A DNA stretch of 64,000 nucleotides, from NCBI GenBank assembly GCA_028023455.1, contig JAQFVV010000003.1:4030001-4094000 (forward strand), written 5' to 3'. Positions 1-64,000 of the stretch are shown here, one piece after another (within the stretch, counting starts at the first letter, position 1; each line of letters starts with the position of its first letter). The notes under the pieces were generated by a model. That model saw only the letters and a program-made list of their open reading frames with translations, ran no database searches and was not told the origin of the DNA. Position numbers and translations under genes: made by a program. This stretch comes from Epiperipatus broadwayi (taxonomy: Eukaryota; Animalia; Onychophora).

Positions 1-520
1 CCAAGAGAAATGTTACTGGTACACTTAAATCTACTCCCTTGCAAGTTGTTTATAAAAGTGTATAAAAAGCTATTAGGCAGATTGGATTTGCCAGTAAATC
101 AAGATATAGTTTTACTATTTAAGACTAGAAATCAAAACAATCTTTTCTTTTTTGGATATTCAATCAAGAATCTAAAATCAACAAATTGTGGCATAAAAAT
201 GGAATTCTCATTAGATTCCAAACAAATTTCTTTTTCCAATCCAACAATAAGACCAGCTAGATTTTATTTTCCTAGATACAATTGGCAACATACCAACAGA
301 TTTAGGATGTCCCATGATCATTGTGCTCATCTGCTTTATAAATAGAATTTATCCACCACTTATCTATGTAAATGTGGACAAACATGTACTGTGAAACACA
401 TAGTTAATAACTGCCAAATTGATGGTTACGATGGAAGAAGTGAAGTACTTAATTAATAAAACCACTGATGAATCTATTTTCTGGTTAGAATCTACATGTT
501 TTATTATATTTTATTACTAG
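1..520 (+). mobile_element. 3' end of a decayed non-LTR retrotransposon ORF2 (C-terminal Zn-finger; Ingi/Vingi-like)
   Basis: Translates as WQHTNRFRMSHDHCAHLLYK*NLSTTYLCKCGQTCTVKHIVNNC, matching the LINE C-terminal LNRFRxGHGRC...CxCG...HIVxxC pattern; homologous fragment at 22.2-22.45 kb. Confidence 0.6.
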
Positions 521-1436
521 GTAAGCTGTCTAAAAAAATTTATATGCTAAATAAAATAATTTCATATTTATTTAATGTTTTTATTATTGTAGTCATATGT
601 TGATGCCTTTCAATCAATAACTATGACAAAATAGAATGCACGGGAACTGTACAATGTTTATTAGTAAGCAGTTTATACCCTACATTTTTTTATTTATTAT
701 TATGTTTAGTTAAATATTTATTCATTATCATTATTTCTCGATCTTAAATTGTTTTATTGTAAAAAAAAAAAAAAAAAAGCGTTATAATTGTATTATAAAT
801 GAAACTTTATATATGATATTTTGATTTATATCAGTTTTGGGAAACACATTGTTTTATTTTTAATTGTTTTGTATATATACAGTATATCTAATAACACTTT
901 TAATCAATATTACCATTAGCTGGGAAGGTGAAGCAATTGTCCCAGGCTCCATACTTAGCGATTTCTGCATTTTTATAAAAATTAAATGAATTAAACGTAA
1001 TAATTTAAACAAAGTATATTTTATGAAATAATTGTGCTTCATTGTGAATCTCGAGATAATAAACATACAACTATTAAAATAGATCTTCATCATGAAGTAA
1101 AAAGGCAAGATTCTCTGTTTCAATATTATTAATTTTGTAGGGTGTCATTGTTCACAATACCGCGATAAATGAAGCAATCGATTATCTGCTAATAAATGAA
1201 TTGTTTCGGTGCACCAATGTTTCAAACTTACGTAATATTACTATTGCACAAAGTTAGCAAAAGTTATTTACCATGGGTTAATTTTATTAACACAATTATA
1301 TTTCAATAATTATTCTTATTTCATTAATTATTTAACACAATTAATCAAATATTTATATATAAAATAAAATTTAAAAAGTGATAATATTACAGTAAAGTAA
1401 TTAAATTAAAAATAATTTAACAAAAAAATTACATAG

Positions 1437-1715
1437 TATCTAAAATTTAAAAGACTGCTTTATTTTTTAAATTTAAAAAACCAGTCTTGACTAGTTTCGA
1501 AATTCATGTCAGCATCTTCCTACTCTTTGTAAGTTTTCAAGGAGTTAGCTGTTTCAGGAGCACAAGAAATAATGGCACTACTTCTCTCTCTATAATTTCT
1601 CTGATTGAAGATTCATTCTTTTGAAACATTTGCCCCACTTTAAAATACAACGTATCATTTCTTATTAAATCAATGATTTTTATTTTCTCACTTATTGAAA
1701 GTACTTTATGATTTT
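1437..1715 (-). pseudogene. Tigger/pogo-family transposase N-terminal fragment (HTH/CENP-B-like), frameshifted and internally deleted
   Basis: Minus strand gives HKVLSISEKIKIIDLIRN...VGQMFQK/NESSIREIIERE and then NFETSQDWFFKFKK*SSLLNFR, resembling the Tigger motifs KVLxxSEKxKxxDLIR, KNESSIREI and FxASxGWFxxFK. Confidence 0.7.
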
Positions 1716-3412
1716 ATTTTTGATTTATCACTCATTATTCTACACAATATTTTACTAAAGATATGATATGCAATATAAAACTTTTGGAGAAAAAAAAAAT
1801 GCAAAAAAAAAAAAAATCTGTACATGTGCTTACAACTACTATCGTTCTTAACTGTATTTAAATTGTGACGAAAATGTGATTAAATAAATTTATGTTTGAG
1901 ATTTGAGAATTTTATATTGACCAATTTAAAAAAAGGTTGCCATCATACCGAAACAAAACGTAATTAAATAAATTCACATTTGAGATTTGAGAACATGATA
2001 TTTAGTGAGGGAAAAAATGGCGACAATCCCAAGATTCATAAAATTTAATAAGTTTGTATATTTCAATGTTTTTATTATTTATTTCTTTACATTTTTTATA
2101 GCATATAACTGAAGTCATGAATTTTGATACAGCTTAGTTGGTGACTTCACTGTATTTACAAAAAATGTTATAATAAATAAAACGTAAAGAAGAATATGTG
2201 TGTTTGATAAACTTCATCTTGATATAGCTAGAAATGAAGCTTCATTTTTGGCTTATAGGTGTCAGATTAATGTTATTGAATGAAGTGATACACAGTTTGC
2301 ACATCCAGTTTTTAATTGGTTGATTGCTTGTTTGCATCTTGACTGAGTCAAAATCCATAGAAAATCTCATTAACCTTTTGATACTTTTATTTATAAAGAC
2401 CATGAAAATTTTCTATTTTTACAATCAGCTCTTTATGGAAGAGGATTGTTTACTTTTGCGTGTATTTGAAAAGTCTGATTATTTTAAAACTTTCATACTT
2501 ATAATCAATTCTTTTTTGAACACCCCCTTATTTATAAATCTAGAATATCTAGAAGTGAAGTTTTTCTATCAGTTCATAGATGCCAGATCAGTACAAATGC
2601 TGTTGCTGAATGAATTGATTCAGTTTCCCTATCTAATTTTAATTGTTTGCTTGATTGATTACATCTTAGCCGAGTTCTAAGTAAAGGAATACATGGAAAA
2701 ATCTCAATAAATTTTAATAAGTTCATAAACATATATATATATACAAATCTATTTATAAATGAAATAAACTATATGTATATAGAGATGACACATGTCTCTA
2801 CACATATAAAACACAATAAAAATTTTTACACACAATTCACACAACAATTAACTACTAATTGAACAAGAATACATAAATGTAAAATTATATAGTTTATTAG
2901 AATGTGTATAGATTTGTACAATGTTCTACATATGCAGAGATATAAGTATTCACAACTGTATATATATATATATATATACTATATTTCAGCTCTAAATAGA
3001 TATTTGTATATAATATAATGTGATTATTAAAAAAGATATATATTTTGTACAAATCAACATTAAATACAAATAATAATTATAAATGCATGAGGAAGAGGGC
3101 ATCAATATTCTTTTTTTTTTATTGCTATATAATGTATATTGTATAAAATAGTTATATGAGAAAAAGGAATGAAAGGGGAAAAAGTTGTTATATAGGAAAG
3201 GGATGGCAAAAAAAAGTAAATGTACTAAAGAATATAATATATTTTGTGGTGCAACCGTTTGTAGTTTATTAAATTAATTATATGCAAAAAAACAACATAA
3301 TGGATTATATTCATTTTTATTTTACAGTGATACTTTAATTTACTCTAATCTGAACTTAATATGTATTATATTTAGATATTATAAAAGACTTTGGGGGAAA
3401 TTATTATACTTT

Positions 3413-3502
3413 TTTTTTAATATGTCAAAGCGTGGAGGGAGCGAACCCGGGACAACTGCTTATAAGACAGCTGTGCTAACCACCCAGCCACCAACGCTTG
3501 AC
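3413..3502 (-). mobile_element. tRNA-derived short retrocopy/SINE with A-tail and 14-bp TSD
   Basis: Minus strand GTCAAGCGTTGGTGGCTGGGTGGTTAGCACAGCTGTCTTATAAGCAGTTGTCCCGGGTTCGCTCCCTCCACGCTTTGAC plus A-run; A-box TGGCTGGGTGG, B-box GGTTCGCTCC; direct repeat aattattatacttt at 3399-3412 and 3503-3516. Confidence 0.8.
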
Positions 3503-4969
3503 AATTATTATACTTTGAGTTCTATTATATCTATTGCCTTTACTTTCAAATGATACTGTAAATTATATACATCCTTAACACATACAGTTTACAAATATGC
3601 ACATTAAATCAACAAAACTAATTAACAACAACAAAAAAAGGATAAAACAATTATGAGAAAAACATTATATTAAAACTGTCTCACATTGGCTATGTAAAAT
3701 AAGATGACAGCTGAGAGATGATCCATGGCGATACTCATACATGCAGGCACATATATAAAATGTATAAATTATAATTATGAATTTCTATATATTTGTTTTG
3801 TTTTTAATTACTATTTTTTCAAATCTTCGGTTGCTGAAACCAGGAACAATGAAAGTATGAATGGAAAAAGGAAACACTTGTAATTAATAAACTTGTTTTA
3901 TTTATATAATAATGATAGAAGTATAGAGAAGGGAATAAACCGTCAGTCAAATGCTATATAAATAGACTATTTATTACAATAATAGAAATAATAATTTATT
4001 TTTTATTAAGTAATATATATGTAAAGTAAAATAATTCCAGGAAGACACGTGTGTGAGATACTTATATGAGAAATCATTCATAAGAGTTATTAAATTCCAA
4101 AATTTTTTTTTTTAAAAAAAGGTGTATATATTAATCATGTATAAAACATACAGTGAATAAATTCACTAAGTTTAATACAAAATACAAAATAAACAATAAT
4201 AAATTATAAATATAGAAAATAGCTTTATTGTATAAGAAGAAAAAATAAAACAAAGAAGAATATAAATTTACACATTAATCGTGTGCAATACATACAAATG
4301 TTAATAGATAGTATGATAACCAAAGTTTTCAAACATTTTTTTTAAATATACAAAATGATATATGGCCAACACTTATTGAATAGACAGCAATAAAATAATT
4401 AAACATGCTGCCACCATTGTAACTGAATTATCTCCGACTACTTTCCAACCTAAAATCTGGCAATCTCAACTGAAAGTTTTTAATTAAATGAGTTTTTAGA
4501 ATGATCATTTTATGATATAAAAGGAAATAATAATGATATATATATCAATAATCACTCTATACTTATACAGCTTAACAACAGACAATACAGAAAAATTATC
4601 ACAAATACCAAAAATAATATACATGTTATAATCTTGCAAGCTAAATAATGAGGATAGAATGTAAACAGTAGAACCATCCCAAATAGAGATATTACAAAAC
4701 AATACTCATTAATAACAAGGAATATAAATAGTCATCAGAGCAGATCTAGACAAGAATTTCATTAATTAATTTTACATAACTGATCATACAAATAAGCAAT
4801 ATGATTTGTCCAAGATAGCCTAGAATAAATAAAACTGCCCAAATAATTATAGTTACCAACAAAAATGATGTAATATAGATATTATTGCAATGATTCTTGT
4901 ATTGATTACAAATAGTGATAATAAATGTATAGAAGAATATAAGAAAAGAGAACACCTTTCATTTTATTT

Positions 4970-7057
4970 TGATTGATTGTCAAACAGAGTGGCTTAATCC
5001 AGTTATTAATTAATGCCAGAAATCAGCAGCACAAGATACTAGTGGCCCAAACTCCTGAACAACTCTGGAATGCTCTCAAAGAACTCCTAGATAAATTCAA
5101 AGCCTCTGGTATTAAAATTAACTGGGAAAAGTCCATATTTGAAGTTAGAGAACTTGAATTTCTTTGGTATAAAATAAATGCTAGTGGTATTTACCTAACT
5201 CAAAAGAATGTGATGGTAATAAAGGAAGGAAAGCACCAAAACATCAGAAAATAAGAAGGAACTTCAGTTCTTTTTAGTACTAAACTATTATGAAGGCTTC
5301 TTATACCATAAAATGAAGGCTGCTGAAGCACTTTATAGGCTACTAGACAAAAAAGCAACCTGGAAGTGGGACAGTAAGCACAACAAAGCATTTAAGATGC
5401 TAAAGAATCTAATATCAGCTACTACAGTACTGACACACTTCAACCCAGAAAGAGTGCTAGTGCTGAGTTGTGATTCATCAGTAGGAACAGGGGCAGTACT
5501 GTCTCATAGGAACAAGGATGGGACACAGTCCTACAGCTTTTGCTTCAAAGTGCCTCTCTAGAGCTGAGAAAAACTATGCTCAAATAGGTAGAGAGGCCCT
5601 GGCTTTGATCAATGGCATCAAAAAGTTCCACGACTACCTATATGGTAGACTATTTATTTTTCAGACAGATCATAAACCCCTTGTGGGGATTTTTCCATCT
5701 GAAAAGGGAATCTCATAGCATGCATCACCATGAATGCTGCAGTGGTTCAATTTCCTATCAGGCTATGACTTTACCTTCAATACATTGAGGGAAAGCATAT
5801 CTATCCCTCACATAGATGCATTAAGCTGACTGCCTGCAGAAGTGACAGACAGTCCAACATCAATATGTCAATCAGTTAACGTGATTGATCTAGACCAACA
5901 ATACCACTGAACAGCAAATCAATGGCAGGGTGTACTAACAATGACCCAGGATTCCAAAAGCTACAAAAATAGATTCAATAAGGTTGGCCCCATAAAAAAA
6001 CTAGTTGAGTTACACTCAGCCTACTGGATGCATAGGTTGGGTCTCTCAACAGAATATGGCTATATTATCTGGAGAACCAGAGTTGTGATTCCCCCAGCTG
6101 GATGTTGTTCTCAATCTGTTGCACTATTAGCACCCAGGAATAGTCTGGATGAAGATTCTGGCAAGACTGTGTGTTGGCCTACACCAAAGCTAAAGTCCAC
6201 CACTGCTGGCAAGGCAAGACAAATCAGAATATGCCAGAAAAAGACAACAGTCCAGTAGCCCAAACTCCATCTGGACAATGCTGGTCTATGGAAAGGTAAA
6301 CTGCTGATAATGGTTGATTCATTCTCCAAGTGGTTAGAAGTTGTGGAGATACAATCACCTCACTCCATAGCCATGATAGAAGCTCTGAGAGGGCTACTTG
6401 ACATACATGGTCTTCCTAAAACACTAGTGACTGATAATGGCACAGCTTTTTCAGTTGGTGCATTCAAAGTTTTCTGCACTAATAACAACATCGAATTTAT
6501 AAACAGCCCTCCAGGCAGAGAGATTGGTATAAGAAGCTAAAAAGCTGATTACAAAAATGGATACAGGAAGTTGGAATACCAGAATTGGCTGGACTCTGCT
6601 AGTGCAGCACTCCACTCCAAGCACAGTAACAGTGAAGACTCCTGCAGAACTGTTATTCAACAGACCCTCAAGAATTATGCTATTGACCCTGAAACCTGAT
6701 TTCAAACTTGAACAAGAAGATAAAAACAAAAAACTCCCAATAGGGACACAAGTATTATGCCATAGGTATTCAGGTCCATAAGATGTATACCTGCAGTGGT
6801 GATTCAAATAAAGGGTTTCTACACTGTCATTGTGCAAACAGAAGATGGTCATTATTATCATTGCCATCACAACCAGCTAAGACTCAACCACATGTCAGAA
6901 GCTAACAAGAGCAGTGGTCAACCTGGGATAAGTTCATCAAATGAAGATGAAAACAGGAACAGCAATCAACTGGAGAAACTAACAAAATGGACAATATGTC
7001 ATCCAGTACAACTTGATGATTATGTCATTCAGGGCTAATTTTATCCAGAGATAGTGA
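4970..7057 (+). mobile_element. Ty3/Gypsy LTR retrotransposon pol remnant (RT end, RNase H, integrase), many stops and frameshifts
   Basis: ORF fragments LVLSCDSSVGTGAVLSH, SRAEKNYAQIGREALALINGIKKFHDYLYGRLFIFQTDHKPLVGIF (RNase H); VDSFSKWLEV, GLPKTLVTDNGTAF (integrase); TPAELLFNR. Confidence 0.92.
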
Positions 7058-7640
7058 TGTCATATCTGACCTTGCCTTTAGAAGTGGACTAATTCCTTAC
7101 TGATTGGCTAGCACTCAGTTACTAGCCACAGAAACTAAATCCTTCACTGGGGTTCACACACCAAATCCACGTTTCCAGTAAGGTAGGAGATCTGCCATTA
7201 AATAGTCAACCTTTTGGAAGCAAGGCATAGAGCAATTACTTCTGTCAACCTGAAAGACTGAATGTGCTCTCCAATAAACCTTCCGCCATCAGCAAGAGTA
7301 ATCTTTCTAACTCATAATCATGACATTCATGCAGTGAGGCAAGTCCACCTACAGACTGAAAACTGCTATATCTGCACTCAATTTGAGGCAAGCTAAATAC
7401 ATATATGGAAGTCTTACCAGAGCTCATGAGGTAGGCTAATCATTTAGCTGGAAGTGAGTTCCATACTCGGCATGACTACCTCAGCATTAACTTGTATAAA
7501 CCATATATGTATATTATTGTTTAACTAACAATTTGTATATTTTTAGTATTAATAAAGTGTACATATTAGTTGTTGAGTAGTTGTTCTTTTTGTGTCTGTT
7601 GGTTTGGAACCGAACCTATAAGCCTAACTAAACACAACAA
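7058..7640 (+). mobile_element. Probable 3' LTR of the Gypsy element
   Basis: Begins TGT right after the purine-rich ccagagatagtga downstream of the integrase; contains AATAAA near 7550 and ends in ...cacaaca; no second LTR seen in the window. Confidence 0.55.
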
Positions 7641-7819
7641 TAACATTATGTATTTTAATAGCCTATGCTATTAAGAAAAAATATTTTTGCATGTGCTATG
7701 CATATGTTTTCAAATAGTTGAAAACATGCTTACCATTGCTGGATATTATAAATAATAATCTATTTCAAACACAGAAAATGTGTTTTATACTTTTTATCTA
7801 ATTATTGTATCTGTTTATA

Positions 7820-8860
7820 ACAAGGTGATGTGATGTGTTGCATTTTGGCTTCTCCTTAAACAAAGTCAAGAATATCTCAGCAATTATGCCCAGATAAACC
7901 TGTTAGTAACTTTATTTTCCATTCCCCACTCTAAGTCTTCCCATATTCTTCCCCATCCCATTTCCACAACATAATCTTTGTCAACTTTATAGCTTTTATA
8001 TCTAAATCCCCCTTATCTTTTTCCAAACCCAACATAAAAACCAATAATTCACTTTCTGTATAATCATTCTTTTCATATTTATTCTTCCATAACTTCATTA
8101 TATGTACCCTTTCTGTTTTCAAGCATTTACATTCAATTAACAAATGCCTAATATCTTCTATTCCTTCCTTACATAATTTACAAAATAAATCACCCATATT
8201 TTTCCATTTACATGCATATTCACTTGTAGCTAAAGATCCTGTTTGAGCCTTAAATAACAAATTACTTTCCTTACTATTATCATATATTAACTAACACCTA
8301 ATATTCTGTTTATTTCTTTATATATTTAAACTCTTTTTACTCTCCATACTATTTCTCCATCTTTCTAACTCCCTATTCTTTATTAATAAATCTATTCTTT
8401 TATCACATCCCTTACTACTATAACACTCAACAATCCTTTTAACACAATCATCCCATATTTTGTATAAATATACTGATATAAATTCTTTATCCAAATGTTT
8501 GCATACTGAATTACCTTTCTCACCCATCTTGTTACCTGCCCTTTACTCATAACCCAATTAAATACTATTTTGGCTATTCTTTTATTATCCATAAACTGCA
8601 ATCTACCAAACATTTTCATTTTACTTTTTGCATCTCTCATATGAAAACTTGACCATCCCATTTCTCCTTGAATTGCCTACCTTGCTGTCCGTACATCTGC
8701 ATCCAATGCATGTCTTCCTACTTCCCTTTGAACTTTTTCTGAGTAATTTAATACCTCTTTATTAACATATAATGCATCATTACCATATGTTAACCCTGCT
8801 ACTGCAACTGCTTTCCATATAATTTTTTCTGGCTGAAAAAAGGACACAGTCTCCTTCACT
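7820..8860 (-). mobile_element. 5'-truncated LINE, same family as 24600-27058
   Basis: Minus ORFs MLFKAQTGSL...CKLCKEGIEDIRHLLIEC and MGWSSFHMRDAKSKMKMFGRLQF match the 25.6-26.9 kb copy; shared 3' UTR with (CACAT)n tail. Confidence 0.9.
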
Positions 8861-9125
8861 TTCTGTACTCGGCAATTGTGAAAATTTTCCACGCTGAAAC
8901 ATGACTTAGCGTGTGAGCTTTGTCGAAGCATGTTTGAACATACCCTTTGCCAATTTTTTACATATCAACATTTTTTTAGAGAAAGGTGGGGACCATATGA
9001 CAATTATTAGTAATTAACAACATTATTTCAATATACATGACATTACTCTATTATGGAGATTTGAAAAGTTGTACCGACTTAAAATTCAAACACCCTTAAG
9101 CGATACGGTAATCAGCTATGAATAG

Positions 9126-9252
9126 AACAAGGCAAAACTCTCTATACAGTAGTGCCATCCTGTGCAAACCAGAGTAATCAATGGATGCCAGAAGGCTTGC
9201 GCATAAAATCCCTATCCAATGCCTACTCATCCAATATCCCTAGACTAGTTTC
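9126..9252 (-). repeat. Fragment of HHR repeat family 2 (3' half of hammerhead, GAAACTAGTC)
   Basis: Near-identical to the arms at 18991-19115 and 19176-19300; minus strand starts GAAACTAGTCTAGGGATATTGGATG. Confidence 0.8.
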
Positions 9253-9306
9253 TGTCTTTATCTTTGCAAGCTATGGTTTACTAATTTAAATTGAATTGAA
9301 TTAATA

Positions 9307-9423
9307 TTGTTGTTACTATTGTTAATAATGATTATTATTATTGCTGTTATTATTACTATTGCTCCTGATTCTACTCCAACTACTATTATTGCTACTGCTA
9401 CCTCTGCTACTGCTGCTATTGCT
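9307..9423 (-). repeat. Compound trinucleotide microsatellite (AAT/AGC/AGT) forming the 3' tail of the adjacent L1-like element
   Basis: Directly visible; preceded on the minus strand by AATAAA at 9435-9440. Confidence 0.7.
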
Positions 9424-9429
9424 TTTAAA

Positions 9430-12200
9430 GGAAGTTTATTGATATAAATTAATTACATTGAAATACTATTAGAAGTAATAATCAATCATTTTGATTGCAG
9501 ATAATAATTTATCAATAAAGATAAAATACAAAACCACACCCTGAGCATGAATTTTAATAGTTGTCTAGAAATTACAGTGATACAAGCAATGTGACTAAGT
9601 TCCAGGTAGCTGAAAATATGTCTACAGATGCTAAAACTTGGTGTCTGATTTTAATTTTTCCCAATTTGTTATAGAAGAGACATAGTAACTTATGAGATGT
9701 AGGATTAAAGACAAAATGGTACCTTAAAAACCATAGTGTGAAAAGTATGTAGGTGGATATTCTTATACTAGGAAAAAGCCCTCTGTTCATGCCACTGATA
9801 AGGATAGAAAGAGAGTAAGAATTTGTAACTGAACAAATGAGAGTGTGACATATCTGCAATGCAGAAAACTGTAAATAAAATGTTCAATGGTTTTTTCTTT
9901 TCTATGGCATAAGTGGTAAAAGGCATTTTTATTAGCTTTGACCAAACTTCTGGATGAAAGCTATTGGTGGGAAGAGCATTCAGATTTATTTTAATAAGAA
10001 AATCTAGGGATTTGGATTCAAGATACCAATGTTTAAATTTTTGAACAATGTACTTGTTTAAGAAGTTTAGAGTGGATTTTATAATAGTGGCATCTTGATT
10101 TTGGTTGAGTAAGTTACAGGTATCTCTATAGTGAATTTTTTGTTTAAATATTGTATGAATTATTAAGGCAAGAGGCATTATTGATTTGAATGTCATGGTC
10201 ATCTAGGAGTTTACTATTTGTTGGTGGTGGAGTATCTATAGGAGTGGCAGATATAAATTGTATGAGTGTAAGAAAAAATGTCAAGGATCCTGATGATTTC
10301 ATTTATTGCCCTTTGAAAAAAAAAACAGAAATGCAGTGCATAGATAGTTATTAATCTTTGATGGTTTTTGCAAAGATCTTATGCTGATAGCTATTGTATT
10401 TTTATCCCAGACAATTTAGTTTATAAGGAATTAATTTTCTTGGTAAATACATTAGTGAATTTAATAATAGGCCAAACAGTACATAGATTTGAGAAAGATA
10501 AGCATTTAATAAGAACACATATTGAAGGATAGGCTTGAAAAATGGAATTAAAGGTCATTTCTATGGATGTTAGGAGCTTGGTCTGAATAGAGTTTTTCAT
10601 TTTATTGACTAAAAGATGTATAAACTATCTGGGAAATTTATGCGGAGATTCTGTGAAAGGCAAAGTAATGGTTATTCCAGATATAATGTTCCAACAGATT
10701 ATTTAATCATTACAATATGTAGGATGTATTGTTTAGAAGAAAAAATACTTACAAGATCATCAATGTACGAGATATGTTTAATAGATTGAGAATATCAGGA
10801 AGATAGTTTTCAATTTGAATAAGAAGAGGATTTGTGTAAGTAATAAAAAATAAAGCAATTAAAGGTGGACCTTAAGGTATTAAATTATAAGAAGTAAAAC
10901 CAGGTGTTTTTTTACCATTAGAGTTATATGAATTTCTCTCAAGAAACTTTATTAGTGAAATATATGGCTTCAAACTGTGATGTTCAGATGAAGAGCATGT
11001 GTCAGCAGGAACTTCTTACTTGGGAACTAGAACTATCAGTGTTGACGCTTTTGTCAAATCTAGATGAAGATAAATTTTTTTATAGTTTGGCAGAGATAGC
11101 ATGACAGAATTGGGAACTTTAGTCATTGGGAATCTTGAAAGTTTCCATGTATTCTGATAGATAAACGTAGTAGAGAGAAATTTTGTCTTTACTTTGAATT
11201 TTTCTGAGGGTTAGCAAGAATATACAGAACTAATGTAGGAATATTGTGTTGTTTGAGTCCTTATTGAAACTGAGTCAAAATCTGATGTTGTGTACAAATG
11301 TATTGCAACAGGATGAGCCTTCCTAGACTGCCTAACTTGATCAATGATTACTTTGAAGAGCATCACACCAGCAATTGTTGAAGTTTGTTTCTTAGCAAAT
11401 TGTTAAGCAGAAATATTGGGAAGCAGAATAGGTTACATTTTATCCTTGATTAAACCTTCAATAGTGTTAATTAGTAATAAAGTCATTGAGATTGGTCAAT
11501 GTTATTATTTAAAAATGGTATCATTGATATTTGATATAGCTAATCATTTTGTGAAAGGTAATTGAGAAGGTTGTAAATGATATGGATGGTAAAATGGCTA
11601 AGATGAGTGAGAATAAACTTAGGGATTGCATGAAAACCTGGATGGGTACTATTTATAGAGTTTAACCTGAGTGCAATTTGAAATTTATGAAGGTACTTCA
11701 AGAGATTGAAATTTATTTTTGAAATGGTAAAAATTATGTGGCAACATATTTTCTTCAGTGATAATTTGAGAATTTTTAATAATGGAGAAGGGAGTAAGCT
11801 TGTTGCTTCTAGAGCTAAGGATCCAGTATATATAACCTTTGGATCACTTGTGAGGTTGGATTAAGAATATTTCTGCCTTTTTAGTAGAAGGGTAGACAGG
11901 TAATATTTTCTGGATATTTTTATATTCTGTTTTAGATGTAATATGGAGGGTATTCAATCCAGATCACATAATGTGACTTGTAATTTTTGCTGAATTATAT
12001 CTAGTTTTGTTAACATTGAAGTTGGAGATTTATTTTAGCATATTTAATAATGTGAACAGCTGACCTAGTCTAAATGTAACAAGCTAGTAAGCAAAAGGTG
12101 AGTTCTATTTTGCTTTCTTACAAAGGCAATTTTTTTAAAATTCTGGTCATTTAAGATGGATCTGTTGAATCTTTTCAATTTTGAGATGTTTTTAATGACG
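9430..12200 (-). mobile_element. Decayed L1/Tx1-like LINE, related to the 58.6-64 kb elements
   Basis: Minus ORF ...FLIKINLNALPT... parallels ILKINLDALPI at ~59.8 kb; DIFSATW parallels DIYATTW at ~60.16 kb; left end carries a poly(A) signal and tail; right end approximate. Confidence 0.65.
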
Positions 12201-12593
12201 TCATAAGCGATTGACCATAGGAGCAGCAGCAATAGTAGTAATAGTAGTAGTAAAAAATGATGATATTAATACTATAAAATATGATAGTTTTTTTTATCAA
12301 TAGTGACACAAAAAAATGATGGTGCTATATCTTTATAGATAAATAAATATTTATTAATAAAGTTTTATAGTTAAATGTAACTTTCTTAAAGTAGATGAGG
12401 TTGTATTTCCTTTTCATAATTTTAAAATAAAATATGTTATTGAATGTTTGCCTAGAAATTATCATTTTAATGATTTGAAAGTTCATTGAAGTTTATGATG
12501 AAATTCTAAGTGTTGAGGTGATAATTTTTCTCTCTTAATAAAAATGCAATTAAAAGTAAGTAAGCTAGCATGATTATTAAGTTGTATTATAAG

Positions 12594-12683
12594 GTTGTAA
12601 TTACTCAACCAGCTATCAGGCAGAGAACCGAACATCCATACAGATTTAAAAAAAAGGTTTCTCCTATCAAGTACAGACTCACT
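12594..12683 (+). CDS. Candidate internal exon of an unidentified host gene (VVITQPAIRQRTEHPYRFKKKVSPIKYRLT)
   Basis: AG acceptor at 12592-93, 90-nt open frame, GTAAGT donor at 12684; no homology recognised. Confidence 0.25.
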
Positions 12684-13499
12684 GTAAGTTAGAGATGTCA
12701 TGCCATTCGTTATTTTAATAATTTGCTCTTAAAAAAATTAACTCCATCGTTTTATCTTAATCTCAATCTTATGTATTTTAATTTGTAAATGTGTTTTTTT
12801 CGTAAAACATTATAAAATAAACATTATATTGTACTGGTAATATAATTATTTTTGATTTTAAAATGTCTAATCTGTCTATGTAAAAAAAATTTTTAAGTAA
12901 ACTTCAGTTTCTGTATACAAGTTCTTTTTTATTTTGTTCCTATTGTCTCTGTCTATATTTCTTCATATCATTATTTTCCATTATTATGTATATATAGTAA
13001 TATATTCAAGATTATCTAATGCAACATATATAAGAAAATATGTAAATTTGTTGTTATATATTGGCAACCCAAAATATAACTGGTAGTTAGAAGAATTTTG
13101 CCACAAATGAATTTATAATAATCTAAACCTATATTATACTAGACTCATGAATTTATAAGGCACCAATTAATCTATATGTGGATAATTATTTTGTTTGGCA
13201 AAGAGAAAAAAAAATCAATCAATAAATGGTTTATTATTTAATGAGCATATAGTATAAAATATGTGATCAAGTATTTTAGAAATAAAATAATATGTGTAAT
13301 AGATAAATCAAATGATGGCAAGATTAATAATAAAATATGTTTATTAAGATAAATATCAACTCATTGAATTTATTAAGATGAATAACACTAATTTGGTTGT
13401 AACAATTGCCATATAACATAATCTACTGTATAATCATAATCTGTCCATGCCAGATTGCAAATTCCAAATGCAATCTATATCTAAAGATCATTAAACATG

Positions 13500-14835
13500 C
13501 ATGTTCAGAAAAGGGTTAAAATATATCATCTTTCACACAATATAAAATTTCTTTTTTTATTTTATTAATTTATTACAAGAGAGACCTCTACAAATGTAAA
13601 TGCAAGATTCAACTTTATTAAGATAAGAGCGGCCACACTCTTATCTTCAACCCATTTTTCTAAATATACAGGCAAATCTAAAGCATTTTGATTTGGGAGC
13701 ATGAAGCTAATAAATTCTTCACTGATTAAGTCCACTATTTCTGTTAAATATTAATGATTGTGAAATCTTTCGTTTTACAATGAGTTAATAGACAGATCTT
13801 AAATTTAGAAATATTTTGAATCAATTTAAAGTTGTAAATATTAATTTTTATTAAGCACAATGTCAGCATGTAATACTTAAATAAGGCTAAAACCTTAGTG
13901 CATACACCTTGAGTGCTTAATTTATTATAAGAGAGACCACTACTAGATTCGACTTTATAATTTAAATTTTTTAGATTTTGCAGAGGATGTAATTGTTTTT
14001 GCAAATAATGCTTTAGAGCTGCAGGAAATGTTGCAGGAGTTATCAAATGAAAGTAGGACTAAAGATAAATGTTAAAAAGATTAAAGTAATGTTCAATGAA
14101 TTTTTTCAAAATATGAAAATAAAGATTGATTATGATGAGTTAGAAGTTAACTGCTACAAATACCTTGCTCAGATTATTAATATAGATGGAAACATAATGG
14201 ATGAAATTAATCATAGAATTAAACTTGGTTGGAGTGTTTTTGGTAGAAATAACTTGATACTAAAAAGAAATATGCTTATGTGTTTGAAAAGGAAGGTTTT
14301 TAATAAATGTGTTTTACCAGTTCTTACTTATGGATTTGAGACTTCAACACTTAATAGAAAAGCAATACAGAGACTTTGGATCACTCAAAGAAATATGGAG
14401 AGATGCCTATTAGGAGTAACAAGAAGAGATCAAAAACACAATATATGGATAAGAGAACAAATAGGTGTTACTGACGTCATTGAAAAAATTAAAAGACTAA
14501 GTGGAGTTGGACTGGACATATCACTAGAAGAAATGATAATAGATATAAGAGAACAATCAGGTGTTACTAACCTCATTGAAAAAATTAAAAGACTGAAGTG
14601 GAGTTGGACTGGACATATTGCTAAAAGAGATGATAATAGATGGACAATTGAAATCTTAAATTGAATTCCAAGAGATTGTAAAAGATCCAAAAAGAGACCA
14701 CATGTGAGATGAATTGATGAAATAAGAAAGTGTGTAGGGGTGATGTGGAGAAGAGAAACTAAAGATCAGAGAAGATGGATTGAACTTGTAAAGATCTTCA
14801 TCCTGCCATGGATTGATAATGGTTGATGATGATGA
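13500..14835 (+). mobile_element. RTE-clade LINE, RT and C-terminal part, 5'-truncated
   Basis: FAEDVIVFANNALELQEMLQEL, VGLKINVKKIKVM, YKYLAQ, VFNKCVLPVLTYGFET, LKWSWTGHIAKRDDNRW; (GAT)n tail at 14825-14835. Confidence 0.92.
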
Positions 14836-15964
14836 ATGCTTTCATTATAATGATCATCTTAAACTAAATGTGAAATATTAACTAGTTTTTTAAATTTTGA
14901 TTTGTTTTCTAAAATATAATGTCAATAATCAACTTAAGTCTTATCTACTTGATTTATTAATTAAATGCATAGCAAATAATATGGATTGCATTTATAATTT
15001 AAATTATTAAAAGAAAGACAATTGGATAGATACCTATTGGTGTGTTTTTATTATTCCTTTGACTATTAAAGATAAGTAAAATTATTTCAGTAAATAATTT
15101 TAGAAAATATTTATTTATTTGCATTCTGTTACCAAGGCTAGCTTTTAATGTTTGGATTGCAGTTCCATTACCCATGCTGTCTTCTTTTAAGATTCTATGA
15201 TGACGAACAATGATGTAGGATTTAATGGATTTTATTATAATGATGTCCAATTATTTCTTTTTTATAAACACTGCAATTCATAGCAAATTGAAAGGTTTGA
15301 TGGCTTCAGATGATCATCATAGTATTTGTTGTTATCCATTCTATTTATTCCTGCAGACACTAAATGAGAAGAGTTTATGTCCTTTGTCTTCTATGTAATC
15401 TCTACTTACAGTACATTATAGTTTCTATCAAAAATTCACAGACTGTTGATGAAAAGTAGATAAAATAACAAAATCTTTTTGAAGAAAAAGAAAGTATGTG
15501 TTCTTTTTGCTGAGCTTTTTGTCAGTACTTGATAATAACAATGACACAGTCTTTTAGAATTAACTCATAAAGCATGAAATTTTTACATCTTAATAAAGTC
15601 CATTGTTATTATTCAATATGGCATAAAATCATTTCATTTTAAATTTTAATTCACTCAAAATTCAAATATGTTAAACGTAAGATTTCTAATTGTTTTCTTT
15701 ATAGATATTATGTGTAGACTATAGAAAGATAATAAATGTGATTGTGCACGTCACAGTATATATGATGCAATAGCTAATAATAGAAGATACAATTTTGTTG
15801 GTGAAAAATAGTGATATAAGTATTAATAGTTGCAAGATTTTTCCTTTTTCTTATGTAGATTCCATCAAATAATCTTAAATATCAGCAGTAATTTGTTTTT
15901 TCCCAAGATTATTAAAATTTTGTGTTTAATGCCTTAGGAAAATTAAAGTAATGCCAAATTTATC

Positions 15965-16111
15965 GGTACTTCTTGTTTAGACCATACAAGCCACCTGATG
16001 GTACTATAAATCGGACAATAAAGAAAGGCTGGCCAGGTAATGTTATATTTATGTGTATTAAAATGTGTAAAGCGCCATCAGGCAGCTTGTATCATCTAAA
16101 CAATAACTACC
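15965..16111. mobile_element. 147-bp MITE with 41-bp TIRs starting GG and 8-bp TSD (Merlin-like)
   Basis: TIRs 15965-16005 and 16071-16111 match at 33/41; TSD aatttatc at 15957-15964 and 16112-16119. Confidence 0.85.
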
Positions 16112-16959
16112 AATTTATCATATAGACATACATATTTGTAGCCTAATTTCATTTTTGCAAATTATTGATGCCTGAATTTGTTATTATATTTAAAATTTAC
16201 TAGTTAGTAAAAGAGAGTTCCTTTTAGTGGCAATCCCCTTACCCTCCAGTAATTAGGCTGTAATATTTGTGAGATTAAATGCATTTTTAAGTAAGCTACA
16301 TTAAATGATCTTGAGTATATTATAATTATTTAAAAGCATAAATATTAATTTTAATCACATGTGAATATGTGTATGCATAATCTGTTGAATGCTTGCCACT
16401 TATATGAATAAATATGTAAAGTGAATCCTTTGAATGAATTTAAACTATAGTTTCCTTGAAAAGAATAATTTTATCCATCACTAAAAAGCAATAAATATAA
16501 TTTTGATCCATTTTAGTGTATATAAAAGTCATTTTATGTAAAGTTGAAAAGCCAGGATATATATTGAAAGTAAGTACTTAATCTTTTTCCTGTTGCTATA
16601 AATAGCAATAGAATTTAATATAAATATGGTTTATGTGGAAATAGGAAAGTGTTTAATACTTACTTTTTGAGTGTAAGATATTGAAAAAGAATTAAAATAA
16701 ATTATATGGAAAGTAGGAAAAACTTAAAAAGGAAGGGAAAAAAATAAAGAGTTTTTTTTCTTGCTTAGATCTTTATAACAAAAATGAAAAATATGATAAA
16801 TATGATATTGGAAACTAAAGAAACAGATTTGATTAAAATGAGCTAGAATGAAAAGCAAATGCAATAGTATTGGGAAAATTATGTCATGAATGCAAATTGG
16901 AAAGAAATAATAGATAGGTATGTGATAAACATATTGTGGTATATGATGATTTAATAGAA

Positions 16960-17900
16960 AGGACATTTAATTAAGCCAAATAGTTTTTGGCCATGTATAC
17001 TATGTATAGAAGCCTTTGATTCTGTCTAAGAAGACATTTTATATCACATAAGATAATCTATGCTCATAAAAAATTAGGTTTCTATTATTGTTAAAAATCT
17101 CAAACCTCACAGAGAACTCTCATCATCAATAGGATAGTCATTCTCTACTTATTAAATCAAACCTTTGAAGTTTTAATATTTGAAAATCTAGTTTTCCATT
17201 GTAGAATTATAAAAAATCAATTGCTATAGTGTCAGTGAAATTATTTGCTCAAGAAAATCTCTAAGAAGCATATGCAGAATAGAAGCTCTCTATTCAGATG
17301 GACGTAAAAGATTTTACACTAAGAAATATGCCAAAAACATATGACCATTAAAAGAGACAATTTCTAATAAAAATAAAAAATGAACATTCTGCTTAATAGA
17401 AACATTTCTGATAAAAAGTTATATTGCAAGTAAGACTATAATTATTCAGTCAATGGCATAATTATAATTTTTAGTCCCTATACAATTTTTTTAAAAAAAA
17501 TTCAATTTATAACATATACCTTATTAATTTTTTGAATAAGTATATAGAGTTCATATGCATTGCCTTGTTTTGTTTCATATTAACTATGTCATGGTATCCA
17601 ACTAAAACAGCATCATTGCTCAAATACAGGAAAGCATAATATGTGTGCAGTGATTCAAAATAATTCCATGATATTCCCAAGTTAAGAGACATTATTCATG
17701 GCTATTAAGATAAGATATTGGTCTATAGATCCAATCTAATCAGAAAAAATATTGGATACAGCTACCAAGCTTTAAAAGTTTATTTTGAAATAAGAACCAA
17801 TCATTTGTCAATCAGTTAGATAGTTATATGATACTGCCAAATAAACTCACTAATTCTAAGCAAGCTTCAAAAATATACTTATGTGTTGTGAAAAATTCTT
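16960..17900 (+). mobile_element. Highly decayed LINE RT remnant
   Basis: gaagcctttgattctgtc = EAFDSV, resembling the RT motif KAFDSV; the rest is degenerate and the ends are approximate. Confidence 0.35.
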
Positions 17901-17975
17901 CCTATTTGTTACTTTATTTAATAAACAAAATTAATTAATTGCAATTATTTATTTTCTAACTGCTTATTATTTATA

Positions 17976-18538
17976 ATAACAATCAACCCTTAAGCTATCA
18001 ACAATCTCAACTTGTAGTCAAGGCAACCCTCTTTAACAATAAAGTTGGTAACACCTTTATCTATGGTCTGGTATGTTTATATAGCCACTAAAGATTGAAA
18101 CTTGACCAAGGAGTGTGAGATTAATAATGGAAAAACATTTAAACAAACCTCATTAATCCTGAAAATATAACCTGTTCTGAAAGCAGATTAATAAATAGTC
18201 AATTATAACTTCCATATATGAAAGCAGCCTAATAAATAGTCATTTATAACTTCCAAATTTCATATATAAAGTATATATATATATATTTAAGTGTCATAGC
18301 CAATAATTCAAGATTTTAATAGGTTTATAAAAGTAGATGATAACAATCAATCCTTAAGCTATCGACAAAATAGTCAATTATAAAGATTTGTTTAAAGGTT
18401 TTTGCATTATTTTAATCCCACACTCCTTAATCAAATTGTAATCTTTATCCTTGACTACAGATTGAGATTGTTGATAGCTTAAGGGTTGATTGTTATCAAC
18501 CTATTAAAGCCTTGAATAATTGACTTTATTTATATATG
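17976..18538. repeat. Rearranged foldback cluster of direct and inverted sub-repeats
   Basis: ataacaatcaacccttaagctatcaacaatctcaa at 17976 has an inverted copy ending at 18496 and a partial direct copy near 18340; aaggagtgtgagatt...aaacaaa is inverted at ~18387-18428; ~42-bp tandem duplication at ~18178-18255. Confidence 0.8.
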
Positions 18539-18990
18539 CATACAATGATCATTTATAAATTATATATACAAAATAAATACTAATAAGAGTTAATAATAAA
18601 TTATACACAAATATATGTATGGTAAATTCCATCAATAGAAAGATTGGGATAACTAAGTAAAAAGATTATAATACTTAATCATGATAGTGATGATTTGACA
18701 TTATTTATGGTCTCATTCTTATCATATCTCAAATTTAGAACAATGTTATAAAGTAATATATCATTGTTATTATTTTTAAATATCTTCAAGTTGATGGAAA
18801 ATCTTGTTTTGTCATATGAATTGCATTCCTTCATAATGATTTATGTTTGTTTTCTTAGCTTGCTCAAATATACATTTATTATTGTAATGAAGAAATTAAT
18901 TTGTCTTATTGCTGATCATTTCTTTTATTTTCAATATTAGTATTTGGAGTAATGTCATCATTAACATTATTTTCAAATATTATTGATTCA

Positions 18991-19344
18991 AACAGGCAAA
19001 ATTCCATTTAGTAGTACCACTCAGTGCCAACCAGAATAATCAATGGATGCCAGAAGGCTTGTGTATAAAATCCCTATCTAGTGCCTACTCATCCAATATC
19101 CCTAGACTAGTTTCCTAAGATCTAGGTGCAGTGCTCTCAGATCCAAAGCTCCTCACTGACGAAGGCCATAATCCAGAAACTAATCTGGGAATATTGGATG
19201 AATAGGCACTAGATAGGGATATTATGCACAAGCCTTCTGGCATCCATTGATTACTCTGGTTGGCATTGAGTGGCACTACTGTATGGAGAGTTTTGCCTGT
19301 TTTAATAACAGTAATGTGCTAGCATAAGAAATAGTGATCATGTG
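18991..19344. mobile_element. HHR family 2 insertion with inverted arms and 14-bp TSD (Penelope pLTR-like)
   Basis: Arms ~18991-19115 and ~19176-19300 are inverted copies; direct repeat atattattgattca at 18977-18990 and 19345-19358. Confidence 0.8.
19141..19199 (+). ncRNA. Type-I hammerhead-like motif (family 2), imperfect stem II
   Basis: ATCCAA..CTCA-CTGACGA-AGGCCATAATCCA-GAAAC-TAATC-TGGG..TTGGAT; the sister copies read GAAACTAGTC (palindrome ACTAGT, GUC triplet). Confidence 0.6.
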
Positions 19345-19429
19345 ATATTATTGATTCACTGAGAATAAAGATCTCTCCACATTTAATCCAGTTTATCACT
19401 GGGGTTTTTTCTCCTCACTACACCAACAA

Positions 19430-19980
19430 ATTTTCCTTATCCATCTCATTTGTGATATCTTTCTAAATTTTTTACAATTTCTTTAGATTTAATTTAAATT
19501 TAAACTGTCTATCTACTATTATATCTTCTAGCTGTGTATCTATCCCAGTTCCATTTTAATATTTTAATTGTTTCAATGATATCAGCAATATCTGTTTGTT
19601 GTCTCACCCTCATTTTTGACCTGTTCTTGTTTTTCTAACATACTTTTCTCTATACTTCATTGAGTAAACTGAAAGGTCTTTTTTGCTCTTTTGTTGAGTG
19701 TCAAAGTTTCTGATTCATAAGTAAAGACAAATAAAATATTTAAAAACTTTTTTTTCAAACACATAATAAGCATATTTCTTTTTTATACTAAGTTATTTTA
19801 ATCAAATAAACTCCATTCACGTTTAATTCTATAATTAATTTCATCCATTATGCTACATCTGTATTTGATTATCAATTTTTATTTTATTTTCCTGAAAAAA
19901 AAAAAGACACATTGAACATTACTTTAATCTTTGTAGCATTTATTTTGTCTTTTTTTCTTCTTACCTTCATCTGTAATGTA
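19430..19980 (-). mobile_element. Decayed RTE LINE 3' fragment
   Basis: Minus strand gagacaacaaacagatattgctgatatcattgaaacaattaaaatattaaaatggaactgg is homologous to the 14.45-14.64 kb RTE segment. Confidence 0.75.
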
Positions 19981-20059
19981 GAAGTATTAGTTTTGTCTGA
20001 ACTGTAATGTAATAAAAATAAATATATACAGCATTTATACAGCAAAGTTTTAATGATTA

Positions 20060-20480
20060 GTTTGTCTTATTTTCCTTAACCAGTTTTTGACTGTTATAGG
20101 TTATAGATATAGCAATATTTGTTTGGGGAATGGAAGTGTATAAGTATTGCTTGTGCCAATTTACATATAGTATTATGTAAGTGAATAGGCCATTTCTTAA
20201 ATAATGGAATGCAGGATTCTTTCTTGTTAATGGTGTATTTGTCTTTAGGGATGTGCCATGCTGCCTTAATCTTTTGTTTAGAGTCATTGTATTCCATGCA
20301 GAGGATGTTGACCCATAACCCCATCTGACTATCTCTTTAAAAATCTCAGGCCAAACAAGCAATAAAACCCATTCAATCTTTTTTGAACACTTTTCCTCAA
20401 CTGAACATGCCTTCAATCCCTCCTTAATTAACATTGTATGTATGAAATGCATGACGCTAAATGAAAGATTAAGGAAGTGT
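20060..20480 (-). pseudogene. Probable Penelope-like GIY-YIG endonuclease remnant
   Basis: Minus ORF contains TMTLNKRLRQH and NWHKQYLY, resembling the PLE GIY-YIG pattern YIGxTxxxLxxRLxQH ... NWxKR; the YIG itself is not intact. Confidence 0.45.
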
Positions 20481-20588
20481 GTCACATTTCTAAAAACAAA
20501 TACACAATTATCAAGAAAGAATTCTACATTCTCCTATTTAAAAAATGGCCTATCCACCCTACCTAATGCTACATGTAAATCATATATA

Positions 20589-20602
20589 AGATAGCATGAA
20601 CA

Positions 20603-20642
<40 letters not shown>

Positions 20643-20659
20643 TGTTCATGCTATCTATT

Positions 20660-20695
<36 letters not shown>

Positions 20696-20700
20696 AATAG
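20589..20700. repeat. Two abutting perfect palindromes centred on (AT)n tracts
   Basis: agatagcatgaacaaatatt(at)n aatatttgttcatgctatct at 20589-20656 and ctattacaat(at)n attgtaatag at 20655-20700. Confidence 0.9.
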
Positions 20701-20949
20701 GATGGGGTGGGTGTGATGTTAAAGGGGAGAACCTGGAGTGATGGAACAACATCATCATCAACCCCAAGCAAACAATAATTTACAAATTTGCAAAAGTGTA
20801 TATAAGTAATGAGATATTTAAGGGACAGAATGAGAGAATGAGAACTCTCTGAGAGCATTGAGAGATCAGCCAGCTACTCATAAGAGCAACTACAAGCATA
20901 ATTAACCACCAGCATTATCATTTAAAAAAATAAGTACAAGTAAATACTT

Positions 20950-21630
20950 GAGAGAAATAATCATCCATCATTATCATTGATGGGAATAAACAAATCAGTA
21001 CAATAAATCAGAATAAAATCAACAGACCATCTTGTGGCTGGATTGAAAATGAGTCTTCTTCAGACCAGGCTAACTATTGAGCCTTTGCCAGCTTGGGCAA
21101 TTATTTAAACATAACTTGGATGCACCATTTAAGTGCCCATCCATTAAAATACACAATAATCAGAAATCAAATCAATAATGCTGGGACATTTAAAACATGC
21201 TGATCATCATCAATGCTCTGGCCATTTGTATTGGCCAACTATAAACTTAATTCCTAATGAGGCTAAACTAAAATAAAAGATAGTGCATGAGATTTAAAGA
21301 GTATCCTCTTTTGCGCCAACCAGAGTGATGATTGATCATCTCTGGATGCTCCAAAAGCACTAAATATACATCCCCATTTATCTGTGCACCAGCTCAGAGA
21401 ACACAAAGCTCTATTACTGTATATGACCAAAAGATGATGGAATACAATTTTAACAATTAAATACAAGTTTATTAATAACAAAAAAATAAATGATTAAGGT
21501 CTTATAAGGGTTCTGATTTTGAAAAGTATACATCAAGTTACATGATTAATAAATTAGGTTTACTTAAAACCCATTCAGCAGACAGGCATGTGGCTTGATA
21601 CAAAATTAACATGTTTGAATTAACATTTAA
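20950..21630 (+). repeat. Unclassified dispersed repeat, copy A
   Basis: Collinear reverse-complement homology with ~40480-41290, e.g. catcttgtggctggatt, ttggccaactataaacttaatt, ggtttacttaaaacccattcagc. Confidence 0.85.
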
Positions 21631-22179
21631 TTTAGAAAAATGATCAAAATTTTACACATAAGTGTCTATCTGACACACATTGTTATTTACAATACAATTG
21701 ACATATATACGCACACATATGTGCGTGAATTTTCTGATTTTGATTATAATACAAAATTTCAAATGATCACATTGAGATTTAAGTAATTACTGTTCAACAT
21801 TTAAATTGTTACATTAATTTTCTACTCACTCACTAATCAATATAGGATACTTAGCATGGTTGAGTATGGACCAATTGTCAGAAAAATATTTATTAAACCT
21901 GCCGAAAAAGTTTATTTTTAAGTTTTTCATTCAGATGTGAACCCAATTGTAAGCATGCTATAACAATACACTAGGGTTGGACCATGAGACTTTTTCTTCT
22001 TTGCTATAATAATATAAATGTATTCCTTTTATATTTATTTATACTCCTTTGCATTGGTTATTTGTTCTTTTGTATATTCCTCCAATTGATATCAAAAAAA
22101 AAAAAGTTGTTTCACAAACAATGTATAAAAAGTTGTCAAGCATAAGTCAAAAAAAAAAATAGGTTTGCTATCTAACATT

Positions 22180-22450
22180 AATCTCAAATCAAGATTTCCT
22201 TTTTAGATGTTCAGCCAAAAATCTATAGTGAAAAACTCATGACATAAAAAAATGGAAGTCTTATAATGTTCCAAACAAATTTATTTTTCTAGATACAACA
22301 AAAAAACTAGATGGATTTCATCTTCCTAGAAGCAGAAACTATAAATTACATAGTTAATGGTTGCTGATGGAGGACTTAATAAAACCATTGGTGAATCTAT
22401 TTCCTGGTTAGAATTTCTGCAACTTCCTTTATGATATTTTATTAATAATT
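22180..22450 (+). mobile_element. Second, more deleted copy of the LINE 3' end at 1-520
   Basis: Shared ttccaaacaaattt.ttttt and aataaaacca.tg.tgaatctattt.ctggttagaat. Confidence 0.7.
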
Positions 22451-23297
22451 AACCTGTACAAAATATCATATGATAAATGAATAATATCTTTTAATCTATA
22501 GGACAGATGAATTGGGTATAATTTAATTATTTATTAATTTTTCTCAGCTTTAAGATTACTTTACATATCTAATAATTGTATTTAATAAATATTTTTTCCT
22601 TGCAAAGTTGCTAGATAGCTTCATTGGAGCAAGATTGACCCAACTTAAATATCCATATCCTAATGTATATCTAGAATACAATTAGGTTAGGTTATTATAA
22701 AGATCATGCTCTGCCTAATACTGAGAAGAACATATATCATAATTTAATAAAAATAAATTTGCAAAAAGATATATTTTGACTTATAATGAATTATGGAAGT
22801 AATATATGGCCTGACATTATCTCTAAGGATTACTGTTTTTTTCTACCAATGACTGTTGTTGTAATATAAAAATAGTTGATAATATTATTTCTTTTAGAAA
22901 ACATTATTATAATAATTAGGTAGTAACAAACGTTTTGCTAATGAGATTAAAGGATAATCGCATTCAAATAGTGAGCATGCTATTAAGGACATAGTAGTTA
23001 GTGAATTCTTTGCTATGTCTTTAACTTGGTGTCTGAAACTCATAAAACTTGCAAAGTTTTACAGGTAGCTGAAAATTTTCAAATAAGCTTAAGATTTTTC
23101 TTTCAAAATATAATAATCTGTAACTAATTCAGCTAGCTAGTAAATTATTTATTGATAAATTGGTTAGATAGTTTAGTTTTTCATTATTCTGCAAGAAAAT
23201 TTATTATTTTGAGATGTAATGAATAATTAAATAATTTATATATGTATATGTATTAATACATTGTAGAGGCTTAAACCTGCATTTACAGATGTAATAA

Positions 23298-23658
23298 ATG
23301 CAGGATTTGAACTCAGACTTTCACATGACCCACTACTCTCAATGCTACTAACATGGGTTTTGAACATTCCATCATCAGATTTTCAATAAAATGGAAGGCT
23401 GAAGAGATGTGGGTTAGAGTGGTTTGAAGCCTGTCCATTAAAGTGTGATGATTGGCTATCTTAATATAAAGCTGAGAACTGATTGTATATATGTGTGGAG
23501 ATAATAATCTAGACCAACTGATGATTGCTGGTTTAGCATGAAATATGTATATTGGTGATTATTTATCTTTTCAACATGTATGTGATCAGGTGGGTTAGCA
23601 ATATGAGATGACACTGAGAGTAGTGGGTTGTGTGAAAGTCTGAGTTCGAATCCCGCAT
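23298..23658 (+). mobile_element. HHR family 1 monomer (hammerhead plus tRNA-like A/B box) with an inverted 47-bp copy of its 3' end at the 5' side
   Basis: Homologous to 47200-47520; arms 23298-23344 and 23612-23658 are inverted; A-box-like TGATCAGGTGG at 23583, B-box GAGTTCGAATCCC at 23642-23654. Confidence 0.85.
23504..23562 (+). ncRNA. Minimal type-I hammerhead ribozyme (family 1, copy a)
   Basis: ATAATC-TAG-ACCAA-CTGATGA-TTGCT-GGTTT-AGCAT-GAAA-TATGTA-TA-TTGGT-GATTAT; core intact, base of stem II mismatched. Confidence 0.8.
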
Positions 23659-24599
23659 ATATACATATATTAACTTACATAATACCCTAACTTTAAATAA
23701 AATTGATAATTGACAACTTAACTCTTAAATAAAAGTTAATCACATTAAACTAATTTTTATTCCTTGCAGAAATTTTTTCAAGATGTCTACTACTTCCATG
23801 ATATAATTATTCGATAAGCATTTTCATTTAGTAGTCATCAATGAAATAACATAAATAACAATCTTATCATTTTTTATTCTGTATAGTACATATATCATAT
23901 TTTATAAAATGCAATTTTAAAAGTTTTAAATTACTAACAATAATCATTTTTCACCTAATTATACAGGTTCTTTAATTATGTTAATGTGTTTATCTGGATA
24001 TTCTTGTATATACAAAACTTTATTTGTAATTTTTACCATCTTCTAGAATTTGTATATTCCATTCACAATTCATTCTATGATTTGTATTTAAAAAATGATT
24101 ATCTAATCCTAATTTTGTGTCTTCTTATTTATCACTCTATCTTGTTCCCTTCTCTTTCTTATATAGTTTTCTCTGATTGATTCACATAAATCATATTATA
24201 ACAATCATAATTAATTTTATATACTATTCCCATTTTCCTTCTAATGCCATCTTTATTTTAGCATTACTTATCCATTTACTCTAAGTTCTAGTGATCTTTC
24301 AACCTACCTTTATCTTTTGGAAATTTTTGTTTATTCAGTTTTTTATGCACCTCTACTTCATAATATATCAAAACCGATTTTTTTATTTTCACCTAAATAT
24401 TTTTTACTATTTCATTTATTATTCATATCTTTAATATTTAAAATCCTTTTTTATATCTTTTCTTTCTTTAACAAAATTATTTTCAACTTCTACTTTTTGT
24501 ACGTTTGCTTTTTTTTTTTAAAAAAAGTTAACTTATTGTTTTAAAACCTTTTAGAGTTGCTATCTTTTGAACAATAGCTGATATAAATTAGATTTTTTT

Positions 24600-27058
24600 T
24601 TTAGTTCTGCAATATAAAAGTAGAGTAGGCTGTTTTGTTAAAAAAAGTACTTAGAAAAGAAGAAGTTAGCTAAAATAGACAATTATAGAGAGAGAATGAA
24701 ACTAAATAGTAAATTATTGGATGATATTAATAAAAGTGGAAGAGATGGGAGTAAAAAATTTTGGAATTACATTAAAAGGAGAAATTTAAGGGAGAGAGAG
24801 AGATAGTATTAGTGGATGAGGAGGGAATAGAGTGTAGCTCTAGAGAAGAATTAGAGAGAATATTGAATAGTTATGTAATGTATATAGAAAAGATGTTAGA
24901 TGTGAAGGACAGAGGGATAAAAAATATGAAAGCATATTGTAATGAGAATATTGCATTTACAGAAAATGAACTGAATGAGACAGGGAAGAAATTGAGAAGT
25001 GGTAAGGCAAGAGGATTAGATGGATGGGCAGCAGAGATGGTAATAAATTTGGGGCATAGGGCAAAAGTAAAGTTACTATCATGTTTTAATAAGATGGCAC
25101 AGAAGAGAGTTTTTCCAGGTAGTTGGAGTAATACAAGAGTAAGATTATTATTTAAAGGAAAAGGTAAGGATCATAGAAAGTTAAATAATTATAGATCAAT
25201 AGCAGTAACATCAGTTTTATATAAAGTTTTTTTCATATATGGTGGCTGGAAGTGTTGCAAAATGGATGGAAGAAAATAATGTAGGGGGGAAATGCAAGGA
25301 GGTTTTAGGTCAGATAGGCATATAGGAGATAGTTTATTTGTAGTTACACAACTTATAGATATGAGTAGAAATTCAGGTAGACAGTTATATATGAGTTTTA
25401 TAGATATAGAGAAGTCATATGATAGAGTGAATAGAAATAGATTATGGATAAGTTTAGCAAATCTGGGAATGGATGAAGCTTTAGTGGGTGTTATTAAGAA
25501 ATTATATGAAAATAATTACTATATGTATCAATTAGGGGATATAGAATCAGTTAAAGTTAAAAATGGAGTGGGGCTGAGGTAAGGATGCCCTATGTCACCT
25601 ATTTTGTTTGTGTTGTATTTGAGTGAAATGGAGAGAGCAATAGAAAGACTAGGAAGAGGGATAGAGATACCGTTAACAGGTAGCAAGAGAGTATATACAT
25701 TGTCCGATCTTTTTTTTGCAGATGATGTCTTTTTTTGTGCAGAAAGAAGAGAAGATGTGGAAGTTATGCTGAGGACATGCGCAAGGGTGGGTAAAGATAT
25801 GGGGATTAAATTTAGTGAAGAAAAATTAAATATAATGATGGTGAATACTGGGGAAAGAGAAGACAAAGATTTCTTATTGGGGGATATAAAGTTAAGTGTG
25901 GTGAATAGATATAGTTATTTGAGAATCATCTTGAGTAATAAGAAAAATTGCTTGGATGAATGGGAGAAAAAATTGATAAATGAAGCAAAGAAAAGAAAGG
26001 GATTGATAAAGAAATTAACAGTGTTTTCATATAATAAATATGATGTGGCTAGAATTGTATGGAAGGGAGGGGCAGTAGCAGGGTTAACATACAGCAATGA
26101 TGCATTATGTGTTAGGAAAGAGGTATTAGATTGCTTAGAAAAAGTACAACGGGAAGTAGAAAGACGTGCATTAGATGCTGAGGTGTGGACAGCAAAAGAG
26201 GCAATTCAAGGAGAAATGGGATGGTCAAGTTTTTATATGAGGGATGCAAAAAGCAAATTGAAAATGTTCAGTAGATTGCAGTTTATGGATAATAAAAGAA
26301 TAGCCAAAATAGTATTTAATTGGGTTACTAATAAAGGGCAGGCAATAAGATGGGTGAGAAAGGTAATGCGGTATGCAGAAGATTTGGATAAAGAAGTTAT
26401 GTCAGTATACTTGTACAAAAGATGGGATGATTGTGTTAGGAGGATTGTTGAGTGCTATAGTGGGAAGAAGTGGGATAGAAGAATAGATGCATTAATAAAG
26501 AATAGTGGGAGTTGGAGAGATGGAGAACTAGTATGGAGAGTAAAATGAGTTTAAATATATATAAAAGTAAATGGAACATTGGGTGTGCGTTAATTTATGA
26601 TAATAGTAAGGAAAGTAGTTTATTGTTTAAGGCTCGAACGGGATCTTTAGAAACAAGGGAATATACACGTAAATGGAAAAATATGGGTGATTTAGTCTGC
26701 AAGTTGTGTAAAGAAGGCATGGAAAATATTAGGCATCTGTTACTTCAATGTAAATGTTTGGAAGCAGAAAGAGTACCAATAATGAAATTATGGAAGGTTA
26801 AATATGAACAAAGTGATTTTACAGAAAGTGAGTTATTGGTTTTTATGCTAGGTTTGGGAAAAAATAAGGGGGATTTAGATATGAAGGTCATGGAGTTGAC
26901 AAAGATTATGTTGTGGAAATGGGATGGGGCAGATTATGGGAAAACTTAGGGTGGACAATGGAAAAGGAAGGTAAAGTGGCTAACAGGTTTCTCTGGGCAT
27001 AGCTGCTGAGAGATTCCTGACTCTGTTTAAGGAGAAGTCACAGTACATCACATCACAA
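24600..27058 (+). mobile_element. APE-type LINE ORF2 (tether, RT, C-terminal CCHC), few disablements, 5'-truncated; clade uncertain (CR1/L2 group suspected)
   Basis: KKFWNYIK, GKARGLDG, YRSIAVTSVLYKV, QGGFR, FIDIEKSYDRV, GLR*GCPMSPILF, FFADDV, YSYL, LLFKARTGSL, CKLC...HLLLQC; (CACAT)n tail. Confidence 0.95.
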
Positions 27059-29047
27059 TTATATTGTTACGTGTAGGTTTCATATTTGAGGTATTTGAGA
27101 AAATTGTCTTAAAAGAGCAGAAAACAATGAAAGTAAGACTAACGATAATCAAATCTTAGCATTTGTTATTACTATCTGTGTTCAAATACCCTACCTACCC
27201 CCAATCAGAGAACTCATACCTACATACAGATTGAATAAAATTATTCTGAAAAAAATGTCAGAACTGATGGTGAAACCCCACTCCAGTGAAACTCAACCTG
27301 ATGTTAAACAGTTTGATGCAGTACTGAAGGAAAAGTTGAAGAAAGAGTAAAACATTTTATCTATTTATTTTTTAAAGTTTAGATGTATAAATATCAATAT
27401 TACATTTATTATTTACTCCTGTTTCATTTAAATAATTTCTCTTCCCAAACTAAGTATTTTCTTTTTAATTAATTCTCTAAAACTTTATAAATAAACGCTA
27501 ATCATATAAGATACATTATAGCAGACTTTCATAAACGAATATAGTTATTCTAACTCCCAAAAGAAACTAGTCTAGAGATAAATTTTGTAATGTCTACACA
27601 AAACAATCTGTGATATTTTCACATAAAATGGACAGTTCAAAGTAAGTTTGTTCCAATTGTAGTGTCATGAGGGTGGGCTTGGAACTAGACTGTGAATAAA
27701 TTGTAATCATTGTGGAAAGTTGTTAAACCGTATTCAGGTTTAAAATATGTAAACACATTTTGCATCAATAAAGATTTTGTTAAAAGTAAATTAGGATTAA
27801 CTACCCCTGTGTTTTTTTTTATTCTTAGTATTATATTTCATCACTATATTTCCACCAATGTCTTTTTTCAGAAACTTATTTAAATATTTTATTTTTCTAT
27901 CTTCCTTTTCTATATAAGCTATTATCAATTGCACTAATTATACTTATATTATTCTCCATTACAAATATGCTATAATTTATTTACTTTCTATATATTTATC
28001 AATTATCTTTATATATATAGTCTACAAATTTGTGCCTGAAGGCAGGTTGCTGACAATTAACGAACAATCCTTGCCTTAAAGTGATTTATTTATGTTAAAT
28101 TCTTTACTCTAAAAGTAAGTGGCATAATTAGACAAGAATACTATAATCAAATAATATTACACAATCATCATTATAAACACTGCTTTAGCAACTTAATACT
28201 TCTAACTATATCATATTTTTAGTGAACTCTTACGCCATTAAAATATATTGCTTTAATATATGCTCAATTTAAAATCTTTATATATATACATACATAATTA
28301 ATTTAGATATAATATCATTTAAAGTTCATAATGTAGCTCTAAATATTGAGATAAGGGATTAAACTGCACTGCAAGAGATGACAAACAATAGCAAACTGCC
28401 ACCAATTATAGTCAAGGATCATTGTTGTAATATCTTATTGCTGGGTCCTATCGTCTTCCCATCAGGAAGAAAAATTACCATATGTATATACTTCTACTAT
28501 TTAAATGTTCATTACATCGCCGAACTAAAGTCTGGAAATAAATTCAAATTTAATCATATATAATTAAATTGGTGTTTACCTCTTTGTCTATACGTCCAGT
28601 CTTAAGAGATGTTTATAATTTGGCACGACCACTTCCATATTAGACAACGAATTTTTTTTTTAAAAAAAGTTTTAATATTTATAAATTAAAAGTTCCAAAT
28701 TTATTCTGTATGTAATTAAACGATTAAATGTTTTCATTTCTCACATTAACAATCTAATCGTCATTTGCTTAATTATAAATAAAACTGGATATAAATTTTT
28801 AATCATTAAACAAACGTTGGTTTATTTGTAATTATCATAAATAAATAATTCCAGATTGGTTACGTTATGAAATCTCCAAGAAATTTGTTATTTTATTTAT
28901 TTAAGTAAAAATTTCAAAATCATGCGATTTCAATTTAATTCTGAAAGAATTGCGACAGTCCAATCTTTAGATAAGCTCTCATCGGCTTTCTTTATTTAAA
29001 CTTGCATTCTATAGAGGATTGTTCTTTTTTTTTATCAAAAATCCCAG

Positions 29048-29140
29048 ATTTTGCTTGATTTTTTTACAAAACTTTTTGATAATGATGGTAAAGCGGTTCC
29101 AAGGTGTTTTCTCTATTTGAAAATGAAAGTTTCATTGCAT
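29048..29140 (+). CDS. Candidate exon (ILLDFFTKLFDNDGKAVPRCFLYLKMKVSLH)
   Basis: cccag acceptor, 93-nt open frame, GTAAGC donor, in a locally CpG-retaining region; no homology recognised. Confidence 0.25.
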
Positions 29141-30024
29141 GTAAGCTACACACAAATTTTTACCGAAAAGTAAAGTTTATACAATAACTATCGAATATAT
29201 ATATATACTGTAATGAAAAATATTAGAGATTAAGAAACAATAAATGGAATATGTTTATGAACCTTTTTTTAAACCTTGTTTATATATATATGCAACTTGT
29301 TAGTGCCTTAGTAAGTAAAATAAACATGAACAAATTTCTATGCTTATAAAAGGGACATTTACTGTCATTTCCTACAATATAGGTTCAAATTCGGGCGAGT
29401 TAAACTTGCTACCCGATTTCAATTACGTTTAGATTTTTTTTTTTTAAGTAACCAATCCATAACTAAATTAGCTATTCATCTAATATTAATTGGTAAAAGA
29501 GTAAAACAAGTATTGGCTAGCCTAATGAGTCATTCTACCTCTCTTCTTGTTCCTCTATAAAAAAAACTGCTGGGGAGATTTTTGCCTCATTGCAAGTTAT
29601 TTGTTTGTATATGAAAAATAAGAAAAAAAACTCTTGCCTATTCAGAATTACTCCATTCATAAGGGCAAGACATGATGTACGTGATAGTGCAAGGAATATA
29701 AAGCCACTGCAAATTTTGAATTTTTTTTTCAAATTTGGAAAAAAGCCACAAGTATTTGCGTGTGTGTGTAGAGGATGGTATGTTACTTTATTTCTAAAAA
29801 AATGAATATACAACTATTTATTTTTGATAACTTTTTTATACAAAAATTTAAAAAACATAATGTTTATAATTGTGCACTGGATTAATTGGTACTACAATGT
29901 TAAAAATGAAACCGGAACTTGAAAGAATAGACGCAGAGAGTGAAATAAACATCGAAATGTTGCATAAAGAATATTAAAAAATAAAATAATTGAATGTTGT
30001 TTTTTTTCCTTGAGAGTTTTATAA

Positions 30025-30225
30025 GCATTTATTTTATATAGCGTATATTTACAATTGTATACATTCAAATATCAGCCTTTTAAACTAATTGTGCATACGC
30101 TTTGCGAGTGTTAATAATAAATGAATACTTTCTCACCAATACAAGATATAGTATTGGTGAGAAACTATTCATTTATTATTAACACTCGCAAAGCGTATGC
30201 GCAATTAGCTTAAATGGCTGATATT
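30025..30225. mobile_element. Hairpin insertion (~75-bp arms, 8-nt loop) with 14-bp TSD
   Basis: Arms ~30065-30138 and ~30147-30228; direct repeat tgagagttttataa at 30011-30024 and 30226-30239. Confidence 0.8.
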
Positions 30226-30681
30226 TGAGAGTTTTATAAAAAGTTTGATTACTGGAAGTGACAGAACTGAAGATTTGAATCCTGGATTAAGAACTCCAAC
30301 ATTCACCAATCTATCATTGCACTAAAGCACAGGGCAAAAGTAATCAAATAATTTACTGCTTGGGAGTTATAAGAAGTCTGAGCATTGGAAGTGAAGAGCT
30401 GGCCATGCTGATCTTCAGAGTTTTGCAGTGCACCAAATCAAATAGGACACATAAAAAAATAATTTAACCATCGACTGCTACAATCTATAAAAACTATACA
30501 GGTACTAGTGCTGAAAAATTGATTAGATATCACTCAATAAAACAGCCATTTTAAAAGTTACATATAATTTTATTAATCAAACGAACCCACACTTCTATAT
30601 TCTATAAAATGAATTTTTAAAAAATATTAATTTATGATATCGTTTTAAAAAATTAAACTATTATAAAAGTAAATAATAAAG

Positions 30682-30748
30682 TTTCAGCATCCGTTTTTTA
30701 CAACCATAAATAATAATATTTCAGCATCCGTTTTTTACGACCATAAAA
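30682..30748 (+). repeat. Short tandem duplication, ~38-bp period
   Basis: tttcagcatccgttttttac(a/g)accataaa occurs twice. Confidence 0.85.
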
Positions 30749-33065
30749 AGTCATGTATTTATGGTTTTAACTTCAATTATAATAATGTAAAAATATTGCA
30801 AATTGAAAAAAATAACAACAAAAGGAAAATAAAGGAAGCTCATACTATTATACAAATACAAACAAGACTTAATTAATAGACAGGCAGCAAATTTTAAGAT
30901 CACAAAATTGTGGGAAGGTTAGCCTTTCAAAGTGTTAGTTGACAAAGATTATGAGGATAGTCGAAAGTGCTCCTAAGTGGATAAAATTTTTAAAGTTATA
31001 CTTTACATATATCTAATTACTGTATTTATAAATATTCAATTATAAGATTACATATATACATATAACAATCTCATGAAGACATCCTTTGATGTTAAAGGAA
31101 GTTGGTTTTAAAGTGAATGATGGGAAGGCTATTTTATTACATATTGTACCAGTCAGTTTTGTCTGTTCATACAACAAGATCTAGTATCTAGGCAAAAGTA
31201 CCTCAAGTCCAATCATGCACAAGATACATAAGTCAGGAACACTCATGAACTCTGCCCTATTTGCCTATTTTCCAGATCTATCAACTTATGAGCAACAATC
31301 CCGATAATACCGATCTAATTTATCTCTCTTGCCGGCATTGCAAAGTGGAGACACAAAGATATTCTAATTGGAAATAATATAATGGAACCTTTGAGTACAA
31401 AATACACAAGTTTGGTACATTTAAATATCATGATCTTTTACATTAATTATATATATAGGATTAACGGGAGATTATCTAGTCAGAGCAAATATAATTTATT
31501 AATCAAAATATTAATATTTTAAATAAAAGAAACAATGATTCTGCTAGTTATGATATATATAAGATTTATTACTTTAAATAAAATACGAATAAATTATCAT
31601 ATTTCTCCATTAGTCTTCACTGGCCTCTTTATATTATATAACATGGGATTTACTTTTATGATTTAAGAAGTTACAGATAGATTCATTACTTTATTATTTT
31701 TATTGTGGCTGATTTACATGCCAATAATCAATAAACAATAATATTTGCAAATACAGTTTTAATAGCGCTATTCAAATATGTAAATGAATCGTAAATCCAC
31801 TCATAGAAAGAAGAACAAAATATAGCACTGACCGAATATTTAGAATTATCAACTTTATTATAAAAATAAGTGAACTACTCTCAGTTTATATTGAGTAAGA
31901 AATGTGTGGGAGAGTTAATTTAAAATATATATAATTGCATCGCAAAATGATGCACACATGAAAATATTAATCAATCTCATAAAGAAATCTGCTTAGTAGA
32001 ATCATAAAATTACGGCTTATAAATATTCATAGGTTTTATCTGGAACTAGAACAAAAAGGGCAGTGCATGCATGGTGGTGTATTTATGTGATCCATTCATG
32101 GATCTTTGGAAGTACTGCCAAAAATTCATTGAAGAAATAAAGACCGATATATGTCTGCAGACTATGGCAGAATCAGCTTATCAAATGAAGAACAGTCTGC
32201 TGTGAGTTTTTATGGACTGGTTTTTCCCAGAGCGATTCCCATATGGAGCTAGCTCAAGTGACCAAATAAATTCCCAGGGGGTTTAAGAGCCTGGTTCTTG
32301 GACTTGGAGATGCGAGACGGGGTTCGGTTTTTTCAATACGCCCGGGGAACAAAGCACAATATATATAACAAAAGAGGAGGCCAGTATGCATGCAATGCTT
32401 GAAACAACATATGTATCAAATATTTAAAAGACTTAATTAATACCTGTATATTATGGAATACCCCCGAGTAGTGGTATGATTAGAATACTAAACAGTAAAG
32501 GAGAGCTTCAATTGATTAATAAAATGACAAAATATTGAAACAGAAATCCCTTCCCTTGTTACCTTAATTTATATATATAACTTCCTATAAATGTTAAAAC
32601 AAACATGAAAATTTGGTTATAAGTGCTTTGATGATATAGTATACATCATTATACATATAAAAGTTAGGTGGTGGTTATTGATTTCATAAAATAAAATATT
32701 GATTTAATTTCACATAAAACAGATTTGAACTTTTAGAATTAGCGCTATTATTTTAAATGAAAATATTTCTGAGAAAACAGATTTCTACTGTTTTTCGGCA
32801 ATCACACTATAATATAATTGAGTTGTTTTTCCCAAATCTGCGAGCATCCACTGTAATTGAAATAACAAACTTGTTTTAATTAAAAGAAACTAAACTGACC
32901 TCCCCATAAAAAGGAAGGTGGGGATTTAAAAAAGAGTGAACATTCTTGCAAATTTAGAAAATTATCGGCATATTATTTAAAATACAAAATATAAAACATA
33001 ATAATCAAAATACAAAATATTGTTGCCGCATGAAAGTAAAATAAGAAATTAGTAGTATTTACTAG

Positions 33066-33128
33066 AGGCTCAATTATAGAAGAAATATTAAGAGAATTTA
33101 TAGAGAGTTGACACATTTTAACAATAAG
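33066..33128 (+). CDS. Candidate micro-exon (RLNYRRNIKRIYRELTHFNNK)
   Basis: tttactag acceptor, 63-nt open frame, strong AAG/GTAAGA donor. Confidence 0.25.
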
Positions 33129-33656
33129 GTAAGATTTTACAAATTATTTAATTGATAATGAATTTCTGATCTGATCTTCAGATCAGCTGAAAAAAGATTA
33201 CATTATATTTAAAGGAATGGTTAGACAAGAAATACAGTTTTAAATTGAGATTATACATGTAAATTTATGAGTTATAACAGCAATATGGATTTGTTACCCC
33301 GTTCAGTATTGACGGTAATTCTTTGATGATTTGAAAGTCATCCATCGTAGACTAGATCTAGTTTGTTCAGGTTAGTCAGGCAGATAGCACTTTCTTTATT
33401 TAGTGTATAGGCACATAGCAATAATTCACGAGTTTCTGGATTCTGGGCAGTGGTGTCAGAAGAGAGGTCATTCTGGAATGGCAAGAAGGTGTAATTTTTA
33501 CCTACTCATGATACATTGAGTTAAAGGTACAATGGGTGTGGATTTTACTGGCCATTGCTCTTTTCAAATTATTTGGTTTTTTTGGGTGTTCAAATCCAGC
33601 ACTATTTATATAATTTTGAAGTTGTTCTAGAATGCTTTTAACTATATGACTTAAAG

Positions 33657-33714
33657 CAATTTATCTACTTTGGTGATCTGCAATTCTGCATACCGGATGC
33701 ATACCTTTGTTCTG
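33657..33714 (+). CDS. Candidate micro-exon (QFIYFGDLQFCIPDAYLCS)
   Basis: Weak ttaaag acceptor, 58-nt open frame, GTAAGT donor at 33715. Confidence 0.2.
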
Positions 33715-33729
33715 GTAAGTTTTAAGACA

Positions 33730-33924
33730 ATGCAATCCTGCTAAGAATTTCTCAAACGATTGTTTTAAAATATAATCTTAGATTTTAAAACAAATTTGAA
33801 GTGGATAAAATTTCCACTAATGGATTTTACATTACTTTTATAAAATTATAACATTTTAATTCGGACTAATGGATTTCCGGTTAATTGACTTAATTGCATT
33901 CGAGAATTTTCAGCAGGATTGCAT
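33730..33924. mobile_element. ~195-bp MITE, superfamily unknown
   Basis: TIR atgcaatcctgct.../...agcaggattgcat (13 bp perfect, ~28 bp imperfect); no TSD seen. Confidence 0.7.
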
Positions 33925-35498
33925 CACCTTGTCTGACTATCATTACTAAAATAAATAATAAAATTTTACATAATTTTAAAAATACAAATTAATATCAAAT
34001 ATTTTAATATTATAAACACTTTATAAATAATCTCATCTCACCTATGATATATATGTATCCATTACGCACATATACAAATAATATATTATAAAATATTTAT
34101 TCATTTAAGATATTTTAATTAAGACATTTATATATATCCATGTCAATGATTATTTTAATAATTAAGCAAAAAATGTATTAATAAATGCATATATATGCGT
34201 AAGGATAGAGTTTAATATGGTTTGGTGGTGGGAGATTCTGAGTGGGCTGTGAAGCTCAATCTGAGTATCAGATTGACTGCTTCAATATATATATGTTGTG
34301 TTAAAATATTAAATTTTACTTGAAAAGGAAACCATGTCATGGAATAATTTTAGTAAAACATTGTTTTTTAGCTAGTAATGTTATATAATTTTTCTATTAT
34401 ATATATTGTAACTGGTGAGTTACATGGTACACAGCAACATAGTTATATATATGCATATATGTAAATATAAAGTAAAGAAAAAGTAGAAATAAACATAGAC
34501 AAAAATTTTGTAGATATCTCTCTGGAATAATCATAGTAAAAGATTAAATGATTTTGAATTTAAAAACAAGAAGTCAAACTAATAATTGTAAAAATTTATA
34601 TTATTTTGGAATCTTTTAATTAATGCTTGTACACAATTCTTTATATAAGTAAAAACATGTAGATCACACCTTTAGTAAAATTTCAAAATTGCTTTTGAAA
34701 GGAATAATAATCTTTTTGAAAAGATAAGAAAAAATACTTTTTAATTAAATGTGTTTTATCACCGCAATCCAAGTCTATAAAAGAGTTGGATAAAAAGATT
34801 ATTTTAGTTTGGCTAATAATTTTTTTGTAGAGAGTTTGGTTTTAATATTTTTGATAAGCAGTTGGCTAATAGTTAGCTGCAAAGTTGGCTAAAATATTTT
34901 GTGAAGTAGTTATCTGTAGTTTGTTGGTAACTGTAGCAGAAAGTGCCAACTATAAAGCTAGCTGCAGAGATGGCTAGAAAAGTTATACAAAAAACTGCAT
35001 GAAGATGTAAGAATGCAAGAAAACAACTGCTCTAAAGTTTAATGGTAGAATTTGAATTCACATGGAGGAAATATGACCCACTTCTTTGTGTTGAAATTCA
35101 TAGCTGCAGATGTGTGCTAAGAAGACAGTTGCTTGCTGAAATCTACCAAATATGAAACAGTTTGCTGGCCTGAAGCTCATCAAATCCTAAACAGTAGGGA
35201 ACTGATTGGATGCCAACACATCTGAATTATACTCCATTGATTATGACAATTATCTGGATTATGCTTATCCTGATGATGACAAGCCAGCCTACCAGCTTGC
35301 CCAAGAGAAACCATCAGTTGATGAAGAAGTAATTATACATATGCTGATATATCTATATACATAGAAGCACAGATAAATGTATATACAAAAGTGAGTTGTT
35401 TTTAAATAATTTATTTAAAAGACATTTTAAAATTTCTATATGTAATTTAAAAATATAATTAGTTAAATGCAGTCTGTGATAGTAATATATATATATAT

Positions 35499-37690
35499 TG
35501 TAACGATCTGGAATATTTAGACTTACGTAAACTACACTACGGGCGCCATCTAGGCATTTGAACCTAGAAAAATTTATAAAGTAGGCAGATACGTAAGTAA
35601 AAAAAAAAAAAAATTTTTTTTCCCCTTTTTTTTGCATCCGGTCGGTAGCCCATGTCACTAGCTCAGTGGAATAGCAGAGATTTAATAATATAATATAAGA
35701 ATATATATATAAGAGGAATAAAATAAGCCACTGCCAGTAATTAACATACAAACATTTATTTATGCACATATATATAAGATTTAAAATTATTTTAGTATTA
35801 GTTTTACATTTCAAAATTTAACATTATTTTTAACTTTACTTTAGATTTTAATTTACATTTTAATTTCTATTATATTATCAGTTTACATTTTAATTAAGTT
35901 CGCACAGATGGGATTACAAAAGCTTGTTTTAATATGTTGCTATAGATCGGTTACATAGATTACACGGTTAAAAACATTTCAAAGTAAACATAAATGATCA
36001 AAAGATAAAATCATTGATACTAGCAATTGCAGAGGGAAATTTATAAGTAACCCAGTAGTATTCACCATAAGATACTTGCATTGTCACCAATGATTTAAAA
36101 GACATCTGAATAAATACATTTTAGATACTCACCGTAAGGTATCATTATTTATCGAATGTCTATATATTCTGATCAAATATGAAAACCCAAAACATACTTA
36201 ACCGATAACCAATCCATGCAAGCGTCCATAAACAACTTAAATTTAATGCATTTTTATTTAGGGTCGAGCATGAATAGATTACATAGATTTGCATTTGAAA
36301 ATAAAATATTCTATCCCTATTTAACCTTAGGCTAAAATTCGCAGTCAAACTGGCATCAATTCATCTGATACATCGATGTATTCAATGTAATACGGAATAT
36401 GGCAGCACCAAAAAGATTAAGAGAAGATATTGACTTTCAGCAGATAGGAAAGAACAATAATAAAAAAACTCCATAGAAAGGAATTGTGCTCTGCATCTTA
36501 TAATTCCTTTCATAGGCAAAACGGGAGAGTGTGGCGTATGAAGCGATTCTGCCAGTAGCGAATCTCTGACTACATCTACTAACTACATCAATGTATCCAA
36601 TCCATTGACCCAATTCAACAACGAAACAAATAACCTAAGATTACCCTCCCCTAATATAACTTTACAAATCTATACAACCATTCACGCCCGACTTAAGTTT
36701 AACATTTATATAATTTACCTTAACGGAAAACAGAAATCATAATAAAACTTAAAGAACAAAAAATAAATAAATAAATGGAAATGATTTTAAATATATATAT
36801 AAAAAAAGAAATACATCAAATAACATTATTAATAAATTAAGTTGGTCAGATAGGATAATATTGCAATCATTTAACTCTGGAAAGTTTAATTTAATGTTCA
36901 TTATTTATAAAGTTCTTATGGTTTAAAACAGTTCCTCTTTATCCGTTGCTTGCCATGAACGTGAATTCCCACGCTGTCCTAAGATTGATATTCTGTTGGC
37001 CGATTTATTTATCCATCCGGAGGTTTTTGTTTTAACTGGTCCTCAATGTAGAAAAACGATAGTTCATTTCTCATTCTTTCCTAGCAAAACTGAAGGGATT
37101 GAATCGTGCGTCTTTTTCAATCCCTTCTTCACTTCCACACTACCACATATCCCTCACATCGTAATTAATCATTCACTAACTAATAATTTCCAAACTTGTC
37201 CTTTTATATTACTTTGAAAGATTGACTTAACATTACATCATCGATGTGATGATCCTTTTCGTTGAGGTCCAATTTCCCAATGGATTTATTTCATTTGCTA
37301 AAAGTTTCTATTGTTTTCCTATCTGACCGATGTTTTTACATTTAAATGCCCAAGTCTGGTTTACATTTGACTAATTAAATTTATCATTTCCATTTCTGAT
37401 TAATTAACCTGTTTTCCAAATCAAAGATATATTTAAAGATAAATTTAAAGATATAATTTTATCTCCAAATCTTTTTAAAATTTAGTTTTAAAATACTTTT
37501 TCTTTAATAAAGTTTTATTTTAATAATTTTTCATTATCTGTGCGATTTAATATATACGAGTTTAAGATGATATTTAATTTCACTTTTTAATTCTTAACGA
37601 AACTTTTTAAATGCGAACTTCTTAATTTACTTTCATGTTTAATAAATATAAAAAAAAACAACAATGTAACGAACGTCTGTGCTCGTTACA
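35499..37690. mobile_element. Unclassified non-coding TG...CA element, copy 1 (2192 bp), 4-bp TSD, terminal hairpin
   Basis: Starts TGTAACGA, ends TGTAACGA-acgtctgtgc-TCGTTACA; TSD atat at 35495-98 and 37691-94; collinear with 52602-54542. Confidence 0.85.
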
Positions 37691-38120
37691 ATATATATAT
37701 ATCCAGACTGATAACATTATATATAATAAAAAACTTTAAATAATTTCTTTGGTAAAATGACATTTAAAAAATCTATATATATTTTTAAAGAATGCAATTT
37801 AAATTTTTGCTGGAGTGAAATGATTGATTCATAGACACTTCTAAAACTCCAAAAAATTTTAAGGGAGAGAAAAAAGAAGAACAAAAGGAATTTTCTGGAT
37901 TATAAATATTTAAAAAAAAGACATTTATAATTAATTAACATAATCTGTTAAAAGCTGATTCTATTTTTTTTTAAAAAAAAATAATTATGAAGAAATCTAA
38001 AATCTTTTCGAGTAACCTGATAAAAGGGAACTTTTCTAACCTGCCAAAAATTGACCATACTTTTAAAAAAAGAAAAAGAAAAGAAAAAGAAACTGTAATA
38101 GAATTTGATAAACTGATTTT

Positions 38121-39403
38121 GGTTCTCGTCGATGAGCAACCATATCCCACTGGATGGCGCAGTTATCACGCTAAAACTATAAAATATGATCATTCACGGG
38201 CTGTTAATTGTAATCATTTTGATGTGTTTTTGTAATGTGAAAATAAAAACAAAAAAAAATCGTCTTTTTAAAATATTATTTAATTTTAAATATTATTTTT
38301 TATTAACATATACAAATTAAATAATAATAATAATAATAATAATAAATGTAAAATAAAATAAAGAAAGTACAATTTGATTCATCTTTTTTAATTTTCTTTT
38401 TATTAGAAAAATCAATTTTCTATTGGAGATTTTTTTACTGGGGTTACGGCTTTTTTTTTTTGTTGTTTGCCGCTATTTTTTATTTCAAATAGAATCACAA
38501 CTAAAAATAAAATTTGTTACGGTTAGTTTTAGGGTTAGTTTTAGGGCTAGCTTTAGGGTTAGTTTAGGGTTAGTTTTAGGGTTAGTTTAGGGTTAGTTTT
38601 AGGGTTAGCTTTAGAGTTAGTTTTAGGGTTAGTTTAGGGTTAGTTTTAGGGTTAGGTTTATGGTTAAAATAAAAAATATCAAAATCGTATTTTTGTAAAT
38701 ATTTTTTTTTTACTAACATCTATAAAATAAATGATAACAATAAACGTAAACTATATTCAACAAAGTATAACAGTAGTCGGAGAAAAGAAAGAGAAACAAA
38801 AACTTTTTTAAACAATGACAAATATATATATAAAATGTTTATAATATATGCTTTTTATGACATTTAAAAAAAAAGTGCACAATTATACTTTTCTTACTGG
38901 ATATTTTTGTGTTAACACTCTTTTTTATTTCAAAAATATACACACTCGTGGAAATGTTACGAACAGTACGTTACTTGACATGTTACCTAATTCCAATTCA
39001 CTTTATACATATATCTCGTCAACATTTATTACTTAAAACTTCAGTACACTACGGTGTAAAAAGTCTGTTAATTATTACTTTACAAAATCTGAACATTTCA
39101 ATACTTTAAAATAAAAAAAAATCCAATGAAAATAACATTTCCATCCAATTAAAAAAAACACACCCTCTCCCCAAGCTGTAACCTTTTTATAAACTGTGCG
39201 AATTGGGAAAATGTATTTGTTGTGTAAACTTATATGCTGTACTGCAACGCGACATAGAGGCCTGCAATCTGTAGTACAACATAAAAGGTTGTATTGTAGA
39301 AAACACGGGTTCGAACGTGTCAGCCGCGGAAACGGCATTTTTATGTGTTTTAGCGCGAAAACAGCGCCATTCAGTGGGATATGTTGGTTCATCGATGACA
39401 ACC
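38121..39403. mobile_element. 1283-bp non-autonomous TIR element with GG termini and 8-bp TSD (Merlin-like)
   Basis: 57-bp TIRs at 38121-38177 and 39347-39403 match at 48/57; TSD ctgatttt at 38113-38120 and 39404-39411. Confidence 0.88.
38521..38665 (+). repeat. Telomere-like minisatellite, 11-12-bp unit (GGTTAGTTTTAG), inside the TIR element
   Basis: About 12 copies directly visible. Confidence 0.95.
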
Positions 39404-40224
39404 CTGATTTTTTTTAATTGATTGTATATATGTAAATTTTATGTATATTCAAAATTGAATTAGTATTTATAAAAATTATTGTCATTTATTCTTTTGACAA
39501 AATTAAATTTGTTATGTTAATACTCTGCAATTCTATCTATATACATGTTTTAGTAAACCTAGCATAGATATTTGTTTTATTGAAAATATAACTTAAAAGT
39601 TTAATCATGTATTATTGTAGGATAATTTAAATATGTTCGGAAATTACATGCACACACATGTATGTATTCATATATAGATCAATGCTGTCAAGGTATAACA
39701 CTTATGTAAAATTTAATTATTTTTTATTATTAACCTTTTAACCGCTAATTATATTATTGGTTGTATGAGGTAAAAATCAAATCTTTTAATTGGCCAACTC
39801 ACAAACTGAAGACAAAGCCTATTGTTAAAACATATTTGCCTATAATATTAAATTCAACTCAGATATGTTTATAAAAAGTATATTACTAATTTTTCAGGTT
39901 ATGAAGAGAACGAAAGTTCTTTCAAAAATAAATTGCTATTTATTTATTCTAAAATATTCAATTTCGACAACATAAAAGCTATAATATAAACAAAAAGGTC
40001 GACTTTTACGTTATAGAAAAGTAAATATTTCTTTTAAATATTTCTTTAATATTTTTACTAAAATCTTCAATATTTTTCGAAAATAATTTTGTTTTTTTAG
40101 TTTTTTTTTAAAAAAACTAGTTTAATTTCTGAAATTATATTTTTTTAATAATTAAAATTGCATTCGAAATGAAAATCTCAGCGTTTTTCTTTATTTTCTT
40201 TGATCAGGTGGTTTCTTTGTTCTT

Positions 40225-40445
40225 TCCAGCCAATCAGAATGTCTTTTTCAGCTGAGAGCATGCTAAGAACCAATCACAAATAATGTTCTTTCTTTGTTTA
40301 GGTTTAAATGCGTTTTTTTTTATTTTTTACTTGTAAAATTTATCGGAAGAGGGCACCATCTTACAGAACTTTTAAAAACCTATTCAAAACCTATCAAATG
40401 AATTTTTTAGCATAAGAACTGGCAGAGTTAGAGTGACGTCAGATG
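40225..40445 (+). promoter_or_regulatory. Cluster of promoter-type motifs (two CCAAT boxes, CCATCTT, TGACGTCA)
   Basis: agccaatcag ~40228, aaccaatcac ~40269, caccatctt ~40354, tgacgtca ~40434; motif presence only. Confidence 0.3.
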
Positions 40446-40479
40446 TCTACGAGGAGCCTCGTAAGAGACGGTTGAAGAA

Positions 40480-41290
40480 TTAAATGTCAATTCAAACATT
40501 GTTCATTTTATATCAAGCCACATGCCTGTGTGCTGAATGGGTTTTAAGTAAACCTAATAGAACATATCATAATGTAATAACTTGTTCATGTGTATAATAA
40601 TTTTATAAATCACAAATGTGCTAATTTTTTATTGTATATTAATTAAAATCAGAAGACTTAATTTATGTCTATAGCCTCATTCTAAAAAGCTTAATATCAT
40701 TTTTTTATTGTTGTTAATAAACTTTTATTTAATTGTTAAAAATTGTATTGCATCATATCCTGGACACCATTATAGTACTTGATCTTGTGCTTTTCTGAGC
40801 TAGATTTGTGCATAACAGTCTGATTATATAAATGGGGATGTATTTAGTGCTTAAGGAGCATCCAGTGATGATCAATCAATCATAATCCTGGTTGGCACAT
40901 AAAATTATATTCTTTAAAGCCCATATATTACATTTTATTTAGTTTGGTCTCTATTAGAAATTAAGTTTATAGTTGGCCAATGCATTAATAACACAAAGTG
41001 ACCAGAGCATTGATGATAATCAGCATGTTTTAATATCCCAGCATTACTTTTTTGATTGTATTCTTCTGGATTAGCACTTAAGTTTGTGCATCCAAACTAT
41101 GGTTTAAATAATTGTCCATGCTGGCAAAGGCTCAATAATTAGCCTGGTCTACAGGAAACCCATTTCAAATCTAGTTACAAGATTGACTGTTGATTTATAT
41201 TTTGTATTGTTCAAATCCAGCCACAAGATGGACTGTTGATTTATTTTGATTGCTGATCATTTGTGATGATGAATAATTATTACTTTTGGG
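40480..41290 (-). repeat. Unclassified dispersed repeat, copy B
   Basis: Reverse-complement homologue of 20950-21630. Confidence 0.85.
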
Positions 41291-41499
41291 GAGTGCTCAT
41301 AAACTTATAGTTAGCTATGCTGTTATCTCAGAGTGATCTATTATGCTCATCCCTTTTGAGATTACATTTTTTTTTAACTTGAGGATAAAAATACAATTCC
41401 TCAGATTCCTCATGGTTTAAACCCTAATTTTCTGTAGAGTTAGAAATGTCTAACCAATTGAGGGCAGTTGATGTTCACATAATGGTGACCATCATCCCA

Positions 41500-42800
41500 G
41501 ATAATTGTTACAATATATTCATTGTTAAAAAAAAGAGTTCAGTGTAGCCAGAATTTCAAACATGGATGTGAAGAATTATTGTAAATATTTTTGACATCAT
41601 GTAGAAACACCTATGAATAGTTTTTGATTTTGCAAATAGAAACCTAAGAAGAAAGTTAAGATAAGTCTATTAAGCCAATCTGAGTAGAAAACAGAAATCA
41701 AATTATTGGTATCAGATTCAGTGTATAAAACTGTTGATTGTTTTAATATTGGCAGTCTCAAGAGTGATAACTCCATTCACTAAAACTGAAAAAATAAAAC
41801 CATCTAAAATCATCTGTGTTCAAAAGTCAATGCTTACTGAAAAAAACTGGTATGCAATGTAAGAGATAAACTTACAAAACTGCAGAGTAACAAATTACTG
41901 CATTCATGAAAATACATCTCAAAACACCATTGTCTCTAAAAAAAATAGTTCATCATGAGATACTTAGGAAGGACACATGGTTTAATGGATATCTCAAAGC
42001 CTCTAGTCACTAATGTATATTGTATTAACACAGAAGAACTGTCCAATGCATGACTTGAAGGCTTTATATTTGTTGATCACAAAATATATCACACTAAACA
42101 GACTTTTTGCCAGCCATACTATGATCCAATCATTATTCTGAATGGTTATATCATTATTTCAAGGAGTTTAAATATTTTGGGAAATCTAACATTGTTTTCA
42201 AATAAAATACAAATGGTAATGCTTACATTATGCAGATGTTAGTATTGGTTTGAAAAACATAAAATTGATGTATTTGCATTAATGATAATAATCTACTCTA
42301 TATCATTCTATTCAGTAACTATTTACACGGGCATGAGTGATCAGTGGATACCAGAAAAAAGATTACCAGTTAGTATCTTGCTTTTGTTTTTATTGACTTT
42401 TATCAATGATAGGAGGGAGTTCTAAACCAGACATTTTCATTTAGTGACTAGCTTCACTTTTTCTATACTATTGCAGTTGGTGACTTGAAGATTTCATTAA
42501 CAAGAGATTTGAGCATAAACCAGTCTACATATATGAGTTCATTATTAGTAAGAAATTGTAAAAATTATATGCTAGATCATTGGATTCAGTAGTGTGGTTA
42601 AGGGTTGATTTTAATATGGATATCTGCAATCTAATATTATTTATTTGACAACCAATAGTTTGTTTTCTTGAAAATGTGGTTGGTTTACTATATTTGACAA
42701 TTACTCATGCTTCCATAAATAGCTCTAGGACAGTGTTGAAGGGATTTCTATTGCTAATTTATACTAAATTCAAATAGAAAAATTATAAAGTAATATTTTT
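41500..42800 (+). mobile_element. Highly decayed LINE RT remnant
   Basis: atgagatacttagga = MRYLG (RT motif 7-like); otherwise degenerate, ends approximate. Confidence 0.35.
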
Positions 42801-43519
42801 GCTACAACCTTCCTGCTTTTCAAAATATTATTGAGCTTTTGTGGATCATTCTTGAAAAGTGAATAAGGAGCTTTATCTTCCATAGACATCATTTTGATAA
42901 TGAGGTTTTTCTCCATGAAACATGACCTTTCCTTTAGAGAATGTTTAAATGTGCATACTAATGTAACATGAAGAATACAAATACAAAAAAATTCTGGATA
43001 CAAATAGTGATTCTATTCCATATTAATAAGGATATCATTAGTGTTAGTCTTATTTTGTCTCATTGTTCTAATTTATTTACATTTATATTATTTAAACTTT
43101 TTTATTATATTTAATTGTTATTTTAGTCTCTTGTTATTTGTAAGAATTTTTATAATATTTCTCGTATTATTTATTAATTATACACATTAAAACTGAAAAT
43201 ACTTAACTATAGCATTCCTTTGATCTATAGTTTTTTAAATCATAACTATTATTCTTATATTTCAAGCATATAGTTATAATTATTGGAAAATGTGTAAACG
43301 GCTGCTAATGTATATTTCAACTGAAATAATTTTTTAGTTTGGAAAAACTCTTCACAAGTCAGTGCAAATTTCTTCACATTTTATTTATTTAATATTTATT
43401 AACAGCAAAAAAATTACACAACTTTCTCAGTTTACTATTTACATATGATTCCGATAAACAGTTCTTTTCATCTTACTCTAGAACTACTTACTGTATATTT
43501 GAAAAAAAAAATAATATTT

Positions 43520-44190
43520 GTCCTTTTTAATATATCATCACTATCATCAACCATTATCATACAACTGCAGGATGAAGGTCTCTAAGTTCAATTCATTTTC
43601 TCTCTTCTTTATATCACTCCCTACACACTTTATTATTTCATCCATCAATTTCACCCTTGATCTCTTTCTGTGTCTTTTACAATCTCTTAGAATCCAGTTT
43701 AATATTTTAATTGTCCATCTTTATCATTTCTTCTAGCAATTTGTTTAGTCCAACTACACTTCAGTTTTTTAATCGTTTCAATGATGTCAATATCACTTGT
43801 CCATTTTCTTACCCATGTAATGTGTTTTCAATCTCTTCTAGTTACACCTAACATGCATCTTTCCATATTTCTTTGAGTTGTCTAAAGTCTCTGTATTGCT
43901 CTTCTATTAAGTATCCAAGTATCAGATTCATAAGTAAGAACTGGTAAAACACATTTAATAAAAACATTCCTTTTCAAACATATAGGCATATTTCCTTTTA
44001 ATATTGTTATTTCTACAAAAAGCATTCCAACCAAGTTTAATTCTATGATTAATTTCATCTATTATGGTTCCATCTGTAGTAATAATCTGATCAAGGTATT
44101 TGTAGTTGTTAACTTCTTATAACTCATCATTAACAATCTTTATTTTGATAAATAAATTTTAATGTTCTATGCGTTAATGTATATATAATC
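43520..44190 (-). mobile_element. RTE LINE 3' fragment
   Basis: Minus strand homologous to 14.1-14.8 kb (tttattaaatgtgttttaccagttcttacttatgaatctga, aggtgtaactagaagaga), ending in (TGA)n-like repeats. Confidence 0.8.
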
Positions 44191-46525
44191 AATTTATAAG
44201 CATTGCATTTCAAATGAGCAACCTTTGATTACAGCAGTTTCTCAATAAATACATAAAAATCACTTTTATTAAATTATTTTTTTTAAATTTTTTTTAAATT
44301 CGATAGATATTATTTAAATACACATGATACTCTTCTTTAAATGTTCAACTTTCTTTATTGGTGCATAAGAACTTTTTTTTATTAAATCAACCATAAACTT
44401 TTTTTACTTTAAATACATAGTTGTAGACATTGAAAACAATATGTAAAGGATTTTCAGTATGCATTTTGGCTAAACAAGTTTCTTTGGTTCACCCAATTTA
44501 GTGTAAATTTTGAAAAATTAAAAAAAAAAACACTCTTATGCTGTATGTGTAAACCTATATTTCATATTCATTGTTCAATATTAATATTAGCATTGTACCA
44601 ATGTTTTGAATGGCTTTTAGTACACATCTTTCAGTAATAGAGGTCTTTCAGAGATATTGCAGAGATTAATAGCTAGTGGAAACCAATCAAATTACTGATA
44701 CAGTGCTAACACTATCAATGTCCAAATTTATACACAGATGAATCCAAAATGTTAAGTTCTCATCTATAATATATTTATATATTAATGAAATATAGAAATA
44801 AATGTAAAATAGGTCACAGCAACAATAATAAAAATAAAGAAGGAAGAATGGAGAAAAAAACAAAATAAGGAGCTCTCTTTATTACTTTTTATTAAATTAT
44901 TTACTGAGGCTACAGGAAATTAATCAAATACATTTCTATTTATGGATAAAGTGCAATCTGATTTAACTAAATTTTTTTAAATAGAAACCATTCAATACAT
45001 ATAGTAATAAAATAATTAAAACAATAATTAAAGCAATGAGATTATTGAAGAACTCGATTAAATTATAAATATCGTTTTTTTATTTTACACTACTGCAACC
45101 TACTTAAGTATGTTACAACTCAAGATTAATACTGTTAGAAAATTAAGTTAAATAAATTTTAACTTTTATTTATCTGGCATTTATTTTTATTTTTTTTATT
45201 AAACATATAATTTCATAATTAGCTATTTTTTATTTAAATAAAATAATAATTAATGGTAATGCTATCAATAATATATAATGATTTAAAAAATTTTTTTTAA
45301 ATATTTAATTCAGTACAGGATATTTAAATACCACTTTTTTTCTATAACTTACTTTATTTGTCTTATATTATTGAAAACTTTTTCAAACATTTTATTTTCA
45401 TATTCTTTTAAATCACATTTTTCTCTTATAAATCTATTATCTTACATCCTTGAACACTTCTAAATTTACTTTCTCGATTATCTTTTATAATAATAATATT
45501 ATCTTTCTCAAAAAAAAAAACCAACAACAAACAAATAACGAAACAAAAAACAAATAATAGTAAATTTATACATTAACAATAAATAGATGATATTTCTTTT
45601 TTACAATAATGTAATCCATTATAGAAGGTATGAATTTTTTTTTAATAAAACTTTCAATGAAATTCAAACATGCACATAAATAGCACAAATAATTAAAGTT
45701 ATAAATAAATATTAAGAATAAATCAAATATTTTTCTTTTCTTTAAAATAAAAAGCCATAATTACCATGGCAGTTTTGGGAACAATCTTTTAACTTGGATA
45801 TTAAATATTAGAACAAGAAAATCTGTAATAATACTCTCTTTAATAGTAGGTTTTATTTAATGTGGTGGAATTTAACAACAACATAAAGATAGGAAATTTT
45901 TTTTTTTTTGACATCAATATTAGTTTTCAGTTTTATTCAAATCATGAAAATCACTTTCAATAAAAACTTTTTGTTTTATCCCTTTTGATGCCAATAATTT
46001 ATATTAGATTATTTATTTCCATTTACAGCTTTATTTCTTTTATTTAAATAGATAATGCTAAATACTGAAATTCCAAATTATATTATTTTTATATATTCCA
46101 ATATTGAAAACTATATTATATTTGTCCACTCCCTTTTAAAATGCACTAGTTTTATTCAATAGTTTAAAATATATACACTGTATTTGATATTTGGTATAAT
46201 TCAATAGAGGATTAGTGATCCCATAACTAAATATTTCAGGATTGATTTCATCTAAATAGTACAAAATAGAATTAGTCCATATCAACTGAATGAAACTGTT
46301 AAAATGCTTGATATGCAACTAGAATGCTCAAACATCAAATGATTTTCTCAAGGCTGCATAACATATATATATTCTTCAAATATTTGAAAACCAGGCACTC
46401 TTCACAAACCTGGGAGCTTAATTGTAAGTATAGAGGATTTGAACTCAGATTTTTAAGCACCCTTCAACTATCCACACTATTTCATACAACTGATACACAT
46501 GACCACATACATGTAGAAAAGATTA

Positions 46526-46584
46526 ATAATCACCAATATATGTATTTCATACTAAACCAGCACTCATCAGTTGGTCCAGATTAT
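46526..46584 (-). ncRNA. Minimal type-I hammerhead ribozyme (family 1, copy b), core intact
   Basis: Minus strand ATAATC-TGG-ACCAA-CTGATGA-GTGCT-GGTTT-AGTAT-GAAA-TACATA-TA-TTGGT-GATTAT. Confidence 0.88.
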
Positions 46585-47012
46585 CATCTCCCACACACAC
46601 ATATATATATATATAATCAATGCTCAGTTTATATTAAGATAGAAAATCTTTATACTTTAATGGACAGGCTTCAATCCACTGCAACCTCCAACTTTTCAGC
46701 CATCCATATCATTGAAAATCTGATGATGAAAACTCAAATCCCATGCTGATGCTAATATTATTGCCATGACCATGTTAACCTGAAGTCACTCTGACCCCTC
46801 ATGCATAGGACAGTATCCATTAAATACATATAAGAGGGATGGACAGGATACAAGCTTGATATGTAAATATTTGAAAACCAGGCACTCTTCACAAACCTGG
46901 GAGCTTAATTGTAAGTATAGAGGATTTGAACTCAGATTTTCAAGCACCCTTCAACTATCCACACTATCTCATACAACTGATACACATGACCACATACATG
47001 TAGAAAAGATTA

Positions 47013-47086
47013 ATAATCACCAATATACGTATTTCATGCTAAACCAGCACTCATCAAACCAGCACTCATCAGTTGGTCCAGATTAT
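47013..47086 (-). ncRNA. Type-I hammerhead (family 1, copy c): intact core, palindromic stem III, 15-bp duplication in loop II
   Basis: Minus strand ACCAA-CTGATGA-GTGCT-(GGTTTGATGAGTGCTGGTTT)-AGCAT-GAAA-TACGTA-TA-TTGGT; ATACGTAT is self-complementary. Confidence 0.85.
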
Positions 47087-47366
47087 CATCTCCCACACAC
47101 ACACATATATATAATCAATGCTCAGTTTATATTAAGATAGAAAATCTTCATACTTTAATGGACAGGCTTCAATCCACTGCAACCTCTAACTTTTCAGCCA
47201 ATAATATTAGCATCAGCATGGGATTTGAGTTTTCATCATCAGATTTTCAATGATATGGATGGCTGAAAAGTTGGAGGTTGCAGTGGATTGAAGCCTGTCC
47301 ATTAAAGTATGAATATATTCTATCTTAATATAAACTGAACATTGATTATATATATGTGTGGAGATG

Positions 47367-47425
47367 ATAATCTGGACCAACAGATGAGTGCTGGTTTAGC
47401 ATGAAATATGTATATTGGTGATTAT
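47367..47425 (+). ncRNA. Type-I hammerhead (family 1, copy d), core mutated CAGATGA, probably inactive
   Basis: ATAATC-TGG-ACCAA-CAGATGA-GTGCT-GGTTT-AGCAT-GAAA-TATGTA-TA-TTGGT-GATTAT. Confidence 0.75.
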
Positions 47426-48599
47426 TAATCTTTTCTACATGTATGTGGTCATGTGTATCAGTTGTATGAGATAATGTGGATAGTTGAAGGGTGCTTGAAA
47501 ATCTGAGTTCAAATTCTCTATACTTATATATATTCTTCAATAATATATATACCCTATTAAATATTCTATAGATTTAACTTTCATAAATTATGAATAAAAA
47601 TTAATATTTTCATTAAGGCAGTGGCTTGATTGATATAAAGTTTACACACTAATAATAATTAGTAAGCAACGATAATCAATGACCCTCCCCCTCTTTAATT
47701 TCTTTTATATTGCACTGAATAAAATATGAATTAAGCTCCAGTTAATGAGATAAAATAATGCAAGGTCAAGGTAATGTAAATCAATTGATATGTTTTATTA
47801 TAACAAAGTATATAATTCATATATTACAGAGATGTAAAATATATTATTATAAATGACTGCATTTAAATCCAATTTATTAGCTTAAAGTATTAAAGTATAA
47901 CATACATAATAGCTAAATTTTAAATTATGACAAACTTCACAGGATTGCTTTCAAGGAAAATCCTTTCTAAAATCATTATTGTCTATACCAAGCAAAATTT
48001 GTTTTATTTTAAAGTGTAAAAGATAAAATACATATAATCATTAAATTCATTGCTTCTTTATCATCAATAAGCACATAAACAATTTCTATTATATATAACA
48101 TCATATATCTTATTTGACATCCCGCTTGCACTTAATTCATTTAATTACAGTGACCTTCTATTAGTATTTTTTATTAATATTTTTTAGCAAGTGAAAACTA
48201 ACAATAAATAAAGCTAATATATGCACAATATTGCAAAAATTAAAAACATTGATTACAAATTATGATCTTTAAATACATAGAGAACAATAAATTTTGAGAT
48301 GGCAATTCATCAAGAGAAAGAAATTTGCATATCATATGATTTATTGCGAGCTCTAATTTTATTCTTCTATTTTTGAAATATTTAGACAAATTAGTGAATG
48401 ATGTTTAAAAATATGTTTGCTGTAGTAACTGTGACCATTTAGTCAATGCAATGCTGTAATTGTAGATATCGAAATATATATTAAAAAAAGTGCTTATTCC
48501 TTGTTGGATAGAATTGTTGCATTACTGTTATTTAAAAACCAAAACTTTCTTTTTTAGAGATTTTAATGCATGTGATTTTTATACTTGCACTAGTAGGAA

Positions 48600-50200
48600 C
48601 AATAAATTATAGCCTGAAAGCTATTGGAAATAATGACGGTGAATCTATGAATGTAAATGGATTGTTGTTCAGTTTTTGCACAAAGCTTGATATTGACTAT
48701 CATAAAACAAATTAAAGAAAAATCTACATAGAAAGGTTAAATACATCCATATTATAACAAAGACATTTTGAATTGTTATAATTAGTATTACAGAGTCTGA
48801 AAAAGGCTATTTTTACAAGTGCCTAAATAAAAATGAATAATCAAATTGCTTTATTGCTCAGGAATTCATAAGGAAAGACAGAAATGCCAAAATTGGAATT
48901 GATCTAGGGATACAAGTGCACTTATAGGCACATAATACCAGACATATTCTAAATATATTTCAAAGTTAAACTTACAATAGTATTAAAAAATAAGCCCAAT
49001 CTCAATCTTATTGGTAAGAAATTTGATATTCACTCTCTAGAAAAAACTACTACGTATTTGCAGTGAAATTTGATGACTGTTAAATGCTACAATTTAAGAA
49101 TTTTATTCGGATTTACAAAATAATTAAGTTATTAAAGAAAGAATTATATTGTTGATACAAATAAATCTATTTTTGGATTTACTGGTGCTAAAAAAGTAAT
49201 ATGACTAGTTAAGTTCTCTGACAATGATTCTATTATTAATGACTTAAATGCAAACAGCACAATAATAAAATAAATGCGAATCTTTACAAGTGATATAGAA
49301 ATTAAAGGCAGAAGTTAAATGACTGGCTAAAAATTTAAAAATTAATGAATTGGAGATTAATATTTTATACAAAGATGATACAATCATTTGCTAATTGAAA
49401 TAATTTTAGACCTTTTTTTTTTTGTTTTGTTTTGAAATACTGCAATTATCATAGGGGTTTTAAAAATTAGTAACAATCCTATTAAATGTATGTTAATGGT
49501 GATATTTTCATTAGATAATAGAAGTGTTTTGATAATTTTTTTAAAAAAATAATGCTACATAAGTTCATAAGTACATTTAATGATATATATATCCAGCCTA
49601 TGAACTCATTTAGTTATGAACAGTTCTTTGCAATCTTAAAATAAAAAGGCTGGGAATTCTAATAAAATGTTTGGAAAAATATTAAAATGTGATGATGATA
49701 TGCTAGTTTCATAATGAGTGGAATGTTTTAGGAATATATGGAGCCATGAAGTGACACAATTTGATTTTAAGAGTGTTTTACTGTTGGCACTAGAAAAAAA
49801 TGTTTTGATCCTCATAATGGAATTCTTATAAGATTCAAAATAAACTTCTATTTTCAGATTTAATAATAAAACGATCTAGAGTTATAACTGGAATTTCATT
49901 ATCAGATTCAGAACAACCTTTGATTATTATATCCATGCATCTCATAAAAGAAATATAATATTCTATTAATTCACATAAATGTGGGAAAATACAAAATAAG
50001 CTATTAATAAATCTATCTCCTGGTTGGAATTTCTGTATGTTCATTAATGATAATTTGTTAATATCTAAAATAAATGATTTGTCTTTAATAATTTTTATGA
50101 AATACCATCATTATTCGCTACATTCAAAGAATTCTGTTGAAAAAGTGCTTCCAACATCTGATTGCCATGAACTTAGTATAGTTTTAGACAATTTGGAAAT
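48600..50200 (+). mobile_element. Decayed CR1/L2-like RT remnant
   Basis: IINDL (~49236), a degenerate FADD-like segment (~49280) and NKMFGKI (~49660) in the expected order; ends approximate. Confidence 0.4.
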
Positions 50201-51856
50201 ATTATAGATATGATTTTTATTTCAAGCATTAAAAAAAGATATAATGAAGGACAGTATGGTTTATATTTTTAACCAATTTATTCAATATAGCAAATAATAA
50301 TTTAAATAATAATAATAATTTTGCAAATAATAATTTAAAAAAAAAGTAACAAGGTTTGAAAATGATACTTTAATATTAAACAGTTTCTACATCATGATGT
50401 GAGATAAATAATATTATTACTACATCATAATGGATTTGAACATAGACCCATTTTCATTATAAACATTTCCTTAAATATATTCTGATAGATTTAGTATTGA
50501 TTTCTTTAAAATAAATAAAAATTTGAATAGCTTAATTTTTATGCTTAAGTGTTCATAAGAAATTTGAGTATGGAAAATTCCAGCATTGTAATCAATTTGG
50601 GGAGTCTGATACTTTACCATTGCATTAAACTATGTAAGGACATGAATTTCTTTCATTGGAAGGATATGGATGGGAGTAGAATGCAATGAAGAACTAAAAT
50701 TAGGTAAAGTGAAAAAAATCAGAAAAAAAGTGTTTTTGCAGAAGTTCATCATTTTTTGCTTCACAGATTTTATGGCAATAAAAATACATAATAATCCTAA
50801 AGAAAATGGACTGTGAAAGATTCTTTCCATAATATCTTTGAATTATTAGACAAATGTTAAATATATGCTGTTTGATTCATCTTATGATCTATATTTAGTT
50901 TTTTTTTGCTTTGTTTTTAAATTATTTCTTTATGTTTCTCTATCTTTCAATGATTTCAATCACTTTTTCTTACATAGTTATATTTGTAATAAAAGAATCT
51001 AACAAACATCACAAGTTTCTCTGCTTGCAATAAACATATGTATAATAAAATATTGGATTTAGCCATATGTATTTGATTAATATATATATATACATTTATA
51101 TTAATTTTTTTCTTTATTATTTAAATTCATTCTATTTATTGTTCTTCAGAACCTTCTATTGTAAACTTATGTAAAAATGGTAATAGATAGTAATATCATA
51201 GTTCACATCTCCAAACTAGTTTCTGGATAATGACTTTTACTAAGAATAATAAATAACAAAATGTTTTATTGTTCAAGAATTCATTTGAAAATATAAATAG
51301 TAGAAGTAAGAAGCTGAGCCATAATCCATAGGCCTTGAATTCTGGATTCCCCACACATACCACTGTGTTAAATTACATGATATAACTTTGTCAGTAAAAA
51401 GCGTGAACTATTTGCATCTATACATTCAGTAGACACCTTTAACTGATTTAAATCATCAGGCCAAGATTTTGAATTTGAGATAATTTTCTTGCATAGGTAT
51501 ATAGATATGATACTAGAATAGTAGCTACATATTTTAATTATACCAGTTTTATGCCAACTGAAGACATATCTCATCTTTTGATCTGGAATATAACAACAAA
51601 ATATCTCAACTGCTATTGCTTATCCTCAGCCTACCCTTATAAAAACAACAATCCAATCTATTTCATGTAGTTAAATCTAATATATTAAGTTTTAATTCAT
51701 CAATGGAAACTAATGCTATTGTTATAATCTATACTCTTGGATTTGCTTTTACACAATTGTCTTTGATAGAGAATAGCTGTGGATTAACCAACAATCATAA
51801 TCTCTTTTTAAATTTTATATAATGAGCTTTAATAGCTCCTAACAAGCTTTTCAGAC

Positions 51857-51914
51857 TATCCCTATCCACAGACCAGTTTCAACCCTTTTCCTTTCTCAGT
51901 GAGGTGCTAGGATA
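51857..51914 (-). ncRNA. Degenerate type-I hammerhead (family 3, left arm)
   Basis: Minus strand TATCCT..CCTCA-CTGAGAA-AGGAAAAGGGTT-GAAAC-TG-GTC-TGTGG..GGGATA. Confidence 0.5.
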
Positions 51915-52159
51915 TTCAGACATTAGATTTAAAAATGCCAACTAAAGTCCAGCATTTATTTAATAGTTAACTATTAAGAAGAAAATCTGAAATTTTTAGA
52001 CAAATGTCTTCAAATTCAGCTATCTAACTATATGGCTATTTAAGTTAGAGAGCTATATTTAAAGACATATAGATGTCTGAAAATTTCAGATTTTCCACTT
52101 TGTAGTTAACTATTAGATAGATGCTGGGCTTAAGCTGGTATATTTTAGATCTAATGTCT

Positions 52160-52224
52160 GAATATCCTAGCATCTCACTAAAGAAATCCAAAATCTAGAA
52201 AACAGTGTAGGAATAGGGATATTC
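52160..52224 (+). ncRNA. Degenerate type-I hammerhead (family 3, right arm)
   Basis: GAATATCCT..CTCA-CTAAAGA-..-GAAA-ACAGTG-TAGGA..GGGATATTC; the two arms together suggest an ancestral CTGAAGA core. Confidence 0.4.
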
Positions 52225-52601
52225 AGAAAAGCTTGTTAAGAGCTATTAAAGCTCATTATATAACATTTGTAGTACAAGCTTATTAAATTAAGTCATGTGA
52301 TGTATAATGTGATTTTTTTGCAATCTTCAAAAATTATTTATCTTGCTATGTTTTTTTCCCCCAAACCTTATTTATATTTGAAGCATATTACATTTATATA
52401 TTCACTAGATTATATTTGTGATTGTTGCATTAAACAATAGGTGATGATTTTTCATGGAGCACTGAAATATTCTACTGCCTTCCTTTATAATGAACAACTG
52501 AATGTAAACTTTTTAGTATCTTATTTCCAAATTTTTCTGAGAAATAAAATAAATATGTTCAGATAGAATATGTGATATGTTTTAAAAGTTGCACAATATA
52601 G

Positions 52602-54542
52602 TATAACGGTCGGATGTAATTATTAGAGACTTACCGTATCTGTGCTATAGGGCGCCACCAGGTTATTTGAACCTGGAAAATTTATATAGTAGGCAGATAC
52701 ATGCTGTTAAGATCTAATTTTTACATATGTTTTATTCTGACCATCAGTCCATGCCACTAGCTCAGTGAGATGCAGAGATTTATAAAATATAAATTCTTAT
52801 TTAAAAACATTTTCAATATTAAAAAAAATAAAAGAAGCCACTGCCAGTAATAACACACACAAACATTTATTAAAACATATATAAGATTTTGAATCATTTT
52901 AGTATCACTTTTACTTTAAAATTTAACTTACATTTTAACTTTGATTTTAGAATTTAATTTACGTTTTAACTTTTATTTTATAAGTTCGCACAGATGAGTT
53001 TAATATTTTATTAGAGTGTCGAGTATGAATAGACTACATAGATTGCATTTGAAAAGAAAATATTCTATCCCTGATTTAACCTTAGGCCAAAAGTTCACAG
53101 TCAAACTAACATCAATCTATCTGATATATCGATGTATTCAATGCAGCATGAATACGACAGCACAATACCATACTGTCAGGAATGTACATCTGAACAGCAT
53201 GGTTATAGAGAAGACATTGTCTCTCATCCAGTACAGGAATCTTACATCTGTCTGGTGAGAAGACCAATAAAAAAAAAAACTCCATAGGAAAGGATTGCAG
53301 TCCTTTTTACCATCTTACAATCCCATTCCATAGGCTAAAGGGGTGATCCAAGAAGTAGGGAATACATCTGCTTCCGATGGTCAGTACAAAATGGGACTTA
53401 TTTTGCCCAAGTGTGGCATATCATGTGATCTTGCATGTAGCGGATGGATCTCATACTACATTTACTAATTATACCAATATATCCAATCGATTAATCCAAT
53501 TTAACTATGAAACAAATAACCTAAGATTAACCCTCCCTTAATTAAACTAATATAACTTTACAAATCTATGCAGCCATTCATGCCCAACTTAAATTTAACA
53601 TTTATTAAGTTTAGTTTAACAAAAAAAAAAAATCATAATAAAAACTTAAAAGAACGAAAAAATAAATTAATGGAAATGATTTTTAAAAAAAAATACATTC
53701 AATAAAATAATTAATAAATAATTTAGTCAGATAGGAAATTCTACTTCTATTTAAATATTGAGAAGTTTAGAATTTAGAGTTCTTATTGTTTTCAAATTAA
53801 TGTTCATTAGAGTTCATAAAGTTCTTACGGTTTTAAAAAGTTCATCCTTTACAGTTGCTTGCAATTTGGGATCCAGCGTTAATTCCCCCCGATGTCCTGT
53901 GGTTGCAATATAGGAAAATGATTGGTCATTTCTCTTTCTTTTTTTAGCAAAACTGAAGGGATTGAAGAATGTATCTTTTCAATCCCTTCTCCTTCAACTC
54001 TCTCTGCACTGACACATATAATACCTCTGCTTTCACATCTCTATCCTCTTTTTTTTTAATTATTTCCAAACTTTTCCTTTTATTGTAAACTTTTGGATCC
54101 AGTGGACATAACATCATGACAATAATGATCTTTTCATTGAGGTCCGTTTCCTGAGGGATTTCTTTTATTGGCTATTAGTTTCTATTGTTTTTTCCTCTCC
54201 TATCTGACTTTTACTTATGCATTTTGAAATGCCCAAGGGCTAGCTTACTTTTAACTAATTAAAATAATCATTTCCATTTTACAATAGCATTAATTAATTT
54301 ATTGTACATTCTTTTTATCTTTAAATCTTTCAAGTTTTTTTCTTAATATTTAGTTTTAAAACTTTTTCTTTTTTTTAATAAAGTTTTCTTTTAATAATTT
54401 TTCATCTGTGCGATTTTATATATATAAAGTTTAGATGACTTTTAACTTTTTAATTTTTAATTCTTAAAAAAGAAGTTTTTATCTGTGAATTTTTATTTTT
54501 AATTTTATTTATTAGAATGTAACGGCATGTATGCCCATTACA
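52602..54542. mobile_element. Unclassified TG...CA element, copy 2 (1941 bp), 4-bp TSD
   Basis: Starts TATAACGG, ends TGTAACGG-catgtatgc-CCATTACA; TSD atag at 52598-52601 and 54543-54546. Confidence 0.85.
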
Positions 54543-57199
54543 ATAGAAAGTCAGTTTATCAATGATATATTCATTAATAACTTAACATTACAACTATGGT
54601 TCATGAAGTTAATTGTTCCTGTTAAAGTACAAGAAGTTATGAACATTTTCACTATTATATTGCACTATTTTGATACATATTTCATTATGCAAATTGTTGT
54701 TAGATAATATTAAATAATATCTATATCTTACTTCAAAAACTACAATGTAAACATGGTGTAAAATAAAGAGACATTAGATGGCAGAAAAAACAATTTCAAA
54801 GGTCAGTTTCTTGCAATTGATATTAAAGTGGTAATTTATTTTCTAACAATATTGTTACTTTTACTTTTATCTTGTGATAAAGGGAAATAATTTAAAATTG
54901 CAGACACTATAATGTTCTGCAACCTTATAAAATTATGTTTTTGCCACCTAATGTTTATTAATTTTAATCAGTGCTTGTGTTTTAAGTTTATTATGAGAAG
55001 AAATGAAAACACTATCTAATGAAATATAAACGGAGAAGTTACACAAGATGCCAAGAAATAAAGAAAGTAAATTTAAGAGAAGTTTCATTGTAGGATATTA
55101 CATTGTCAATATCTTCAAATCAATTATTAAATGTAATATATCAATAAAAAATGAAAATGCTTCTGAATCAAAAATCATTCTTATAGATTAGCAAATTTAA
55201 TTTCCATTAAGAATTTAATAGAACTGTAATTGATTATGAAATAGAATGGGCTTTTACTTGGTATGAAAGTAAGTTTTGTAGCTCACCATAATAAGTGAGT
55301 GTATCTTTGATCCTTGAACCTATATATACCACATACGGTTTAATTTCATTCATAGGGGAGGAAAGGTTAAGAATCAATATTACATATATGCTTAAACTCA
55401 TCTCATCCTTACCCTCTTTCATTTCCGCTATTCTCAAGTTTCAAACTCATAGAGATTCTGCATGATCATCTAGTTCAGGCTATATTAGTATCACTTAAAA
55501 TTAAGATAGGTGTAAATATCTGTAGGAGTTTAATGGTAGGTGTGAATTTGAAATTAAGTGTAAATAGCAAAAATATTTATAAATATGTAAGAAGATATCA
55601 CCAATTGAAAGTTGACTATAGAAAAACATACCAAGAGTTTTTAATTTAACATTTGAATATATTTAAAACTATATTTACAGTTTTTTAACAAAGAAAATTT
55701 GAAACAAAATTATAAAACCTTTAATTTGACATTTATGGATTCTCATTGCTTATAATTGATTCCAGTTATTATTCAAAACCCATATTCCTCACAAAGAATA
55801 GCCATTAGATGTCCATGTCAACATAAGTGAAATTTAAATTATGTTTATGATTGTCTCCATCATCCTTGCTTACTATATCATGATTTGGAAATCATAATTC
55901 ATTTTATTTTCATTAATTGGATATATTAATTCCTATCTATCAAGGTGATCCCCCTGTTATATACTGTAGTTATAATACAGATAAGAATGACTATTTATGA
56001 CAAATATAGTTAGTCAAGTATACCGAGAATGTTTAACACAACTATTAGTATAAACAAACAAAGAAAAATATATGTGGCGCAATTGTAAAAATGTTTGGAC
56101 TAAATACATATTAGCTAAAATCTTATCTTTCCCATTTGAAGATGATCAGATTTGCACACAAGCAAGCACTCATTGTAAACTATATTTTATTTTATTTAAA
56201 CTAAAGGCAACAATATTTCTCCATATCCCCCCTTTTATATCCATGTTAAAGTAAAGATATGAACAAAAACATTTATATCAAATATACAAATAAATTAAAC
56301 TAATGATGTCAGCCTAGATGTAGTTTTAAAATTCATAAGAAAAATATCTTAGTGAATTATTCTGGTAATTCTCACTACTCCATTTCAGGTATAGATGGTA
56401 AATCATGATTGTTCTTGATCATACCTTAAGTCATCTATCCTTTGCATCCTTGGAACTTTTGCAGAGCTATTGTATTCACTCATTAAGAATCAGCTTGACA
56501 TTTCATAGTGCAGATGTAGAGTGCTAGGTCAATTCTAACTTGATTCTGACAAGTTATAGCTCCATGAGTGATGACTTTCTTTCCCTGATGTCACCTTTGC
56601 ACTTAGCAATGCATATTTGCCTGTATTTTTGAATTCTTTTGAGTGAATTAATAGCAATATTTCTTGTATTATGAGATATCCTCAGATCTAGATATGTCGA
56701 ACTATAATTTAGAATTATAGACACTTTGAAAATTCTAATGATCTGAATTTACCTTTGAAGATCTTAATTTCAAATTCCTCAGTTGGCTAACATTAATTCT
56801 ATAATGCTTGTTCTTGCTTTCTTGAATCTTCAGATATTGGTTTTTAATATTATTTCAACTCAAAAGTGGCTGATGTTTCTATTCAAATTGTAAATTCAAC
56901 ATCTCTACTAAAATTTTTATAGGTTATTCAGCAGATGAGAACATTTATCTCTCTTTGGAGAAGAAGCTCATTGTTGAAAAAAAAAAGTTCATGATTATCA
57001 TTTAAGTCCATTACTGACAATGAATATTATTATATGTAATGTATTAATAACAATAAATTTTTTATTTGATATTTCTTTACTTTAATATGAATTTTCATTT
57101 CTTGATTGCATTCATTTTATCCAATCATATTTACCATGCATTATTATAGTTTGTTGGAATTATATTATACTCAACAGGATAATAATTACTAAAGGTTAG

Positions 57200-57700
57200 T
57201 TGTCATGTTTGTGTCTTACAATTTAATTGAGATATGTATTTAGAGTATAATTTGGAGTTTAAATGAGTGTTGCAATTAATGGTTTGTCAATTATAGTGCT
57301 TTAATTTTTATTAATCTAGTGATTAACAAATAACATTAATATCATGGGTCTTGGATTTGATTTAGGCCACAAGTTGTGTAATTAGTATTGGAAGGATATA
57401 AGGGGCATGCATAACAATTTAGAGCAGACAAGCTTAGATTAGAGGAAAAGACTACAAGTAAATATTTCCATCTTAATTATAAATATGTAAAACTAATACT
57501 CCTGAACTTGAATAAATAAATTATTGCTTATAATCCAGACATTTGGTAATTTATCATGGAAGCAATCAAGTAAAAAGGGGGATATCTAGAGACTTCATTG
57601 ACAACACAATGTGAATGGACAATTGTGTAGCGGAGTTCAAAATCATTGCATCATAGACGATAAAGTTTGGTTTAAGGTTTAAAAATAGACCTTGAGCTCA
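57200..57700 (+). mobile_element. Possible BEL/Pao LTR plus PBS and gag start
   Basis: tgtcatg...aataaa...ccagaca followed by tttggt, then MEAIK./KRGYLETSLT resembling a BEL gag N-terminus; weak. Confidence 0.35.
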
Positions 57701-58466
57701 GTTATTTTTGGATAATATGTGAATGATTAAAAATGGTGAACACATTAGCTACAAATACAATTAGAATAACATTTGCACAAATTATTTATTACAATTAAAA
57801 ATAAGATTTAATTATTACTTTTCTTAATTTAATTTATTGTTGTAGATTTATCAAGTAATGTATATTCTATATGTCTATGTAAAATATAGAAGAAAAATAG
57901 AAAGTAATGGCGATTCATTTTCTTTTAAAAATTGAAAATAAAATAAATTTATTATTCAAGAAATAATAACGGTTGTATTAATCACAGTTCATTATATAAT
58001 ATATAAAATAATGTTTTGATTAAAGTATCTTGTTTTCTTTATTTCACTGTATATAGAATGAATATGCAAAACTTCAAGCCATATCGTTGAAATTACATTT
58101 AATACATTTTGTTCTGCATGATTCATTCAGAAATTTTTTTAAACAAAAATGTTTTTTTTTACTTTTCCTTTGATAAATTCACAATTTTATAATAAATTTG
58201 CATTCATCAAGAATAAAAAAAGTGATATTAAGTATTAAAAGATAAAAGCCTTGAAAGCTATTTATTTAACAAGTTAAAATGCCTCTCTAAAATTAGCTTC
58301 TTCTGAAATAAGCACAATTTAAAAAGAAAAATATATAGAGACTTAAGCAACTGTGATTAAGAGTATTCTTCAAAGTAAACAGGTATTTTTAAAATATAAT
58401 AATATCACGAAATACATCATGAAAGAAAAAAAAAGATCAATCATCCACATTTTGATTCATTGTCTA

Positions 58467-58573
58467 AATAATAATAATAATAATAATAATAGTAGTAGTA
58501 ATAGTAGTAGTGGTAGTAGTAGTAATAATAATAATCATAATAACAACAATAATAATAATAACAATAACAATAA
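58467..58573 (+). repeat. Compound (AAT)/(AGT)/(AAC) microsatellite
   Basis: Directly visible, immediately 5' of the truncated L1-like element. Confidence 0.95.
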
Positions 58574-58579
58574 GAAATC

Positions 58580-60540
58580 TTCAACCACACAAGCAGCTTT
58601 GGTTTTCAAAACTATAATGATAACTGTAAGAAATAAGAAAAAATATAGTCCTCTGGTCAAACAATTGGATATAGCATCAGCCTTTGACATTTGTACTGCT
58701 AAAGATGCTTGAAACCACAGATATCCCCAGATCCATGCTATATATAATAGCAAACCCATTGCTAAATTGTGAGCCACATATAACACTTAATGGTAGAAAT
58801 TCTCCCTCATTCTATCCCACCCAGTCACTATTACAAGGTTCACTTTTAAGCACCCTACTCTTTATTTTTTATATTAACCCCTTAATCAAGGAAATAAATC
58901 AATCCTTTGAAGGCATACAAATACCAGGGATCAACACAAAAAATAGCATGTTTGGCATATATGGACAATATCATGGTCTTTCTAACTTCTAAAACACAGA
59001 TACCACAGTTGAACAGGATAGTAGAAGAATATTTAGCCAATTATAGAATGAAGATAAATCCAGCAAAGTTTGCATCTTGGCATATATTCTCTGGAAAATC
59101 ATGTGGGTCCATATTTCAAGTGAAGCCAAATCCCTTTTTAGGTTTCCCATTTTATATGGGCACCACCGAAATGCGCTGTCACATACAAAACAAGCTCAAA
59201 GAGGATATCAAAAAAATAGCAAATTCATTAACAAAAGCATATCCATCAATATATGCAAAGACACAACTAATCAACAGGCTAATCATAATGAGAATAACAT
59301 ACTACATGCCAGTAATTGCTTTTTCTAAAGTTTTCATCTGGAAAATTAACTCCATAATCTGTAAACTTATGTGGACCAGAAAAACAATGGCCATATCAAT
59401 TAAAAACCTTAGCCAACCACTAATAAAAAATGACCTTGGCCTATCCAGCCTCAACATTTTTCACATACAAAACAAAAAAATACAATAATTGCCATAATTA
59501 ATCAATTTAAAAAATTAAAACATCTAATAAAAATAACATCTATTGATTGACCACCTCCAAAAGACTCATTCATTCAATCAGCAATATACCACTGCAATAC
59601 AATAGAAAAAATCCCCAACCAATGGACGGAAAAATATAAATATTGGGAAATCTATGAACTAATACAGAACCATACCACCAACAATGAAATATTACCACTA
59701 CTAAAAATAAACAATAAAGTATTAATCAAAAAATACAAGAAATGGGAGTTAGAGCCAAAATTTTTCAATTTCATCCTTAAAATAAACTTAGATGCCCTCC
59801 CAATCACATACTTTCTGGTCCACAGAAGACTACATAGAGACATGGATTCTTTATGCAGATTATGCCATCAGACTGAAGAAACCATCCAGCATTTAATTTA
59901 TCACTGCAAAGGTCTGGAATAAGTAAGAGTTATATTTTGCAACACATATAGGAGATACAAAACCATGATAGAACAAGTAATGATGGCATTCCAAAGTAAA
60001 ACAATACCACTGATCAGGACAGCAACTTTTGTTCTATATTCTTTATGGTGCACAAGATGTACTTTCCTAATTGGAAATAACACAAGGCAACATCCATCAA
60101 CTTTTCAACATCAGTTAATGCAAATACAAATGCGAGACAAATTGATAACAAGTCCAGACATCTATGCAACTACCTGGTCTCTGCTTAAACACAGAGCAGG
60201 GTTATAACATAATCAAAAATAAGATATACTAAGTAATATAAAGCTCTAAAAAAGAATCAAAACTAAAAATAACAAGTAATAAAACAAAAAAATAACAAAT
60301 AACAAGACAGAAAAGAACAGAGCCCACCCCTTCCCAGTAATCGCTTCAGTAACATCTGTGCACCTAATAACTAATCAAATATAACTGTTTATAATATTGA
60401 AAGACTTTATTTGATAATGAACAATTCTGTAACATTCAACTAGAACAATATAATATAAATATGTTATTTTGATTTTTGTAATAACAATTGTAACCTGGTT
60501 GTAACTGGAAAACAATAAAGTACCTTTTGAAACATGAAAC
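58580..60540 (+). mobile_element. 5'-truncated L1/Tx1-like LINE (RT to 3' UTR)
   Basis: QLDIASAFD, LLQGSLLSTLLFIFYINPL, LAYMDNIMV, LGFP, GLSSLNI, CRLCHQTEETIQHLIYHC; AATAAA at 60514-60519. Confidence 0.9.
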
Positions 60541-60542
60541 AT

Positions 60543-60628
<86 letters not shown>

Positions 60629-60643
60629 CAACAACAATAACAA
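60541..60643 (+). repeat. (AAC)n(AAT)n(AAC)n microsatellite between two head-to-tail L1-like elements
   Basis: Directly visible, 21 nt after AATAAA. Confidence 0.95.
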
Positions 60644-60644
60644 C

Positions 60645-63600
60645 ATCTGCAGAAAACAATTGCGTAATTAGTAAAAGAAATAGCGATATAGATGTGAAAC
60701 AGTTGCAGAAGCCAGAAAGGCAAAAAAATCTTATGCAAATATTGCTGCAATGAACCCACAAAAAGCAGTATTAGAAAATATTATACAAGGAAACTTTCAT
60801 AAGCTACAACAAAAGAACAAAAAAAACGAAGGGGAAGGACATATAGGCAGATTCAGGAGAGCTAATTCAACAGACATCTTTGAACTAAATATAGAAAACG
60901 AAGATAAGACACTTAATCATCTAACAGAACAAACAGAAGATAACTAGACAGAAGAAGAAATACAAGAAATCAACATCCAGTTTAATAATACGATACTGAA
61001 CAAGTTATATGAATCTTTAAAAAAATCATTTTCTGATAGATCATTAGTGCTCGCAATTACAGACAGAAATCTAACTTTAAATAAATTTCACAAAGAGTTA
61101 TTATATAAAAAACTAACAGAAAAAACTTAAGGAATTTAATCTCAGAGATAGGTGAATATACAAACTCAAGGTATATAGCTATACAATTTTTCAACAAAAA
61201 TCAAAAAATGAAATTCAAATCACAAATAAAAATGATGGGTGGATATGTAATGATTGTTGTAGATGAAAGTCTGCAAAATTATTGTTCAGGAATCTTAAAG
61301 AATGCATATTTTGGGTTTAGCTTTCATGATTTTAAAAGTACGGTCCAACCATTTGGACAAGCCATAACAAATCTTGTGCAATGATACATCCACACTTATA
61401 TACACAAACAGTTATCATTTTAAGATAAAGCTGCACCAGCATATTAAGCCAGAGGAAATTCGTAGGCAAATTATGGATCAGGTAGCAGTATTATACCTAA
61501 ATATTAAAGGGCTAAGGTCACAATGTTTTGCCTGCAGAGAAAGAAGTCATTTAATTATAGACTGTCCAAAGAATGAAAATAATAATGATAATAAACGATT
61601 TTCTATATCAGAAGAAAGACTAGAAAGGAAAACAAGCAGTAAACAAAGGGATATAAAGCAAATACTGACCTTGGATGTGGTAACTCAGGGAAGTGAAAAG
61701 AAAAAAATTTCTATACAACAACTACATATGAATACAGATAATCAAGTAAGTGAAACTGCAAATGTAAATAATGATGATAGCAATATTGATGAGATTCTAG
61801 ATTCTTCATTAAGGCCAGAGAAAAAAGAGTGCCTTAAGATAAATAATGCAAAAGTAAAAGAAAAAAAAGGGAATGAGATACAAATGTATGCGGTTAAAGC
61901 TTTATAAAAAGATATAGACAACCACACACTGAAAAAAATGTTGACGAGAAACAATATTATGAAGAGAATATGAATTTGGACAAAAAACTGGAATTAACTG
62001 AAAAACAAAGAACTAGGAACAATACAAATATTGAGATTACTCAGATAATAATGCCAAATATGCCACAATTTACTCAGAATAATATTGAACAGAAGAGAAA
62101 TCCAGGAAGGTCTTCAAAAAACAGAAAAAAGCTAAAATTAGGAGAAATTATGTTTGATAACATAGGAGAACAGTATCGAATGGACAGATATATTGATGTT
62201 GAATCTGAAAGTGAGTTTGAAGATGCCCAAGATTTACAATTGATAGATAGCCAAAGATAAGTATAATTAAAGATAAAGTAAATTCAAAAAAATTCAAAGT
62301 AAAAAGTAAATCTATATAAATGAGAATTAAAATCCCTTCTTTTAATGTACGGGGTTTGAATTCAATAGGAAAAATATTTAAGTTGAAACAATGGATCAAG
62401 AAAACAAAACCTCATATAATGGGACTGCTTGAAACCAAAATTTATGCAGGGTCACAAATTTATCCAGCAAATTTCCTAAATAGTGAGGGCTTTGTTGTGT
62501 GTTCAAGAGTCTACCTCTCCGTCGGTCGGGATGAGTCTTTTGATAGCTACTGCTTGCCAGTTTACCAATTTTCAAATCATATACATTGATACAAATCTAT
62601 TAATAATTATTTTATTTCACAAAATAATTAAAATAAATGTAATCTTTGTTTATATGCCATTACAAAAATATAAAATAAATACAATAATTGCCACAATTAA
62701 TTCAACACTGGAATCTACAGCTAATCCAACAATTTTGATCGGAGACTTCAATGTAACATATGACGAGTTTGTAAATAAGTGGATACATAAATTATCAGTT
62801 CCACTGATGGGTGCAAGGCGTTTCTGAGTTGAAGATGCTGTTTCAGTTCATAAATGGTTGATTTTCAACATTAATTGATTTTTGTTTTTACTCTCCGGTG
62901 TTTCATCATCTGATAAGCGTGAAGTTAATCCTGTCAGCAATTTCTGATTACTCGACTCAGTTCATATCAATTGACCTCAATAATATACAAGTCTCTAGAC
63001 TGTCATTAACTAGAACAATAAAAATGTTGATTCCAACATTAACATCCAAATTTATTTTTTCAGAGACTTATGTTATGTGGAATTCAATGACCTTTAATCC
63101 AATTCAGCAATATTTAGCTTACATTAATATCTTGTTAACATTAATTATATAGTGAAAAATCAGCCACCTCCCTCAGGGTTTTGAAACTTGCAGAACAAAT
63201 TCATAAATATCTTGTGGTGATAACTCGTACTCATCACACACAGAAACATATACATATTTTAACAAATGCTTATAACAAGGCATGTGAAATGCTAAAGAGC
63301 TATTTAAAAAATAAAAAAAGGAGAATATGTCTAATGCATCAACACACATAGACTCGGCAATACATTAGATAGGCACTGGGGAGGGCACCTGAAATCAAAA
63401 TGCCATTAGCAATTAAAAACATCAATGAACCATTTACTGGAAATAATATGATCTTACCAATTCTTAACATTTTTAAAAATAAGCTGGGGCCAGAGAAATT
63501 GACACAATACCAGCCAAAAGTATTTGGAATGGCAGAGATTGAATCACCATATTTAACAGATGATTTTATACTGAAAATGAATGAAATTCTCAACAACTGT

Positions 63601-64000
63601 CACACAGGAAGCCCTGGAATTCAGCTCTTCAAATTAAAACACCTTGACAAGCTAACTGGCAAATGCCTGTTCCAGCTGGCTAATTATTTATCACAGGGAA
63701 TAATAACAATGGAGGGGATTAATACGATCGTGATGGTGCTGTTTAATAAAATAAAAAAAAAGAAGCCCATCCTTTTGTTATCAGAGATAAGGACAATATC
63801 AATGGGTTCATTGCCCATAAAGATTTTAGAAAAGTAATTAAAGATAAGATAAAACCGTTTATTTTGCCGATGATTTCTCTAGCTCAATTTGCAAAAAAAC
63901 ATTCTATTTTGACATCGGTTAGAGAAAAGAAAAGATATGGCCTGATTGTTGTACAGCTGGATATTGCTTCAGCTTTTGACAATGTTAATATATCTGTACT
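60645..64000 (+). mobile_element. L1/Tx1-like LINE 5' part: ORF1 with CCHC knuckle, APE endonuclease and start of RT (runs off the window); disabled
   Basis: CFACRERSHLIIDC (61524-61565), SFNVRGLNS, GLLETK, ILIGDFN, RTISM, VVQLDIASAFDNV. Confidence 0.92.

Follow-up and report, generated by a model that had tools for sequence, protein, structure and literature searches.

The hammerhead-bearing repeat at 46378–47526 of the 64-kb window (the whole stretch of DNA analysed here) raises the question of what kind of element it is and how it came to occupy this site. The original prediction described a plain tandem array of SINE-like units, each combining a hammerhead ribozyme (HHR) with a tRNA-type Pol III promoter. 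The element is real and of an already known kind. Very likely, 46378–47526 is the product of one retrotransposition event, a 1.15-kb copy of a high-copy, non-coding HHR repeat that is a non-autonomous "non-LTR retrozyme" mobilised by Penelope-like elements (PLEs).

The organization of the locus was mapped by aligning the unit to it with BLAST (L001 = window + 45036), together with the repeat families D1–D3, and unit position 1 was set as the base following the predicted HHR cut. Instead of a plain tandem array, the locus is a fold-back, in which a minus-strand stretch of about 1.7 units faces an inverted plus-strand arm of 0.7 unit (Table 1). These two head-to-head, 5'-truncated arms make up 46378–47526, with a 16-nt direct repeat on both sides, and the outer ends lie at unit position 112 at one side and 159 at the other. 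The repeat read depth drops to background beyond the left target-site duplication, and the GC content is 34.6%. The fold-back, the target duplication and the single tail, features pointing to Penelope-like machinery, had been missed by the original prediction. The weak Rfam matches to mir-576 and MIR477 at 47162–47298 (E ≤ 10, 3 kb) were rejected, as they merely reflect the centre of the fold-back.

Table 1. Features of the insertion and of its surroundings (window coordinates)
Feature	Position	Strand	Remarks
Target-site duplication, left copy TATATATATTCTTCAA	46364–46379	.	Same 16-mer as 47525–47540; at most 2 nt may be element end
Long arm, ~1.7 units	46378–47200 (47200 to 46378)	-	Unit 322–487, then 1–487, then 1–159; from BLAST and repeat families D1–D3
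"Tail", unit 113–159	46378–46424	-	Found at only one insertion end; hairpin CCAGG...CCTGG, then TTTT
B-box-like GAGTTCAAATCC	46922–46933, again 46435–46446	-	2 mismatches to GGTTCGANNCC; unconserved in family B
A-box-like TGGTCATGTG	46983–46992, again 46496–46505	-	3 mismatches to TRGCNNAGTGG; unconserved in sister families
HHR copy 2	46515–46594	-	CUGAUGA/GAAA core intact; predicted cut 46537|46536; descriptor match, 106 bits with model R1
HHR copy 1	47002–47096	-	Core intact; predicted cut 47024|47023; loop II of 20 nt through a 15-nt duplication (47041–47071)
Short inverted arm, 0.7 unit	47199–47526	+	Unit 261–487, then 1–112; terminus ...CTATACTTA
HHR copy 3	47357–47436	+	Core mutated, CAGATGA at 47381–47387 (U4 to A); equivalent cut position 47414|47415
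B-box-like variant GAGTTCAAATTC	47505–47516	+	~10 nt upstream of the short insertion end
Target-site duplication, right copy	47525–47540	.	16-mer

The fold-back layout is common to nearly all of the 29 other genomic loci compared, with target duplications of 12–17 nt (clear in at least 10 loci), (TA)n or AT-rich flanks at the short end, and outer ends at about 112 and about 159–168. One short and one long end, that is, exactly one tail of ~47 nt, were observed in 18 of 19 fold-backs (P = 4e-5). For the family of the window (family A), at least 1,113 candidate places were counted, and for its sister, family B, the number is at least 4,402, about fourfold more; family B shows the same insertion architecture, and the unit length is ~477–487 nt. 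The segment 46760–46865, a "spacer" whose presence in the unit elsewhere the original prediction had left to be checked, belongs to the unit in other genomic copies. The apparent ORFs are noise, as had been proposed, since a Pfam search of the copies gave zero matches and the length of the longest ORF is inconstant, ranging between copies from 61 to 166 codons. The genomic copies thus uphold the part of the prediction that spoke of a mobile, high-copy, non-coding RNA-derived family with a type-I hammerhead and a tiny stem III. Head-to-tail units with a 487-nt period would also be seen in an ordinary satellite, an immobile tandem repeat spread by unequal crossing-over and carrying an HHR like that of newt satellite 2. 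However, the copies are scattered over many contigs as short insertions of ~0.6–1.9 kb, and they have duplicated targets, outer ends at fixed positions and arms in inverted orientation. All this contradicts such an origin, which we regard as extremely improbable.

An HHR descriptor found only two matches in the 64-kb window and none in 50 shuffles. All the parts that had been described for the minus-strand HHR are present: stem Ib GATAATC/GATTAT, the UGG bulge, ACCAA/TTGGT, CUGAUGA, GUGCU-GGUUU-AGCAU, GAAA, the tiny stem III and AUA. The two predicted cuts and their spacing of 487 nt were also confirmed by the descriptor and the sequence. The two minus-strand copies have the complete type-I core (CUGANGA ... 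GAAA ... U-H), with G-U pairs at 10.1/11.1 and 10.3/11.3 in stem II of copy 2, but the three copies are unequal and the one in the plus-strand arm reads CAGAUGA; at the altered position, 47382, nearly all contigs of other copies have T. The proposed check with the Rfam Hammerhead_1 model gave no support, as no hammerhead was called in the window at the gathering threshold, nor at E ≤ 10 over 3 kb, and the best genomic copy, the CpG-intact L018:1461–1506, scored 15.2 bits against a threshold of 34. A different HHR family of the same genome does exceed the Rfam hammerhead threshold.

The HHR is type I with a palindromic stem III, and it is conserved between families, being the best-conserved segment between A and B (94–95% identity, against 80% overall). 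Across copies, 95.9% of 1,457 cells at its 19 pairs are paired, while slid controls gave 29–59%, and four pairs are altered on both sides (1.0 expected), a number matched by 6 of 500 shuffles. The covariation of stems I and II anticipated by the original prediction was found to the extent of a few compensatory changes in both stems; given the youth of the copies, it is thin. Counted against the retrozyme reading, besides the low Rfam score, were two observations: among young copies the HHR is no better conserved than the rest of the unit, with a uniform ~94–97% along the whole length, and G10.1-U11.1 replaces G-C in most copies, including those of the window, with U10.1 in family B. Stem III is the palindrome AUACGUAU in CpG-intact copies, and cofolding favoured the dimer. 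L012:1920–1999 and L018:1443–1522 are examples of CpG-intact copies. A palindromic short stem III and action as a dimer are known for PLE hammerheads (PMC6765202), and the HHR described here would probably act in the same form, processing multimeric transcripts into unit-length RNAs that might be circularised.

Whether the ribozyme still cuts can be questioned, as the HHR-shaped segment may have been kept as part of an RNA module recognised by the PLE protein, a relic that rarely or never cleaves in vivo. In the anole PLE, the ORF starts inside the HHR, and the region of protein binding and of reverse transcription (RT) start is contained in its first 172 nt; insertion is normal in HHR mutants, and RNA-seq gave no reads that terminate at the cut (PMC11167929). 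The copies described here have uncut HHR sites inside all arms, a G-U or U-U pair at 10.1/11.1 in most members of families A and B, and only 2 of 49 arm ends at unit 1. On the other hand, the full core (CUGAUGA, GAAA, UH) and three helices are retained between families that are 20% divergent elsewhere, stems I and II show their few compensatory changes, and divergent copies keep stem III palindromic (UACGUA, UGCA). Slow cleavage as dimers has also been reported for PLE-type hammerheads (PMC6765202). We consider a relic possible but rather unlikely.

The remaining part of the original prediction was that A and B boxes 3' of the cut would drive transcription into the next HHR, so that a 487-nt monomer would be released and retrotransposed, as in a SINE-like Pol III retrozyme of the Sm-alpha type. 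The strings TGGTCATGTG and GAGTTCAAATCC are located where they had been reported, with a tRNA-like spacing, and a sister copy at 23640–23652 of the window has the CpG-intact GAGTTCGAATCCC, nearer to a true B box or T loop. Four to five arms, where ~0.5 would be expected, start at unit 15–22, an interval ~11 nt short of the putative A box that was picked post hoc, after inspection of the data. Sm-alpha proves that such a logic exists (PMC6765202). The promoter did not hold up, however. The A/B pair is about as frequent as the background alone would give (0.05 per 477 nt per strand), the unit holds a second B-like site, and the more abundant family B is without A or B box. T4 runs are found at unit 17, 147, 292, 306 and 378, between one HHR and the next. 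Rfam tRNA searches were empty, even with 151–161-nt queries at E ≤ 10, as was ARAGORN at its default and at a 90% threshold; at 80% it performed no better than on shuffles. The "tRNA" that ARAGORN called at unit 25–113 with a relaxed threshold was rejected because shuffled units match as often (276 hits in 720 sequences). Arm 5' ends are mostly at unit 250–330 and not at ~20, the insertion ends are away from the HHR cut, and no A-rich tail was found, the copies ending in ...CTATACTTA or ...CAAATATTT. Taken together, we judge such a Pol III-driven origin to be quite improbable.

We are similarly doubtful of a related idea, that the ~90-nt segment from the HHR cut to the short insertion end is a degenerate tRNA-derived domain. 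A T-loop-like GTTCGAATC lies in this segment and is found in CpG-intact form in the sister copy at 23640–23652, and a 7-bp closing helix would place the short RT start exactly at the position of a tRNA 3' end. If such a domain existed, a tRNA-like 3' handle could recruit or position the telomerase-like reverse transcriptase in PLE-dependent elements; alternatively, Pol III could start at about unit 20, where four to five arms begin, and the element would be a SINE/retrozyme hybrid outside flatworms.

The features of the insertions are better matched by PLEs. The arms are head-to-head and 5'-truncated, the AT-rich target is duplicated, the ends are fixed at unit 112 and at ~160–165, and there is a single tail. 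The published PLE footprint consists of a partial tandem, an inverted 5'-truncated copy and a 30–40-bp tail at one end (PMC8557442; the concept of the tail is found there and in PMC11167929). Because the architecture is this published insertion signature, we interpret the element as a non-LTR retrozyme that is non-autonomous and mobilised by PLEs. A derivation of retrozymes from PLEs has been proposed or shown (PMC7229834; bioRxiv 10.64898/2026.07.22.740005), and the PLE-type endonuclease is abundant, with more than 10,000 GIY-YIG candidates in the genome. The self-cleaved 487-nt monomer is not supported as the template of transposition, since each arm spans at least one uncut HHR site, so that cleavage would not be needed for insertion, and since the fixed ends are away from the cut.

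In vitro, a PLE enzyme was seen to begin RT at two neighbouring internal sites, one on either side of the tail and ~90 nt downstream of the HHR cut, and to cut and extend both strands (PMC11167929). By analogy with this biochemistry, the element would be mobilised in trans by a PLE reverse transcriptase/GIY-YIG endonuclease, which would nick both target strands with a stagger corresponding to the 12–17-nt duplication. Each 3'-OH would then prime cDNA synthesis internally, at either of two neighbouring positions ~112 and ~160 nt past the HHR cut. Both cDNAs would extend toward the 5' end of the RNA and be joined at the centre via microhomology, and such a joining would give rise to the fold-back. 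The centres are identical in L002 and L015, which may mean that fold-backs are copied whole.

A partner was sought by BLAST, nhmmer, tblastn and the covariance model R1 at 30 GIY-YIG loci and 12 Rfam-HH1 loci. No autonomous PLE with the same HHR-to-tail module beside its ORF was found among the 30 GIY-YIG loci, and this was counted against the PLE-mobilised reading. The sole match to the module at these loci is a degenerate homologue (L051), located ~0.9 kb upstream of a 5'-truncated endonuclease fragment that has the same orientation; otherwise, the 30 GIY-YIG and 12 Rfam-HH1 loci yielded other non-autonomous copies only.

Kinship with metazoan non-LTR retrozymes and Penelope pLTRs, already suggested in the original prediction, is supported. 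The former, according to Cervera and de la Pena (2020, PMC7229834) and to Li, Clavereau and Pollet (2026, 10.64898/2026.07.22.740005), also consist of non-coding, AT-rich head-to-tail repeats with a type-I HHR, have thousands of dispersed copies and target duplications longer than 4 bp, and co-exist with PLEs that have been proposed as their mobilisers. Their units, in the same sources, are ~170–400 nt long, whereas those described here have 477–487 nt, a difference that was counted against the retrozyme reading. In addition, the HHR is of the minimal dimer type, as in PLEs and amphibian retrozymes, while most invertebrate retrozymes carry the efficient monomeric type (PMC7229834). The single-tail fold-back seems to be undescribed for retrozymes in these two sources, since inverted copies are not mentioned for them in PMC7229834 and tails are not mentioned in 10.64898/2026.07.22.740005, where the word "inverted" occurs once.

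With PLEs and their pLTR hammerheads (Cervera and de la Pena 2014, PMC4209133; Craig et al. 2021, PMC8557442; Frangieh et al. 2024, PMC11167929), the element shares the partial tandem next to a 5'-truncated copy in inverted orientation, the tail confined to one end, and the preference for AT-rich or (TA)n targets. Their HHRs are alike in having a tiny palindromic stem III and in lying upstream of the RT start sites by ~100 nt. It differs from them in having no RT/GIY-YIG ORF and in its tail, which has ~47–53 bp instead of 30–40 bp. The Schistosoma SINE-like elements Sm-alpha and Sj-alpha (Ferbeyre et al. 1998; Laha et al. 2000; PMC6765202) are likewise short non-coding repeats with a type-I HHR and a bulged stem I. 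Nevertheless, the insertion footprint described here is of the PLE type, and the Pol III promoter is functional in Sm-alpha, while the boxes of our element are at chance level and absent in the sister family. Stem Ia of Sm-alpha is ACCAG/CUGGU, similar to the ACCAA/UUGGU found here. Newt satellite 2 and cricket pDo500 also have an unstable stem III and a suspected action as dimers (PMC6765202), but they form long satellite arrays and not dispersed short insertions with target duplications.

The locus thus offers a clean, well-bounded example of an animal HHR "retrozyme" family with the full PLE signature (fold-back, one tail, 12–17-nt duplication and AT-rich sites). It adds structural evidence to the recent proposal that retrozymes are non-autonomous PLE derivatives, which hitherto relied mostly on sequence similarity and co-occurrence. 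Moreover, the rule of one short and one long end, together with the clustered inner breakpoints, for which tentative classes lie at unit 258–262, 15–22 and 1, could constrain how two priming events are coupled by a dimeric PLE enzyme.

The repeat was also found in sequencing runs from nine organisms, in Logan contigs whose RNA or DNA nature is uncertain and which yielded no starts, ends or circles. In the "B-box" region, next to the short end on its upstream side, a two-part hairpin with apparent compensatory changes was seen in families A and B and was kept only as a lead; its stability is no better than that of shuffles (z -0.5 to -1.75), and its pairing is disrupted in a hybrid sequence at 23298–23346 of the window. 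The fold of the tail hairpin is weak in the window's family (z -0.6) and stronger in the sister family (z -3.7).

The 487-nt hammerhead-bearing unit is numbered so that unit 1, the first base beyond the predicted hammerhead cut, is minus-strand position 47023 of the window, and is arranged in two arms of opposite orientation. Assembled contigs from public runs cover this 1,149-bp block very deeply, and the coverage ends at the block edges. Because the arms are inverted, a 16-nt direct repeat flanks the whole block and the coverage stops at its edges, the locus is a single fold-back insertion with a target-site duplication, instead of the simple tandem array at 46380-47524 of the original prediction. 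Sub-threshold Rfam matches to mir-576, MIR477 and mir-205 at window 47162-47298 were rejected as identifications, being only the long hairpin of the fold-back centre.

Coordinates and composition of the two hammerhead-bearing insertions in the window
Feature	Window position	Strand	Composition
Long arm	46378-47200	-	~1.7 units: unit 322-487, then 1-487, then 1-159
Inverted arm	47199-47526	+	0.7 unit: unit 261-487, then 1-112
Target-site duplication	46364-46379 and 47525-47540		Two identical 16-nt direct repeats TATATATATTCTTCAA flanking the 1,149-bp block
Second insertion, a sister family	23298-23666		Plus arm ~unit 279-477, then 1-102
Hammerhead motif of sister-family insertion	23494-23573		In plus arm
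Inverted arm of sister-family insertion	23298-23346		~50 nt

The same architecture, with arm pairs head to head, was found at 29 further loci in the genome, where the inner (5') ends were variable and the outer (3') ends fixed, either at unit ~112 (...CTATACTTA) or at unit ~159-168 (...CAAATATTT[ACATA]). One short and one long end were present in 18 of the 19 complete fold-backs (P = 4e-5 under independent choice), at least 10 loci had clear target duplications of 12-17 nt, and the DNA abutting the short ends was (TA)n or AT-rich. In every respect that could be tested, this footprint is the published insertion signature of Penelope-like elements (PLEs), in which partial tandems lie beside an inverted 5'-truncated copy and a "tail" of 30-40 bp occurs at one end but not the other (Craig et al. 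2021, PMC8557442); the tail here is longer, at ~47-53 nt. The anole PLE enzyme cuts each of the two target strands and extends it (Frangieh et al. 2024, PMC11167929). Its reverse transcription (RT) starts ~90 nt 3' of the hammerhead cut, at two adjacent internal sites bracketing the tail (PMC11167929); here the ends lie 112 and ~160 nt downstream of the cut. The genome holds more than 10,000 candidates for the PLE endonuclease domain GIY-YIG, and no partner PLE with the same module was found among the 30 GIY-YIG loci examined.

The inner ends were strongly non-uniform across loci L001-L030, with 26 of 49 falling between unit positions 250 and 330 (P about 1e-8). Eight were at unit 258-262 with differing partner arms, suggesting either that the RNA has a discrete 5' end at this point or that RT stops strongly there; 4 or 5 were at unit 15-22, and another two coincided exactly with the hammerhead cut. 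Junctions showed microhomology: for example, the 11-nt TCAGATTTTCA, present in the unit in both orientations (unit 81-91 and 301-311), forms the L007 junction. Fold-backs at two loci with different flanks (L002:944-2088 and L015:949-2085) are 94% identical and have exactly the same junction at their centre (unit 252|310); either junction hot spots are precise or whole fold-backs can be copied. Every arm crosses at least one uncut hammerhead site.

A plain hammerhead descriptor (5-bp stem I, CUGANGA, 4-bp stem II, GAAA, short stem III, U-H) matched exactly twice in the 64-kb window, both times on the minus strand, and never in 50 shuffled windows. The H17 positions, 47024 and 46537, agree with the cut sites originally predicted 487 nt apart. 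Copy 1 has loop II lengthened by a 15-nt duplication, stem II of copy 2 includes two G-U pairs, and the plus-arm copy, whose core reads CAGAUGA, is presumably dead. The Rfam search proposed as a check called none of the three copies; on the best genomic copy Hammerhead_1 aligned all core positions, yet reached only 15.2 bits, below the threshold of 34. Another hammerhead family, of minimal form (...CTGAAGAGACCCATAGGTCGAAACCGGTC|TGGGG..., palindromic CCGG stem III; L031-L042, centre ~1501), includes copies above that threshold, up to 40.2 bits.

The AGCACG/AGCATG/AGCACA and TACGTA/TATGTA/TACATA variants seen among ~85 genomic copies form the pattern expected of CpG decay. CpG-intact copies have a G10.1-C11.1 pair and a palindromic stem III, AUACGUAU. 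A tiny, palindromic stem III of this type is attributed in the literature to PLE hammerheads that act as dimers (PMC6765202); a dimer was also favoured in ViennaRNA cofold predictions. The proposed structure was paired in 95.9% of cells over 78 distinct copies, and four pairs were changed on both sides against 1.0 expected, a number reached by only 6 of 500 shuffles. Support from covariation of the stems, whose absence had been named as a refuting result, is positive, but the youth of the copies keeps it thin. Between this family (A) and a sister family (B), the hammerhead is the best-conserved segment (94-95% identity vs 80% overall). Among young copies it showed no extra conservation over the rest of the unit, as expected if dead copies decay neutrally. 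For the statistics alone, the non-coding unit was summarised as a majority-rule profile.

In the 5.6-Gb assembly, candidate places number at least 1,113 for family A and at least 4,402 for family B (477-nt period), both counts being lower bounds. The latter is ~80% identical to the former (for example, L049:880-1380), has U at 10.1 of its hammerhead (CTGATGATTGCT) and lacks a B-box-like string. No coding capacity was found in the unit, as had been anticipated.

It is improbable that the unit is a SINE-like element driven by an internal, tRNA-type Pol III promoter, as originally predicted. Its B-box-like string departs from GGTTCGANNCC at two positions and its A-box-like string from TRGCNNAGTGG at three, close to background, since elsewhere in the window comparable pairs occur at a rate of ~0.05 per 477 nt per strand; a second B-like site lies inside the unit. 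ARAGORN called no tRNA, whether at the default threshold or with this lowered to 90%, Rfam called none in 151-161-nt searches (E<=10), and a relaxed ARAGORN call at unit 25-113 was no better than shuffles. The sense strand of each unit carries five T4 runs. Family B, with the same architecture and ~4x the candidate places, carries GTGCTCATATACC where the B box would be and differs in sequence at the A-box position. Two observations leave the promoter a low probability. A sister-family copy in the window (23298-23666) carries a CpG-intact B-box-like string, GAGTTCGAATCCC, at 23640-23652, and the putative A box begins ~11 nt beyond the 4 or 5 arm 5' ends at unit 15-22, ends that could alternatively reflect RT stalling at stem I of cleaved RNA.

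Most likely, judging from the cited biochemistry, a trans-acting PLE enzyme would recognise the module from hammerhead to tail and nick the two strands of an AT-rich target, the nicks being offset by the length of the 12-17-nt duplication. Each start site would prime one cDNA, and the two would meet head to head, as the junction microhomology supports. Since all arms cross an uncut hammerhead site, the template was uncleaved, religated or circular RNA. Hammerhead cleavage is unnecessary for insertion, and is likewise dispensable for the anole element in vitro (PMC11167929). The literature suggests that the hammerhead would process multimers to unit length, the RNA then possibly being circularised by tRNA ligase (PMC7229834).

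The feature is real, and the element works like an animal non-LTR retrozyme, agreeing with that class in all its testable properties (PMC7229834). That retrozymes are non-autonomous PLE derivatives has already been argued, on vertebrate data, in a 2026 preprint (10.64898/2026.07.22.740005).

Elsewhere in the window, an interstitial telomere-like array, (TTAGGGTTAGTT)n, of ~12.8 copies lies at 38517-38666, and fragments of ORFs at 25592-26548 and 58907-59488, which match reverse transcriptase (RVT_1) weakly, are presumably decayed retrotransposons.
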